Program-made: the position numbers and the translations under genes
Assembly: GCA_965219455.1 (NCBI GenBank)
Contig: OZ244744.1
Location: forward strand, 512,001-576,000
Length of the DNA stretch: 64,000 nt
From: Candidatus Latescibacterota bacterium
Lineage (GTDB): Bacteria > Latescibacterota > UBA2968 > GCA-2709665
Reading direction: 5' to 3'
The notes under the pieces: model-generated
Database searches by the model: none
Told to the model about the DNA's origin: nothing
Seen by the model: only the letters and a program-made list of their open reading frames with translations
Part shown: piece after piece, positions 1 through 64,000 of the stretch
How positions within the stretch are numbered: position 1 is the first letter of the stretch
How the letters are laid out: the number at the start of each line of letters is the position of its first letter

Positions 1-336
1 ATGCTTACCCTGGGCATTATGATCCTCAACGTTGCGCAACCGGTCTGGCGCGTACACCACCACAACCCCAGGTCAGCGGACCTGGTCCTTATCTACACGG
101 CAAAGGGCCCCGGGCTCTCCAGCGACGGAAAATCCGTCGAACGCCTGCTCCGGCCGGGGGAGTTTGAGCGCCTCACTGGCGGGCTTATCGCCCACCCCGA
201 ACGCAACCTCCACCTGTTCCTCCGCGGCGGCAGCCGGGACTATATGGTCAGCCACGCGGCATACGCCGACTCGCTGCTCTCCACGTCCCCGACGGGCAGA
301 AAAGTCAGGCCCGCGGTGTTCGTCCATATGTGGTAG
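1..336 (+). CDS. hypothetical protein, probably 5'-truncated by the window edge
   Basis: Open frame from base 1 to TAG at 334-336 with a hydrophobic start; no recognised motif. Confidence 0.4.
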   Translation: MLTLGIMILNVAQPVWRVHHHNPRSADLVLIYTAKGPGLSSDGKSVERLLRPGEFERLTGGLIAHPERNLHLFLRGGSRDYMVSHAAYADSLLSTSPTGRKVRPAVFVHMW

Positions 337-429
337 TCCGCTGCCTCGCGGACGTGGCCGAGGGCGCACCCAAAAAAAACCGGCCATCGCACTGGACGGC
401 CGGCCTGGTAGAACATCCGGGTCCTTCGC

Positions 430-1296
430 CTATTTTTCTTTAAGCACTGCCAGCACGCGCTGACCCACCAGCGTTGAATCCCAGAATGTGACCATCGTCT
501 GCCCCTCGGGCCCTTTACTGGCCCGATATTCATTTTGTTTGCTCAGCTTGCCGTGCCGGTCACAAAGAGCCGCCAGTTCGCCCGGAACCGCGATTGTCTC
601 ACCGATAGACACCCTCTTGATGGCATCCAGATTCTGCTCGTCGGTAACGTCGGGAAAACCGACGAGTTTGTAATTCTTCCTGATTGTAAACCCCCGCGAC
701 GTCTTCAGGTACCCTACCTTTTTCAGGCTATCTTCCGTACCGATATAGACCAGCACGGAGGTTGCGGTTTCCTGCATGGTCTGCGCCTGTTCGACGGCCT
801 CCTTCATGCTGGATTCCAGCCTGATCAGTCGAGTTGTTTTGTCGTGCAGCAATTTGTTCAGCGTGTCGACCTCCATCTTCAACTCCCGAACCGCAGCGGT
901 TGCCACATCCTTCTCACCCTTCAACTGTACGAGCTGTGTAACCAGCTTTTCGTTCATCGCCCTTTGTTTCCTGTATAGCGCCTGATACTCCTTCATTTCG
1001 CTCGTGACTCTGTGAAGCGAAGTCAGGAGCTTCCGGTTGGACACTTTTGCGCTATCGACATGGGCGCGCATCGCATTGATACGGGAATCCATTTCATCCA
1101 CCAACGCATTCAGCGAATCGATCTGGCCCGTATAGAGCGCGATATCGCTTTCCAGTTGCACAACCTGCGGATCGACTTCCGGACCCGTCTCGGGCTTCCA
1201 GATCGTCAACAGGAGAACAACCAGAATTGCCGCCAGAAAGCCGACAACAATAACGATGCGCTTCTTTTCGCCGGATGAATCGGGTTCTTTGTTCAC
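430..1296 (-). CDS. membrane-anchored coiled-coil protein
   Basis: Single N-terminal TM (IVIVVGFLAAILVVLLLTIW), long heptad-rich region, small globular C-terminus. Confidence 0.7.
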   Translation of the reverse strand: MNKEPDSSGEKKRIVIVVGFLAAILVVLLLTIWKPETGPEVDPQVVQLESDIALYTGQIDSLNALVDEMDSRINAMRAHVDSAKVSNRKLLTSLHRVTSEMKEYQALYRKQRAMNEKLVTQLVQLKGEKDVATAAVRELKMEVDTLNKLLHDKTTRLIRLESSMKEAVEQAQTMQETATSVLVYIGTEDSLKKVGYLKTSRGFTIRKNYKLVGFPDVTDEQNLDAIKRVSIGETIAVPGELAALCDRHGKLSKQNEYRASKGPEGQTMVTFWDSTLVGQRVLAVLKEK

Positions 1297-1392
1297 GAGC
1301 AGCCTCCGAAGTGCGCGGATTCACGCCGGGTGAACCGCGATGGTGTGTGTGGCTGATAACCGGAGCGGCGTAACTTTCCGTCCCGTTTCAGG

Positions 1393-2301
1393 TTACGGAT
1401 TCCGCGGGCGCTTCATCACCTTAACGTAGATGGAGTCCACGGCAGCCTGCAGGGTATTCACATCCTCAAGCTGCCGGACCAGCATCGTGCTGAGTTCATT
1501 CTGTGCCGCAGATGCATTCCTCAGCGCTTCCCGAACCCGCTGCTCCGCGCGTTGCAAGGATGTGCGCAGCAGGGCCAGTTCGTTTTTCTGCCGGTCCGCG
1601 CGCGCCTCGGCGCTCGCGAGGCTTTCGCGCACACGGGAGAGATTCTTGAGGGTCGTTTTATGGCGCGCCTCTTCCCGGGCCAGGCGCGTCTGAGAATCCC
1701 GCCTCAGTGCGCGTTCCGTATTCAAGCTGTCCGCATAGGCGCTGTGAGCATTCGTTTCTCTTGTGAGTTCCGTCTGCGTGTCCCGAAGCCGAATCCGCAT
1801 GTCCTGGAGGTCCGCTTTTGTGCGCGCATGGCGCGACTGCTCCTCCTGCAAGTCTGCCCGCACTTCCCATTCCGACTTGGTCAGATCCACCTTCTCCATG
1901 GTTCGGTCCAGCAGTTTCGCACCCTGCTCATTCAGCTTCTCACGGAACGTCTCGACCGTCTTGTCCAAACGCTCGCGGGTATCTTTCATCGCGACGTCCT
2001 GCTGCTGGAGTGCCGTCTGAATCACCAGGAGAATCATCATGCATGTCACGACGCTCACATAACCGCCAAAGCCCAGCAGGTGCTTTTGCGACAATGGTTT
2101 CACCCAATGAATCAGCGCAAAAATCCCGCCCCATATCAAGACCAGGGCGCCGAGAATCGCAAAAACAATGACCAACACAGGCAGACGGCCTCGCGAAAAT
2201 GTGAAAAGCGGTGCGAATGAACATAAGTTGAAGCATTTCCCGCGATTCGTCAAGAGCAAACGTCCGGAAACCAGTGTTCCGTCCCAGAAATATGTCACCA
2301 T
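1393..2301 (-). CDS. two-TM coiled-coil protein (true start probably nearer 2175)
   Basis: Two hydrophobic segments followed by about 190 aa of E/R/L/A/Q-rich coiled coil. Confidence 0.65.
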   Translation of the reverse strand: MVTYFWDGTLVSGRLLLTNRGKCFNLCSFAPLFTFSRGRLPVLVIVFAILGALVLIWGGIFALIHWVKPLSQKHLLGFGGYVSVVTCMMILLVIQTALQQQDVAMKDTRERLDKTVETFREKLNEQGAKLLDRTMEKVDLTKSEWEVRADLQEEQSRHARTKADLQDMRIRLRDTQTELTRETNAHSAYADSLNTERALRRDSQTRLAREEARHKTTLKNLSRVRESLASAEARADRQKNELALLRTSLQRAEQRVREALRNASAAQNELSTMLVRQLEDVNTLQAAVDSIYVKVMKRPRNP

Positions 2302-2501
2302 TCATCCGCCGGGTTGCCCGGCTCGGCGGCCGAATTCAGGCAATCTATTTCAGGGACGGAACACCAGCGGCGACGTACGGAACCTGTGGGTTTTTCCGTG
2401 AATTCATCCGTTTAAAAAAGACGGGGCCGCAACGCTTCCGCGACCCGTTCATATGGACGTCGATCTGCTATTCCTGACCCGAGACCGCCCTCGATACCGC
2501 T

Positions 2502-3356
2502 CTATAGATACGCCTCCAGACGTTTCCGTACCGAAGGCTGCCTCAACCTTCCGAATGCATCCTCTTTCAACTGCCTCACCCGTTCCCGGCTGATACCCAG
2601 CCGGCGGCCAATCTCCTGGTACGTCGCCGGTTTGTCTCCGTGCATCCCGAAATAAAGCCCAAGGATCTTACGGTGCCGTTCGGAAAGCCCATCCAGCGAT
2701 TCCTTTACGGCGCGATTTCTGCATCGCTCATCGAAAATCTCGTCCGGCAGTGGGGCGTGCCGGTCTGGCAGTGTTTCCGCAAAACTGAGGCTGCCTTCGG
2801 CACCGATCGTGTCCAGCGAAATGGCGTTTGCGCCTGCATCCAGACAGCGGTTCAGCCTCTTCACCGGTAAACCGGACTGCGCGGCGATTTCCTCCCGCGC
2901 GGGATTGCGTGCCAGGTGTTGCACAAGACGGTCTTCAGTCTTGCGCAGGCGGCCGAGATCGTTCATGACACTGGCGGGCAAGCGGACAGTACGGGTTTGA
3001 ACGTCGAGCGCCTTGAGTATATGCTGGCGGATCCACCAGACTGCGTACGTAATGAACCTGCAACCCTTGCGCCGATCAAACTTGCGAGCAGCGGTCAACA
3101 ACCCGTAATTGCCCTCGTTGACGAGATCTCCCATCGGCAGGCCCTGATTTCGGAACCCCCTGGCAATATGAATGACAAAACGAAGGTTGGCATTTACAAG
3201 CGCCTCGAGCGCCTCGTCGTCCCCCGCTTCAATTCTGGCTGCAAGAACCCTTTCTTCGTCCGAATCGATCCGTGGATGTCGATCGACCTCTCTGTAATAG
3301 TATTCCAGCGACCTGTCTTCAACCGTGGGACGATCTCCAGACGTTTCAGCAGACAT
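2502..3356 (-). CDS. RpoD/RpoS-family sigma-70 factor lacking region 1.1
   Basis: ANLRFVIHIA, DLVNEGNYGL, KFD..KGCRFITYAVWWIRQ and region 4 HTH TYQEIGRRLGISRERVRQ; GGAGG before ATG 3356. Confidence 0.9.
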   Translation of the reverse strand: MSAETSGDRPTVEDRSLEYYYREVDRHPRIDSDEERVLAARIEAGDDEALEALVNANLRFVIHIARGFRNQGLPMGDLVNEGNYGLLTAARKFDRRKGCRFITYAVWWIRQHILKALDVQTRTVRLPASVMNDLGRLRKTEDRLVQHLARNPAREEIAAQSGLPVKRLNRCLDAGANAISLDTIGAEGSLSFAETLPDRHAPLPDEIFDERCRNRAVKESLDGLSERHRKILGLYFGMHGDKPATYQEIGRRLGISRERVRQLKEDAFGRLRQPSVRKRLEAYL

Positions 3357-3588
3357 GAACGAACCTCCGTGAACTGAAGTAACCCGACCTTTTGCGAAGA
3401 AGTGACACGCCATGGGTAAATGTAGTGTTCTCCAGTACTCCATAATATACTGAACATTTGTTCAGTATTCAAGAAGAAACTTCTTGTTTTCGTGACTTTT
3501 TTTTCCTACTTTTCGCGCCCGCAGCCGCGGGAAGGTGCCCGCATCCATCGTCGAGCGTAATCGTGCAGATGTTTTGAGGAGACATGCC

Positions 3589-4608
3589 ATGAAAAAAATC
3601 CGAGTCGGTCTGATCCGCTGTGACATGCACGGTATGTATTATGGCGCGCTGATGGCCGAACACGCACCCCTGCGCCTGCAGAAACCCATGGAAGACAGCG
3701 CCGGGGCGCCGTACACCTGGATGAGCGGCGGGGCCCACTTCTATTTTTATACGTTCTACAGCGACCCCACCCTCATGACCGTTCCCTTTCTGCACGAATT
3801 CGAAATCGCACGCGTCTGGGACGAACACCCCGGCGTCGGCGATATCTTCGCGCAGGTCTTCACGTCCAGTACGCGGGTATGCGACCATTTTCACGAAGTC
3901 TCGGACGACGTGGACCTTGTTCTGGTGGCAGACTGCAATTACGATGGCGCCGACCATCTCGAACTGGCCGCGCCCGGCCTCGAAAAAGGGGTGCCCACGT
4001 TTATCGACAAACCGCTTGCGAACAACCTGGACAACGCGAACGCGATCGTCGGCCTGGCGCAAAAACACAATGCCCCGCTGCTTTCACGGTCCATCCTGAA
4101 CACCCTCCCCCAGGCCGCGCAATTCGCCGCCCGCTTTCCGGAAGTCGGCAACCTTGAATTCGTCTCCATCCGTGGAGGAGGTCCCTCCATGGCCGGTCAG
4201 ATCCACGCCATCTGCCTGGCTCAGAACCTGTTTGGACCCGGGGTGCGGGCCGTGGAATCCATGGGGAAAAACGCGGGCGGCTTCATGCACCTCATCTACC
4301 CGGACGAACCCCGCTTTCCCCGATGCGGCGCAATGCTTGGCTGCGACACGGGAGAAACCTACCACTGCGCGTTCTACGCCAGCGCCTTCGGCAACATGGG
4401 CGATATACATTCAGCGCCTCTTGGCGACTATGTCTTCCCCTACGGCGCCTACGAGAACATCAAACTGATCAGGAAGCTGGTGGAAAGCCGCCAACCCCCG
4501 GTTCCCTATACGGAAATCCTGGAAAGCGTCGCAGTTTCCACCGCAGCCTGCAAAGCGCACAATGCCGGAAAACAGGTCACGCTGAGCGACATCGGATATG
4601 TAGCCTGA
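3589..4608 (+). CDS. Gfo/Idh/MocA-family oxidoreductase
   Basis: KIRVGLI N-terminal Rossmann start, DVDLVLVA, H..LA..GL..G.PTFIDKPLA; GAGGAG RBS. Confidence 0.75.
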   Translation: MKKIRVGLIRCDMHGMYYGALMAEHAPLRLQKPMEDSAGAPYTWMSGGAHFYFYTFYSDPTLMTVPFLHEFEIARVWDEHPGVGDIFAQVFTSSTRVCDHFHEVSDDVDLVLVADCNYDGADHLELAAPGLEKGVPTFIDKPLANNLDNANAIVGLAQKHNAPLLSRSILNTLPQAAQFAARFPEVGNLEFVSIRGGGPSMAGQIHAICLAQNLFGPGVRAVESMGKNAGGFMHLIYPDEPRFPRCGAMLGCDTGETYHCAFYASAFGNMGDIHSAPLGDYVFPYGAYENIKLIRKLVESRQPPVPYTEILESVAVSTAACKAHNAGKQVTLSDIGYVA

Positions 4609-4616
4609 TGCAAATG

Positions 4617-4651
4617 AAGAGGGGACGCAACCCCAGGTTGCGTCCCCTCTT
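4617..4651. terminator. bidirectional hairpin terminator
   Basis: Perfect 16-bp stem AAGAGGGGACGCAACC/GGTTGCGTCCCCTCTT between convergent genes. Confidence 0.7.
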
Positions 4652-4764
4652 CGGCGGCTCATTCCGAACTGGCCTGATTCGGATCCGGCCACAATCCGGA
4701 AACAACTGTTTTTCACCGCCCAGGTGCCCATCTATCCCCAGGGCGCGTCCTGATTACGTCCCAC

Positions 4765-5538
4765 TCAGACTTCCACGATGAATCGCGTCAGTTGCATCGC
4801 CCGCGCCGACAGGCCATCGTACACGGCCCGGAGCAAGGGATTCTCCTTCCTTTGCCACAGGAACCACGGCGCCCCATAACCCACGCTGGTCATCGGGCGG
4901 ATCTCATCCGACCGGTTGGCCGTGCCCCCGTGCCAGCAACGGATGTCACGTATGACCGCCCCGCCGGAGGTCCCGCACACGATCGACCGTTTCATCCAAT
5001 CCGGTTCCTCCTCGAGCCCGGGCGTCGGATGCCGGGTACGGTGCGTGCCGGGAACAAACCGCGTTGCGCCATTGACTTCTGAGAAATCCACCATCGGGAA
5101 ATTCACGACGATAACCGGCGTGGGCAGATCCATCACGGTCACCTGTCCCTGTGGATCGCGGAGCATGTCGACGATATCCGCGTGCAGTTTCTGAATTCTG
5201 GCGCCGGGCAGCGAGTAATCTCCGCCGCCGCCCCAGCAATGGAAATCGCCGCTTGCCCAGATCGCTTCCAGAACCGGCAAAACCGTCTGCAAATCAATCA
5301 GTTGCGCCCACTCCGGGTGGTGGAGTTGAGAGCCGAAGGAGTAGCGCGCATACCCGCGGTTCGCATCCTCCAGAGGAATGGCCGCCGTCTGCTGTGCGAT
5401 CACGCGCTCCGCCCCCGACCTTGCATAAGCCAGTTGCTCAGTCGTCAATGCATTTCGCATTACGACAAATCCGTCCCGGTGAAAGATCCGGGCCGCTTTG
5501 TCCACTTCAGCAGGCTCCACAAACTCAACATCCAGCAT
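4765..5538 (-). CDS. phytanoyl-CoA dioxygenase (PhyH) family Fe(II)/2OG enzyme
   Basis: FHRDGFVV, QKLHAD (HxD), NGATRFVPGTH, WHGGTANRS..R. Confidence 0.85.
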   Translation of the reverse strand: MLDVEFVEPAEVDKAARIFHRDGFVVMRNALTTEQLAYARSGAERVIAQQTAAIPLEDANRGYARYSFGSQLHHPEWAQLIDLQTVLPVLEAIWASGDFHCWGGGGDYSLPGARIQKLHADIVDMLRDPQGQVTVMDLPTPVIVVNFPMVDFSEVNGATRFVPGTHRTRHPTPGLEEEPDWMKRSIVCGTSGGAVIRDIRCWHGGTANRSDEIRPMTSVGYGAPWFLWQRKENPLLRAVYDGLSARAMQLTRFIVEV

Positions 5539-5857
5539 GGGCACCTCCCGCTTAATACGCACGCGCCGGCGCACCGCTGTACGCCCTCAGCGCACGCTCC
5601 GACAGGCTCGAAGCGCGCGGCACATTCCCCGCGCGAAACGGCGACGCATAGGAAAAAAAAAGCGCCTAACCTACCAGGTGCCGAAAATTATTGACGAAGT
5701 TCCACAGTAACCTGTGGAATAACTTCCGGTTGGGTCACCCTTACGTAGATTCAAGGCACTTTTAGAGGTTGAATCCTGAAGATCCAGCCTCCACGAAAAA
5801 ATATAATCATTCCGTCCTGAAAACGCAAGCAGAACTCTGCGAATTGCCGGCGAGAAC

Positions 5858-5886
5858 TTGACATCCTTCCCCCTCCTGCATACATT
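5858..5886 (+). promoter_or_regulatory. sigma-70 promoter
   Basis: TTGACA-17 nt-TACATT upstream of the hisN-like gene. Confidence 0.55.
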
Positions 5887-5984
5887 CCAGCCACGAACGC
5901 ACCTGCACCGGTTCAATTCCGCCGTACGAAGGCAGACAACCCGACAGAGGTATTGTACCCCGCGGAACAGAGAAAGGAACGCCC

Positions 5985-6755
5985 GTGGCAGAGCCTTCTC
6001 TCCAGGATCTCCTGGCCTTCAGCACCCACGCGGCCTGGCAGGCAGGCCGCATTACCCTGCGGCACTTTCAGTCCGGTGTGCACGTTGACAAAAAATCTGA
6101 CAATAGCCCCGTTACCGAAGCCGACCGCGCCTCGGAACGAAGGATCGCCGAGTTGATACAAGGCCGTTTCCCGGACGATGCCGTCGTCGGAGAGGAATTC
6201 GGCGACCGGGCCGGCCGGACCGCCCGTCGGTGGATCATCGACCCGATCGACGGCACCAAGTCCTTCGTGCACGGCGTACCACTCTACGGCGTGATGATCT
6301 GCGTGGAAATCGACGGCGTCCCGTCCGTGGGCGTGGTCAATCTTCCTGCCATGAACGAGATGGTCTGCGCCGCCAGGGGCTCAGGCTGCACCTGGAACGG
6401 CCGGCCGGCAAGCGTATCCGGGGTCTCCCGTCTGGAAGACGCCCTTCTGTGCGCCACCGACTTCGAATCGTTTGCCGAATACGGCAAAGATGGCGCGTAC
6501 CGGAACCTTGCAGAAAAGGTCGCCTACTGCCGGGGATGGGGCGATTGTTACGGTCACATCCTGGTCGCCACGGGCCGTGCGGAAATCATGCTGGACCCCG
6601 TTATGGAGGTGTGGGACTGCGCCGCATTGCAGCCCATTCTGGAGGAAGCGGGAGGCACGTTTACGGACTGGAGTGGAAACCCGACCGTTCGGGGCGGAGA
6701 AGCCATTTCAACCAACGGTGTCCTGTTTGAAGAGGTCCTGCGGAACGTCGCGTAG
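5985..6755 (+). CDS. hisN: histidinol-phosphatase, inositol monophosphatase family
   Basis: K.DNSPVTEADR, GEEFG, WIIDPIDGTKSF, RGWGDCYG, WDCAAL. Confidence 0.75.
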   Translation: MAEPSLQDLLAFSTHAAWQAGRITLRHFQSGVHVDKKSDNSPVTEADRASERRIAELIQGRFPDDAVVGEEFGDRAGRTARRWIIDPIDGTKSFVHGVPLYGVMICVEIDGVPSVGVVNLPAMNEMVCAARGSGCTWNGRPASVSGVSRLEDALLCATDFESFAEYGKDGAYRNLAEKVAYCRGWGDCYGHILVATGRAEIMLDPVMEVWDCAALQPILEEAGGTFTDWSGNPTVRGGEAISTNGVLFEEVLRNVA

Positions 6756-6824
6756 TGTCCCCTCCCACCTGTCCGAGTTTGCGTCCGGAGCGCATCCCTC
6801 CCGGACAACCCGATCCCGGGTTTC

Positions 6825-8282
6825 TCAATAGTAATACCCCAGCATGATGCACATTTCGTCGTTCTCAGCCGTAAATCCGAATCGAATGGTGAAATCTTTG
6901 TCATCGTTTTCGTGGGTACACTCGAATCTCACCCTTTCTCCTGCCTTGACCTCAAGCGCGGGATTGAACACGAGTGCCACTGGCTCGTCCCACTCCTCGC
7001 TCCGGTAGATCCGTTCGTCGCCCAGGAAGATATCGAACCGCCGGCCGTGGCGATGCATGTGCGAGGACAGCATGACCACGTTGACGTCGCGTTGCAGCGT
7101 CCAGTCGTTACCGGTGGTCACCGTCTGACCCGGCGGAACCCGAATGCCGAAATTGCTGACAAAGATGGGTTTTGTCATCGTTTTGACGCTGTCGGCCGGT
7201 ATGGTATGCAGATTGACGTAAACCTCGCCGATGAGGGTATTCTCACCCGACGTATTCACGAAATGAGAGTTCAGTTCGTACACCGCATCCGCGGGCATCG
7301 GAATCGCGATGCCCTCCGGAAACTCGAACACGGCCTTCGTCGACTGGCTGCCCACGATAAACCGTTTGTTGAAGATCCCGAGAGCCTGCAAAGGATCGGT
7401 CGGGTCCAGGTCTCGAATGCCCGGCGGCGGCGGGTTCTCGTCCGTTGCCCGATAGATGATGAAATGATGGCTTCCCTCCGGCTGCACCACTTCGATTTTG
7501 TTTACCATCAGGTCTTCGGCCGCACCCAGCCGTATCGTCGAAAAAATCTCCCGCTCCGACCGTGGCGCGATCGCAAATGGCCTCAGGTGTAGCTGTACAC
7601 CCCGCGTGGGCGGCGCAGGCGGTTCAAAATAAAACTCCGTCCTGTGCAGCACCCGGTCCAGGTCCGGTGCATTCGCCACCACGCTATCCCGGTGAGCCCC
7701 CGCCGCGATCCAGGCCCGAATCGCGTCGATCGCGACACCGCTCAGACTGGAATACGACCTGGGCATCGGATCGCCGTAGCCTACCCCGGACCCGGACAGC
7801 TTTGTCATTAGAAAACTCTGTTTGGGATCCCCCGCCTTGATCAGCAGCATTCCCTCTTCCCGCGCCGTCGCGTTCTGCGGTATCCGCCCAACCAGTTGGT
7901 CGTATGCCACGTCCGGTTCGAGCGAGAGTCCCGCGGCCGCCCACGCCGAACTGTGGCAGGAACTGCTGATGCAACTTTCGTTGAATATATGGTCCTGTAT
8001 CGCCTCAAACGTCGACCGTTCCCCCCCGACCTCCGTCTCCCCCTCCTCGTGCGTGACCTTGCCGTAGTCCGCCGCGAACCTTAGAAAATCATCGAAATCC
8101 ACCTTGTCGTCGTCGTTCAGATCGAACCGGGCGTTTGTGGACCCGTACGATTTGGCGAACAGAAGGAAATCCGAAAACCCCACCTCTCCGTCCCCGTCAA
8201 AATCCGCTCCCAGGCTGTGAGCGATACCCACAACTGGAATCATCAAGAGAACCATCGTGCCTTTGAACACGCGGCGGCACAT
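6825..8282 (-). CDS. secreted protein: dockerin/EF-hand-like repeat + putative c-type heme domain + copper type II (PHM/DBH-like) monooxygenase domain
   Basis: Signal peptide; DFDGDGEVGFSDF and DLNDDDKVDFDDF; CISSSCH; SHHFI, NSHFVN, SHMHRHG, DEMC. Confidence 0.65.
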   Translation of the reverse strand: MCRRVFKGTMVLLMIPVVGIAHSLGADFDGDGEVGFSDFLLFAKSYGSTNARFDLNDDDKVDFDDFLRFAADYGKVTHEEGETEVGGERSTFEAIQDHIFNESCISSSCHSSAWAAAGLSLEPDVAYDQLVGRIPQNATAREEGMLLIKAGDPKQSFLMTKLSGSGVGYGDPMPRSYSSLSGVAIDAIRAWIAAGAHRDSVVANAPDLDRVLHRTEFYFEPPAPPTRGVQLHLRPFAIAPRSEREIFSTIRLGAAEDLMVNKIEVVQPEGSHHFIIYRATDENPPPPGIRDLDPTDPLQALGIFNKRFIVGSQSTKAVFEFPEGIAIPMPADAVYELNSHFVNTSGENTLIGEVYVNLHTIPADSVKTMTKPIFVSNFGIRVPPGQTVTTGNDWTLQRDVNVVMLSSHMHRHGRRFDIFLGDERIYRSEEWDEPVALVFNPALEVKAGERVRFECTHENDDKDFTIRFGFTAENDEMCIMLGYYY

Positions 8283-8320
8283 ATACCCACCCCCTATCTA
8301 CTGCCTTGATCCACATCAAT

Positions 8321-9082
8321 TCAGCAAGGAGAGTCCATTTCGCCGGCCGTCCTGCCATATTCACGCCGGGCGCGATCCAACGCTTCGGGACTCCCGATAT
8401 CCATCGCCGAACCCTGAATCCTGTGCGCATACACGGGCTCCACCTGACAGAGCCACTCGACAAAGTGCCCCGGCGCATCTGGCGTCCGTCCGCTGTCGAT
8501 GTATTCGTCGAACCGCTTCAGCGTGGATGCCGGGTATACGTAAAAGGCCGCCGAGCCCCACGACGACTCCGGTTTATCGGGTTTTTCCGAAAACCTCACC
8601 ACCCGGTTCCCGGCATCCAGCACCGCAATGCCACGCCTCCTGCGATCCTCCGGATCGTCCACGTGACACACGCAGATGTGCGCCACCGGATTGGCGCGGA
8701 AGTCCGCCACCAGATCCTTCAGACGAAACCGGAGCAGATTGTCCGACCCGCATACCAGTACATCATCGGAAATAGCCCGCGCCCGAATGGCGAACCCGAT
8801 GTCCCCCACCGCGCCCAGCCGATTTTCGTTGGACGTGGTCCCGTCGTCGATCACGTCGATGTCCAGACGGCCGTTCCACCCGGCCGACCACCGCTCGAAA
8901 TGCCCGGCGAACCGCCTGTTGGTTATCAGATAGACCCCATCCAGGCCGGGAACGGACTCGATCTGATCCATCAGATAATCCACGATAGCGCGCCCGCCTA
9001 CCTCGAGGAGACCCTTCGGGAAATTTCTCGTCAGCGGGTACAGCCGGGTGGCGTATCCCGCCGCAATGACGATTGCTTTCAT
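8321..9082 (-). CDS. sugar-phosphate nucleotidyltransferase
   Basis: MKAIVIAAGYATRLYPLT..PKGLL, FSEKP, MDIGS. Confidence 0.85.
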   Translation of the reverse strand: MKAIVIAAGYATRLYPLTRNFPKGLLEVGGRAIVDYLMDQIESVPGLDGVYLITNRRFAGHFERWSAGWNGRLDIDVIDDGTTSNENRLGAVGDIGFAIRARAISDDVLVCGSDNLLRFRLKDLVADFRANPVAHICVCHVDDPEDRRRRGIAVLDAGNRVVRFSEKPDKPESSWGSAAFYVYPASTLKRFDEYIDSGRTPDAPGHFVEWLCQVEPVYAHRIQGSAMDIGSPEALDRARREYGRTAGEMDSPC

Positions 9083-9381
9083 CTTCTTCCAGGGCGCGCG
9101 TCCGACCACTCAAGGCGCGGACCGCTGACTGTGCGGTACCACTTTGGCACCGCTTGTTGGACAAAGTGTATTGGCCTTCCGAACAGCGCGGCAGTTCCAG
9201 GGCCGAGACAACCCGGCATCGCCATCCCGTTTCTTCGCTGGCGGGGACGAAATCTGCTGACATTTCATCGTAAGTTAATTATATATGGGTCCTATTGCGG
9301 GGGCAAGGGAAATATCCGCAAAAACGCTCGCGCCAATTGGTTCCCGCACTGTACAGGATGCTTCATTCGGGAGAACATGCG

Positions 9382-10215
9382 ATGACGCCTTCCGAGCTTA
9401 CGAACCGCCTGGGACCGCCCTGCCCGGCCCTTGACGTCCACGTCCATCCGCTGGACTGTTTCGGTCTTTACAGGATAGCCGACGCCAGAGAAGACGCGAG
9501 GCTCATTATCGAATCCGCCACGCGTGCCGGGGTGGAAAAGATGTGCCTCTTTTCGCTGTACACCACCTGCCCGAGAGAACCGACGGTTGAGCAGTGCAGG
9601 CAGGCCAATGACTATGCCCTCGCCATGCGCGATCTCGCACCGGACGTTTTCATCCCCTTCTGTTACGTCAATCCGATGTACCCCGCGGAATCCGTTGCCG
9701 AAATCGACCGCTGCATCGAAAGCGAGCGTATGGGGGGCATCAAGTTGTGGGTCGCCCGCCGCGCCACCGATCCGGGTCTGGATCCCATCCTGGAACGCGC
9801 CGTACAATTCGGTGTTCCGGTGTTGCAACATGCGTGGATTAAAACAGACGGCAATCTGGTGGGCGAATCGTTTCCCGCCGACGTGGCCCACCTGGCGCGG
9901 CGCCACCCGAGGGCGAACATCATCATGGCTCACATGAATGGCTGCGGGCTTGCAGGCATGGAAGACGTGGCGGGCTGTCCCAACATCTACGTAGACACCT
10001 CCGGAGGAGACCCGGACAGCGGAATCGTCGAAGCGGCCGTATCAACCATCGGACCTGAGCGCATCGTCTATGGCTCCGACGCCCCGATCCGCCACTTCGG
10101 GGTACAACTCGGCAAGACGCTCGGCACCGATCTTCCGGACACTGTGAAGAAAGAGATCCTGTGGAATAACACAGCCCGCCTTCTGCCGGCGTGGGCCGGA
10201 GTCGAAACCCTCTGA
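9382..10215 (+). CDS. amidohydrolase_2 family metallohydrolase
   Basis: DVHVH, GIKLW, PVLQHAW, IIMAH, IVYGSD. Confidence 0.85.
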   Translation: MTPSELTNRLGPPCPALDVHVHPLDCFGLYRIADAREDARLIIESATRAGVEKMCLFSLYTTCPREPTVEQCRQANDYALAMRDLAPDVFIPFCYVNPMYPAESVAEIDRCIESERMGGIKLWVARRATDPGLDPILERAVQFGVPVLQHAWIKTDGNLVGESFPADVAHLARRHPRANIIMAHMNGCGLAGMEDVAGCPNIYVDTSGGDPDSGIVEAAVSTIGPERIVYGSDAPIRHFGVQLGKTLGTDLPDTVKKEILWNNTARLLPAWAGVETL

Positions 10216-10287
10216 CCGATCGTTGCGTACCGGGAGCGTCGGGACCCTCTCGCCTGATATGAATACAATTTACGCACGGAGAACCTT

Positions 10288-11040
10288 ATGATTATCGACA
10301 TCAACGCCTACACCGGACACTGGCCATCCCATCCCGTTGCGGGCGCCCTGGACCGCGTACGCGCTTCCCTCACGGAATACGGCGTGGAACGCATCTGCGT
10401 GTCACCCCTCGACGCCGCGTGGTGCCGCAACCCCCATCGATTCAACGACGACCTCTACGCCGCCTCGGGCGCCACCGACGACGTCTTTCCCGTACCCGTC
10501 CTGGATCCGACCATCGCCACGTGGCGCGACGAACTCGATAGGGCGAGAGCGCAGCCCCGTGTCAGGCTGGTCAAGCTCCTGCCCGCCTATTCCGGATACG
10601 ATATGGACTTCGCGTCCGACCTGTTCACGTCCCTCGCCGGCGCCGGGCTGGGTGTCATCGTCCAGACCCGTCTCGAGGATCCCCGGCGACAGCATCCGCT
10701 CGCCCAGGTACCCGACGTCCCGGCCGCCGAAATCGCGGATGCGGCGAAACGCCACCCCGATCTTCTCGTCATCATCGGCGGCCCCCGCACGGGTGAAATC
10801 AGGGCACTTAAGGACAGGCTTCTTGACCTGCCCAACCTCTACGCGGACGTCTCCCAGTCGGACGGCATGGATGCGGTAAAGGTTCTGGTCGAAGACGGCC
10901 TGAGAGGCAAATTGCTGTTCGGCACTCACGCTCCGCTCTTCATACCATACTCGGCCGTTTCGCGCGTGGTCACCGACCTCTCCGACGACGACGCAGCGGC
11001 CATTCTCGGCGGGAACGCCGAGCGAATCGTCAACTGGTAA
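10288..11040 (+). CDS. amidohydrolase-fold protein with degenerate metal ligands
   Basis: MIIDINAY (HxH replaced), NLYADVS, LLFGTHAP. Confidence 0.7.
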   Translation: MIIDINAYTGHWPSHPVAGALDRVRASLTEYGVERICVSPLDAAWCRNPHRFNDDLYAASGATDDVFPVPVLDPTIATWRDELDRARAQPRVRLVKLLPAYSGYDMDFASDLFTSLAGAGLGVIVQTRLEDPRRQHPLAQVPDVPAAEIADAAKRHPDLLVIIGGPRTGEIRALKDRLLDLPNLYADVSQSDGMDAVKVLVEDGLRGKLLFGTHAPLFIPYSAVSRVVTDLSDDDAAAILGGNAERIVNW

Positions 11041-11052
11041 GAGGGTACAGGC

Positions 11053-11889
11053 GTGAACCTATCGACGTTGAGAGACAGGCTGAAACCACCCTGTGACGTC
11101 CTGGACGTGCACGTCCACCCTCTCGGCCCCCGCGCGGCCTCCGTGAAAACCGACGCTCAGAAAATCCTGGAAGCCGCCAAACGTGCCGGGATTACGAAAA
11201 TGTGCATCTTTCTGCTGCATCCCGCATCCGGCGCAGGCAGCAGTCTTCACGAACCCGCCATGCAACACTGCCGGGACGGCAACGACTACAACCTGCGGAT
11301 GCGAGACCGGGCGCCGGAGGCCTTCCTGCCCTTCTGCTACGTCAACCCTGCCTATCCCGATGAGTCCGTCGACGAAATAGACCGCTGCATCATAGACGAG
11401 CGCATGTGCGGCATCAAGCTCTGGGTGGCGCGCCGTGCCACCGACCCCGGCCTGGATCCGATTATGCAACGGGCCGCCGAACTGGACGTCCCCGTTCTGC
11501 AACACGCGTGGGACAAAACCACCGGCAACCTGCCCGGCGAATCCTTTCCCCGGGACGTGGCCGACCTGGCGCGCAGAAACCCCGGCGCGAAAATCATCAT
11601 GGCCCACCTGAACGGATGCGGGCTCAGGGGCATCGAGCACGTCGTGGACTGCCCCAACCTGGTGGTGGACACCGGCGGCGGCGACCCCGAGGCCGGCATC
11701 GTCGAAACCGCCGTGGACGCCCTGGGAGGCGGGCGCGTCGTCTTCGCGTCGGACCTGCCGGTCCGCCTGTTCGGCCAATGCCTTGGAAAGACCCTGGGCG
11801 CCAATCTTCCCGAAAAGACCATGAGAGACATTCTCTGGAACAATGCCGCCGGACTCCTTCCCGAATGGGCCAATGTCAAGCCTTTGTAA
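11053..11889 (+). CDS. amidohydrolase_2 family metallohydrolase (paralog of 9382-10215)
   Basis: DVHVH, GIKLWVARRATDPGLDPI identical to the upstream paralog, FASD. Confidence 0.85.
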   Translation: MNLSTLRDRLKPPCDVLDVHVHPLGPRAASVKTDAQKILEAAKRAGITKMCIFLLHPASGAGSSLHEPAMQHCRDGNDYNLRMRDRAPEAFLPFCYVNPAYPDESVDEIDRCIIDERMCGIKLWVARRATDPGLDPIMQRAAELDVPVLQHAWDKTTGNLPGESFPRDVADLARRNPGAKIIMAHLNGCGLRGIEHVVDCPNLVVDTGGGDPEAGIVETAVDALGGGRVVFASDLPVRLFGQCLGKTLGANLPEKTMRDILWNNAAGLLPEWANVKPL

Positions 11890-11929
11890 GACCCGACCGC
11901 ACGGGTTTATCACCCCTCATCGACAACGT

Positions 11930-11970
11930 CAGGCAGGCGGGAAGACCGCTGGGGGAATTAAGACAGCTTC
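11930..11970. repeat. truncated copy of the right end of the 19333-19521 element
   Basis: 38/41 identical to 19481-19521. Confidence 0.75.
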
Positions 11971-11988
11971 TTGGATGAAGGGCTTCAC

Positions 11989-12711
11989 GTGCAAAAAAAG
12001 AAAATCCTCATCACAGGCGCTGCCGGAAGAATCGGCCGCGTTCTGCGAGAGGGATTGAAGGACGACTACCGCCTCAGACTTCTATGCCACAACACCGTCC
12101 TGCCGGCCCGCCCCGACGAAGAGGTCCGTATTTCAAGTATTGCGGATATGGACAAAGTGGTTGACGCGGTTGATGGCGTGGACGCCGTTGTCCACATGGC
12201 CGGGAATCCTAACGGAAACGCCTCCTTTGAAGACATCCTTGAGGCCAACATCCGCGGCACGTACACCGTTTACGAAGCAGCCCGCCGGACAGGCGTCGAC
12301 CGCGTCGTGTTTGCCAGCAGCAACCACGTAACGGGATACTACGAAAAAAAAGGCATCGGCACCACGACCGAGGTGAACGCGCGGCCGGACAGTTTCTATG
12401 GTGCCAGCAAAGCCTACGGAGAAGACCTGGGCCGGTACTACGCGGACGCCTTCGGACTTTCGGTTATCTGTCTGCGCATCGGCTCCTTTCAGCCCGCTGA
12501 CTCGGTCATCAACCGTACGAGCGACCGGATCCTCGCCTCCTGGCTCAGCCACCGTGACACCGTTCAACTCGTGCGGCGCAGCATCGAAACCAATATACAT
12601 TTTGGAATCTACTACGGCATATCGAACAATACACGCGCATACTGGGACCTCCGAAACGCCCGCGAGGAACTCGGTTACGCCCCCGAAGACGACGCCGAGA
12701 CCTACGCCTGA
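11989..12711 (+). CDS. NAD-dependent epimerase/dehydrogenase, uronate dehydrogenase-like
   Basis: ILITGAAGRIG, FASSNH, RPDSFYGASK (YxxxK), LRIGS, WLSHRD; start uncertain (11971 or 11989). Confidence 0.8.
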   Translation: MQKKKILITGAAGRIGRVLREGLKDDYRLRLLCHNTVLPARPDEEVRISSIADMDKVVDAVDGVDAVVHMAGNPNGNASFEDILEANIRGTYTVYEAARRTGVDRVVFASSNHVTGYYEKKGIGTTTEVNARPDSFYGASKAYGEDLGRYYADAFGLSVICLRIGSFQPADSVINRTSDRILASWLSHRDTVQLVRRSIETNIHFGIYYGISNNTRAYWDLRNAREELGYAPEDDAETYA

Positions 12712-12757
12712 CGGCCGGATCCGAAGCGGCCATTTCCATCCCGGGGCGCCGCCGAAT

Positions 12758-13438
12758 TCAAAAATACCGTAACGCGTCCGTCAGTCCGGCGAGGACGAAA
12801 TCGGCGGCGCCGTGGTGCTGACGCGCGGTGAAGAAATTCGGCACTGCAAACACGGTCATCGCGGCGGCTTTGCCGGCTCTGACGCCCGCCTCGCTATCTT
12901 CGATTACCGCACATCGCTCCGGGTCGACTTTCAATTTCCCGGCCGCCATCAGGTAGATATCCGGCGCCGGTTTCAGCCGTTCCACGTCGCTGCCCGACAG
13001 CATGACGTCAAACACCTCGGCCAGGTCGCTCACGGCATCCATTCTGGATAACAAGCCGCTGCTCAGTGTCTTCATCATCCGGCCGCGCTGCGTAGACGAG
13101 GCCACGGCGAGCGGGTAGCCGCCAGACCGGACGTGCGCCAGCAGTTCCTCGAATCCCGGCATCAACATCACCCGGTCGGAATCCAGGATCGCTTCCTCGA
13201 ATCGACCCATCCAGATCTCTCGGAAAACGGCGGGCGTCACATCCAATCCGAATCTTTCGACGGCGTACGCGCTGTTTTCTTCCACCGGATGGCCCACGCA
13301 AACCGCATAATCGATCCGGCTTATCCCTGCGCCGTAATCCTCCAGCGTCCGGTTGAACGTCTGGCAGTACACCGCCTCGGAATCCACAATCACACCGTCC
13401 ATATCGAATATCACCGCATCATATGTCCGATCTGCCAC
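12758..13438 (-). CDS. HAD-family phosphatase (beta-PGM-like)
   Basis: IFDMDGVIVDSE, AVASS, KPAPDIY, IEDSEAG. Confidence 0.85.
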   Translation of the reverse strand: MADRTYDAVIFDMDGVIVDSEAVYCQTFNRTLEDYGAGISRIDYAVCVGHPVEENSAYAVERFGLDVTPAVFREIWMGRFEEAILDSDRVMLMPGFEELLAHVRSGGYPLAVASSTQRGRMMKTLSSGLLSRMDAVSDLAEVFDVMLSGSDVERLKPAPDIYLMAAGKLKVDPERCAVIEDSEAGVRAGKAAAMTVFAVPNFFTARQHHGAADFVLAGLTDALRYF

Positions 13439-13715
13439 GCATTGACCCTTTAAGTACGCCGCGAACCGCAACGCTCCGGAAAGAATCCTGATCGACGCGC
13501 CCGCGGGAACGACGGACGCCGGGCGATTTCGTCACAAAAAAAACGGAGCGTCTCCCGGTGGATGCCCCGAACGGTCGACAATATTGATAGCGTATTGGCC
13601 GATGTCAAGGATTTTCCTTGTCTATTTTCCCTATTTTCCATTAGTTCTCTCTTGTCGGACACAACCCCATCACGCCGATCGCCCGGAGCCTGTCTTGTCA
13701 CCCAGAGATCCCGAT

Positions 13716-14348
13716 ATGCTGGAAGGCGTCCCTCCCGCGCCAGCCGACCGGATGCCGCTCTGGCGCGAAGAAGGCCAGACGCTGCAGATTAACGAGATCT
13801 TCTACTCTATCGAAGGAGAGGGACTGCGCGTCGGCCAGCCCACCACTTTCGTACGCCTGGCCAGATGCAACCTGCGCTGCTTCTTCTGTGACACCGAATT
13901 CGATACGCATACCGAACTCGATATTGGCGGAATTCTGGCCGAAGTCAGCCGCCACACCGCCTCATGGGTCTGCCTGACGGGAGGCGAACCCCTCGGCCAG
14001 AACATTGGGCCGCTCTGCCGGGAACTCCGAACCGAGCACTACCGCATCCATATCGAAACCAACGGCGCCACCGAGCCGGATCCCGACCTTTACGACCTCA
14101 TCGAGCACTGGACAGTCTCCCCCAAGAGAAAAACCATTGCAAGCGGTCTCAAGAACATCACCGAACTCAAATACGTGGTCGGAAAAAACTTCCACGAAAG
14201 CATCGTGGAAGAAGGCCGAGCCGAATATGTCTACCTCCAACCCGAGTCGAGCAAGCCCGAGTATCTGAGCAAGACCCTCGACATCCTTAAACGCCACCCT
14301 GCATGGCGCCTGTCCTGTCGGATCCACAAGATGCTCGGCCTCCCGTAA
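13716..14348 (+). CDS. queE: 7-carboxy-7-deazaguanine synthase (radical SAM)
   Basis: EIFYSIEGEG, FVRLARCNLRCFFCDT, TGGEP, IETNG, TVSPK, YLQP, WRLS..HK; start uncertain. Confidence 0.85.
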   Translation: MLEGVPPAPADRMPLWREEGQTLQINEIFYSIEGEGLRVGQPTTFVRLARCNLRCFFCDTEFDTHTELDIGGILAEVSRHTASWVCLTGGEPLGQNIGPLCRELRTEHYRIHIETNGATEPDPDLYDLIEHWTVSPKRKTIASGLKNITELKYVVGKNFHESIVEEGRAEYVYLQPESSKPEYLSKTLDILKRHPAWRLSCRIHKMLGLP

Positions 14349-14477
14349 CGATGCCGCACGCATGCCCGAAAGAGCGTTGGCCGAATGCACAAACGGGAAA
14401 AAATGGACCCGTCACCGGAGGCATTTTCCGCGAGAAGAATCTGCGCCGAATTGCGCTTCCGTAGCAGGAGTTTTCCC

Positions 14478-14506
14478 TTGACAATCCGTTCCGGTTAATT
14501 TAAATT
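14478..14506 (+). promoter_or_regulatory. sigma-70 promoter of the thrS operon
   Basis: TTGACA-17 nt-TAAATT. Confidence 0.55.
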
Positions 14507-14598
14507 TGTTGGATGTCATAAGTATATGCCCACCAACCTACTTGCGGAGGAGTGTCAACGGAAAGGATCGTTTGTCACCTGGTGCTTTGCAGAATACG

Positions 14599-14630
14599 AC
14601 GCGCAAGTAGACAGGTCGCGCGTTTTTTTA
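14599..14630 (+). terminator. intrinsic terminator in the thrS leader
   Basis: ACGCGC/GCGCGT hairpin followed by a T run. Confidence 0.45.
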
Positions 14631-14752
14631 TTATGCGAAAGAGAGGCCGCACGCCCACGGTCGCGGCGGCCCTGGCAAAGCAGCGATCCCACTTCTTAAA
14701 AAAACATACATCGATTGATTGTTATTGACGTTTCCGCCGATACGTCTCGTTA

Positions 14753-16711
14753 ATGGTGAAAGCTTCAAATACGATGCCTGAAAACGGCAACATAGCGGTC
14801 ACTTTGCCCGACGGCTCCCGAAAGGGCTATTGCACGGGCGTTACCATCCTGCAGGTAGCCGAATCCATTGGCTCCGGCCTTGCCCGCGCTGCACTTGCCG
14901 GCAAGGTCAACGGCCGCGCCGTGGATCTCTCATGTGCACTGGACGACAGCGTCGGACTGGAAATTCTCACCTTCTCCAGCGATGCCGGAAAAGAAGTCTA
15001 CTGGCACAGCACCGCGCATATCATGGCGCAGGCGGTACAGGATCTGTTTCCGGACGTGAAAGTCACACTGGGCCCGCCTATCGAGAATGGCTTTTACTAC
15101 GACTTCGATCGGGAAAAACCGTTCACGCCGGACGAATTGCACCGGATCGAAGTCCGCATGCGGGAACTCATTGCGGAAGCCCAGCCCTTTGAGCGCCAGG
15201 AAATTACCCGCGAAGCCGCGATCGACCTCTTCAGAGAGCGCGGCGAATCCTACAAACTGGAAATCCTGGAGGAGATCGAACCCGGCGAAACCATCAGCAT
15301 CTATAAAAATGCGGACAAATGGCTGGACCTCTGTCGGGGGCCGCATGTTCCGGACACCGGCCGCATCAAGGCGGTCAAATTGCTGAGTTCATCGGGCGCA
15401 TACTGGCGGGGAGACGAAAACAACGTGATGCTCCAGCGCATCTACGGCATCTCCTTTCCGGGCCAGAAAGACCTCAATGCCTATCTCGAGTACCTTGAAG
15501 AAGCCAGAAATCGGGACCACCGCACCCTCGGTGGCCGGCTCGATCTTTTCTCGATCAACGATACCGCCGGTCCCGGTCTCGTTCTCTGGCACCCCAAGGG
15601 TGCGCGGATCAGAAATCAGATTGAAGATTTCTGGCGCGAAGCGCATTACGGCGGCGGGTACGACCTGGTCTGTTCGCCCCATATTGGCCGGTCCCGACTC
15701 TGGGAAACCAGTGGACACCTGGATTTCTTTCACGAGAGTATGTACCCCCCAATGGATATCGACGGTCAGGCGTATTTCGCCAAACCGATGAATTGTCCCT
15801 TCCATAGCCTCATCTACAAGTCCCGGAGGCGCAGCTATCGGGAGCTTCCCTTTCGGTGGGCCGAACTGGGTACTGTCTATCGCTACGAAATGGTAGGCAC
15901 GTTACACGGGCTGTTGCGGGTGCGCGGATTCACCCAGGACGACGCCCATATCTTCTGTCGTCCGGATCAGGTGGAGGACGAAGTCGCCCGCGTTATCGAC
16001 TTTACGTTGTTCATCCTTAAGTCCTTTGGATTTGAAGACTTCAACGTCTACATCTCAACCCGGCCCGGAAAAGCGGTTGGAGATCCGGCCGACTGGGAAA
16101 GGGCCACCGACGCTCTCAGGCGCGCGGTTGACAGGCAGAAGCTGCCCTACCGGATCGACGCCGGTGCCGGCGCCTTCTATGGACCCAAGATCGACGTAAC
16201 CATCAACGATGCGCTGAACCGGGAATGGCAGTGCACCACCATCCAGTTCGACTTCAACCTTCCGGAACGCTTCGACCTTAGCTTTGTCGGATCCGACGGA
16301 AAATTCCACCGGCCGTACATGGTCCATCGCGCCCTATTGGGTGCCATGGAACGGTTCTTCGGCCTGCTGATCGAACACTACGCGGGAAACTTCCCGCTCT
16401 GGCTGGCGCCCGTGCAAGCCGTTGTACTTCCGGTTTCCGATCCCTTCGCCGACTATGCCATAGAGGTCGCCGGCCATCTTGAAAATGCGGGGCTCCGCGC
16501 CGAAGTCGACCCCCAGGACGCCAAACTCGGTTTCAAGATTCGCGAGGCGGAAGTTCAGAAGATTCCATACATGGTCATCGTGGGCAAACAGGAAGTCGAC
16601 GCAAAATCCATCTCGGTTCGCAGGCATGGCGCCGGTGACCTGGGAAGCATGTCGACGATCGACCTGATTGCCAGGATGCAGAAGGAAATAGAGACGAAAA
16701 GCGCCGCGTAA
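14753..16711 (+). CDS. thrS: threonine--tRNA ligase
   Basis: TGS domain, HSTAH, DLCRGPH, KPMNCP, RVRGFTQDDAH, FYGPKID, QCTTIQFDF. Confidence 0.98.
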   Translation: MVKASNTMPENGNIAVTLPDGSRKGYCTGVTILQVAESIGSGLARAALAGKVNGRAVDLSCALDDSVGLEILTFSSDAGKEVYWHSTAHIMAQAVQDLFPDVKVTLGPPIENGFYYDFDREKPFTPDELHRIEVRMRELIAEAQPFERQEITREAAIDLFRERGESYKLEILEEIEPGETISIYKNADKWLDLCRGPHVPDTGRIKAVKLLSSSGAYWRGDENNVMLQRIYGISFPGQKDLNAYLEYLEEARNRDHRTLGGRLDLFSINDTAGPGLVLWHPKGARIRNQIEDFWREAHYGGGYDLVCSPHIGRSRLWETSGHLDFFHESMYPPMDIDGQAYFAKPMNCPFHSLIYKSRRRSYRELPFRWAELGTVYRYEMVGTLHGLLRVRGFTQDDAHIFCRPDQVEDEVARVIDFTLFILKSFGFEDFNVYISTRPGKAVGDPADWERATDALRRAVDRQKLPYRIDAGAGAFYGPKIDVTINDALNREWQCTTIQFDFNLPERFDLSFVGSDGKFHRPYMVHRALLGAMERFFGLLIEHYAGNFPLWLAPVQAVVLPVSDPFADYAIEVAGHLENAGLRAEVDPQDAKLGFKIREAEVQKIPYMVIVGKQEVDAKSISVRRHGAGDLGSMSTIDLIARMQKEIETKSAA

Positions 16712-16770
16712 CCCCCTCTATTTTCCAATTTGGCCGACAACGGCCCGGATCAAATTCGGAGGTGATCGGT

Positions 16771-17307
16771 ATCAACAGAGGTCCTAGAGGTCTTCGAGAT
16801 CGAAAGCAGGAAAAAGCACCTCGAGTAAACGACCAAATCCGCATTCCGCAGATTCGCCTGGTCGACAACGAGGGCGAACAGGTCGGTATCGTTGAAACCC
16901 GGAAGGCAATTGAAATGGCAATGGAGGCCGGCCTCGACCTGGTCGAAGTTGCTCCCAACGCCCGACCTCCGGTATGCCGGATCATGAATTACGGCAAGTA
17001 CCGATATGAGCAGAGCAAAAAGCAGAAAAAGGGCAAAAAAAGCGGGTCGCAATTGAAAGAGATTCGCCTGGGTCCCAGAATCAGCGATCACGATTACGAT
17101 TTCAAGATCCGCCATGCCGAGAATTTTTTGCAGCACCGCCACAAAGTCAGGATTTCCGTGGAGTTTCGCGGTCGCCAGAACATGTACCGCGCACAGGGCA
17201 GAGTGCTTCTTGAACGCGCGGTGGAAGACCTTCAGGACAACGGCGTGGCCGAACTGCCCATCAAAGACGAAGGCCGAAACATCATCATCATCATCGCGCC
17301 GAAATAA
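16771..17307 (+). CDS. infC: translation initiation factor IF-3 (probable ATC start)
   Basis: RVNDQIR, GLDLVEVAPNARPPVCRIMNYGKY, FRGR; GGAGG 8 nt before in-frame ATC. Confidence 0.96.
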   Translation: MNRGPRGLRDRKQEKAPRVNDQIRIPQIRLVDNEGEQVGIVETRKAIEMAMEAGLDLVEVAPNARPPVCRIMNYGKYRYEQSKKQKKGKKSGSQLKEIRLGPRISDHDYDFKIRHAENFLQHRHKVRISVEFRGRQNMYRAQGRVLLERAVEDLQDNGVAELPIKDEGRNIIIIIAPK

Positions 17308-17440
17308 CATCCACCAATAACGCCCGGAGCAGGAACACAAGAGGCAGGGAAATTCGAATCGCGCCTTTTTCTTCGCTCCAGGTTGCCCGTTTGCTGTTTC
17401 CATTCGGATGGCATAAACGAATATTGCCAAGGAGTTGAAC

Positions 17441-17635
17441 GTGCCCAAAATGAAAACACACCGAGGGGCCGCGAAACGGTTCAAGCGCCGGAAATCCGGT
17501 GTGATTGGTCGCAAGAAGTCAACAGCCACGCATAACCTGACAAACAAGAGCAGCAAACGCAAGATGCATCTGCGCAAACCCGCCGCGGTACACAAATCCG
17601 ACCAGGACCGCGTACAGCGCCTGCTTCCGCGCTGA
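17441..17635 (+). CDS. rpmI: 50S ribosomal protein L35
   Basis: [14 protein letters not shown]; position between infC and rplT. Confidence 0.96.
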
Positions 17636-17765
17636 CGGGCCGTTACGCTTTCATTTTGAAAGTTCCTTTCCGGCCAGCGTACAGGGGATTTTCAATAGAG
17701 GCCATGGCGGACCGGCGGCAACGCCGGCACGCAACACTGCCAGGCGCTACCAGGAGACCAACAGC

Positions 17766-18119
17766 ATGCCCAGATCAACGAATAGCGTCGCTTCGCGACG
17801 GAGGCGGAAAAAAGTACTTAAAGCCGCGCGCGGATACCGGGGCGGACGCAGCAAGCTGTACCGCACTGCGGACGACGCCGTCCACCGGGCGCTTTCCTAT
17901 GCATACAGGGACCGCCGTCAGAAAAAGAGAAGTTTCCGCTCTCTTTGGATCGTTCGAATCAACGCCGCCGCCCGGCTTAACGGGCTTTCCTACAGCAACC
18001 TGATCAACGGCCTGAAAAAGGCCGATATTTCCGTTGACAGGAAAGTTCTGGCCAACCTCGCCGTCACGGATGCAGCGGCGTTCTCAGCGCTGGCGGAACA
18101 GGCCCGGCAACACGCGTAA
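17766..18119 (+). CDS. rplT: 50S ribosomal protein L20
   Basis: [37 protein letters not shown]. Confidence 0.98.
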
Positions 18120-18211
18120 ATTGCCCTCCAAGTCACGGAATCCAAAAAAAAGCGTCCCCTCGCATTCATTCCCTTTCCGTTTTCGCTCCCCGTGCGTCAG
18201 GTATCCCACCC

Positions 18212-18240
18212 TTGACTTTAAGCCATGGAGGTATTACATT
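18212..18240 (+). promoter_or_regulatory. sigma-70 promoter
   Basis: TTGACT-17 nt-TACATT before the zapB-like gene. Confidence 0.5.
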
Positions 18241-18327
18241 GCGTAGAGTATGGCTACGCAAATATTTTGTTGTTCCCTCTCTGCAAAAAACTGATCGAGA
18301 ATCCGTCAGCCATGAAAGGGTGAATAC

Positions 18328-18801
18328 ATGGAAGCGCAAGATCGGATAAACGAACAATTGGAGTCGGGGATTCGAGACGACGAGCCGTTCGAAACCGTCG
18401 ACCGGACGGACGAACAGACGGAATCGGGCGATCCGGGAGAAACGCAGGTCGATCTGCAGGATCAGGCAGACGGACAAGCGGAAACCGACGACCGGGAAGA
18501 GGAACGGCTGGAGTCGGAAAATCGGGTGTCGGAACAGCTGGATCTCCTTATTGGTGAGATCGATCGCGCCGTCGATATTGTCCAGCAGTTACGACAGGAG
18601 ATCGCCGAACTCGAGCAGAGAAACCAGGAACTTCATGAACGCCTGGAAAACCAGGACCATGTCATCTCCGGATTGCGGGCCGAACGAGAGCGACTCCGGT
18701 CCATTTATGACAATAATGCTTCACTGATTGAGAACAAGGAGGAAATCCAACGCAAAATCGAAACCATGATCTCGCGTCTGGATTCAGTGAATACAGCGTA
18801 A
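18328..18801 (+). CDS. ZapB-like coiled-coil protein with acidic N-terminal extension
   Basis: Coiled coil ending EEIQRKIETMISRLD, immediately upstream of zapA. Confidence 0.6.
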   Translation: MEAQDRINEQLESGIRDDEPFETVDRTDEQTESGDPGETQVDLQDQADGQAETDDREEERLESENRVSEQLDLLIGEIDRAVDIVQQLRQEIAELEQRNQELHERLENQDHVISGLRAERERLRSIYDNNASLIENKEEIQRKIETMISRLDSVNTA

Positions 18802-18870
18802 AACAGCACCGCCGACATCCACACCGAACCTCAGAGTTTCACATATTGCCTCCGGATGTCCCGAGGTTTC

Positions 18871-19155
18871 ATGTCTGAACAACCGGTAATACGCGCCCGG
18901 ATCTTCGGCACCGAATACAACATCTACGCGGAAGGCGACCCGGAACACGCCCGAGCCGTGGCCCAGTACGTCGACCGGAAAATGCGTGAGGTCGCGAACT
19001 ACATTTCCCTCCGTTCGGTTGCCAAGATTGCAGTCGTTGCGGCCGTTAATCTCGCCCATGAGCTGCTCAAAGAGGAAGAAGCCAGTCGCAAGTTGGGAAA
19101 GACCCTGACGGAACAGACTCACAATCTGGCGTCTTTCACAAACCGGATTGCGTAG
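18871..19155 (+). CDS. zapA: cell division protein ZapA
   Basis: IFGTEY, VAQYVDRKM, KIAVVAAVNLA. Confidence 0.9.
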   Translation: MSEQPVIRARIFGTEYNIYAEGDPEHARAVAQYVDRKMREVANYISLRSVAKIAVVAAVNLAHELLKEEEASRKLGKTLTEQTHNLASFTNRIA

Positions 19156-19226
19156 AGACAACCTCAAACAGAAAGGGCGTGCCAGCGATTTCCGGCGCCC
19201 CTGCCGGATTAGCGATTCCGGTGTTG

Positions 19227-19314
19227 CCTGCTGCGTTCATCTGTAACCATCCGGAGCGATCATTTTAAACCGGACGGGATGTACGGAACCGGATGAATGC
19301 AAGCGGGTTTTTTT
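19227..19314 (+). ncRNA. structured RNA or terminator at the usual 6S RNA position
   Basis: CCTGCTGCGTTCATCTG pairs with CGGATGAATGCAAGCGGG, followed by T7, between zapA and rny. Confidence 0.3.
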
Positions 19315-19332
19315 GTTCATGAATTACATAAG

Positions 19333-19521
19333 AAGCTGTTTTTACATTCACGGTGAGTTCCCGAGCGCGAGCGAAAAGGCGGCGTTCAAGGCGGTAGAAC
19401 GCGCCCGTATCTTTGAGATATGGGTGGGTTTTACCAACGCCGACCGACGCATTTGAAGCCGCCTGCCATGCCTGCGGCAGCAGGCAGGCGCGAAGACCGC
19501 TGGGGGTTTTAAGACAGCTTC
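19333..19521. mobile_element. about 190-bp fold-back element (MITE-like; 6S RNA is an alternative)
   Basis: Terminal IR AAGCTGTTTT/AAGACAGCTT, nested internal stems, partial second copy at 11930. Confidence 0.5.
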
Positions 19522-19539
19522 CAAAATGGGGAGACAAAA

Positions 19540-21126
19540 ATGAACCTGCCGATAGACACGACCATGGAAGTCGTGACGGTTATGATTCTGTCGGCCGGCC
19601 TGCTTATACTGGGTTATATCCTGGGATGGCTGATCAGCGGCAAGATTGCGCAGAGTAAGATCCATCGCGCCGAACTCTCCGCGGAGAAGACTCTTGAAGA
19701 TGCCCAGACCGAAGCGGATGCAATGAAGCGGACGGCGGTCCTGGAAGCCAAAGACAGGATACAGCAGGAGCGGCTCCGGTTTGAACAGGAATTGGAAGAA
19801 AAACGTGATCGGTCCGCCAGGGAAGAAATGAAGCTGAGCAGCCTGAGACGGCAGCTTGACAAACGTGCGGACCTGTTGAACGACAAGGAAAAACTGGCTA
19901 CCGAGGAAAGTGAGCAACTCCGTTTGCTGGAGGAGCAACTCGCTGGCCGGGAACTGGAACTGGAAGAAAGTCGGCTGAGGCAGAACAGGCGCCTGGAACA
20001 GATCGCAGGACTCACGAAGGAAGAGGCAAAACGTGTCCTGATGGCCAATATGGAAGCAGAGGCGGAACGCGACTCGGAATGGCGGCTTAAGGAAATTCGC
20101 GACGACGCCCTCGTACGCGCTAACGATGAAGCCCGGGAAATCATCGCCGGAGCGATTCAACGATTGGCCGCGGACCATACGATCGAATCCACCGTTGCGC
20201 TGGTACGCCTGCCTTCCGACGAGATGAAGGGGCGAATTATCGGACGAGAGGGGCGGAACATCCGCGCCTTTGAAATGGCTACGGGCGTGGATGTCACTAT
20301 CGACGACACGCCGGAAGCAGTCATCCTGTCGGGGTTCGACCCCATACGTCGGGCCATTGCCCAGATTGCCATGGAACAACTGATTCTGGACGGACGCATC
20401 CACCCTGGCCGAATCGAAGAAGTCGCGCAGAAGTCGAGGGAGTCGATTCAGGAGGTAATGCACGATGCCGGGGTGCAGGCGGCATTCGACGTTGGCGTGC
20501 CGGGCTTGCACGATCGTCTCATTGCCTGCCTGGGCCGTCTCAAATACCGTACGAGCTACGGTCAGAATGTACTGAATCACAGTAAGGAAGTGGCCTTTCT
20601 TTCGGGCATGATGGCCACGTCGCTCGGCCTGGACGCCCAGTTGGCCAAACGCGCCGGATTGCTTCACGACATTGGCAAGGGTCTGCCGCACGAAGCCGAG
20701 GGCACGTACGGAGAAAACGGCGCGGACCTGGCGCGCAAATATGGTGAAGACGCGATCGCGATAAACGCGATCGAGGCCCACCACGGAGATGCGGACCCCG
20801 TTTCGCCGGTCGCCGTGCTTGTCGACGCAGCCGATTCCATATCCCGGTCCCGGCCTGGCGCGCAGCGTGAACAGATCGAGAATTACGTTCGACGGTTGGA
20901 ACGATTGGAGTCCATTGCCAAGATGGTACAGGGCGTAGAATCGGTCTTCGCCATCAAGGCCGGACAGGAAGTCCGTGTGGTCGCGGACTCCGATATGATG
21001 AGCGACGCAGACACGGAACGTCTGGCCACGCAGATCGTCTCGCGGCTTACCGAAGACGCCACCTGTCCGGGGCCTGTCAAGGTAACCGTCATCAGAGAAA
21101 CGCGCTCGGTGGATTTTGCACGCTGA
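19540..21126 (+). CDS. rny: ribonuclease Y
   Basis: N-terminal TM, coiled coil, KH (MKGRIIGREGRNIR), HD (LLHDIGK). Confidence 0.97.
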   Translation: MNLPIDTTMEVVTVMILSAGLLILGYILGWLISGKIAQSKIHRAELSAEKTLEDAQTEADAMKRTAVLEAKDRIQQERLRFEQELEEKRDRSAREEMKLSSLRRQLDKRADLLNDKEKLATEESEQLRLLEEQLAGRELELEESRLRQNRRLEQIAGLTKEEAKRVLMANMEAEAERDSEWRLKEIRDDALVRANDEAREIIAGAIQRLAADHTIESTVALVRLPSDEMKGRIIGREGRNIRAFEMATGVDVTIDDTPEAVILSGFDPIRRAIAQIAMEQLILDGRIHPGRIEEVAQKSRESIQEVMHDAGVQAAFDVGVPGLHDRLIACLGRLKYRTSYGQNVLNHSKEVAFLSGMMATSLGLDAQLAKRAGLLHDIGKGLPHEAEGTYGENGADLARKYGEDAIAINAIEAHHGDADPVSPVAVLVDAADSISRSRPGAQREQIENYVRRLERLESIAKMVQGVESVFAIKAGQEVRVVADSDMMSDADTERLATQIVSRLTEDATCPGPVKVTVIRETRSVDFAR

Positions 21127-21162
21127 TGCGGCATGCGTTGAATATCTTTTACAGGTGACCAT

Positions 21163-21951
21163 TTGAATATCTTGTTTGTCGGCGATATCTACGGTAGGCC
21201 GGGCAGAAAAGCGGCCGCGGATCTGATTCCCCGGCTCAAGGAGAGCCACCGGATCGATTTCTGTATAGTCAATGGCGAAAATGCCGCCGGGGGCTTCGGC
21301 ATCACCGAGAATATCGCGAAGAAACTCTTCGCCTACGGGGCCGACGTGATCACCACGGGAAACCACGTCTGGGATCGCAAAGACGACATCCCGTTTATAC
21401 TGGGCGCCAGCCGCGTTCTGCGTCCGGCGAATTTCCCGGAGAGTGTCGGCGGCGCCGGCTACGGTATCTTCACCGCCCCAAACGGCATCCGTATAGGTGT
21501 TGTCTGCATCCAGGGCCGCGTGAATATGCTCGACCTGGACTGTCCCTTCCGGGTCGGTAGAGATATTGTGGACCGCCTCCGCCTGGAGACACAGGTGATT
21601 GTCATCGATTTTCACGCGGAAGCAAGTTCCGAAAAAATCGCATACGGATGGTTTATGGACGGCCGCGCCAGCGCCGTTCTTGGCACGCACACCCACGTAC
21701 AGACCGCCGATGAGCACATACTGCCGGGCGGTACCGCCTACGTGTCGGATGCGGGCATGACCGGCCCCCACGACTCCGTGATCGGCGCACGGAAGGAGGC
21801 CGTGATCCATCGGTTTCTGGATCGGACGCCGGTCCGGTTTGAACCGGCTGAAAACGACATCAAGCTCTGCGGCGTCATCGTAGAAGTCGAAGACGAATCC
21901 GGAAAAGCCACCCGCATCGAACGGCTGCGCATCGACTGGCAGGAGCCCTGA
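21163..21951 (+). CDS. ymdB: YmdB-like metallophosphoesterase
   Basis: GDIYG, NGENAAGG, TTGNH, DFHAEASSEK, GTHTHVQTAD, DAGMTG. Confidence 0.92.
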   Translation: MNILFVGDIYGRPGRKAAADLIPRLKESHRIDFCIVNGENAAGGFGITENIAKKLFAYGADVITTGNHVWDRKDDIPFILGASRVLRPANFPESVGGAGYGIFTAPNGIRIGVVCIQGRVNMLDLDCPFRVGRDIVDRLRLETQVIVIDFHAEASSEKIAYGWFMDGRASAVLGTHTHVQTADEHILPGGTAYVSDAGMTGPHDSVIGARKEAVIHRFLDRTPVRFEPAENDIKLCGVIVEVEDESGKATRIERLRIDWQEP

Positions 21952-21953
21952 AC

Positions 21954-23165
21954 GTGGCGGAACGGCCCTATACCGTTACAGAGATAACGCAGGCAATCCG
22001 GCAGAACCTCGAAGCGGAATTCCCCGTTCTCTGGATCGTGGGTGAAATTTCCCAGTACAATCAGGCTGCCTCCGGCCATCGTTATTTCACCCTGATCGAC
22101 CCAAACTGTCAGCTTCGCTGCGTGATGTGGCGGTCCGCGGCTCCGGCTTTCAGACCCGAGACCGGCGTTAAGGTACTCGCCCGTGGGCGAATTACGGTCT
22201 ACGAACGCAACGGCGAGTACCAATTGAACGTCACACAGCTTTTTCCTGCGGGCAGCGGCCAGCAACAACTGGCCCTGGAAGCGTTGAAACGCAAACTCCA
22301 GGAAGAAGGTCTGTTCGACCAGGCGCGGAAACGATCTCTGCCGGCGTTCCCGCTCTCAGTCGGTGTGGTCACCTCGCGAACGGGAGCAGCGATTCGAGAC
22401 ATTCTGAATGTGTTGGAAAGGCGGTTCCGCGGGGTCAACATCTTACTCCGGCCGGCGCTGGTTCAGGGCGCAGGCGCCCCCGAAGACATCGCGCTGGCCA
22501 TAGACGAATTGAACGCCCACGGAAAGGTCGACGTACTGATTGTGGGTCGCGGGGGGGGTTCCGCGGAAGATCTGGCCGCATTCAACACCGAGATCGTCGT
22601 TCGAGCCATTTGCGGCTCCAATATCCCCGTGATTTCCGCCGTAGGCCACGAAATCGACGTCACGCTGGCCGACCTGGCCGCCGATTGCAGGGCGCCCACG
22701 CCGTCCGCGGCGGCCGAACTGGCCGTTCGCGACGCCAGCGAGTTACGCGCCCGGATTCACAACCTCGCCAGGCGTTCCTACGTCGCGCTGAATCGTTACC
22801 TGAAAGAAAACGAAGATGTGCTCGACAGTTACCTGGGCAGGTACGGTTTGCGGAAGGTGGAAGACAACATCTTCCAGAACATACAGGCAGTCGACGACCT
22901 TCATAAGGGCCTTCAGAATAGCGTCCGGCGCATATTCGACACGCACCTGGAATCGTACCGCCGCCGCACCGGCGAACTTGGAGCGCTCAGCCCGCTGTCG
23001 GTCCTGAGCCGCGGGTACAGCCTCACGCACCGGGCGGATAACAATGAACTGGTCACCCGTGCCGAAACCCTTTCCGAAGGCGAACAGGTCCGCATTCGCC
23101 TGTCGGAGGGAGAAATAAACTGTACGGTGGACCGTATTCTGGCTAGAAGCCGGACGAATCATTGA
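21954..23165 (+). CDS. xseA: exodeoxyribonuclease VII large subunit
   Basis: GEIS, SGHRYF, VTSRTGAAIRD, RGGGSAEDL, SAVGHEID, APTPSAAAE. Confidence 0.97.
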   Translation: MAERPYTVTEITQAIRQNLEAEFPVLWIVGEISQYNQAASGHRYFTLIDPNCQLRCVMWRSAAPAFRPETGVKVLARGRITVYERNGEYQLNVTQLFPAGSGQQQLALEALKRKLQEEGLFDQARKRSLPAFPLSVGVVTSRTGAAIRDILNVLERRFRGVNILLRPALVQGAGAPEDIALAIDELNAHGKVDVLIVGRGGGSAEDLAAFNTEIVVRAICGSNIPVISAVGHEIDVTLADLAADCRAPTPSAAAELAVRDASELRARIHNLARRSYVALNRYLKENEDVLDSYLGRYGLRKVEDNIFQNIQAVDDLHKGLQNSVRRIFDTHLESYRRRTGELGALSPLSVLSRGYSLTHRADNNELVTRAETLSEGEQVRIRLSEGEINCTVDRILARSRTNH

Positions 23166-23222
23166 ACAGGACCCAGTCGAAATCCGGCCCACGATGAGCC
23201 ATTCAACCCCATGAGGAGTCCA

Positions 23223-23468
23223 ATGGCCGAAGAAGATCCCACATTCGAAGAGGCGCTCAAGCAGTTGGAAACTGCGGTCGAGACCCTGGAAGGCGGAAAT
23301 CTGCCCCTGGCAGAAGCGCTCCGCCTCTTTGAAGAGGGACTGAAAGCGTCAAACCTGTGTCGTGCGCGGCTGGAAGAAGCCAAACAGCGTGTCGAAATCC
23401 TGGCCACCGAGAGCGGGAACGACTTCCAGCTCACGGAACTGGATGCCGTTGAGGAATCCGGGGACTGA
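23223..23468 (+). CDS. xseB: exodeoxyribonuclease VII small subunit
   Basis: FEEALKQLE..V..LE.G.LPL.EAL.LFEEG. Confidence 0.95.
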   Translation: MAEEDPTFEEALKQLETAVETLEGGNLPLAEALRLFEEGLKASNLCRARLEEAKQRVEILATESGNDFQLTELDAVEESGD

Positions 23469-23684
23469 TGTTCCGACCCGGATGAATCGCCGCCTTTCCC
23501 TGTCTGCGTGTGTGAGGCAGCACGCACAGGCAGGCGCCGATTCATCCCGTCTCGCCGGCCGAATTACCGGGATCTATTTCCGGAACCGAATACTGGCGCG
23601 GGCAACACCGATTCCAGGAACCTGGAATTCGGACTCCATTAATACAGTTCAATTGATCAATCTTCCCACTGGCTCCCGGTCCTC

Positions 23685-24551
23685 ATGAAACGCATTGGCA
23701 TACTTGCATTTATCGAACGGGACGGCATCGGTCCCATCGTCCAGAATTTCGTGCGGCTTGCGCGCGACCAGGGAATCGAGCCCATTCTGGAGGAACCGTT
23801 AAGGGAGATCTGTGTCTCCAACGAGGTCACGTTCCGCCCTGCCGCCGACCTCGCCGGCCACTCGGATATTGTGGTTGCCCTGGGTGGAGACGGCACCATA
23901 CTCCGGGCGGCCAAACTGGTCGGATCCACACAAAAACCCATTCTGGGCGTCAACCTCGGCCGGCTCGGGTTTCTGGCGGGGGCTGCGCCCGAAGAGTTGC
24001 GGGAGAGTCTGGGCAAATTGAAGCGGGGGGAGTATCAGCTCGAAGAACGCATGGCCCTGGAAGCGGAGATCGGTAAGAAAACTTTCTTTGCCCTCAACGA
24101 AGTCGTCATCGAAAAAAGGGTGCTCGCCCGCCTGGTCCAGGTGAAGACGTGGATTTCCGACACGCCGTTCAGTTCCTTTTTCGGGAACGGCATTATCGTA
24201 TCCACCCCGACCGGATCAACCAGCTACAGCCTCTCGGCGGGTGGTCCCATCCTCCATCCGGATCTGCAGGCATTCATTGTCACGCCCATCTGCGCGCATT
24301 CGCTCTCGATGCGCCCCGCGGTCATCCCGGGCAATCAGTCGATCACCGTCCAGGTGATTGCCGAACACAGCGATATCATGGTAACCGCCGACGGCAAGAT
24401 CGTCTCGCCCATACAGCCCGAAGAACGCGTTCACATCCGACAGGCCGCCCATAACACCCGTCTGATCAACCTCCAGGGCCTTTCCTTCTATCAGTTGCTC
24501 AGCCGAAAACTGGATTGGAGCCTTGACCGGCGCGAACCTCAGGAGTCCTGA
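23685..24551 (+). CDS. nadK: NAD kinase
   Basis: GGDGTIL, GVNLGRLGFL, NE, STPTGSTSYSLSAGGP. Confidence 0.95.
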   Translation: MKRIGILAFIERDGIGPIVQNFVRLARDQGIEPILEEPLREICVSNEVTFRPAADLAGHSDIVVALGGDGTILRAAKLVGSTQKPILGVNLGRLGFLAGAAPEELRESLGKLKRGEYQLEERMALEAEIGKKTFFALNEVVIEKRVLARLVQVKTWISDTPFSSFFGNGIIVSTPTGSTSYSLSAGGPILHPDLQAFIVTPICAHSLSMRPAVIPGNQSITVQVIAEHSDIMVTADGKIVSPIQPEERVHIRQAAHNTRLINLQGLSFYQLLSRKLDWSLDRREPQES

Positions 24552-24553
24552 CC

Positions 24554-26254
24554 GTGCTTTGCCGACTGCTTGTCGTCAACTACGCGTTGATCGACAAAGT
24601 TGAAATCGAATTCGGTCCCGGGTTGAACATCATTACAGGCGAAACCGGCGCGGGCAAATCCATTCTCATCGGCGCCCTGGGTCTGGTTCTCGGAATGCGG
24701 GCGAGCCCGGAAGTGATACGGACCAGCGAGAAACGGTGTCTTGTCGAGGCTATTTTCCAGTTGCAACCCCATCACCGGTGTCTGCCGCTTCTGGACGCCA
24801 TGGGCATCGATGCCGAGCAGGGCGAACTCATCGTCCGCCGGGAGGTCGTCGCGAATGGCCGAAGCCGCTGTTTCGTCAATGGTCTCGCCGTAACCGTCCG
24901 CAGCCTGCTCGAACTGGCCAGAGCCCTGGTTGACCTTCATGGACAACACGATCACCAATCTCTTCTTTATACGGAACGTCATATCGACTTTTTGGATGGG
25001 TTCGGCAACCTGGAAAAACTCCGGGAATCGGTCGGTATTGCGCACAGTCGTCTGTCCGACCTCCTCGCAAAGCGGGAAAACGCCGATGCCGAAGCGCAAC
25101 GGATGCGCGATCGGCGGGAACTTCTTGAATTTCAGATCGAGGAAATCGTTTCGGTGGACCCGGAACCGGACGAGGACGAGCGCCTCCTGCAGGAACGATC
25201 GCTGCTTACCCATGCCGAACGCCTCATCGAAACCGCCATCCACCTGGAAGCCCTGCTCTACCAGGGCGACGACTCCATCGTGGATCGTCTGGGCGCGGCA
25301 GAGCATCTCCTGAAAGACGCCGTACAGATGGACGAATCGCTTCGCCTTCAAGCCGATGAATTGGCCGTCCAGCGCTATGCCATTGAAGAACTGGCCCGTT
25401 TTTTTTCGGACTATGCACGCAGCGTCGAGCACAACCCGGAACGCCTGGCGGAGGTCACCGGGCGCCTGGATCTCCTGGCCCACCTGAAAAAGAAACACGG
25501 CGGAAGCCTCGAGACGGTAATTGAGTATCGCGAGAACGCGGAAGAGGAACTGGCGCAATCGGAGCAACTGGACCGCTCGCTGGCTGAGATCGAAACGGAA
25601 ATCGATTCGGCCCGCGCCAGCCTGGCGCACCTGTGCGCCGGGCTTTCCAAAGCGCGTGAAGCCGCCGCGCACGACCTCTCCCGCGAAACAACGGAGGCGC
25701 TCGGCGACCTGGGGATTCCGCGGGCAGATTTTCGCGTTGAACTCATCCGGGACGAGTCGCCCGACGGTTGGGTAAGCCTGGACAACCGGCGATTTCGTGT
25801 GGGCCCGAAGGGCATTGAGCGCGTCGAGTTCCACATTTCCACGAACCCTGGCGAAGCCCTCAGGCCGCTGGTCAAGGTGGCTTCCGGCGGCGAGGTGTCC
25901 CGGATCATGCTTGCCCTGAAATCCGTGCTCTCCCAATCCGATCCGGTACAGGTCCTCATCTTCGACGAGATCGACATTGGCATCTCCGGCCGCATCGCCG
26001 ACGTGGTGGGCAGGAAGCTCAAGAGCCTGTCGCGTGCGCGCCAGACCATCTGTATAACCCATCTCCCTCAAATCGCCAGAATGGCGGATACCCATCTGGC
26101 CGTGCATAAGACCGTATCGAATGGCCGCACCGTCACCCGGGTAATCGAGCTGGAGGAAGATGAGCGCGCGCGGGAACTTGCGAAACTTCTGGGCGGGGAG
26201 AAAATATCGGCCCTTACCATGGAACACGCGCGCGAAATGCTAAGTCAGAATTGA
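24554..26254 (+). CDS. recN: DNA repair protein RecN
   Basis: TGETGAGKS, HGQHDHQ, ASGGEVSR, FDEID, ITHLPQ. Confidence 0.97.
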   Translation: MLCRLLVVNYALIDKVEIEFGPGLNIITGETGAGKSILIGALGLVLGMRASPEVIRTSEKRCLVEAIFQLQPHHRCLPLLDAMGIDAEQGELIVRREVVANGRSRCFVNGLAVTVRSLLELARALVDLHGQHDHQSLLYTERHIDFLDGFGNLEKLRESVGIAHSRLSDLLAKRENADAEAQRMRDRRELLEFQIEEIVSVDPEPDEDERLLQERSLLTHAERLIETAIHLEALLYQGDDSIVDRLGAAEHLLKDAVQMDESLRLQADELAVQRYAIEELARFFSDYARSVEHNPERLAEVTGRLDLLAHLKKKHGGSLETVIEYRENAEEELAQSEQLDRSLAEIETEIDSARASLAHLCAGLSKAREAAAHDLSRETTEALGDLGIPRADFRVELIRDESPDGWVSLDNRRFRVGPKGIERVEFHISTNPGEALRPLVKVASGGEVSRIMLALKSVLSQSDPVQVLIFDEIDIGISGRIADVVGRKLKSLSRARQTICITHLPQIARMADTHLAVHKTVSNGRTVTRVIELEEDERARELAKLLGGEKISALTMEHAREMLSQN

Positions 26255-26319
26255 AGTTGCGTCGACGGACCCGCCCCAGGCGGGTTGTTACCGTCCGCCC
26301 CAACGAGAAGGATTCCCCG

Positions 26320-27471
26320 GTGAAACCGAAAATTCCGAGCGAACTCAACGACATCTTCGAGAAAGTTATCGCCGGCGAACGCCTCTCCGCCGCCGACGGC
26401 ATACGGCTTTACAGTACGTCGAGTCTCAACGCGGTGGGGTACATGGCCAATATCGTACGCGAGCGACTATGCGGCAACGTGGCCTGGTACGTGCGGAACC
26501 AGCACATCAACTATACCAACATCTGCAACAAGCTCTGCAAATTCTGTTCCTTCTACGTGCCGCCGAAAGACCGTAGGGGATATGTCCTCTCGCCGGAAGA
26601 TATCCAGGAACGCGTGAGACAATATCTGCACGTTCCCATCTCCGAAATCCACATGGTGGCGGGAATCAACCCCAAACTGCCCTATTCCTACTATATCGAC
26701 ATCGTGCACGCCGTGAAAGAAATCCGCCCGGAGGTCGCCGTAAAGGCTTATACGGCGATCGAATGGATTCAGATCGCCAGGGCCGCAAAAAAACCGCTCC
26801 GGGAAGTCATGCAGGAACTCAAAGCGGCGGGCGTGTCGTCGATCCCGGGCGGCGGCGCCGAAGTCTTCAGCGATCGGGTCCAGGCGGAGATGTTCTGGAC
26901 CAAGGCCGACTCCGACGAATGGATGCGCGTTGCCCGTACCGCACACGAAGTGGGCCTGCCCACCAACGCCACGATGCTCTACGGCCACATCGAGAATCCG
27001 GATGAACGGGTTCAGCATCTGGTCAGTCTCCGGGAACTCCAGGACGAGACCCGCGGTTTTCTGGCCTACATCCCGCTTTCCTTCCACCCCGAACGCACCG
27101 AACTGGAACACCTGCCCGCTCCCACCGGCGAAGCCGACCTGCGCGAAATCGCCGTCGCTCGACTCATGCTGGACAATTTCCTGCATATCAAATCGTTCTG
27201 GATAATGAACACCATCGAAATCTCGCAGGTCGCCCTATGGTACGGCGCGGACGACATCGACGGCACCATCCAGGAGTACGAAATCACGAGGCGCACGTAC
27301 GAGGAAACCCGCCAGGTGCTCACCCGGAAACAACTGGTGGAACGCATAATCGAAGCCGGACGGGAACCCGCGGAACGCGACAATCTCTACAACGAACTCC
27401 GCACGGAACGGGAGATCCCGGAAGACGAGGACCCCGTCGCCATCCGTGGCGAGTTGCCCGTGCTTCCGTGA
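26320..27471 (+). CDS. mqnE: aminofutalosine synthase (radical SAM)
   Basis: NYTNICNKLCKFCSF, EIHMVAG, PGGGAE, NATMLYGH, HIKSFWIM, GADDIDGT. Confidence 0.85.
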   Translation: MKPKIPSELNDIFEKVIAGERLSAADGIRLYSTSSLNAVGYMANIVRERLCGNVAWYVRNQHINYTNICNKLCKFCSFYVPPKDRRGYVLSPEDIQERVRQYLHVPISEIHMVAGINPKLPYSYYIDIVHAVKEIRPEVAVKAYTAIEWIQIARAAKKPLREVMQELKAAGVSSIPGGGAEVFSDRVQAEMFWTKADSDEWMRVARTAHEVGLPTNATMLYGHIENPDERVQHLVSLRELQDETRGFLAYIPLSFHPERTELEHLPAPTGEADLREIAVARLMLDNFLHIKSFWIMNTIEISQVALWYGADDIDGTIQEYEITRRTYEETRQVLTRKQLVERIIEAGREPAERDNLYNELRTEREIPEDEDPVAIRGELPVLP

Positions 27472-27568
27472 AGCAGGTCGGGGGCCGTGCGATCTACACT
27501 GCACCCGTTCCGGAGAATCGCCAATTCGATACAGCTGTGACGACAGATACGGATTGGAGAAATGACCG

Positions 27569-28669
27569 ATGATCGATGATATCGTCGAAAAAATCAACGC
27601 GCAAACGCGTATCTCGGTAGACGATGCCCGCCGGCTCATGGCCCATCCCAACGTCACGGAACTGGGCATGCTTGCGGACGCCGTGCGCAGGCGCAAATGG
27701 CCGGAAGACGTGGTGACCTACAATATCGGCCGTAACATCAATTACACCAACGTCTGCTGGGTGCGGTGCGACTTTTGTGCGTTCTACCGCCCTCCCGGGT
27801 CCGCCGAGGGATACGTCCTGCCCCGGGACCGGATCTTCGGGAAAATCGACGAATTGATCGCCGCGGGCGGGAAAACTTCCAAATCGAACGAAATTCTCAT
27901 GCAGGGCGGCCTGAATCCCAGGCTGCGCATCGACTATTATGAAGACCTCTTCTCCAGCATTCGGGACCGCTATCCGTCCGTCCACCAGCATTGCCTCTCG
28001 GCCACCGAGATTATCTATATCGCGCACATCTCGCGTCTGTCCATCCCGGACTGCATCCGCCGTCTGCGGGACGCCGGCCTGGATTCCATTCCCGGCGCCG
28101 GCGCCGAGATTCTCTCGGACGAGGTTCGCGACATTATCGGTTTTCGAAAGGACCGGGTGCACGAATGGCTGGAGGTGCATCGCGCCGCCCACGAATTGGG
28201 CATGCACACCACCGCCACCATGATGTACGGCCACGTCGAATCCGTCGATCAGCGCCTCGAACACCTGAAACACATCCGGGACCTCCAGGACGACACCGGC
28301 GGCCTGACCGCTTTCATTGCGTGGAATTTTCAGCCCGACGACACCGACCTGGCCGCGGACAATGCCCGCTGGAACGGGAAGAAAGCCACCGGCTACGACT
28401 ACCTGCGCACCATTGCCGTCTCCCGCCTCTTCCTGGACAATGTGCCAAGTTTTCAGGCCTCGTGGGTGACACAGGGTCCCAAAATCGCCCAGGTTGGCCT
28501 CAAATATGGCGTTAACGACTTTGGCAGCACCATGATGGAGGAGAATGTCGTCTCCGCCGCCGGCACCAGCCACACCGATGACATGAGTCTTCCTACCATG
28601 TTACGCCTCATCCGGGGCGCCGGCTACAGGCCGGCAAGACGCAACACCCGGTACGAAATTGTGAACTGA
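27569..28669 (+). CDS. mqnC: cyclic dehypoxanthinyl futalosine synthase (radical SAM)
   Basis: NINYTNVCWVRCDFCAF, LMQGG, PGAGAEIL, TATMMYGH, QASWVTQG, DFGSTMMEENVV. Confidence 0.9.
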   Translation: MIDDIVEKINAQTRISVDDARRLMAHPNVTELGMLADAVRRRKWPEDVVTYNIGRNINYTNVCWVRCDFCAFYRPPGSAEGYVLPRDRIFGKIDELIAAGGKTSKSNEILMQGGLNPRLRIDYYEDLFSSIRDRYPSVHQHCLSATEIIYIAHISRLSIPDCIRRLRDAGLDSIPGAGAEILSDEVRDIIGFRKDRVHEWLEVHRAAHELGMHTTATMMYGHVESVDQRLEHLKHIRDLQDDTGGLTAFIAWNFQPDDTDLAADNARWNGKKATGYDYLRTIAVSRLFLDNVPSFQASWVTQGPKIAQVGLKYGVNDFGSTMMEENVVSAAGTSHTDDMSLPTMLRLIRGAGYRPARRNTRYEIVN

Positions 28670-28680
28670 GAACCGTGCGA

Positions 28681-29481
28681 ATGGCAACCCGCCTCGGTGT
28701 CGTCTCTTTCCTGAACACCCATCCGCTGGTGCACGCTCTGGAAACCGGTCGCATCGAACACCGCTTCGATTTCACCTACGACGTGCCGTCCCGCTGCGCG
28801 GAACGCCTTCACAGCCGCGAAACCGACGTGGCCCTCATCCCGTCCATCGAAATCGCCCGCGGCCCCGATCCATACAGCGTCGTACCCGAAGTCAGTATCT
28901 CTTCCCGGGGCCCGGTCCGAAGCGTACTGCTTCTGCACCGAAAGGAACCGCCCGATATTCAGACGCTCGCCCTCGACGTCAACTCCCGAACGTCCACCGT
29001 CCTCAGCCGTCTCGTGCTGCGAAGACAATACGGATGCAAACCCGAGATTTCCCACCATCCCCCCGACGCCGAGCGCATGCTCGATCACGCAGATGGCGCC
29101 GTCATCATCGGAGACGCGGCGCTCGCCCTGGATACGACGTCCTATCGTGTCGTGGACCTGGGTGAAGCCTGGACCGTGCTTACGGGGCTTCCGTTTGTCT
29201 ACGCCTGTTGGACGGGGCGGCCCGACGCGCTGAATCCCGATCAGACCCGGCAATTGATCCGCGCCAGGGCCCTGGGCGTAAGGGAGATCCCCCTTATTGC
29301 GGCGACCTATGCCTCGGCGCATCCCTGTTCGGCGGGGTTCTACGCCGACTACCTCGGTAAAAAGATCCGCTACGACTTTGGCGGGGCCGAACAGGAGGGC
29401 CTTCACCGTTTCTACGGATACGCCTTCGAAATGGGCTGCATCGAATACATCCCGAAACTTCGTTTCTACGCGCATTCCTGA
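28681..29481 (+). CDS. mqnA: chorismate dehydratase
   Basis: VSFLNTHPL, GPVRSV, SRTS, IGDAAL, DLGEAW..TGLPFVYA. Confidence 0.9.
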   Translation: MATRLGVVSFLNTHPLVHALETGRIEHRFDFTYDVPSRCAERLHSRETDVALIPSIEIARGPDPYSVVPEVSISSRGPVRSVLLLHRKEPPDIQTLALDVNSRTSTVLSRLVLRRQYGCKPEISHHPPDAERMLDHADGAVIIGDAALALDTTSYRVVDLGEAWTVLTGLPFVYACWTGRPDALNPDQTRQLIRARALGVREIPLIAATYASAHPCSAGFYADYLGKKIRYDFGGAEQEGLHRFYGYAFEMGCIEYIPKLRFYAHS

Positions 29482-29567
29482 CGCACCCACCACGTTTTCG
29501 CGCGCGCTCGGGAACGCACCAGGAATTTAAAACTGCTTCTGAAAGCTCCGGAGGGAGGAATTGTCTT

Positions 29568-30620
29568 ATGTCCCGAACCGGTCGCGCCTCGGTCATGGTC
29601 GGCGAACGATTTGAAATCCGGGAGTATCCCGTCCCGGAACCGGCACCCGGAACGGTCCTGTTGAGACAGGAACTGGCCGGCATCTGCGGTACCGACCTGC
29701 ACAACTGGGAATACCAGAGAATGGAAGACGAGATCGTTCTGGGGCACGAGAACGTGGGGATTATCGATCGACTGGGCGCAGGCGTGACCCACGACCACCT
29801 GGGGCGCCCGCTCAAAACCGGTGATCGGATCGCCCTCGTTCCCGGTACGTCTCAGGGCGCCTACGGTTTCATCCCAGCCGGAGAACAGCCCTATCTTCGC
29901 GGCGGCTTCGCCGAATACATCTATCTCTGGAATCCCGAGACCGTTTTCTTCAAGACCGATCTGCCCGCGGAGGTCGCAGTCCTGCTCGAGCCGTTCACGA
30001 TCGGCGTACACGGCGTTATGCGTGCCGGGATTCAATTCGGAGACACCGTCGTTGTACAGGGTTCCGGCGCCATCGGCCTTGTGACACTCATCTGCGCGAA
30101 AGTCAGCGGAGCCGGCCGCCTCATTATGGTCGGGGGCCCGCCGGGACGCCTGGATCTCGCGCGCGAAATCGGCGCGGACCTCACCGTCGACATCGCTGAA
30201 GTCCCGGACCCGGAAGTACGAAAACGAATGGTTCGAGACGGCACCCCGAGGGGAGCCGGCGCCGACGTTGTCTTTGAGTGCGCGGGTTTTCTGCCCGCCA
30301 TACCCGAGGGCGTGGACTACCTTCGGCAAGACGGCACATACGTCGAAATGGGCCATTTCGTCGACGTCGGGTCATTCGAATGCAACCCCAATCGGATGTT
30401 CATGCGAAAGAATCTGCGCTTCGAAGCCGTCTGGGCGAGTTCCCCCGATCACTTCGTGCGCGGCCTTCCCATCCTGGAAAAAAACGAATTCCCGTTTGCC
30501 GATATGGTCAGCCACACCATTCCGCTGGACCGGGTGCCCGAAGGCTTCAATGCCCTTGCGGGCAGCTACCGTCTGGATGGAAAAGACGCCATAAAAATCG
30601 CCGTATCGGGAAGCCTGTAG
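29568..30620 (+). CDS. zinc-dependent medium-chain alcohol dehydrogenase
   Basis: GICGTD, LGHE, GSGAIG, FECAG; the four-Cys structural Zn loop is absent. Confidence 0.85.
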   Translation: MSRTGRASVMVGERFEIREYPVPEPAPGTVLLRQELAGICGTDLHNWEYQRMEDEIVLGHENVGIIDRLGAGVTHDHLGRPLKTGDRIALVPGTSQGAYGFIPAGEQPYLRGGFAEYIYLWNPETVFFKTDLPAEVAVLLEPFTIGVHGVMRAGIQFGDTVVVQGSGAIGLVTLICAKVSGAGRLIMVGGPPGRLDLAREIGADLTVDIAEVPDPEVRKRMVRDGTPRGAGADVVFECAGFLPAIPEGVDYLRQDGTYVEMGHFVDVGSFECNPNRMFMRKNLRFEAVWASSPDHFVRGLPILEKNEFPFADMVSHTIPLDRVPEGFNALAGSYRLDGKDAIKIAVSGSL

Positions 30621-30682
30621 ACCCGCCTCCGCGTCAACGGGACTTCTGAAGGCCAGCCGTAACCCGTTCCCGAAACCCGACG

Positions 30683-32659
30683 GTGGACGACATGACGCTG
30701 CGCGCACTCATCGTTGGTCTGGCCATGGCCGTGTGGGTCAACCTCTGGCCCACCTACTCCAGCCTCATCGCGCATTCTTCCCGGGCCGACTACGCGCACC
30801 TTTCGGTTGCCCTGCTCATTCCCTTCATTTGCCTGCTCGGACTCAATCTGCCGCTGTATCGGCGCGGTCGTGGCCTTTCGGCGTCGGAATTGCTGGCCAT
30901 CTGCTGTATCGGAATGGTTTCTGCAACCATGCAGGGAGAATGGCTCTCGGGATATCTTCTGGGTGTGGTTACAGCACCCACCTACTTCGCAACCCCCGAG
31001 AATCAATGGGCAGACCACCTGCTCGCCAGGGTCCCCTCCTGGGCGATTGTCGCGGATCCGGCGGCCACCACCGGCTTCTACGAGAGCCTGTTCAAAGGCC
31101 AGAAATTTCCGTGGGCAGCCTGGACGCCGCCATTTTTATGGTGGGCCGGATTTCTCGGATCCGTGCTCACCGTCAGCTTCTGTCTCGTCGTCATCCTGCG
31201 GAAACAGTGGGTGGACAACGAACGCCTGACGTTCCCGATCGCCGCCGCCGTGCTTGAACTCACGGGCGTTTCCGGCACGGAAGGCAGCCTGGCGACCCTG
31301 GTCCGGTCGCGCCTGTTTCGATTCGGATTCTGGCTGATCGTCGCCATCTTCTGCTGGAACATCGCGACCTGGTTTGTAAGGGGCATACCCGTCCTGGATG
31401 TACCCATGACCGTGCTCAGCCGCAAGGTTATCCGCATCGGCCAGGGCTTCCCCTACTTTGCCTTTTCCGTTCATCCGATGACAATCGCCTTCGCGTACTT
31501 CACCGAATCCAGCGTGCTGTTCAGTATCTGGCTCTTCCACCTGCTGGCCATCCTGCAGGTCGGCGTCTTCAACCGCACCGGCTTCAGCATCGGCAGTTCG
31601 GATATGTGGTGCTCCTTCGATCCCGCCATCGGCTGGCAGAGTTTCGGCGGTCTCGCTGTTTTTACCGGCTGGGGCCTCTGGGTTGCCCGGAGCCATCTGG
31701 CCGCCGTATTCAGGAAAGCCTTCGCGAGTACGGCGCGTGTCAGACGCGATGGCGCAGGCGACCTCATCGACGACTCAAACGAACTCATCTCCTACCGTAC
31801 GGCCGTGTACCTGCTCCTGGCCGGTTGCGCGTACCTCGTCGTGTGGCTCTTCCGCGCCGGAATGGACGCCGGCCCTCTGCTCGCCTTCTGGTTCGCCACC
31901 CTCGTTCTCTACCTGGGTCTGGCGCGTATCATCGTCGAGAGCGGCCTCGTGTATCTGCGCGGCCCTATCACGGCCCAGGCATTCACGTGGCACCTCTTCG
32001 GCATTTCCGGGATGGGCGCGCACAGCGCGGTTGCCCTGGGCCTGACGTACACCTTTTTCTGCGACGCCAAGACCTGGGGGATCACCGCCCTCGCCCACAT
32101 CCCCCGGCTGGGAATGGCCATGCGGCCCGAACGACGTCGCCTGCTGGCGCCCGGCGTTCTCCTGGGAGCCCTCGGCGGCGCCCTTTCCGTGATCGCCTTC
32201 ATTCTGTACCAGGGTTATTACGGTGTGGGCAGCTACAACTTCGGCGTGGTCAGCTTCAACGGCTCCGGCGACGGCGCCGTGGGAATCTGGCGATATACCG
32301 CCGCCCGCATCCAGCAGGGAACCGCCGGCACAAGCTGGGACCGCGTCGGATTCTTCGGCATCGGCGCCGCCTTCACCGGCCTCCTCGTTTTCCTGCGATA
32401 CCGCTTCCCGGGATTCCCCATCCATCCCATCGGCTTCACCATTTCCGCGTCCAACGTGCTTAGAAGCAGCGTCACCTCCATTTTCATCGCGTGGCTCACC
32501 AAGGCACTTATACTGAGATTCGGCGGCCTCAACAGCTACAGGCGAATGACACCCCTTTTCCTGGGTATGTTCATGGGATATCTCGTCGGCGTGGGTCTGG
32601 GGGTCGTCGCTGACGTCATCTGGTTCAACGGAGACGGGCACAAACTGAACGACTGGTAA
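30683..32659 (+). CDS. polytopic membrane protein (DUF6785/DUF6784-like, putative transporter)
   Basis: Many TM segments, LRKQWVDNERLTFP, FPIHPIGF, KALILRFGG. Confidence 0.6.
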   Translation: MDDMTLRALIVGLAMAVWVNLWPTYSSLIAHSSRADYAHLSVALLIPFICLLGLNLPLYRRGRGLSASELLAICCIGMVSATMQGEWLSGYLLGVVTAPTYFATPENQWADHLLARVPSWAIVADPAATTGFYESLFKGQKFPWAAWTPPFLWWAGFLGSVLTVSFCLVVILRKQWVDNERLTFPIAAAVLELTGVSGTEGSLATLVRSRLFRFGFWLIVAIFCWNIATWFVRGIPVLDVPMTVLSRKVIRIGQGFPYFAFSVHPMTIAFAYFTESSVLFSIWLFHLLAILQVGVFNRTGFSIGSSDMWCSFDPAIGWQSFGGLAVFTGWGLWVARSHLAAVFRKAFASTARVRRDGAGDLIDDSNELISYRTAVYLLLAGCAYLVVWLFRAGMDAGPLLAFWFATLVLYLGLARIIVESGLVYLRGPITAQAFTWHLFGISGMGAHSAVALGLTYTFFCDAKTWGITALAHIPRLGMAMRPERRRLLAPGVLLGALGGALSVIAFILYQGYYGVGSYNFGVVSFNGSGDGAVGIWRYTAARIQQGTAGTSWDRVGFFGIGAAFTGLLVFLRYRFPGFPIHPIGFTISASNVLRSSVTSIFIAWLTKALILRFGGLNSYRRMTPLFLGMFMGYLVGVGLGVVADVIWFNGDGHKLNDW

Positions 32660-32774
32660 CCACTGCCACAATTCCGATGCGTCGGAAGAAAAACGTGCTT
32701 ATCTTCTGTCGGCAACCTCAATCAGCCCGGCGAAGCGATATAGCCGGCATTCTGGAGACCGGAAGGTGAATCCT

Positions 32775-34335
32775 ATGTCTTTCGACGTCCTCATCCGCAA
32801 CGGCCTCGTGGTTGACGGGACCGGTGATCGGGAACCCTTCTTTGCGGATATCGCCATCCGGGGCGACCGGAATCGCCGCCGTGGGTCGTCTGGGGGATAC
32901 CCGCGCGGAACGGGAGATCGATGCCCTTGGCCACGTGGTCTGCCCCGGGTTCGTCGACGTCCACGTGCATTGCGAACCCGCCTTGCTGACCGGAAGCGAC
33001 CGGTTTGCGGGCGTCGTACAGGGCATCACCACCCAGCTTCTTGCGCCGGACGGATTCGGATGGGCCCCGCTGCCTCCCGATCTGCGCAGCCAGATGTGGG
33101 AGTACACCCGGTTCGCCGCCGGCGCGGCGGACATCGAACTCACCTGGGAGACCATCGAGGACTACCTGAAGCTCTATCCCGGGAACAGCCCCTGCAACGT
33201 CTACCCGCAGGTGCCCCACTGCGCCGTGCGCCTCAACGTCTGCGGCTGGTCGGCGGGTCCGGCCACCGATTCGCAGATTGACGCCATGGCCGACCTCGTG
33301 CGGCAATGGATGGAAGCGGGCGCCGGCTGCCTCTGCCTGGGCCTGGACTACCAGCCCAGCGCCAATTCAGACCTGCACGAACTCGTCGAACTGTGCAAAG
33401 TGGCGGCGTCCTGCGGGGGCATCTACGCGGCGCACATCCGCAACCACATTCTCGGCCGGTCGGAGGCCTGGAAGGAAACCTTTGAGATCTTCCGGCGATC
33501 CGGCATTCCCGTTCACCTCTCACACGAACGGGCAGACGGGGAAGGCGCCGAGCTTCTCGAGATTGCCGAAAGGGAGGACGTCGACCTCAGCTTCGAGTCC
33601 TACCTCTACCCTGCCGGTATGTCGCACATGACCATCATGCTACCCGTCGAAGACCAGGTCGGCGCCCCTTCCGACGTGCTGGAACACCTGACGGATCCCG
33701 CGGTGAAGCAGCGAATCCTGCCCCATCTCCGGGGCTGGCTGGGCGCCTGCAATCAGGTGGTCGGCCACACCCGCTCGGGGCGCTACGTCGGCGCCACCCT
33801 CTCGGACCTGGCCGCCCGCGCAGGTGTCGCTCCGGAGGACTTCGCCTACGATCTCATCCTCGAGGAAGAGGGCCTGTCCACCTACGTCTTCCCGTGGCAG
33901 GACGCACCCGAAATTAACGAAACCACCATAAAAAACACCGTCACGCACCCACGAATGATGCTCGCGAGCGACGGCATCTACAACGTGCGCCATCCACACC
34001 CCCGGGGCTTCGGCTGTTTCGCACGCGTACCCGGCGTATTCGTCCGCGAAAAGAAATGGGTCTCTCTCGCGGCAGCCATCCATAAAATGAGCGGTTTCCC
34101 CGCCCGGCGGTTCGGCCTGTCCGACCGGGGCGAAATCGCCGCCGGTAAAGCCGCCGACATCGTGATCTTCGATCCACAGACCATAAACGCGACTGCCACG
34201 TTCGAGAACCCCAGAGGGGGCCCCGTGGGTATCCAATGTGTACTGGTCAACGGGAAGCCGGCGGTGGAGGGCGGCGCCCCAACCGGCGCGCTGCCGGGCC
34301 GTGTACTGCGTCGCAACGCATCGTCGTCGGGCTGA
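32775..34335 (+). pseudogene. N-acyl-D-amino-acid deacylase with one frameshift near 32871
   Basis: MSFDVLIRNGLVVDGTG...IRGDR in one frame continues as IAAVG...PGFVDVHVH...SDG...HPRGFG in the next; removing one A of CGG-A-ATC restores the frame. Confidence 0.8.
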
Positions 34336-34455
34336 TACGAGCCCAGTGTCCCGTCCCTGAAATGGATTGCCGGCAAAGCCCTCGGTCCGCCGGTCGTTAT
34401 CGCTATGTGCGTCGCAGGCTTTGTGGAACCTTCCGATTCGAAAGGACGCCCCGCC

Positions 34456-37400
34456 ATGCTCATATTTGCTGCTGTCTTCGTCCTGATTCTTCTCGCACTC
34501 CGGCCGAACCCCGCAAAGGCCGGCCCGGTCTTTCCACCGGCCCTGGACGATTCCGACGCGGACCGGCTGCGTCGAAATCTCCGACCGGTTCTTTCACTAT
34601 CGGAAAGTGAAATTCTGCGCCTCATTCCTGACCGCGCGGGCATCTACTTTGTGGACTGTCCCAACTGCGACGGCGGGGCCCAGGAGGGCCAGATCGATTG
34701 GGCAATCGAAGACCCGGACCGTGTCTTCTGCAAATTCTGCGGCCTCAGGTATCCCAACGAGAAATTCCCGGACACCCGGACCCTGAACGTCGTCAACCCC
34801 GTGGGTGAGACCCAGGAATATCCTTACTGGGAGGACGAATCCGGGTACAGGCATTTCTTTCAGGCCAAGGGCTGGTACCGGGCGCGGGCCTATTTCGCCA
34901 GCGCCGCGCACGACCTTGCCGCGCTCTATTCCGCGACCGGAGACCGATCTTTCGCCCGTCGGGCGGCCCTCATTCTGAACCGCTTCGCCGAAGTCTATCC
35001 GGGGTACTGCGTCCACCACGACCTGCCCTTCCGCCAGAAAATCATCTTCCCGGGCGACCAGGGGTTTCCCTATCCGGTTCAGGACTACCGCGCCTCCAAG
35101 TGGGACTGGTGGGCATACATGGACATTCCGGAGACACTGATCTACGCTTACGACCTCATCCGGGACAGCGGGGAACTGGACGAGACGATGATTCGGGGAA
35201 TCGAAGACGAATTCTTCCACGCGAGTGTGGCCTTCATACGGGGTTTTCCGCCGGCGCTCGGCAACATGGATCCCACGCTGCTGCGCGGCCTTGTCGCGGC
35301 AGGAAGGGTCCTGAATGAACCGGATTATATCCACGACGCGGTGGACCGTGTTGCCAGACTTGTCGCCGCTAACTTTTTCGTGGACGGCACATGGCGAGAG
35401 GCCGCGGTGTCCTATCACAATCAGACCATCGGCGGGCTGCAGCAGGTGATGGCGAGACTGAACGGTTACAGCGACCCGGACGGATACGTGCATCCCGTTG
35501 ACGGCGAACGTTATGACAATCTGGATCTGAACGCCCGTTTTCCCATATTGGAAAAGGCCAGCGGCATCCCGGAGCTTCTCCGCTATCCCAACGGACGTGT
35601 CGTTCCTACCCACGACACCTGGGCGAGGGGACAACGCGCCGCCCCGGAAACGTCGGGCCCCATGCTCCTTCCGGGCATGGGCCACGCCCGCCTGAATATG
35701 GGAAGGGGCGACGACCAGACCCAGACGTACCTCCATTTCTCCGGCGGATACGGCCACCAGCATGCCGATTTATTAAGCCTGACCCTCTACGCGCGCGGCC
35801 AGGAGCGCCTCAGCGACATCGGCTACACCCACACGCGCCACCGGTGCTGGACGATCAGCACGCTTTCGCACAACACGGTTGCCGTGGACGGCAAAGACCA
35901 GGCATTCGGCTCTGAAGATACACCCTCTGACGGCAACCTCCTGCTGTTCGTCCCGCACGGCGACACGTTTCAGGCCATCGAAGCCTCAGGCGACCGCGCC
36001 TATCCGGGCAGCACCTCGACCTACCGGCGGTTAATTATCCAGATCGGCCTCTCGTCCGAACAGACCTACGTGGTGGATCTGTTCAGGGTTGCGGGCGGCC
36101 ACCGCCACGAATACATCCTGGCGGGCGACGCGGACCACGAGGGCACCGTGGAAATCGACCTTCCCGCCGAGCCCCATGGGAAAACGCTGCTCCCGCCGGG
36201 CGTGACCGCCACCCTGCCGACAGGGGAAAGCGTCAAGGGTGACGCCGGGGGCCACAACCTGGGATATGCGTTCATCCGCGACGTGCAGCGCGCCGAAGTC
36301 ACCCGGCCGTGGAGCGCGACATTCACCAGCATGGCCGAGCCCGCGGGTTCGGTCCGCGTACACAGCCTGACCCACCCCGACGGAGACCTTTTCACCGCCC
36401 GGGCGCCCTCCATCCGCAATGCGGATGAGGACGACATCCGCCTCGACGGAATCACCATGCCGATGCTCGTCCATCGCCGCGAGGGAGAGAACCTCTCCAC
36501 CCTCTTCAGCACCGTCCTGGAACCCCAGGGTGACGGTCCCGCCATCGGCAGCGTGGAACGTCTGGACGTGGAAGGCGGTACGGACACGGATATCGCGCTC
36601 AGGATCGTCTCGGGCGACGTCACCGACCACGTCCTTTCCTCGATAGACGAAAACCGGACGCTCAAGACGGGAGACCTCAGCTTCCGCGGCCGCGTCGGCT
36701 TTGTCAGGGAGCGAAACGGCGAGGTCGAACAGATGATCCTGATCGGGGGCACGCTGCTCGAAAAAGGAAACCGAAAACTCGGCGGCCGGGGCACGCGCGC
36801 CGGCACCGTCCTCAAAACCAGGCGCAAGGCCGCGGGAGACGACGTCGACGGACTCCTCATCGATACCGATCTTCCAACCGGCGTGGACCTCGTGGGCCTT
36901 ACGGCCATTGTTTCGGACGGTGACGGATTCACGTACGGCCACAAAATCACAGGCATACAACACCCGGAAGACGGCGGCGCCTTGCTGGTACTTGAGGATG
37001 ACCCCGGGTATGAAATCACCGCTGAAGGCGGACGACTCCTGTTCTTTCCCGGACGCTCATGGACCGGCCCGGCGACCGTCGAAATCCCCACCGTGACCAG
37101 CCTGCGCATCAACACGTCCGACGTCAACGCCACCAGGACCGGCGACTGGATCAACCTGGTTTACAACGCGCCGTTCACGCCGCGCGACACGTCGGAAGAC
37201 GTGGTGTTTCAGGACAGACTCTGGATCAGCAACGCCTACTACCACTCTGGTATCCTCACCAGGGACCTCTGGAATTCATCCGACGGCATCAGTTGGCATC
37301 TCGTGAGCGAAGCCACACCGTATGACGGCTATAGCGAAATGGTGGCCTACAAGGACCGGATCTGGGCCGTAAAGGGAAGCGTCTGGAGCTCCCGAAACGG

Positions 37401-38001
37401 CGATGAATGGACCCGAGTACTGGATGAAACCCCCTTCGGCTCACGGGGATACGGCGAACTGGTGGTCCACCGCGACCGGATGTGGCAGCTTGGCAGCGGC
37501 AGCGACGTCTGGCACACCGGCGACGGCATCGCATGGACGCGGGCGACTGCCAACGCTCCGTACGGAGACCGGTCCGCGACCGCCGTGGCCGTGTACGACG
37601 ACAGGCTCTGGGTGATGGGGGGCCGCATGGTCCAACGCAACGACCCGCCCGAAAAGGGCTACTCCGACTTCACAACCCTCAATGACGTCTGGTGCTCGGA
37701 GGACGGCGTCAACTGGACCCGCGTACTCGAACGCGCCCCCTGGTCGCCGCGGATGTGGTTTATTTCGAAAGTCTACGCGGGTAGACTCTGGATCATCGGC
37801 GGGTACGACAACGCAAACTACGTCAACCTGGGGGACGTCTGGTACACCGAAAACGGACGGGAGTGGCACGAATTCAGACCCGATACCCGGTTTTCGCCTC
37901 GCCACGAATCCTCATGCTACGTGTTCCGGAACAGCCTCTGGGTTGTCGCGGGCAATACGTGGCCGCTGGTGAACGACGTCTGGCGGCTGACGTTGCCCTG
38001 A
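34456..38001 (+). CDS. secreted heparinase II/III-like protein with a C-terminal kelch-like propeller
   Basis: Signal peptide, CPNC..CKFC, DGTWREAAVSYH, GHQHADLL, DIGY, HNTVAVDG; repeated DVWxSxDGxxW units. Confidence 0.7.
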   Translation: MLIFAAVFVLILLALRPNPAKAGPVFPPALDDSDADRLRRNLRPVLSLSESEILRLIPDRAGIYFVDCPNCDGGAQEGQIDWAIEDPDRVFCKFCGLRYPNEKFPDTRTLNVVNPVGETQEYPYWEDESGYRHFFQAKGWYRARAYFASAAHDLAALYSATGDRSFARRAALILNRFAEVYPGYCVHHDLPFRQKIIFPGDQGFPYPVQDYRASKWDWWAYMDIPETLIYAYDLIRDSGELDETMIRGIEDEFFHASVAFIRGFPPALGNMDPTLLRGLVAAGRVLNEPDYIHDAVDRVARLVAANFFVDGTWREAAVSYHNQTIGGLQQVMARLNGYSDPDGYVHPVDGERYDNLDLNARFPILEKASGIPELLRYPNGRVVPTHDTWARGQRAAPETSGPMLLPGMGHARLNMGRGDDQTQTYLHFSGGYGHQHADLLSLTLYARGQERLSDIGYTHTRHRCWTISTLSHNTVAVDGKDQAFGSEDTPSDGNLLLFVPHGDTFQAIEASGDRAYPGSTSTYRRLIIQIGLSSEQTYVVDLFRVAGGHRHEYILAGDADHEGTVEIDLPAEPHGKTLLPPGVTATLPTGESVKGDAGGHNLGYAFIRDVQRAEVTRPWSATFTSMAEPAGSVRVHSLTHPDGDLFTARAPSIRNADEDDIRLDGITMPMLVHRREGENLSTLFSTVLEPQGDGPAIGSVERLDVEGGTDTDIALRIVSGDVTDHVLSSIDENRTLKTGDLSFRGRVGFVRERNGEVEQMILIGGTLLEKGNRKLGGRGTRAGTVLKTRRKAAGDDVDGLLIDTDLPTGVDLVGLTAIVSDGDGFTYGHKITGIQHPEDGGALLVLEDDPGYEITAEGGRLLFFPGRSWTGPATVEIPTVTSLRINTSDVNATRTGDWINLVYNAPFTPRDTSEDVVFQDRLWISNAYYHSGILTRDLWNSSDGISWHLVSEATPYDGYSEMVAYKDRIWAVKGSVWSSRNGDEWTRVLDETPFGSRGYGELVVHRDRMWQLGSGSDVWHTGDGIAWTRATANAPYGDRSATAVAVYDDRLWVMGGRMVQRNDPPEKGYSDFTTLNDVWCSEDGVNWTRVLERAPWSPRMWFISKVYAGRLWIIGGYDNANYVNLGDVWYTENGREWHEFRPDTRFSPRHESSCYVFRNSLWVVAGNTWPLVNDVWRLTLP

Positions 38002-38081
38002 GCCGCGGTCGTTCGCCGCCGAGCCAACGCCCTGCCCGTCTTCGGACGAACAGAACTGAACGGACACACGCCGCCTCCATC

Positions 38082-38516
38082 ATGTCTCGCGTCAAACTCC
38101 GACTTCCCGGGACCTTTGCGTATGCCACCGATATCCGGCTTCGTGTCTCCGACATCAATTACGGCGGTCACATGGACAACAACGCCGTCCTGTCTCTCGT
38201 CCACGAGGCGCGGGTGCGTTTCCTGGAAAGCCACGGTTTCACTGAAATGGACGTGGACGGGGTCGGCATCATTATGGTCGACGCCGTCATACAGTACAAA
38301 TCCGAAGCCTTTTACGGCCAGACCCTGACCTTTCAGGTCGCGGTCGACGGCCTCAGCCGCATCGGATGTGACATCTTCTACCGCATAACGGACAAGAATA
38401 CGGACCGGGAAGTCGCGCGGGCCAAAACCGGAATCGCCTTTCTGGACGACGCCACCCGGAAGCCGGAGCGGATGCCCGAGAGATTCCGATCCCTGTTTGC
38501 GCCTGACGAATCTTGA
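38082..38516 (+). CDS. acyl-CoA thioesterase (4HBT family)
   Basis: RVSDINYGGHMDN, HEAR, YKSEAFYG, AKTGI. Confidence 0.85.
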   Translation: MSRVKLRLPGTFAYATDIRLRVSDINYGGHMDNNAVLSLVHEARVRFLESHGFTEMDVDGVGIIMVDAVIQYKSEAFYGQTLTFQVAVDGLSRIGCDIFYRITDKNTDREVARAKTGIAFLDDATRKPERMPERFRSLFAPDES

Positions 38517-38541
38517 CAACCCTATAGCGATTTTATATATT
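38513..38541 (+). promoter_or_regulatory. sigma-70 promoter of the tRNA
   Basis: TTGACA-17 nt-TATATT. Confidence 0.65.
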
Positions 38542-38588
38542 TTATCTCCGGTCTGCCTGGCACGACCCCGCAGGCCTCCGGATCAGAC

Positions 38589-38676
38589 GCCGAAGTGGTG
38601 GAATTGGTAGACGCGCTGCGTTCAGGGCGCAGTGAGCCTTGTGCTCGTGGGGGTTCGAGTCCCCCCTTCGGCACCA
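38589..38676 (+). tRNA. tRNA-Leu(CAG)
   Basis: Acceptor GCCGAAG/CTTCGGC-ACCA, D loop GGAATTGGTAGA, anticodon arm CTGCG-TTCAGGG-CGCAG, long variable arm, GTTCGAGT. Confidence 0.97.
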
Positions 38677-38682
38677 AAAAAC

Positions 38683-38716
38683 AACGGGTTACGTCATTTT
38701 GGCGTAACCCGTTTTT
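38683..38716 (+). terminator. intrinsic terminator after the tRNA
   Basis: ACGGGTTACGTCA/TGGCGTAACCCGT hairpin followed by TTTT. Confidence 0.8.
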
Positions 38717-38867
38717 GTGCTTTGGAGACCATTTGTCCCGATGCCCCGCGGTATCTGGACTGCGAGCGCAATCCGCCGCCCGTACCGTCTTCAACGTGGG
38801 CAATTGTCGCCAGAGTTCTCCTCCGGTGTTACCTTCCGCCGTCCTGCGGTGTCTTTTTAGTTAAACC

Positions 38868-40226
38868 ATGGATAGACCGTCCACAGGCGCCCAGTTGGCC
38901 GATGCCGCACGTTCCGGCAATCTCGCCGCGTTCGAGACCCTCGTGGCGCGCCACGGGAACCGCCTCTTCCGCCAGGCGCTGGGATACCTGCACGCCGCCG
39001 AGGACGCACGGGACGCGCTCCAGGATGCATTCCTGACGTCATTCATCCGGCTCGATGCGCTGGAGGATCCTTCCCGTTTCCTGTCATGGGTCAGCCGGAT
39101 ACTTCGCAACATCTGCCTGAACAGGCTGAGGCAGAATCGCCGGCGTCTGGCCTCGATAGAGCCGGGTGGCGGGGCGACGGATCGGGATCAAGACGGTGAC
39201 GCACCGATCATCCGCAACGCGGCATTGCAGGCACTGCTTTCGCGACTGCCACGGAACAGCGTTCAGGCGTTCACGCTGCACTATCTGGACGGGTATTCCA
39301 TCCAGGACATAGCCTCTCTGGTCGGATCGACTCAGGGGGCCGTAAAGCAGCGCCTCTACAGGGCGCGCAAGCAACTTCAGGAGGAGGTCATCCGCATGGC
39401 ACGAGACGAAAGCAGCAGGAACGACCTGCCCGACGGGTTCGTCGAGCAGACCATTGCCCGTCTCCTTGAACAGGGAAGGACGGATCGATTGTACATGAGG
39501 ACGGACGCGGCGCGGGCACGATTCAGCGAAGCTCTTGAAGTATGTCCCGACCATCCCGACGCGATTATGGAACTGGGAACGACCGGCGACCCGATCAGGG
39601 TGCTGTCCGAGGAGGAGACGGCTACCCTGAAACGAGCCGCAAAGGCGCTGCCCAATTCAATAGAGGTCGCGTTGGCGCTCGCCACCGCGCGGCGGGCCGA
39701 CCCGGAAGAACAGGCCGGCGCGGTTGACGACTGCATGGCGTTGTGCGATACCCGGCTCGCGCAGGTCCCCGACGACATCGTCGCGCTTACCGCGAAAGCA
39801 CAGATGTTCCTGTGGAAGCGGGATTTCAAGGCCATGGAAGTGGTTTCCCGGCGCGCGGTCGATCTGGCTCCGAGAGACCAGAAGTGTCTGAACTACCTCG
39901 CATTGTCGCTTGCCCGGCAGAACCGATGGGACCAGGCCTATCCTGTCTATGAGACGATGTACGGACTGGACAAAAAGACCATCTGGGCGTACGTCGCACT
40001 CAGACAGATGGGTTCATATCTGGCATTTCACCTGGGAGATTGGGAACGGGCCGTGGGCATGCAGGAAAAGGTGTGGGATCTCACGGGCAGACCGAACGAA
40101 GCCGGCAACCTTATCTACTTCTACGGCCGCGCCGGGATGGCGCGGAAAGCCAAGGTGCTGTTCAGCAAAGTCCGGGACCACCGTCATCCCGCAAGGGTCT
40201 ACGATATCGTGGGGGACGCAAGTTGA
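38868..40226 (+). CDS. ECF sigma factor with a C-terminal TPR extension
   Basis: DARDALQDAF, FLSWVSRILRN, GYSIQDIA, AVKQRLYRAR, then about 270 aa of TPR-like helices. Confidence 0.85.
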   Translation: MDRPSTGAQLADAARSGNLAAFETLVARHGNRLFRQALGYLHAAEDARDALQDAFLTSFIRLDALEDPSRFLSWVSRILRNICLNRLRQNRRRLASIEPGGGATDRDQDGDAPIIRNAALQALLSRLPRNSVQAFTLHYLDGYSIQDIASLVGSTQGAVKQRLYRARKQLQEEVIRMARDESSRNDLPDGFVEQTIARLLEQGRTDRLYMRTDAARARFSEALEVCPDHPDAIMELGTTGDPIRVLSEEETATLKRAAKALPNSIEVALALATARRADPEEQAGAVDDCMALCDTRLAQVPDDIVALTAKAQMFLWKRDFKAMEVVSRRAVDLAPRDQKCLNYLALSLARQNRWDQAYPVYETMYGLDKKTIWAYVALRQMGSYLAFHLGDWERAVGMQEKVWDLTGRPNEAGNLIYFYGRAGMARKAKVLFSKVRDHRHPARVYDIVGDAS

Positions 40227-40267
40227 GTTATCTGCCGCAACCGGACAACCGGAGCATCCGCAATCGA

Positions 40268-41953
40268 TCAGGGTTGTTTCCGGGCGATATCGATGTTGAC
40301 CTCGAACGCGCTTGCGGGCACGGATATGCCCCAGTTCTCCAGAACTTCCGGATGGAATTCTCCGATAATGCCATAGCTCTTCCCGTCCACCCGGATCTCG
40401 CCCGCCCTCCCCGGCAGGAAGGTGGGATGCTCCCACGGCGTGAGGCTGTAATCAAATCCGAGGTAGTAGGCCAGCGCTTCGAGGTGGCTCTGAATCCCCG
40501 ATAGATTGGCTTCGGCGTGGGCTTCCAACGCGGAGAGTCGAATTTCGGTCCGGGTCCCATAGAGGTCGTCCGGCGCAATGACGGAGACCTCGCCCACTTC
40601 GAAGACGTGGTGGGGATAGAGGGCTTTTCGGCTGGCCCCCTCCACCCGGAGCAGCCCGGGCAGCAGGGCGTTGCGAACCGCACTGTAGTTCTCGGACATG
40701 GGGTTGGAGATCTCGACAATCACGGCGTCCGCGGCGCGCATGCGCACCGTCAGGTCAACGCTTGAGGAAAGAATGGGCAGGAAGAGTTCCTGGAATCCGC
40801 AGCCCACCATCAGGCCGCGGATGCGGTCGGCGAGGTCTTCGTCGGGCGCGGATTTGCCCACGGTAAAGTCATGCGGCATTTCGGGCTCGAAATGGTCGAA
40901 GCCCACGGCCACGATGACGTCTTCGATGAGGTCCACGGGATGAAGGACGTCGTCCCGGTATGGCGCCGGCCGCGCCCGGACACGGGTGCGGCCGAGCACG
41001 ATGTCCCGGTACCCCATGGCGGCCAGGGCGCCTTCGACGCTTCCGTTGTCGATGCCGCCGCCGATGACACGCCTCAAGTCGTCCAGCTCGACCTCAACCG
41101 ATTCCGTCATATCCAGAGGGCATTGGATTTCTCGCCCGCGCGGCGTATCGTATGGATAGATCGTGTTTACGGGCAGGATGCGGCCGCCGCGGTCCGCCAT
41201 GTTGGCGGCCATAATGGAAACGGAAAGCAGCACGGCGTCGAGCTCGGTGCCGGTGGCCTCACAGAAGAGAAACGTATCGCCGACCTCCACCTCGCCCGGG
41301 TTCCGGCTGTTGATCACGGGAGGCATGGAGAGGACTTTGCCCATGCTGTCGGTGATGAGCGGATACTTGTCCATGTCTTCGAGTAGATGCGCATACGTTT
41401 CACCGGTGGGGTGCTCGCTCATGATATCCCGAAGCGTCAACTCGGTTTCCATCCCCAGGGGGACAAAGCGGGCGGCGTCCGGATCGGCGGCGGCGTATTG
41501 GATAGGAAAGGCGATGTCGGAAGCGTCGTAAATGCCGATGGCCACGGTGCTTCGACCACGCCCGTATCCCTCCGCCAGTTTTTCCTGGGCTTCGATGAGT
41601 TGCTCGAGGGCCGCTTCGTCCACCGAAATCCCGTCACATGCGAAGGCGGCGACGTAGGGCCGGATACCTTTCAGTGCAGGGTCGACGTACAGTTCGAGTT
41701 CCGCCACGGGATCCTCGAAAAAAGTATAGAACGCGTGCCGGCCGTTCCGATGGCCCTTGAGCAGCCGGGCGACCCCTTCGGACGACCAGAGGTCCGGCCG
41801 GTTGGTATCCTTCAACTGGATCCTCAATCGGGATTCGTCCTCGACTTTAACCTCGGCTTTGACGGCCTCGAGGGCGCGTTCGAGTTCGGGCAGGTCGTAG
41901 GTATGACCGGCGAGTCGCTCGAGGTCTTTTCTGATGACGGTGATGGTGGGCAT
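40268..41953 (-). CDS. pheT: phenylalanine--tRNA ligase beta subunit, archaeal/spirochaete type
   Basis: 561 aa; MPTITV, NRPDLWSSEG, RPYVA, VLSMPPVINS, YRDDVLHPVDLIED, GEFHPEVL; no OB or FDX-ACB domain. Confidence 0.92.
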   Translation of the reverse strand: MPTITVIRKDLERLAGHTYDLPELERALEAVKAEVKVEDESRLRIQLKDTNRPDLWSSEGVARLLKGHRNGRHAFYTFFEDPVAELELYVDPALKGIRPYVAAFACDGISVDEAALEQLIEAQEKLAEGYGRGRSTVAIGIYDASDIAFPIQYAAADPDAARFVPLGMETELTLRDIMSEHPTGETYAHLLEDMDKYPLITDSMGKVLSMPPVINSRNPGEVEVGDTFLFCEATGTELDAVLLSVSIMAANMADRGGRILPVNTIYPYDTPRGREIQCPLDMTESVEVELDDLRRVIGGGIDNGSVEGALAAMGYRDIVLGRTRVRARPAPYRDDVLHPVDLIEDVIVAVGFDHFEPEMPHDFTVGKSAPDEDLADRIRGLMVGCGFQELFLPILSSSVDLTVRMRAADAVIVEISNPMSENYSAVRNALLPGLLRVEGASRKALYPHHVFEVGEVSVIAPDDLYGTRTEIRLSALEAHAEANLSGIQSHLEALAYYLGFDYSLTPWEHPTFLPGRAGEIRVDGKSYGIIGEFHPEVLENWGISVPASAFEVNIDIARKQP

Positions 41954-41994
41954 GCGTGCTCCTTCATCCGTACGCGGGGGATCCACTTCAGTCG

Positions 41995-43581
41995 TTACGT
42001 TGCCGTCGGCCTGTTTTCTCGTTCGTTTCGGATCAGGTCCAGGTCCGTGCTGAAGAGGTCGCGGATATCGTCAATTCCCAGGGCCACCATCGCCATACGG
42101 TCAATGCCCAGACCCCATGCAATGACGGGAACATCGACGCCGAGGGGGCGCGTGAGTTCGGGCCGGAAAAGGCCCGCGCCGCCGAATTCGATCCAGCCCA
42201 ACGAGGGGTGCCTGGCCTGAAGTTCTACCGAGGGCTCCGTGAACGGGAAATAATCCGGCACAAACCGACATTCCTCCGACTGCGCGATTTCCAGCGCGAA
42301 GAGCTTGAGCAGACCGAGCAGACTCCGGAAGTTGATGGTCTCACCCAGCACGATACCCTCCACCTGAAAAAAGTCCGCCGCATGGGTAGCGTCGACGTCG
42401 TCGTACCGGAAGCAGCGCGCCACGGCGAAATATTTCCCCGGGATATTCGGGCCGGACGCAAGCGTTCGGGCCGACAGCGCGGTACCCTGGCTGCGCAGGA
42501 TGAGACGGCGGGCGCGTCCCGGGCTGAATTCGTATCGCCAGCCGCGGGAGCCCGTGTCGCCACCGTTGGCGTGGGCCGCGGCCACGTTCGAAAAGAAGGG
42601 TTCTTCGATCGCTTTCGAACGGGTGGGTTCCTTTACGAAATAGGCGTCGTGGATATTTCGCGCGGCGTGGAACTGCGGCATGAACAGGGCATCCATGTTC
42701 CAGAATTCGGTTTCCACCAGGGGACCCTTCATTTCTTCAAAGCCCAGGGAGAGCAGTTTGCGCCGAACGCCGTCGAGATAGGCCCGGTAGGGGTGGTGGC
42801 GGCCGATTAGAATTCGCGGGGGTTTGATGCTGATGTCGTAACGGCGGAACGAGACGTTCTTCCAGTCGCCGGACTGGAGCATTTCCGGCGTCAGGCGGGA
42901 GACCTCTTCGCCGGTCAGCCTGGTTTCCAGAATGCGGCGAAGCGTCCGGACGCCCGACGGTGTGAGTTTGTACCTGCGCTCCAGGCGTTCGTCCACGCGG
43001 ACGGCTGCTTTGCCCTTGCCGCGTTTGCTCGTTTTTTGCCGGATATAGGTCTGTATTTCTTCTGTGAAGTCTGCGAGATTCAGGACGGCCTCGTCGCCGG
43101 CCTCCTGGAAGCGATGAAAAAGCCCGGGCATGAGCCTTTTCGTATAGAACGCGGCTTTTTCGGGATTGTCGATGCGGATGGCGGCGCCCTCCTGCCGGAT
43201 CGTGCCTTCGGCCTTCAGCCCACCGAAGGCACTGCCCCATTCTCCGCGATCGAAGCGCGTGTCTGCCTGGAGATCCTTGAGTGTGGGTGCGGGGTCTTTT
43301 CCTGCCCGCGTCAAAAGCGCGACTTCCGGCGTGGCGCCGATGCCGGCCTGGGCGACCCCCGATTCGGTGAGGCTGACGGTTGAGACCGAGGCTTCAGCGG
43401 CGACCTCGAGCAGGTTTTTGGAACGCAGCCATTCCACGGCGCGCCGGATCTGGCCGGGGCCGATGCCCGCGGCTTCCGGCAGGACGGCGTCGGCGATTTC
43501 GTGGTCCTCACCGCGTTCGAAGGCGCGCAACGTCTTGATTTCGAGGGCGTGAAGAGACGAAAGGTCGATCGGTTGATTCAC
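41995..43581 (-). CDS. pheS: phenylalanine--tRNA ligase alpha subunit, archaeal/spirochaete type
   Basis: 528 aa with long N-terminal extension; FWNMDALFMPQFHAAR, DATH, FPFTEPS, GAGLFRPE, AWGLGIDR. Confidence 0.93.
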   Translation of the reverse strand: MNQPIDLSSLHALEIKTLRAFERGEDHEIADAVLPEAAGIGPGQIRRAVEWLRSKNLLEVAAEASVSTVSLTESGVAQAGIGATPEVALLTRAGKDPAPTLKDLQADTRFDRGEWGSAFGGLKAEGTIRQEGAAIRIDNPEKAAFYTKRLMPGLFHRFQEAGDEAVLNLADFTEEIQTYIRQKTSKRGKGKAAVRVDERLERRYKLTPSGVRTLRRILETRLTGEEVSRLTPEMLQSGDWKNVSFRRYDISIKPPRILIGRHHPYRAYLDGVRRKLLSLGFEEMKGPLVETEFWNMDALFMPQFHAARNIHDAYFVKEPTRSKAIEEPFFSNVAAAHANGGDTGSRGWRYEFSPGRARRLILRSQGTALSARTLASGPNIPGKYFAVARCFRYDDVDATHAADFFQVEGIVLGETINFRSLLGLLKLFALEIAQSEECRFVPDYFPFTEPSVELQARHPSLGWIEFGGAGLFRPELTRPLGVDVPVIAWGLGIDRMAMVALGIDDIRDLFSTDLDLIRNERENRPTAT

Positions 43582-43654
43582 TCGAATACTCCCTGGAATT
43601 GGGCGTCCGAAACTGGCGGACGTTGATGCGGCACAGGGTTTGGCACCCCCCGGC

Positions 43655-43978
43655 AAAAAAAAACCTTTCATCCCCTTAGGGACGAAAGGACGTGATATCT
43701 TCCGCGGTACCACCCTATTTGCGCCAGATAAGCGCCGCTTTGCGGGCGGCCATTACCGCCCCTCTCCGTTGTCGGCGAGAGTCACCGGCGCAGCCTACTA
43801 ACGGTTGCCGCGAGATCAGCCACACCTTCTTTCAGACCGGGGACTGAATCCTGCAACCGCATTCAGCGTTGCAGCTCGAGAGGGAACTTCGGCCGTTCAT
43901 GCCGCGAGGGCGCTTTCAGTCCGGGGCGCCCCCTCCCTTTCCGGTTGGGGACGGCTTACTTTCCTCCGTCATTGCTTT
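43655..43978 (-). ncRNA. T-box riboswitch, Phe specifier, transcriptional
   Basis: Stem I with AGTA, AGGGAG and CTGAAAG motifs; GAAG-UUC specifier (43884-43886); T-box AAATAGGGTGGTACCGCGG (43702-43720); terminator with T9 (43655-43689). Confidence 0.9.
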
Positions 43979-43985
43979 GGGTGAG

Positions 43986-44014
43986 ATAATAGGATATCGG
44001 AGGTAATCTGTCAA
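43986..44014 (-). promoter_or_regulatory. sigma-70 promoter of the T-box/pheST leader
   Basis: TTGACA-17 nt-TATTAT just upstream of stem I. Confidence 0.75.
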
Positions 44015-44105
44015 GTGTAAAGGAAGAAACCAGCAAACAGCAGTCAGCATACAGCGCAGACAGCGGCTATATCAATCGACCCATATCCGCGCCTATGTTG
44101 CAATT

Positions 44106-44131
44106 GTAGGGGCAACCCTTGTGGTTGCCCT
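44106..44131 (+). repeat. GTAG-type REP
   Basis: GTAGGGGCAACCCTTGTGGTTGCCCT, identical to 47687-47712. Confidence 0.8.
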
Positions 44132-44224
44132 TGTCTCGTCGCGGTGCCAGCCAAATCCACAGCGCGAATTGAAAATTTGCTATTTGAAACTCCGGATGTG
44201 TATCTTCTTTAAGTACGATTACCG

Positions 44225-47200
44225 ATGAAACCGGTTGTTCGATTCCGATTCCTGCAGGAGCCTTCCGTGAAGGACCGACATGCACTTTTGCCGCGGTTTT
44301 CCATTTCGCGGCCGGTCACGGTGGCCATGTGCCTCGTGGCGCTGCTGGTGATTGGCAGCGTGTCGTACATGAAAATACGCCTGCAGGCCTTTCCTTCCGG
44401 ATGGGAGTGGAAGCGACTGTGGGTATGGGTCGACAGCCGGGACACGTCGCCCAAGGAGAACGACCAGGAAATCTGCCGGCTGTTCGAGACCTACCTGGGA
44501 ACGGTGAAAAATCTCAGGTCAATGCGTACATGGGCCGATAAAGACTGGGCGGATGCCAGTCTGAGGTTCCGCCCGGAGACCGATATGTCTCTGGCCTATA
44601 ACCAGGTAATGGACCGGCTGGACCGCCTGAAACTTGAATTACCCCCCGAGAAACGCGATCGGACAGGGGTATGGAAGTATAACGAAGAGACCGACCAGGA
44701 GATTATATGGATGGGGCTTGCCCCGCCGGCGGGTGTCGACGATATCCAGTCATTTATTGAAAACAAGGTGCAGCGACGTCTCGAACGAATCGACGGGGTG
44801 GCGAAAATCTCTTTCTGGGGGCGTTTCAGGAAGGAGATTATGGTGGTCGTGTTCCAGGAGCGCATGCGTTCGCTGGGCGTTCGACCCGCCGACGTGGTTC
44901 AAGCGTTGCAGGGAGAGAATTTCGCGCTGGCCGGCGGTTACGTACACGAGGGCGGCAAGAAGTATTTTATCCGCTCCCTGGCGCGGTATAAGGATATTGA
45001 TGAGATCCGGCGGATTCCCATCAGACGCTCGAACGGCCTGGGACCCGTCAGTGTGGCCGACGTCGGGGGCGTGCGATTCGGGAGACCGCCGGACCTGGGA
45101 TCGTGGCGAATCAATGGAAAGGAAGCCGTCGGACTGGATGTATACAAGGAGTCCAGCGCCAATGTGGTGGACGTGTCCAGCCTGGTGAAGGAGGAACTGG
45201 AACGGATCGACCGGGAAACCGGCGCGCAGTTCAATGTTATGTGGGACCAGGGAAGGGCGGTGCGGGATTCGATTGACAATATTCGCACGACTGCGATATG
45301 GGGCGCCCTATTTGCCTCCCTGATCCTGCTGTATTTCCTGCGCGCGATCCGGATGACGGCCCTCATCACCCTTTCGATTCCGCTGTGTATCATGATGACG
45401 ATTTCCGTGCTCTATTTTCTGGACTGGTCGCTGAATCTGCTCACGATGATGGGTCTGATGGTGGGGATGGGAATGGTGGTGGACAATGCGATTGTCATTG
45501 TGGAAAACATCTATCGGATGCGCGCAAAGGGAATGGATGTACGCGAGGCGTCCGTTGCCGGAGCCAGCGAGGTGGGCATGGCCATATCGATGGCGACGTT
45601 GACCACGGTTGTGGTTTTTATGCCGCTGATGTTCATGACCGGGGACATCGGGTTGACGTTTGAACTCACCAGGATCGGCATTCCGGTGGTCGTATCGCTG
45701 TTGGGGTCCCTGTTCGTGGCGCTGATCTTCATCCCCCTTGCCGCGAAGTTGCTCGGCAGGCGCGCCGCCACGGAAGATCCGAGGGCGATCCGGTGGCTGC
45801 GCCGCCGATACCACGGCGGTTTGAGATGGATTCTTGCACACCGGCGGGACGCGTCGCTGATCTTCATCATCCTGTTTGTTTCGGTCCTCTATCCGGCGTC
45901 GAACATAAAGAAGACAACCGGGCGCGCCCGTGTGAACAATGAGTTTTATATTCGTTTCACGGCCCCGCCGTTTTTCAAGCGGGCGGAGATGGAGCGGATT
46001 GCTACTCAGATCGAGGATTTCCTGGAAAACAAGCGGGAGACGTATCACATTGAAACGGTGCGGCTGGGTTACTGGCGACAACGCGGCTTTATCCGGGTCT
46101 ATCTAAAAGAAGAGCCGAACCGGGCGTGGTGGCAACAGTTCTACAGGAGCGTTCGAAAGAAGGCCGGTATCCCCGTAAAAGGTCGGATGACGCGGGCGGA
46201 GGTCATCGCCGACGTCAAGAAGCTCATTCCCCGGTTTGTGGGCGTGCGGGTGATGGTACAGACCCGCTGGAGCAGCGATCCCGGCGTTTCGGTCTATCTC
46301 TACGGCGAGGACATCGACGCACTGGCCGGGCTGTCCGAGGCCGTGCGACAACGGGTGGAGGCGATTCCGGACGTCGTGAGCGTGGACACCGACCTGGAGT
46401 TTGCGGAAAAAGAGGTGCAGGTGCTCATCAACAAGGAGCAGGCCCACGCATACGGGATTACGGCCCAGGCCGTGGGCCGTAGCATCTCATATCAATTGCG
46501 TGGCGTCAACCTGGCGCCGTATTACGAGGAGGACCGGAGGATTTCGGTCCGGCTGTTTATGGACGAAGACGACCGCCAGACGCTGGCGCAACTCAAGAGT
46601 TTCCCGTTTCGATCGAAAACCGGGACCCAGATTCCCCTTTCGGCGTTTGCCACGTTCAATATAGCGGACGGCAGTGGCACCATTCGACGTGAGGACGGGA
46701 AGATGCGGATGCGGGTGAGGGCGTACACGACTCAGGAGAATCTGAAAGGGCTGTGGGCCCAGATCGATCGGGCAATGGATAGTTTCGCCATGCCGCGGGG
46801 ATATTCCTGGAACAAGGGAGAGACCTATTCCAGGTTCCGGGAGACCGACGATACGATGTCGTTCGCAATCATGATGGCGATTACCTGCGTATTCCTGCTG
46901 ATGGGCGTGCTGTTCGAGTCGTTCGTTCTGCCGTTTGCGGTGTTGCTGTCAATCCCGTTCGCCTTTCTGGGGGTGTACTGGAGCCTGTTCCTCACGGATA
47001 CCGTGATGGGAAAAATGTCCCAAATGGGCATTATCCTGCTTATCGGCGTGGTGGTGAACAACGCGATCGTGCTGGTGGATATGATCAACCGGCTGAGGGT
47101 GAGCGGCATGAGCCGTGCGGAGGCGATCGAGGAGGCCGGATACAACCGGTTTCGGCCCATTCTGATGACAACCTTCACGACCATCTGCGGATTGTTCCCG

Positions 47201-47404
47201 ATGGCCGCGGGATCGGCGACCATGCTCGGAACGCCCTACGCCCCACTGGGCATCACCATGATCGGCGGGCTGGTTTCATCCACGATATTGACGCTCTTCG
47301 TGGTACCGCTGTTCTATACATATTTGGACGATCTACGCCATTTCCTGAAGGGGTTTGCAGGTACTATTCTCGCTTCGCGAAATGTTGGAAAATCGCGGGA
47401 GTAA
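44225..47404 (+). CDS. RND efflux permease (AcrB/AcrD/AcrF family)
   Basis: RPVTV, GMVVDNAIVIVENI, ATLTTVVVFMP, GVVVNNAIVLVD, RFRPILMTT. Confidence 0.92.
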   Translation: MKPVVRFRFLQEPSVKDRHALLPRFSISRPVTVAMCLVALLVIGSVSYMKIRLQAFPSGWEWKRLWVWVDSRDTSPKENDQEICRLFETYLGTVKNLRSMRTWADKDWADASLRFRPETDMSLAYNQVMDRLDRLKLELPPEKRDRTGVWKYNEETDQEIIWMGLAPPAGVDDIQSFIENKVQRRLERIDGVAKISFWGRFRKEIMVVVFQERMRSLGVRPADVVQALQGENFALAGGYVHEGGKKYFIRSLARYKDIDEIRRIPIRRSNGLGPVSVADVGGVRFGRPPDLGSWRINGKEAVGLDVYKESSANVVDVSSLVKEELERIDRETGAQFNVMWDQGRAVRDSIDNIRTTAIWGALFASLILLYFLRAIRMTALITLSIPLCIMMTISVLYFLDWSLNLLTMMGLMVGMGMVVDNAIVIVENIYRMRAKGMDVREASVAGASEVGMAISMATLTTVVVFMPLMFMTGDIGLTFELTRIGIPVVVSLLGSLFVALIFIPLAAKLLGRRAATEDPRAIRWLRRRYHGGLRWILAHRRDASLIFIILFVSVLYPASNIKKTTGRARVNNEFYIRFTAPPFFKRAEMERIATQIEDFLENKRETYHIETVRLGYWRQRGFIRVYLKEEPNRAWWQQFYRSVRKKAGIPVKGRMTRAEVIADVKKLIPRFVGVRVMVQTRWSSDPGVSVYLYGEDIDALAGLSEAVRQRVEAIPDVVSVDTDLEFAEKEVQVLINKEQAHAYGITAQAVGRSISYQLRGVNLAPYYEEDRRISVRLFMDEDDRQTLAQLKSFPFRSKTGTQIPLSAFATFNIADGSGTIRREDGKMRMRVRAYTTQENLKGLWAQIDRAMDSFAMPRGYSWNKGETYSRFRETDDTMSFAIMMAITCVFLLMGVLFESFVLPFAVLLSIPFAFLGVYWSLFLTDTVMGKMSQMGIILLIGVVVNNAIVLVDMINRLRVSGMSRAEAIEEAGYNRFRPILMTTFTTICGLFPMAAGSATMLGTPYAPLGITMIGGLVSSTILTLFVVPLFYTYLDDLRHFLKGFAGTILASRNVGKSRE

Positions 47405-47515
47405 AGGGTGGTTAACGGAGCCCATGCAGGAACCAGATAAAAGAAGGGTGATGATTGGTTGTGCGATGGATACGCCCATGTATTTCTCGTAAATTATTAT
47501 TATTTATGTTTTTAC

Positions 47516-48010
47516 GCCCTTTTTCTTTCTCGCCAAAGGAAAAGGGCCAAAAAGAACGGCGCCGCTCGGCGCGGGGCCGAGGGTAATACTTGAGGGGTCA
47601 CAAGGCGGGCGGTTCGCGAACCGCCCCTACAAAAATCGGACATCCGTGATATTGAAATCGCCGCGTTACGCACAGCGATGGCATTTGTAGGGGCAACCCT
47701 TGTGGTTGCCCTCGTCGCGGCGCGCATATCGCCGATTGACATCGCCGGTCCGTATCGCCAATCGCCTTCAGTTGACCGCTAATAGCTGCTCATACTCAGG
47801 AAGCCACGCGGGTTACCATCGCAGCACCATCCCAGAGCTCTACCAGAGCAGAGCGCGTGGTTCCGTCCATCGCCTCCGTCTTGGCATCCTCCTTCGCTGG
47901 TAGGGCACCAGAGATCGCGGGTCCACCGGCGATATTTGCGCTATGCATATGGCAGGCCCCGCGCCTGGCGGCGACTTTTGGTTCCTTTTGGTCGCGTCAA
48001 AAGGAACTCG
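47516..48010. repeat. nested REP-like cluster
   Basis: Inverted pair 47516-47578/47955-48010 (GGCCCCGCGCC..GCGGCG..CTTTTGG) enclosing GTAG REPs at 47607-47630 (-) and 47687-47712 (+). Confidence 0.6.
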
Positions 48011-48065
48011 CCGAAGGCAGGGAATCTGGGGAGAAGTGGTTTTTGTAATTTGCTACAATCAAGAG

Positions 48066-48102
48066 AAGAGGGTCGGGATTGAATCCCGACCCTCTTGTTT
48101 TT
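48066..48102. terminator. bidirectional terminator
   Basis: AAGAGGGTCGGGATT/AATCCCGACCCTCTT followed by a T run. Confidence 0.75.
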
Positions 48103-48136
48103 CAATTCAGGCTCTGCGACGCGGCGGTCTGCGTGT

Positions 48137-48502
48137 TTATCCGGGCTTGTCTTCCGGAGGTATGTAGCGGTTGCCCAGGTCCACGTAGTCTTCCCGGACG
48201 GGGCTGAAGATATCCAGCACAACGGCGGGGCCGTCCACCGCGACCGCGCGATGCGGTACATTGGGCGGAATGAGATAGGCGTCGTCCTTCTCAACCGTAC
48301 GGGTGACGTCGCCAATGGTGAGTTCGACCCGACCCTGGAGCATGATGCCGCCCTGCTCGTGCGGATGATGATGCAGCGGCACAACCGCGCCTTCGTCCAT
48401 TTCCAGCAGGGAGATCATGAGATTCTCGCCATAGGGCGCACGGATACGCACGCCGGGCGCCAGTTCGTTAACAGGGATGTCTTTCCAGTCGATGTGCGGC
48501 AT
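48137..48502 (-). CDS. cupin-domain protein
   Basis: PLHHHPHEQ, IPPNVPH, DIFSPVREDY. Confidence 0.85.
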   Translation of the reverse strand: MPHIDWKDIPVNELAPGVRIRAPYGENLMISLLEMDEGAVVPLHHHPHEQGGIMLQGRVELTIGDVTRTVEKDDAYLIPPNVPHRAVAVDGPAVVLDIFSPVREDYVDLGNRYIPPEDKPG

Positions 48503-48670
48503 GCAGAAACTCAAATTCTGGAAATGGAAGTAATATGTTTTTCGCTATTCAAAACTCAATGGAATCCTTTCGACACATATCGACGTTATGTTCATCTAAA
48601 ACAGCAACTTTTCTTCCCGCCCGTTCGGATTCCCGGCCGGTATCACCGGCGCGGTCACGGGCGACAATCC

Positions 48671-49180
48671 CTACCGGCCGGCGCCCGGCCTTTTGCCGCG
48701 GAGATAGTCCCGCAGGATGCCGTGCTTTACCGTTTCGCCAGGAGCGGCATTGGCCTCGGCCTCGATGGCGCCGAAGAGCTTACGAGTCATCATTTTCGAG
48801 ACGCTCAGGTGCAACCGCTGGCCCACCGCCGCAACGGGACCGCCCAGTTGGACGTTGCCGCTGTAAGATACCTGCGTACCCTCGCCCTCGGCGGCGAGAT
48901 CGATACTGCCCTCACCCTTGACGAACCCGGTCTTGCCCTTCGCGTCGACCATCATGCGATAGCATTCGGGAGGGTTCAGGTCTTCCAGGCGAACCGTGCC
49001 GCTGTAACTGCCCTTGATTGGACCGACGCCCGCGTTGATCTCCAATTCGTACATGTTCTCATCGACCCTTTTCAGTTTCCTGGCGCCGGGTATGCACCTG
49101 GCGAGGGCATCGGGATCGGTGAGCATTTCGAAGACCCGTTCCCGCGGCGCGCTGATCGTATGCGTGCCCTGGATTTTCAA
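48671..49180 (-). CDS. coxG: CoxG/SRPBCC accessory protein
   Basis: APRERVF..L.DP..LARCIPG, VGPIKG, GGPVAAVGQR. Confidence 0.85.
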   Translation of the reverse strand: MKIQGTHTISAPRERVFEMLTDPDALARCIPGARKLKRVDENMYELEINAGVGPIKGSYSGTVRLEDLNPPECYRMMVDAKGKTGFVKGEGSIDLAAEGEGTQVSYSGNVQLGGPVAAVGQRLHLSVSKMMTRKLFGAIEAEANAAPGETVKHGILRDYLRGKRPGAGR

Positions 49181-49285
49181 AAGCGCCTCCTCCGCGCTTC
49201 CGGTGGGGTACGTACGCGCAAGCGCGCGCCCGACTTGCGGTTGCGTCGACGGCGCGCTTGCATCGAACCAATGGACTCGGGCTTG

Positions 49286-50152
49286 TCAGGCCGCCCGTTC
49301 CGCGGCCAGGGTGAGCGCCTGGCGGGTAAAGACTCTTGCCAGATGGGCACGATAGTCGCCCGACGCGTGATGGTCTTCCTGGAACTCTTCAACGCCTTCA
49401 GCGGCTTTATCCGCAGCCGCGGAAATGGTCTCGCTGTTCAGCGGCCCCCCCTGGAGCGCGGCTTCAACGGCCGAGGCCCTGTAGGCCACCGGGGATACGC
49501 CCGTGATGCCGATGCCGACCGAGGCGCAGCTGCCGTTGTCCGGCGTAACCTGAGCGGCAACGCCGCAGATGGCGAATCCCGAGGCGGACTGGTGCATCTT
49601 GACGTATGCGCCGCCGGAGTTGGCCGGCGGTGTGGCGACACGGATCCGGGTAAGGATTTCGTCGTCGTCGATGGCGGTGGTGAGCAGATCTTCGAAGAAA
49701 TCGCCGATGGCAACGCTCCGCTCGCCCCCGGGGCCCGAGATGTCGAGTACGGCGTTCAACGCCAGCATCGTGGCGGGCCAGTCCGACGCGGGGTCCGCGT
49801 GGACCAGGCTGCCGCCAACCGTGCCGCGATTGCGCACCTGGACGTCTCCGATGGCCGAGGCGGTTTCCGGGAGCAGGCCGCACCTGGATTTCAGCAGCCG
49901 GTGGCTTTCTACCGCGTAGTGCGTCGCCAGAGCGCCGATCGAGATGGTTTCGTTGCCGGCGACGACCTTCCTCAGACCCGTGATGCCGCCCAGGTCGATG
50001 AGGGTTGCCGGCGCGGCAAACCGCAGTTTCATCAGCGGAATGAGGCTGTGGCCGCCCGCCAGGATCTTCGCGTCGTCTCCGTGTTCCTGAAGCAGGCTGA
50101 GCGCTTTCCTCAGGGTCTTCGGCGCATGATAGTCGAATGGGCTTGGAATCAT
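49286..50152 (-). CDS. coxM: xanthine dehydrogenase family FAD-binding subunit (CoxM-like)
   Basis: AGGHSLIPLMKLR, QVRNRGTVGGS, HADPASD. Confidence 0.88.
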   Translation of the reverse strand: MIPSPFDYHAPKTLRKALSLLQEHGDDAKILAGGHSLIPLMKLRFAAPATLIDLGGITGLRKVVAGNETISIGALATHYAVESHRLLKSRCGLLPETASAIGDVQVRNRGTVGGSLVHADPASDWPATMLALNAVLDISGPGGERSVAIGDFFEDLLTTAIDDDEILTRIRVATPPANSGGAYVKMHQSASGFAICGVAAQVTPDNGSCASVGIGITGVSPVAYRASAVEAALQGGPLNSETISAAADKAAEGVEEFQEDHHASGDYRAHLARVFTRQALTLAAERAA

Positions 50153-50241
50153 TATAATTTCTCCAGGTATCGAAATGTTTGAACGTCCGCGCGCGCGCGT
50201 CATCCGGTCTTCCGTGCCCCCCGATGGGCCGGGAAGACAAC

Positions 50242-52572
50242 CTAACCCTGCATCAGCTTCCAGAGTTTTTCGGGACGCAACGGCATGTCGATATGACGTA
50301 CGCCGAATGGCTTGAGCGCATCGACCACCGCGTTGACGATGCACGGCGTTGAGCCGATGGTACCGGCCTCTCCCACGCCCTTGACACCCATGGGGTTCAC
50401 GGGGGAAGGCGTAACCGTGTTGTCCAGTTCGAAGCGCGGGAGGTTGTGCGCCTTGGGCAGGGCATAGTCCATGAACGACCCCGTGAGCATCTGGCCGCTC
50501 TCGTCGTAAATGGCTTCTTCGTAAAGCGCCTGGCCCAGGCCCTGGGCGATGCCCCCGTGGATCTGACCCTCGACGATCATCGGGTTGATGATCTTGCCGC
50601 AGTCGTCAACCGCGATATAGCGCAGGATGTCCACCTCGCCGGTGTCTCCGTCCACTGCCACGATGGCAATATGGGTGCCAAACGGGTAGGTGAAATTGGA
50701 GGGTTCGAAGAAGTGGGTGGCAGCCATGCCCGGTTCGGTATCCGGCGGCAGATTCACGCCCCCGTGGGCGGCCATCGATATATCCATAAGGGTCACGCCC
50801 TGGTCTGGCGACCCCTTGACGCCGTATTTGCCGTCTTCCAAGACGATGTCCTGGGGACTGCTCTCCAGGAGGTGCGCGGCGATATCGATGGCCTTATCTT
50901 TAATTTTTTCCATGGCCATCACCATGGCCGTACCGCCCACCGCCGTCGCTCGGGAGCCGAACGTGCCGATGCCGTATTGAACGGCTTCGGTATCGCCGTG
51001 GATGATGCGGACATCGTCGATGTCCACCCCCAGTCCGTCGGCGATGAGTTGCGCAAACGTGGTTTCCTGGCCCTGGCCGTGGGGCGATACACCGGTGAGA
51101 ACGGTGACCGTGCCCGTGGGGTCCACGCGCACGGTGCCACTCTCCCATCCTCCGGCCGGCATGGCCGCCGAGGGCCCCATGCCACAGATTTCCACGTAGG
51201 TTGAAAAGCCGATGCCCAGGTACCGGCCCTGTCCGCGGGACTCTTCCTGTTCCTTCCTGAAACCCTCGTAGTCGATCTTCTTGAGCGCCTTGTTCAGGGC
51301 AACGTCGTAGTCGCCGCTGTCGTACGCGACGGCCGTCCCGGTCGTAAACGGGAACTCGTCTTTGCCGATGAAGTTCTTGCGGCGGACCTCAAGTGGATCC
51401 ATGTCCAGATCGAAGGCCACGCAGTCCAGCATGCGTTCGACGAGGTAGGTGGCTTCCGGCCTTCCCGCGCCACGGTACGCATCGGTGGACATCTTGTTGG
51501 TGAAGGCGGCGGTGAGTTCCATGGAGACGTTCTGGAACCTGTAACAGCCGCAGAGCATCAACCCCGTAAGGGTCGGGATGGCGGGGGTCAGCAGTTGATA
51601 GTAGGCGCCCACGTCGGCCTGCACCGAGTATTTCAGGCCCAGGATGGTCCCGTCGTTCTTAACGGGGATTTCCACGTCGCCGATCTGGTCGCGTCCGTGG
51701 ATCGTATGCAGGAAATTCTCCCGTCGGCTTTCGATCCACTTCACCGGCTTCTTGAGCTGGATCGCGAGGTACCCCACCAGGGCTTCCTCGGCGTACACGT
51801 TCAGCTTGCAGCCGAAGCCGCCGCCCACTTCGGGGGCGATCACCTGGACGAGTTGTTCTGGCCGGTTGAGAATCACGGACAACTGGGTCTTGAGCAGATG
51901 CGGGATCTGGGTGGAGGACCAGACCGTGAGTTTGCCGTCGCCGGGCTGAAATCGTGCGACCACGCCCCGGGTCTCCAGCGGGTTCGGCACCAGGCGCTGG
52001 TGGTCGAAGCGCTGTTTGACCACGCGGTCGGCCTGGTTGAAGGCGTCGTCGATGTCGCCGCCGGCAATGGCCCAGGTGAAGGCCTGATTGCTGCCGAACT
52101 GTTCGTGCAGGAGCGGCGCGTCGTCCTTGAGCGCGGCCTCCGCGGAGTTAACCGCGTCGAGCGGGTCGTAGTCGACCTCGATGAGTTCGGCCGCGTCCGT
52201 GGCGGTATACGGGCTGTCGGCCACGACCGCCACTACGGGCTCCCCTACGAACCGCACTTTGTCGTGGGCCAGAACCGGATGCTCCGGGACCTGGATGCCC
52301 GGAAAGGCCTCGGGATCGGTGGTGGCGCAGGGAACGGTGCCTATATTGTCTTTGAGATCGTCGCCGGTAACCACGGCGACCACACCCGGGTGGTCAGCGG
52401 CGGCGGTGGTGTCGATGCTCCGGATGTGCGCGTGTCCGTACGGGCTGCGGTGGACGGCCACATGCAGCGTTCCTGGCAGTTGGATGTCGTCTACGTACTG
52501 CGCAAGGCCCTGGATCAACCGGGGATCTTCCCTGCGCTTGATTCTGGCGCCTACGGATTTGCTGACAGGCAT
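50242..52572 (-). CDS. coxL: molybdopterin-binding large subunit, form II CoxL-like
   Basis: VGGGFG, AYRGAGRPE (form II motif), HGQGQET, GQIHGG, KGVGEAG. Confidence 0.88.
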   Translation of the reverse strand: MPVSKSVGARIKRREDPRLIQGLAQYVDDIQLPGTLHVAVHRSPYGHAHIRSIDTTAAADHPGVVAVVTGDDLKDNIGTVPCATTDPEAFPGIQVPEHPVLAHDKVRFVGEPVVAVVADSPYTATDAAELIEVDYDPLDAVNSAEAALKDDAPLLHEQFGSNQAFTWAIAGGDIDDAFNQADRVVKQRFDHQRLVPNPLETRGVVARFQPGDGKLTVWSSTQIPHLLKTQLSVILNRPEQLVQVIAPEVGGGFGCKLNVYAEEALVGYLAIQLKKPVKWIESRRENFLHTIHGRDQIGDVEIPVKNDGTILGLKYSVQADVGAYYQLLTPAIPTLTGLMLCGCYRFQNVSMELTAAFTNKMSTDAYRGAGRPEATYLVERMLDCVAFDLDMDPLEVRRKNFIGKDEFPFTTGTAVAYDSGDYDVALNKALKKIDYEGFRKEQEESRGQGRYLGIGFSTYVEICGMGPSAAMPAGGWESGTVRVDPTGTVTVLTGVSPHGQGQETTFAQLIADGLGVDIDDVRIIHGDTEAVQYGIGTFGSRATAVGGTAMVMAMEKIKDKAIDIAAHLLESSPQDIVLEDGKYGVKGSPDQGVTLMDISMAAHGGVNLPPDTEPGMAATHFFEPSNFTYPFGTHIAIVAVDGDTGEVDILRYIAVDDCGKIINPMIVEGQIHGGIAQGLGQALYEEAIYDESGQMLTGSFMDYALPKAHNLPRFELDNTVTPSPVNPMGVKGVGEAGTIGSTPCIVNAVVDALKPFGVRHIDMPLRPEKLWKLMQG

Positions 52573-52585
52573 GGAAGACCTCCTT

Positions 52586-53050
52586 TTAGGATCTCATTTT
52601 CCGGGCGGCGTACTGGACGGCGTCCACAATGTGCTGGTACCCGGTGCAGCGGCAGAGGTTGCCCTCGATGCCGCGTCGGATCTGCGCCTCGGTGGGCCGT
52701 GGGTTGCGCTCCAGCAACTGGTGGGCGGCGATAATCATCCCCGGCGTGCAGAAACCGCACTGCAGGCCGTGACACTCCCAGAAGCCCTCCTGGACGGGGT
52801 GAAGTTCGCCGTTTTCGGCCAGGCCTTCGATGGTGGTGATTTCGGCGCCGTTCGCCTGTACCGCGAGCAATGTACAGGATTTCACCGCCTGCCCGTTTAG
52901 CATCACGGTGCAGGCGCCGCAGAGGCTGGTTTCGCAGCCTACGTGGGTGCCGGTCAGGCCGACGACGTCGCGCAGATAATGTACAAGCAGCAGCCTGGGT
53001 TCCACGTTTTGGCTGTGGCGCTCGCCGTTAATTGTGACTTCCACGTTCAC
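52586..53050 (-). CDS. coxS: 2x[2Fe-2S] subunit (CoxS-like)
   Basis: [28 protein letters not shown]. Confidence 0.92.
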
Positions 53051-53382
53051 GGGCGACCTCCTTTTTGTGTGTTTTCCGATGTCGCGGTCCCGTTACCGGT
53101 TTCCCGTACGGGACGGGTTTGGCATAATTAGCGGGGATGAAAATACGCATAATCTATATACCTGCGCAAGCGGATTCTATCGAGCCGCCGGAAAGGCGCG
53201 TTGAAACGGCATTGCTCAGCTATGGACGGGGTCGATAGACTTGCCTTTTTCAACTCGCGTCTTTAATATTGTACCCATGGTGCGGATGTGGAATCCGGTT
53301 TCGCAGGCCGGATCGCTTGAGGTCACTCAGGTCGCTCCATCGTCTGTTTTGTTTTCGTACGCATCCTTCAGGGGAACGAAAA

Positions 53383-54009
53383 ATGGATCCGCGACTTTAT
53401 TACGTGGCTGACCCGATGTGTTCGTGGTGCTGGGGTTTTCGGCCGGTGCTGCAGGAGGTGGTGGCGGCACTGCCGGAAATCGTGCCGGTGGTATACGTGA
53501 TGGGCGGGCTGGCGAAGGATTCGGACGACACGATGCCGGAAGCAACCCGCGCGTACGTGCAGCGGAACTGGCGGGACGTCACGGCAACGACGGGGGCGGA
53601 ATTCAACTGGGACTTCTGGAGTAAATGCAAACCCCGCCGGTCGACCTACCCCGCCTGCCGTGCGGTGCTGGCGGCAAGGGCGCAGCGGGAAGACGCCGTT
53701 CCGGATCTGTTCGACGCCATCCAGCGGGCGTATTACGAGGAGGCCGGGAACCCCTCGGATTTGGAAACGCTGACCCAGGTTGCCGGGACGCTTTCGCCGC
53801 CTCTGGACGTGGACCGGTTTGATCGTGACATCAGGTCGCCGGAGATCGAAGCGCAATTGCAGGAGGGCTTCAACCTTCGCCGCTCAATGGGCGTACGGGA
53901 GTTTCCAAGCGTGGTCGTAAAGCGGGGCGACGCGCAGATGGACATCGTCCGCGGATGGGCGAACGCTCAGACCACATTGGCGCGGCTGGAAACCGCGCTG
54001 GACGGTTAG
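53383..54009 (+). CDS. DsbA-family thioredoxin-fold protein
   Basis: DPMCSWCWGF, RSTYPACRA, GVREFP. Confidence 0.88.
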   Translation: MDPRLYYVADPMCSWCWGFRPVLQEVVAALPEIVPVVYVMGGLAKDSDDTMPEATRAYVQRNWRDVTATTGAEFNWDFWSKCKPRRSTYPACRAVLAARAQREDAVPDLFDAIQRAYYEEAGNPSDLETLTQVAGTLSPPLDVDRFDRDIRSPEIEAQLQEGFNLRRSMGVREFPSVVVKRGDAQMDIVRGWANAQTTLARLETALDG

Positions 54010-54078
54010 ACGTGAGACGCGAGCAACACGACGTGAGGTGCGATGCCATTGAATCTACATTCTAAGGAGGATGTTGAC

Positions 54079-54519
54079 ATGGGCGAGAGCGAGTCGATTA
54101 CGCAGGAGCAGATGAACGAGTTTCTGTTTTCGCAGGTTGTGCTGATGTTTCAGGGTGCGGCCTGGCAGCACATGGGCAAGGTGATGAACCCCGCGACCAA
54201 TAAGGTGGAACGTGACCTTGCCCAGGCGAAGCACTCGATTGATATGCTGGGCATGCTGGAGGCCAAGACAAAGGGCAATTTGAGCGATAACGAGCAGAAG
54301 TTCTTGGAGCACGCCCTTTACGAGTTGAGAATGAACTATATCGACGAGGCTAACAAGGGACCGGACGAGGCCGAAGCGCCCGCGGCCGACGCAGAAGCAC
54401 CCGCGGAGGAAAACGGCGGCGACGCGGCCGAAGCCGCTGAAGCAGAAGCGCCGAAGGACGAGGCGTCCGCGGAGGCGAAGGAGGAGGAATCCGGAGACGC
54501 GAAGGAGGAATCGGATTGA
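54079..54519 (+). CDS. DUF1844 domain protein with acidic tail
   Basis: DLAQAKHSIDML.ML..KTKGNL, L.ELRMNY. Confidence 0.8.
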   Translation: MGESESITQEQMNEFLFSQVVLMFQGAAWQHMGKVMNPATNKVERDLAQAKHSIDMLGMLEAKTKGNLSDNEQKFLEHALYELRMNYIDEANKGPDEAEAPAADAEAPAEENGGDAAEAAEAEAPKDEASAEAKEEESGDAKEESD

Positions 54520-55013
54520 AGCGTTCTCTCCTTCCCTTCTCCGTCCTGGTCCTGTTCTGGCTGGGCGGATGCGCTTACTATTCAACATCGGCCACCGGCG
54601 GGTCGGGTTTTCGCTCGGTGGCCGTTCCGCTGATGGAAAACGAGAGCCTGGAGCCGGAAATCCAGCAGGCGCTCACGGACAGCCTGATCCAGGCGTTCCT
54701 GCAGGATGCGGCGCTGCGCGTGATGGACGAGGACCGTGCGGACATTGTGCTTCGCGGTACGATCGTGGAGGTGCGGGACGACCCGTTTACGTACCGCGGC
54801 CAGGCCGAGCAGTACCAGATATCGGTCTTTCTGGACGTCAGTTGCTATGATGCAAAAAACAAGAAGCTGCTGTGGGAGGAGAAACGCCTGAAGGGATACG
54901 GCATCTACAACGCCGCCGGACAGCGCGAAGAGGCTCGCCTGGAGGGCCTCGGCGCGGCGTTCGAGATCCTGACGCGGGACATCGTGGACCAGACGCAGGT
55001 TGGTGGCTGGTAG
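54516..55013 (+). CDS. lptE: LptE-family lipoprotein
   Basis: Lipobox LGGC, SVAVP..EN, ADIVLRG.I, LWE. Confidence 0.7.
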   Translation: MKRSLLPFSVLVLFWLGGCAYYSTSATGGSGFRSVAVPLMENESLEPEIQQALTDSLIQAFLQDAALRVMDEDRADIVLRGTIVEVRDDPFTYRGQAEQYQISVFLDVSCYDAKNKKLLWEEKRLKGYGIYNAAGQREEARLEGLGAAFEILTRDIVDQTQVGGW

Positions 55014-55041
55014 AGATACCATCGAGGGCGCAAACAGGGGA

Positions 55042-55257
55042 ACATGGATATACAGGATAGGCAGGATAAAGGCAAGAGACCAGAAAAGCGGTACAAGCAT
55101 TCAGACGGGGCAAAGCAGGACACGGGCTGTGGTGGATGACGAGGCAGGTATGGGGGCTAAGAAGACGTACTGAACCGGTGGGAAATCTCCATGCGCATGT
55201 TTAACTGGTTTTTGCGACTTTTGTGATTCTCATCCTGTATATCCTGTCCATCCATGT
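55042..55257. repeat. CAGGAT-repeat inverted cassette 1
   Basis: ACATGGATATACAGGATAGGCAGGATAAA (55042-55070) ... ATCCTGTATATCCTGTCCATCCATGT (55232-55257). Confidence 0.9.
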
Positions 55258-55303
55258 AGGTCGTTGTTGGTAGCAAGAGACCATAGAGAGTAGATGCAGG
55301 GAA

Positions 55304-55643
55304 ACATGTATAGACAGGATAGGCAGGATAAAGGCAAAAAACGACTGTGATTCGTGTGATTATAATGATGGGCTGTGATTAAAGGCAAAAGCGGCGGAGA
55401 AGCGAGAAACTATGGATATATAGGATGAAGACCAAAACCCGACGATCGCGCGAACCGAAATCCCACCCTACCCACCCAGTCCATTCCTGCACTTTAATCG
55501 AACTAATCGCAAGCATTCAACAGTGGGTCACGTGGTGAATCGGATTTCGCTCGTCTTCCTGCCCGCGCATCTGCCTTAGTCACAGTAATCATAGTCTAAT
55601 CACGGTAATCACAGTCTATCCTGCTCATCCTGTCCATCCATGT
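55304..55643. repeat. CAGGAT-repeat inverted cassette 2 with nested TGTGATT inverted repeats
   Basis: Forward copy 55304-55332, partial copy about 55411-55426, reverse copy 55617-55643; inner IR 55343-55380/55578-55616. Confidence 0.88.
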
Positions 55644-55679
55644 AAATTGTCGTTAAACGACATCAATGAAACCTTACCC

Positions 55680-58208
55680 ATGAACGAAGCAGCGGCGAGA
55701 ATCAAGATCAACAAACTGCTCGAGGCGGCCGGGTGGCGGTTCTTCGATGAAGACGGCAAGCCGGGCAACATTCGCGTCGAACAGAAGGTCGTCATGAAGC
55801 ACGAGGATCTGGACGCTTTGGGCGACGATTTCGAGAATGCGACCGGTCGGATCGATTTCCTCCTCCTGAACGAGAAGGGCTTCCCGCTCGTCGTTCTGGA
55901 GGCCAAGTCCGAGGACAAGAATCCTCTTGTGGGAAAGGAACAGGCCCGGAAATACGCCCGTTCGCAGAACTGCCGCTTCGTTATCCTCTCCAACGGAAAT
56001 CTGCACTACTTCTGGGACCTCGACCGTGGTAATCCATACCTTGTCACATCCTTCCCCACGCCGGAGTCCGTAACCGGCTATAACAAAGTCCAACCCAACA
56101 CGCAGCGCCTGGTCGATGAGCGGGTCCGCGAGGACTACATTGTGCTCACCCAGCGGCCGAACTATGCTTCGGAAGCCGCCTGGAAAAACGAAGCCGAGCG
56201 CCCCGGCTTTATCAAATCCAATAAACTGAGTTTACTCCGCCCCTACCAACTCCGGGCCGTTCATGCTCTGCAGCGGGCGGTGAGAGACGGCAGAGACAGG
56301 TTTCTGTTCGAAATGGCCACGGGTACGGGCAAGACGCTCGTCGCCGCAGCGGTCATCAAGCTCTTTATGCGCTCGGGCAACGCATCCCGAGTCCTGTTTC
56401 TCGTGGACCGGCTGGAACTCGAGGAGCAGGCTCGCAAGGTCTTCTCCGCCCTGCTCTCGGCGGACTTCCAGACGGTGGTGTACAAAGAGCGGCGCGACGA
56501 CTGGCGCTCGGCGGAAATCGTCGTCACCACGGTCCAGTCGCTGCTGTTCAACAACAAGTATCAGGCTCTCTTCTCCCCTACCGACTTCGACCTCGTCATC
56601 TCGGACGAAGCGCACCGGTCCATCGGCGGAAATGCCAGGTCCGTATTCGACTATTTCGTGGGGTACAAACTGGGCCTGACCGCGACCCCCCGGGACTATC
56701 TCAAGGGATTCGACGAAACGCGTCCTGACACGCGGGACCCGCGCGAAGCCGAACGCCGCTTGCTCCTGGACACCTACCGCACCTTCGGGTGTGAAAGCGG
56801 ACAGCCCACGTTCAAGTACTCCCTGCTCGACGGCGTTAAGGACGGCTATCTGATCAACCCGACGGTTGTGGATGCACGCACAAAGGTGACGACCGAATTG
56901 CTCTCGGAACAGGGATTCGTCGTTTCCTTTACGGACGACGAGGGAGAAGAGCAGGAAGAGGCCTACAAAAAGCGTGAATTTGAGAAGCGCTTCTTTTCCG
57001 ACGCGACCAACCAGATCTTCTGCAAGACATTCCTGGAGAACGCGCTGCGGGACCCCGTCAGCGGCGAAGTCGGCAAGTCCATCATATTTGCGGTCAGCCA
57101 GAAACACGCGTCAACATTGACTCAAATCCTCAATGCGATGGCCCACATGATGTTTCCGGACAAATACCAGTCGAACTTCGCAGTGCAGGTCACGTCGCAG
57201 ATCGCGGATGCCCAGCGGTTTACCGTGAATTTCAGTAACAACAACCTGCTCGGATCGGGGAACTTTCTTCCCGCGTACCTTACGAGTAAAGCGCGGGTCT
57301 GCGTAACCGTTGGCATGATGACCACCGGGTACGACTGTACCGACATTTTGAACCTGGGACTGTTCCGCCCCATCTTCTCTCCCACCGACTTCATCCAGAT
57401 CAAGGGACGCGGTACGCGAAAACACAGCTTCCTTGAGCAGTTGCTCGATCCGGCCTTGGCGGAACGCGTAGATGAGCCCGATAAGATTGCGTTCAAACTG
57501 TTCGATTTCTTCGCCAACTGCGAATACTTCGAAACGGAGTTCAACTACGACGAAGTCTTGGGACTGCCTGTCTATCAGGATGGTGAAGAACGTGAGGGCG
57601 CGGAATCTCCCGGGGCCGACGCGGGCGCCTACGAATATCTGGGCAGGGACATCCTGTCCACGATCAAGGTCGAGGCCGTCGGTTCGGAAGGGATGAAGAT
57701 CGACCGCATGTTCTTCGAGAAATTCGAGGATACCGTGCGGAAGGACGACGTCATCGCCGCGGCCGTCGAGGCCGGTCAGTGGGACCGGGTGATCGATTAC
57801 GTCAACCAGGAGGTTTTCGACCGTCCCGAAGAGTACTATACTCTTGAAAAGCTGCGCCGGGCAGCGGCCGTGGACCGCCGCATCACCCTCAGGGAGATTC
57901 TGGAGAAGGTATTCGGGCTGATCCCGCGATTTAAATCCAGGGACGAAATGCTGGAAGAGGAATTCGCGAAGTTCGTGGCCGACTACACGCCGGAGGAAGT
58001 CGAGTCCATCCCCGCGATCAAGAACTACTTCAAGGCGTACGTGACCAGCGACCAGATCCGCCACATCATTGAAAAACGGGACTACACCGGCCTGGCCACG
58101 AACCCCGTTCTCTCAATGCAGGACCTCCGCGCAGTCCCGGAGAAATACCGCGAACTCGTCCCTGAATACGTCAAGGACTTTGTACCGTTAAACCAGTTCG
58201 CCGCTTAG
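55680..58208 (+). CDS. hsdR: type I restriction endonuclease subunit R
   Basis: IDF..EAK nuclease motif, QARKYA, LRPYQ, MATGTGKT, DEAHRS, GLTATP, MMTTGYD, QIKGRGTR. Confidence 0.92.
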   Translation: MNEAAARIKINKLLEAAGWRFFDEDGKPGNIRVEQKVVMKHEDLDALGDDFENATGRIDFLLLNEKGFPLVVLEAKSEDKNPLVGKEQARKYARSQNCRFVILSNGNLHYFWDLDRGNPYLVTSFPTPESVTGYNKVQPNTQRLVDERVREDYIVLTQRPNYASEAAWKNEAERPGFIKSNKLSLLRPYQLRAVHALQRAVRDGRDRFLFEMATGTGKTLVAAAVIKLFMRSGNASRVLFLVDRLELEEQARKVFSALLSADFQTVVYKERRDDWRSAEIVVTTVQSLLFNNKYQALFSPTDFDLVISDEAHRSIGGNARSVFDYFVGYKLGLTATPRDYLKGFDETRPDTRDPREAERRLLLDTYRTFGCESGQPTFKYSLLDGVKDGYLINPTVVDARTKVTTELLSEQGFVVSFTDDEGEEQEEAYKKREFEKRFFSDATNQIFCKTFLENALRDPVSGEVGKSIIFAVSQKHASTLTQILNAMAHMMFPDKYQSNFAVQVTSQIADAQRFTVNFSNNNLLGSGNFLPAYLTSKARVCVTVGMMTTGYDCTDILNLGLFRPIFSPTDFIQIKGRGTRKHSFLEQLLDPALAERVDEPDKIAFKLFDFFANCEYFETEFNYDEVLGLPVYQDGEEREGAESPGADAGAYEYLGRDILSTIKVEAVGSEGMKIDRMFFEKFEDTVRKDDVIAAAVEAGQWDRVIDYVNQEVFDRPEEYYTLEKLRRAAAVDRRITLREILEKVFGLIPRFKSRDEMLEEEFAKFVADYTPEEVESIPAIKNYFKAYVTSDQIRHIIEKRDYTGLATNPVLSMQDLRAVPEKYRELVPEYVKDFVPLNQFAA

Positions 58209-58235
58209 CCTCTTTAATTCAAAAAGCCGGAACTT

Positions 58236-58264
58236 ACATGGATAAACAGGATGGACAGGATAAA
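58236..58264 (+). repeat. CAGGAT repeat providing the GxxExxY start codon
   Basis: ACATGGATAAACAGGATGGACAGGATAAA. Confidence 0.9.
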
Positions 58265-58648
58265 AGGCTCGCACACGCCGACACCACCCGTAGGATTATC
58301 GGCTGCGCGATGCAGGTGATCAATGAGCTTGGGAGCGGCTTCCTGGAATCCGTTTATGAGAAGGCGATGACCGTCGCGTTAACCGACGACGGTGTGTCGC
58401 ACGAAGTACAGCAGCCCATTGACGTGCGTTTTCGCGGCAGAACCGTTGGCGACTTCGTCGCGGATATCCTGGTCGAAGACCGGGTCATCGTGGAACTGAA
58501 AGCCGTCAATTCGCTTACCGGCGAGCACGAAGCCCAGGTCATCAACTATCTAAATGCGACGGGGATCCCTGTGGGATTGTTGATCAACTTCGGGAAACCG
58601 AAACTGGAGTTTAAGCGGTTCACACGAACACGGAAAACACAAAATTAA
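58238..58648 (+). CDS. GxxExxY protein (PD-(D/E)XK-like)
   Basis: LGSGFLESVY, ADILVEDRVIVELKAV, AQVINYL, GLLINFG. Confidence 0.93.
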   Translation: MDKQDGQDKRLAHADTTRRIIGCAMQVINELGSGFLESVYEKAMTVALTDDGVSHEVQQPIDVRFRGRTVGDFVADILVEDRVIVELKAVNSLTGEHEAQVINYLNATGIPVGLLINFGKPKLEFKRFTRTRKTQN

Positions 58649-58963
58649 ACATGGATGCACAGGATAGGCAGGATAAAATCAACACCCGCAATCAGGTGAA
58701 AAAGGCCCAACCATATGGGTGAAGCAGTGGTCAAGTGTAATGCACGCGTTCAACACCGTCGCTCCGAGCGTAGGCGTAGGCGCCAGAAGATCTCTCGTAA
58801 GGACCGTATCTGGCTCTTGCATGTATGCCCGGTCGAATTGGTCGGACTTACCGTTTCGAAATTATACTGAACACGCTGTCTATCTCCAAAGGGTCCGGTG
58901 AGAATATGCAGGGTCCGGCATTTGTGTTTTTGAATTCATCCTGTTTATCCTGTTCATCCATGT
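58649..58963. repeat. CAGGAT-repeat inverted cassette 3
   Basis: Forward copy 58649-58677, reverse copy 58938-58963. Confidence 0.9.
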
Positions 58964-59011
58964 AAGTTTGAGGTTGGTAGCGAAAGACCATTGAGGGCGC
59001 GAACAGGGGAA

Positions 59012-60990
<1,979 letters not shown>

Positions 60991-61209
60991 CATGGATATA
61001 CAGGATAGACAGGATAAAGGCGGAAAGCCTAGAAAAGCGGTACGTACTCAGACGGAACAGAAGTAGAATCGCAGTTAACTGCAAGGCAGTATGCAGCAGC
61101 AAGCTCTGGGTAAAGAAAATACCCGCAACGGCAGGAATTGTTGATGCGCTGGCTGAACCTGATGTTTTGGGTTTGGGGTCTTTATCCTGTGCATCCTGTA
61201 CATCCATGT
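60991..61209. repeat. CAGGAT-repeat inverted cassette 4 (left repeat split by the intron)
   Basis: A(59011)|CATGGATATACAGGATAGACAGGATAAA (60991-61018) ... TTTATCCTGTGCATCCTGTACATCCATGT (61181-61209). Confidence 0.9.
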
Positions 61210-61224
61210 AAGTTGGGGTTTCTT

Positions 61225-63801
61225 ATGCTCGATAGCGAAACAAAACGCCGTATAGATACGGCTCGTGACATCCTGGTCGGTAAGGTGCCCGATCCGAAGA
61301 GCCAGGTCGAGCAGATTACGATCGCGTTGATCTACAAGTTCATGGACGACATGGACGCCGCGAGCGAAGAACTCGGGGGCACGCGGAGGTTCTTCGCCGG
61401 CGAGTTCGCCCGTTTCGGTTGGCCGAAGCTCATGCGTTCCGGCCTCGGCGGTCACGAGATGCTCGGCCTTTATGCCGAGGCGATTGACAGGATGCCTGAG
61501 AACCCGGGCATCCCGCCGCTTTTCCGCGATATCTTCAACAACGCGTACCTCCCCTATCGCGACCCGGAGACGCTCCGAGCTTTCCTTAAGATCATCGACG
61601 AATTCACCTACGACCACAGCGAGCGGCTCGGCGACGCCTTCGAATACCTGCTCTCGGTCCTCGGATCACAGGGCGACGCCGGGCAGTTCCGGACCCCACG
61701 CCATATCATCGACTTCATCGTTGCGGTCCTTGACCCGAAGAAGAGCGAAACCGTCCTCGACCCGGCCTGCGGCACCGCCGGGTTTCTGATTTCGTCGTAC
61801 AAGCATATCCTGGCGGACAATGCCGACGACAAGGGAATTGTTACCCTTACACCCGACGAACGAGAAAGACTCACGGCCAACTTGCAGGGCTATGACATCT
61901 CGCCGGATATGGTCCGCCTGTCGCTGGTAAACATGTACCTGCACGGCTTCCAGGACCCGCACATCTTCGAATACGACACCCTCACCAGTGAAGAACGCTG
62001 GACCGAGTACGCAGACGTGATTCTGGCCAATCCGCCGTTCATGTCGCCGAAGGGCGGCATCCGCCCGCACAACCGCTTTTCGGTGAAATCGAAACGGAGC
62101 GAAGTGCTGTTCGTGGACTACATGGCCGAACATCTCACGCCAGCCGGCCGCGCCGGGATCATTGTCCCGGAGGGCATCATCTTCCAGAGCCAGAACGCCC
62201 ACAAACAGTTGCGCAAGATGCTGGTGGAGGAATACCTGGTGGCCGTCGTCTCCCTCCCCGCAGGTGTCTTTAACCCCTACTCCGGCGTCAAGACATCCAT
62301 CCTCATCCTCGACAAATCCCTGGCGAAGAGGACCGACCACATCGCCTTCTTCAAAGTCGAAAACGACGGCTTCGACCTCGGCGCCCAACGCAGACCGATT
62401 GACAAGAACGACCTGCCGCAGACGCAACAGGCGGCGAAAGAATACATGGAAAATGTGGGGAACATGGATGGACAGGATGGGCAGGATAAAGACGAACCAC
62501 CCCCCTCTCCCGATGAGTCGGTCCTGGAGCAACTCATCCAGCAAGGGGCGGCGCTCATCGTCGAAAAAACAAAAATCGCGGATGGTGGGGAATACAACCT
62601 GAGTGGGGAGAGGTATAGGGAGACAACAAGGATCAGTAGTGCGGTCCCTTTTGTATCAATCGGCGAGATTTGTATTGTCAACCCGCCCAAATCTGAGCTC
62701 ACGGCGTTTCCAACGGATACAACAGTCTCATTTGTGCCGATGTCAGACATCAACGAGAACCAAATCACATTCGTCGCAAAGCAGCAGAAAATTCTAGGTC
62801 AGGTTGGTGCCAGCTACACTTACTTCGCAGACAATGATGTCTTGGTATCAAAGGTGACGCCATGTTTTGAAAACGGCAAAGCTGGGATTGCGAGAAATTT
62901 GAAAAATGGAATTGGATTCGGTTCCAGCGAATTCTACGTGATTCGAGCGTCTGAAGAGGTGCTTCCGGAGTGGGTCTATTATTGCGTTACACATGCGTCA
63001 TTTCGACAAGCCGGTATCGATAATATGACAGGAACAGGTGGACTTCAGCGTGTGCCGCGAAAGTTCATTGAGGATTTCCAAATCCCCCTCCCGTCAATTC
63101 AGTTGCAGCGAGAGATCGTGTCGGAGATCGAGGGTTATCAGCGGGTGATCGACGGCGCGCGCACAGTGATCGACAACTACCGGCCGCATATTCCCATCGA
63201 TCCCGACTGGCCGATGGTGGAGGTCCGTGAAATTTGTACTGTGAATCCCCGAAGATCGGAACTGGCTTCACTTAACGGCACAATATCCGTTTCTTTCGTA
63301 CCAATGGCCGATCTGGGCACCAACACCATGTATTTTGCAAGCCGACAATTCAAAAGTCTTGAGGATGTTGGGGCTAGCTATACTTATTTTAGGGACAATG
63401 ACGTCCTTCTCGCAAAAGTAACGCCGTGTTTTGAGAACGGTAAAGCGGGGATCGCGAACGGCTTGAGGAACGGTATTGGATTCGGCTCAAGCGAATTCTA
63501 TGTGCTTAGACCAACCCACATTGTACTCGCCGAATGGATATTTCTATGCGTCGCTACTGCCACATTTCGTAAATGGGCGACACCGCAAATGACTGGAACC
63601 GGCGGATTGCAGCGCGTGCCAAAAGCCGTATTGGAGAGCTACAGAATTCCCCTACCCTCCCGTGAGATTCAGAAAGGAATCGTCTCGGAAATCAAGAGCG
63701 AACAGGCACTCTTGGATTCAAACCGGACGTTGGTGAATCGGATGGAGAAGAGGATTCGGGCGGCCATCGGGAGGGTGTGGGGAGACGGGAGACAAAGATA
63801 A
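61225..63801 (+). CDS. hsdM: type I N6-adenine methyltransferase fused to a two-TRD specificity subunit (HsdM-HsdS)
   Basis: GQFRTPR, DPACGTAGF, NPPF, then two IPLPS-terminated TRDs. Confidence 0.92.
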   Translation: MLDSETKRRIDTARDILVGKVPDPKSQVEQITIALIYKFMDDMDAASEELGGTRRFFAGEFARFGWPKLMRSGLGGHEMLGLYAEAIDRMPENPGIPPLFRDIFNNAYLPYRDPETLRAFLKIIDEFTYDHSERLGDAFEYLLSVLGSQGDAGQFRTPRHIIDFIVAVLDPKKSETVLDPACGTAGFLISSYKHILADNADDKGIVTLTPDERERLTANLQGYDISPDMVRLSLVNMYLHGFQDPHIFEYDTLTSEERWTEYADVILANPPFMSPKGGIRPHNRFSVKSKRSEVLFVDYMAEHLTPAGRAGIIVPEGIIFQSQNAHKQLRKMLVEEYLVAVVSLPAGVFNPYSGVKTSILILDKSLAKRTDHIAFFKVENDGFDLGAQRRPIDKNDLPQTQQAAKEYMENVGNMDGQDGQDKDEPPPSPDESVLEQLIQQGAALIVEKTKIADGGEYNLSGERYRETTRISSAVPFVSIGEICIVNPPKSELTAFPTDTTVSFVPMSDINENQITFVAKQQKILGQVGASYTYFADNDVLVSKVTPCFENGKAGIARNLKNGIGFGSSEFYVIRASEEVLPEWVYYCVTHASFRQAGIDNMTGTGGLQRVPRKFIEDFQIPLPSIQLQREIVSEIEGYQRVIDGARTVIDNYRPHIPIDPDWPMVEVREICTVNPRRSELASLNGTISVSFVPMADLGTNTMYFASRQFKSLEDVGASYTYFRDNDVLLAKVTPCFENGKAGIANGLRNGIGFGSSEFYVLRPTHIVLAEWIFLCVATATFRKWATPQMTGTGGLQRVPKAVLESYRIPLPSREIQKGIVSEIKSEQALLDSNRTLVNRMEKRIRAAIGRVWGDGRQR
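62462..62490 (+). repeat. CAGGAT repeat in-frame inside hsdM-S
   Basis: ACATGGATGGACAGGATGGGCAGGATAAA, read as MDGQDGQDK. Confidence 0.9.
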
Positions 63802-64000
63802 ACTGGACGAGTATCTCAAGGCTCTACATTGACGTGAATACGTCCGATTCGAAAGAGCAAGTCCAGGGAACGAAATAGGATAGAATTGAAAATAGATCGA
63901 GTGAACATGGATCATTTTAGGGAAAACTTAATCTTGTAGAATTCATTAGACATAAAGCTTAATATTGCCAAATCCGCATCTTTGGCGGAGCAAAATCGAA

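Follow-up and report, generated by a model that had tools for sequence, protein, structure and literature searches.

Heptad-repeat elements, a GxxExxY gene, and a group II intron in a type I restriction-modification locus of a Candidatus Latescibacterota bacterium

Short repeats that alternate in orientation around the genes of a defense locus raise the question of what kind of element they belong to and which protein, if any, acts on them. Such repeats are found in the stretch of DNA analyzed here (referred to as the window; 64,000 nucleotides, positions 512,001 to 576,000 of contig OZ244744.1 from a Candidatus Latescibacterota bacterium), where they surround the genes of a type I restriction-modification (R-M) system and a gene of the GxxExxY family. 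A preliminary description of this locus had proposed that the GxxExxY protein recognizes or spreads the repeats in a REP/RAYT-like pairing, possibly shuffling defense genes. The reading that we favor, although by a narrow balance of probability, is that heptad-armed small hairpin elements, which have their own GxxExxY clade that recognizes the arms, fill the spacers of the R-M operon and draw a retargeted group II intron.

Repeats and genes of the restriction-modification locus

Matches to CATGGATNNACAGGATNNRCAGGAT with ≤3 mismatches were detected at 10 positions of the window (55043+, 55232-, 55305+, 55618-, 58237+, 58650+, 58938-, 60991+, 61184-, and 62463+; 9 exact and 1 with a single mismatch), compared to a mean of 0.00 in 100 dinucleotide-preserving shuffles. 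In the form CATGGATnnACAGGATnnRCAGGAT, the family comprises 10 full copies and a partial one (55409-55426, within cassette B), in line with the approximately 11 copies counted previously, and is confined to 55.0-62.5 kb of the window. Outside 55-62.5 kb, the 64-kb window contains a single one-mismatch match of the short core, at 5773, which is chance-like, so that the earlier statement that the first 55 kb has no copy holds. Each arm consists of two or three ACAGGAT heptads at 9-bp spacing, the outermost heptad being CATGGAT. The arms form four convergent pairs without a gene and one with the GxxExxY gene, all hairpin-capable, and the four inverted cassettes of the preliminary description lie where it had placed them (cassettes A, B, and D in Table 1 and the 58649-58963 part of the gene-bearing element).

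Table 1. Features of the R-M locus (window coordinates)
Feature	Coordinates	Strand	Arms	Profile matches and remarks
lptE-like gene	54516..55013	+		Last housekeeping gene ahead of the island; Pfam LptE, E = 5.7e-13
Gene-less cassette A	55042..55257		55042-55070 (+), 55232-55257 (-)	
Gene-less cassette B	55304..55643		55304-55332 (+, 1 mismatch), 55617-55643 (-)	
hsdR, type I restriction subunit, EcoAI-like	55680..58208	+		NCBIfam NF046051, E = 7.4e-64; PADLOC REase_I, E = 3e-56
Gene-bearing element	58236..58963		58236-58264 (+, with ATG), 58649-58677 (+), 58935-58963 (-)	
GxxExxY/PDDEXK_3 gene, 136 aa	58238..58648	+		TIGR04256, E = 7.9e-42; PF13366, E = 2.2e-41
Group II intron	59012..60990	-		RT ORF 59169-60539; splits repeat arm 59011/60991
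Gene-less cassette D	60991..61209		60991-61019 (+, first base = 59011), 61181-61209 (-)	
hsdM-hsdS, natural fusion, one ORF	61225..63801	+		PADLOC MTase_I, residues 30-497; Specificity_I, residues 506-678
In-frame repeat copy	62462..62490	+		NMDGQDGQDK in the HsdM linker

HsdR, HsdM, and HsdS are all present, which makes this a type I R-M system, with the M and S subunits fused; fused HsdM-HsdS orthologs of ~855 aa are encoded in 6 other genomes. The claim that copies sit at every gene junction is correct for the 36 nt between a repeat end (55643) and the hsdR start codon, the 27 nt between the hsdR stop codon and the next repeat (58236), and the 15 nt between a repeat end (61209) and the hsdM start codon, and fails for the copy at 62462, which lies in frame inside HsdM. 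The latter copy is found in all five orthologs from the genus and is missing from two orthologs of other genera; its hexamers are identical in 4 orthologs, whereas the flanking 60-mers are only 40-51/60 identical. Such an in-frame copy appears to be tolerated in the HsdM linker. The copy reported at 59011/60991 is indeed one repeat; what had been missed is that a homing event of a 1,979-nt group II intron, inserted in the arm on the minus strand, split it.

Cassettes A and D share 85% identity over the first 67 nt, and cassette B, which has a relative at genome positions 591299-591655, contains a second repeat type, GTGATTA/TAATCAC, nested inside its arms (55343-55385 and 55580-55616). The right half of cassette D is conserved 5' of hsdM in genomes G012 and G001. 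No remnants of the GxxExxY gene were detected by tblastn in cassettes A, B, C', and D beyond the repeat-encoded peptide, to which the only matches, of 11 aa, correspond (best E value, 0.006).

The GxxExxY gene and its pairing with the repeat

The ATG codon of the GxxExxY gene sits inside a repeat arm, residues 1 to 9 of its product (MDKQDGQDK) are repeat-encoded, a second direct arm begins directly after the stop codon, and convergent arms flank the gene on both sides. The protein scores far above the cut-offs of TIGR04256 (142.3 versus 35 bits) and PF13366 (141.3 versus 22 bits); among 56 sequences, residues G34, Y40, D76, E86, and K88 are invariant and E37 is ≥90% conserved. Its AlphaFold2 model (pLDDT, 87.5; residues 1 to 9 disordered) best matches the structures of Cas4 SSO0001, lambda exonuclease, a restriction-endonuclease-like protein, and Hjc; a sequence search for relatives of solved structure returned none with an E value below 0.01. 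These matches and the conserved residues predict a nuclease of the PD-(D/E)XK fold with an intact active site. In a 2012 survey of the superfamily (PMC3424549), GxxExxY/PDDEXK_3 appears as a large family of prokaryotes and viruses whose function is listed as “Unknown.” A literature search that left aside supplementary family tables found no published link of GxxExxY, PDDEXK_3, PF13366, or TIGR04256 to repeats, and a search for ACAGGAT as an intergenic repeat found nothing relevant among the matches listed; the partnership of repeat and gene is apparently undescribed.

The closest metagenomic relatives (61 to 68% identity) have arms at offsets 0, ~+405, and ~+465, as in the window, with the reservation that the repeat-encoded MDKQDGQD was among the six query peptides, which biases the top group to arms at the ATG, not to the downstream arms. 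A homolog from an Anaerolineae metagenome-assembled genome (MAG; 66% identity) has CAGGAT hairpins on either side of the gene, and remoter GxxExxY clades have other short-period repeats in an identical layout. At least three words of one repeat class are found in the 150-bp flanks of 82 of the 95 GxxExxY genes, compared to 178 of 3,000 random positions. On the protein tree of these 95 genes, repeat class changes 22 times versus 44 to 51 times in 500 shuffles, a contrast that overstates independence because relatives share labels; in the clade of the window protein, 24 of the 25 genes are of the CAGGAT type. The GxxExxY clade and the repeat type thus covary in the kind of co-phylogeny check suggested in the preliminary description. 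This correspondence and the shared layout support the proposed pairing, and the earlier interpretation is upheld in that part; binding, cleavage, and mobilization of the repeats by the GxxExxY protein are putative.

Within the genus, the picture is different. The repeat is present in all 15 genomes (MAGs of 92 to 99% completeness, in which repeat regions can be unassembled) at 12 to 102 copies each, with none for the reversed-pattern control. The CAGGAT-clade gene is found only in G000, G009, and G011, and the other 12 genomes have the repeat without the matching gene. The highest copy number (102) is seen in G012, which lacks a CAGGAT-clade gene, and G003 and G008 carry no GxxExxY gene of any clade. 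The genome-wide search proposed earlier did recover further copies (~31 in the window genome), yet copy number within the genus does not follow the presence of the matching gene, and only 3 of the 29 GxxExxY loci of the genus lie by a CAGGAT repeat, contrary to the expected linkage. In the RNA run, reads fall mainly over the intron, with a depth of 1 to 2 over the GxxExxY gene, too low to indicate transcription of this copy.

Distribution of the elements, the lptE-NUDIX hotspot, and the intron

Of the ~31 copies in the window genome, 15 are located at genome positions 567 to 594 kb and about half are scattered singles away from defense genes. Exact matches were found in at least 13 named phyla, a count that rests on 80 retained cross-phylum loci. 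A GxxExxY gene is present in only 4 of these 80 loci, no recurrent neighbor protein was seen (the largest cluster covers 4 loci), and no transposase family recurs among them. Convergent pairs ≤400 bp apart account for 88 of 150 cross-phylum copies. Facing arms are separated by 7 to ~300 nt (the shortest loop being 7 nt), and their spacer bases agree at 204 of 402 positions versus a shuffle mean of 186: the arms keep the heptads and do not form a perfect palindrome.

One operon spacer is 27 to 53 bp long in 6 genomes and 226 to 390 bp long in G000, G003, G004, and G012, where it contains CAGGAT-type arrays. Cassettes thus appear to be gained and lost at fixed sites; comparing this spacer with and without the array did not define a target-site duplication. 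Other copies stay in place: the copy 5' of hsdM is kept in 5 of 7 orthologs, including one from another genus, and the copy 5' of gene 4837059 is kept in 10 of the 12 genomes examined (G002 being left out of this count).

The lptE-like gene also precedes a repeat cluster in G004, G006, and G010, in which the lptE-NUDIX spacer holds ~4 kb of cassettes, compared to 27.9 kb in G000. The latter contains the R-M system, Schlafen/AlbA_2, DUF3644, FRG-TPR, and SIR2_2 genes, two DDE transposases (the gene of one between repeat copies 591802(-) and 593784(+)), and two intron copies. The R-M locus occupies a conserved lptE-NUDIX hotspot that is lined with cassettes across the genus. The suggested shuffling of defense genes finds no support, the hsdR-cassette-hsdMS order being constant in 13 metagenome contigs and the genus orthologs; no rearranged or inverted variant was found in the orthologs examined. 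The four sequencing runs are represented as contigs that break at repeats, and the contig joints have ~25-nt sides with other letters in between, which indicates that they stem from other repeat copies in the metagenome and are uninformative about excision or inversion.

The intron encodes a reverse transcriptase matching TIGR04416 (356.8 bits; E = 1.3e-106), its ribozyme matches Rfam RF02003 and RF00029, and its ends are GTGCG...CTAC. G000 carries 7 copies of at least 99.7% identity, every one of them after ...ATCCATG; in other genomes, 6 of the 7 copies with a CATGGAT loop follow the same sequence (13 of 14 overall). The EBS1 loop reads CATGGAT and is complementary to ATCCATG in the exon. 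Loop and target change together, in that sister introns whose loops differ follow sequences matching those loops, including introns of 88% identity in the same genome, which are inserted in a heptamer-period repeat. By all indications from these sequences, the group II intron targets the CAGGAT repeat by EBS1-IBS1 pairing. Known repeat-homing group II introns include RmInt1 in ISRm2011-2 and class C introns after terminators or in attC. As in other introns homing into repeated or mobile DNA, EBS-IBS pairing leads to a multicopy harmless target, with the same target position in the 7 copies; unlike RmInt1 and class C introns, this intron homes into the arm of a heptad hairpin.

Known systems and alternative explanations

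The ~27-nt repeats with unique stretches between them, and the inverted doublets similar to REPINs and terminal inverted repeats, could suggest a CRISPR-like array, classical REP/BIME sequences with a RAYT, or a MITE of a known transposase family, all of which we regard as highly improbable. CRISPR repeats would share one orientation, uniform spacers, and cas genes. Here, in agreement with the preliminary description, orientation alternates, interiors are uneven (7 to 340 nt; 46 to >2,500 nt in the window), and no cas gene was found among the ORFs scanned; the arms are likewise not GTAG-type REPs, being direct heptad iterons (CATGGATnnACAGGATnnACAGGAT) with neither GTAG nor an internal palindrome. 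Only two Y1_Tnp matches, at genome positions 1912863 and 1922948 (1.91-1.92 Mb), were detected, both far from any copy, and the gene flanked by repeats is GxxExxY. Terminal inverted arms, and gene-less short forms beside a gene-bearing form, are features of MITEs and their autonomous insertion sequences, and presence or absence at a fixed intergenic site varies among relatives as it does for MITEs. In contrast to MITEs, these elements have no known transposase family (none recurs in the 80 loci) or definable target-site duplication, their arms are iteron arrays, and the gene-less interiors are unrelated to the GxxExxY gene.

According to Bertels and Rainey (2011; PMC3116915), REPINs are short extragenic repeats overrepresented as hairpin-capable inverted doublets. 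The CAGGAT family shares with REPIN/RAYT such doublets (convergent arms that share heptads, not spacer bases), a copy number that ranges from tens to around one hundred in a genome, a cognate gene in 0 to 1 copy that is itself repeat-flanked, and different gene clades with different repeat groups. It differs in that the gene encodes a PD-(D/E)XK-fold GxxExxY protein instead of a Y1 HUH transposase, the arm consists of 2 to 3 direct heptads at 9-bp spacing with no GTAG-headed palindrome, the start codon of the gene belongs to the arm, and the repeats persist without the gene in this genus, mobility being putative here. The intervening sequences (IVSs) of 23S rRNA with an ORF, such as the Coxiella burnetii IVS with the S23p ORF (PMC4990558), are also small selfish inserts bounded by inverted repeats, with an ORF of ~120 aa, inside an intact transcribed unit; unlike them, the CAGGAT elements reside in an operon spacer or protein linker, not in rRNA, and their cargo is a nuclease-fold protein. 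The window genome also carries a four-helix-bundle (IVS-protein-like) gene flanked by another repeat family.

An unlikely but better-founded explanation is that the repeats are mainly cis-acting host hairpins in operon spacers, bound or processed as RNA or DNA (e.g., for mRNA processing or stabilization between cotranscribed genes or as an operator for a factor), that GxxExxY is a factor or a passenger, and that the elements are immobile now. Copies fit exactly into the gap that separates a stop codon from the following ribosome-binding site, both at hsdR/hsdM in the window and metagenome contigs and in the spacer at genome positions 3368118-3368510; their position is kept across species and genera with invariant hexamers and diverging flanks, they are retained in the 12 genus genomes without the matching gene, and the orthologous hsdR-hsdM spacer of G013 has, in the same place, a hairpin of another repeat type. 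Such in-place conservation agrees with a cis function at least as well as with selfish turnover. However, the overlap of copies with sigma-70-like promoters or intrinsic terminators does not exceed chance: a consensus scan found 4 promoter-like sites versus 3.5 expected and 11 terminator-like sites versus 7.8 expected, none on a repeat. A CsrA/RsmA binding site, whose consensus ACAGGAUG resembles, was rejected as well, this reading of ACAGGAU failing because no CsrA gene was found in the complete genome. Further, 6 relatives lack the element in the corresponding operon spacer and can thus do without it at that site, and regulation alone leaves unexplained the ATG in every arm and the clade-specific repeat types. 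The notion of landing pads or recombination scaffolds, i.e., neutral sites that attract mobile DNA and provide homology for the gain and loss of defense genes at lptE-NUDIX, corresponds to the organizing and shuffling role suggested in the preliminary description and accommodates the defense and mobile cargo of G000 compared to the ~4-kb spacers, the same repeats on the R-M module in the 13 metagenome contigs, the intron aimed at the arms, and the DDE transposase gene between two copies; it is quite improbable in view of the constant gene order in all orthologs examined, the origin of the contig joints from other repeat copies, and the approximately half of the genome's copies that are single and remote from defense genes.

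In the favored reading, the CAGGAT repeat is the arm of small elements able to form hairpins, the gene-bearing members of which carry one GxxExxY clade, with translation starting at the arm ATG, and those without a gene resemble derivatives with internal deletions. The GxxExxY nuclease would recognize the heptads in the arms that flank its gene, and this recognition would drive copying or maintenance of the elements, by analogy to the REPIN/RAYT partnership or MITE and transposase, with another enzyme fold and iteron-like arms. Five elements occupy the R-M operon spacers, both ahead of hsdR and in the hsdR-hsdMS gap, with a sixth copy in the HsdM linker, and an intron lineage whose EBS1 guide has become CATGGAT retrohomes into the arms. 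A broader proposal, tentative and somewhat short of an even chance, is that GxxExxY proteins are heptad-iteron-specific nucleases that, together with iteron hairpins, constitute an undescribed compact class of selfish elements (~0.5 kb, one 125-aa protein, start codon in the arm). These would have spread to >10 phyla and would prefer operon spacers, be tolerated in frame in proteins, and show clade-heptad coevolution, older copies being co-opted as fixed operon parts (e.g., of R-M systems) and providing a niche for specialized group II introns.

For the GxxExxY family, a private covarying repeat around the gene offers a concrete substrate that can be tested. Should the protein act on the arms, the pair would stand beside REPIN/RAYT as a second such partnership with another mechanism and would account for many short-period repeats and for odd N-terminal peptides (MDxQDxQDK etc.) in annotated genomes. 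The locus itself shows a defense island within a hotspot lined by such elements, in which a change of seven guide bases can retarget a group II intron to the arms and an element can reside in an operon, and even in a protein linker, with both unbroken.

Anatomy of the CAGGAT repeat and its elements

The CAGGAT repeat follows the unit plan ACATGGAT-nn-ACAGGAT-nn-RCAGGAT, with three units at a 9-bp step and, usually, AAA next. The pattern CATGGATNNACAGGATNNRCAGGAT matches 10 sites in the window, 9 of them exactly and 1 with a single mismatch; every site lies within 55043-62487, and the chance expectation is 0.00. An incomplete copy lies at 55409-55426; the short core CAGGATNNNCAGGAT was found nowhere else in the 64 kb, bar a single 1-mismatch match at 5773. 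The repeat family proposed in the preliminary description is therefore real, and its details were borne out as well: all four inverted cassettes were recovered, and the gaps are exact, with 36 nt ahead of the hsdR ATG (55680), 27 nt behind the hsdR stop, and 15 nt ahead of the hsdM ATG (61225).

Orientation alternates along the window, a + copy being followed by a - copy, so the copies represent paired arms of elements that have their CATG ends on the outside. In the cassette at 55304-55643, a second repeat type, GTGATTA/TAATCAC, is nested just inside the arms. Arms have their heptads in common but not their spacer bases, with 204 of 402 spacer positions identical and a shuffle mean of 186; the conserved feature is the motif, not a perfect stem. 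In the element that bears the GxxExxY (TIGR04256) gene, the open reading frame (ORF) starts at the ATG within the arm at 58236, so that residues 1 to 9 (MDKQDGQDK) are encoded by the repeat; a second direct arm follows the stop codon immediately (58649), and an inverted arm at 58935-58963 closes the element. A 30-nt conserved leader, GAnAGACCATnGAGGGCGCnAACAGGGGAA, with a Shine-Dalgarno-like GGGGAA immediately before the arm ATG, is found ahead of three + arms (55013-55042, 55275-55304, and 58982-59011), overlapping the lptE stop, and a similar stretch also precedes arms in two of the compared genomes, G006 and G009.

Coordinates of the genes, cassettes, and introns (positions in the window unless marked "genome")
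Feature	Position	Strand	Remark
lptE	54516-55013		Last housekeeping gene
Inverted cassette	55042-55257
Inverted cassette	55304-55643
hsdR	55680-58208
GxxExxY/PDDEXK_3 gene	58238-58648
Inverted cassette	58649-58963
Inverted cassette	59011/60991-61209		Split
Group II intron	59012-60990	-	Reverse transcriptase (RT) ORF 59169-60539
HsdM-HsdS fusion	61225-63801		One ORF
Sister intron	genome 1946949-1948930		Outside the window
Sister intron	genome 2846937-2848887		Outside the window
Sister intron	genome 4658364-4660311		Outside the window
Sister intron	genome 4792995-4794973		Outside the window

GxxExxY proteins and their flanking repeats

The proposed pairing of the repeat with the GxxExxY protein is supported at the level of protein clades; as a simple link within the genus, it is weak. 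Genomes of the genus carry 0 to 4 GxxExxY genes each, and only 3 of the 29 distinct loci (those in the source genome, G009, and G011) lie no more than 1.5 kb from a CAGGAT copy; no GxxExxY gene is present in two genus genomes that carry 14 and 28 copies of the repeat. Other GxxExxY genes are accompanied by other repeats, for example, ACTACGAAAnnnGCGAAA, CACAAAGACACGAAGACAC, AATCACAGTAATCA, and CACAAAAGGCACAAAA, in the same layout, in which one copy in direct orientation stands at the gene start or shortly ahead of it and one in inverted orientation stands past the stop. At least three words of one repeat class were detected in the 150-bp flanks of 82 of 95 GxxExxY genes (on both sides in 72), compared to 178 of 3,000 random genome positions. 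Mapped onto a phylogeny of these 95 proteins, repeat class requires 22 changes versus 44 to 51 in 500 shuffles, a result that reflects clustering and not independent events, since relatives share labels; in the clade of the window protein, 24 of 25 members have the CAGGAT type.

Metagenomic relatives that are 61 to 68% identical to the window protein have CAGGAT arms at offsets 0, ∼+405, and ∼+465, as in the window. One search peptide was the repeat-encoded MDKQDGQD, and its use favors relatives with an arm at the ATG in this group; the downstream arms are not affected by this bias. At 49 to 60% identity, the related heptads ACAGGATA (period 8 to 9), CACGGAT, CGCAGAT, CGCAAAT, and CGCCGAT are found. 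An Anaerolineae homolog (66% identity) is flanked by two CAGGAT hairpins; gene and repeat therefore move between phyla as a unit. Several GxxExxY genes (source genome 5492384-5492893; locus L013, 928-1336; loci L172, L178, and L185) have upstream tandem arrays of 3 to 5 direct units of 52 to 55 bp or 127 to 137 bp, each containing an arm, the ATG, and the first codons. The only four-helix-bundle gene of the source genome (TIGR02436, IVS-protein-like; genome 2594265-2594585) is flanked by a different short-period family, GGAGACG heptamers.

Residues D76, E86, and K88 (the D...ExK motif), as well as G34 and Y40, are invariant among 56 sequences, and E37 is at least 90% conserved. The AlphaFold2 model of the window protein (pLDDT of 87.5), in which residues 1 to 9 are disordered, structurally matches PD-(D/E)XK nucleases, namely, Cas4 SSO0001, lambda exonuclease, a restriction-endonuclease-like protein, and Hjc. 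Sequence searches returned no solved relative, and PADLOC has no model for this protein.

Distribution, conservation, and genomic context

The source genome has ∼31 repeat copies, 15 of them at genome 567-594 kb and the remainder scattered singly; they are mostly intergenic, often with the CATG end 15 to 90 nt from a gene start or stop. All 14 other genus genomes carry 12 to 102 copies each (the reversed-pattern control gave 0 everywhere), and beyond the genus, copies were also found in the rest of the family (2 of 7 genomes) and in the sister family (1 of 19). A cross-phylum search for exact matches, with one genome per species, yielded at least 119 stretches; the 80 loci kept come from 13 named phyla, most commonly Chloroflexota (28), Acidobacteriota (16), and Pseudomonadota (11), and 88 of their 150 copies form convergent pairs, some with loops of just 7 nt. 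Many repeat-bearing genomes appear to be host-associated (sponge or coral) metagenome-assembled genomes (MAGs), sponge metatranscriptomes are among the runs that contain the window, and the same repeat also occurs in apparent soil, lake, and groundwater MAGs.

In the restriction-modification (R-M) locus, the HsdM-HsdS fusion is natural and not an assembly slip, because six further members of the family encode fused orthologs of ∼855 aa. The copy at 62462 lies in frame inside HsdM, in a linker, and is present in all five genus orthologs; its hexamers are identical in the four orthologs compared, and the flanking 60-mers are identical at 40 to 51 of 60 positions. The HsdM linker of one locus (L167, genome G001) has an 11-codon insertion (PVCRAGHGTGR) between units one and two of this repeat. 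Five of seven orthologs, one of them from another genus, have an arm 15 to 20 nt upstream of hsdM; in the sixth (G016), the hairpin is degenerate, and the seventh (L166, genome G013; 330 nt upstream of hsdM) has, at the same place in its hsdR-hsdM spacer, a hairpin of the CACAAAAGG type in lieu of a CAGGAT one. The gene order hsdR, direct arm, GxxExxY, direct arm, inverted arm, hsdM recurs in 13 of 80 metagenome contigs. In another genus (locus L168, genome G015; 268-394), the orthologous R-M operon is preceded by a long tandem run of CAGGATnnn, with at least 11 units spaced 9 bp apart.

Downstream, beyond the window, lies a defense island: genes with Schlafen/AlbA_2, DUF3644, FRG-TPR, and SIR2_2 domains are found there along with another copy of the intron and two DDE transposases. 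The DDE_Tnp_1_4 gene (locus L162, 16888-18255; genome 591888-593255) is located between divergent repeat copies at 591802 (-) and 593784 (+), and another, weaker DDE gene occupies L162 4566-6134. The interval between lptE and the NUDIX gene spans 27.9 kb in the source genome; in G004, G006, and G010, it consists of ∼4 kb of CAGGAT cassettes without recognizable genes, and the cassettes are therefore older than the defense genes of this hotspot or, at a minimum, occur independently of them. The suggested shuffling of defense genes is without direct support, although, given the hotspot context, the repeats may have a scaffold role.

Intron targeting and the nature of the elements

The source genome contains 7 group II intron copies of at least 99.7% identity, all on the strand complementary to the repeat and directly after ...ATCCTGnnnATCCTGnnCATCCATG. 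Intron nucleotides 215-221 are CATGGAT, complementary to the final seven bases of the exon, and lie in a loop flanked by GACCCG/CGGGG; the split repeat copy (59011/60991) is an intron homing site. In a sister subfamily (86 to 89% identity), the same loop is TGATAGC, TATCAGC, or TGACGGC, and these introns follow GCTGTTA, GCTGATA, or GCCGTCA, which are parts of a heptamer-period repeat (CAGCnnT type); there are also three internally deleted copies. Among other genus genomes, 6 of 7 further CATGGAT-loop copies lie within a CAGGAT repeat, and introns with other loops follow sequences matching those loops. The targeting is ordinary EBS1-IBS1 pairing, retuned to a repeat.

The best-supported account is that the CAGGAT repeat is the arm of a family of hairpin-capable elements, whose autonomous-looking members encode one GxxExxY clade; gene-less cassettes are derivatives, the elements favor spacers within operons, and the intron exploits them as a safe multicopy target. 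The main rival is that the copies now have a function in cis, such as a part in regulation or in RNA processing. Conservation in place argues for it, as does the persistence of repeats in genomes without the gene. However, orthologous sites are empty in some genomes, and an ATG is built into every arm. As to conservation in place, 10 of the 12 genomes examined have a copy 43 nt upstream of gene 4837059, in degenerate form in two of the 10, and the two closest relatives lack it. Gain and loss are seen in a spacer flanked by co-directional genes (genome 3368118-3368510), which measures 27 to 53 bp in six genomes and 226 to 390 bp in G000 (the source genome), G003, G004, and G012, where it holds CAGGAT-type arrays that vary in unit number and unit variant despite a homologous interior. 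CsrA binding and a sigma-70 promoter or terminator were tested as repeat functions and rejected, as were CRISPR and RAYT-served REP identities.

For the element account, the layout and covariation suggest that the nuclease may bind or cut its own arms, thereby spreading or maintaining them. No description of repeats tied to GxxExxY/PDDEXK_3 was found in the searchable literature; the closest published analogs are REPIN/RAYT (PMC3116915) and ORF-bearing IVS elements (PMC4990558). Features specific to the present finding are the CAGGAT repeat type, which has spread across phyla together with an R-M module, the repeat copy read in frame within HsdM, the hotspot between lptE and NUDIX, and the intron lineage with its changed target.
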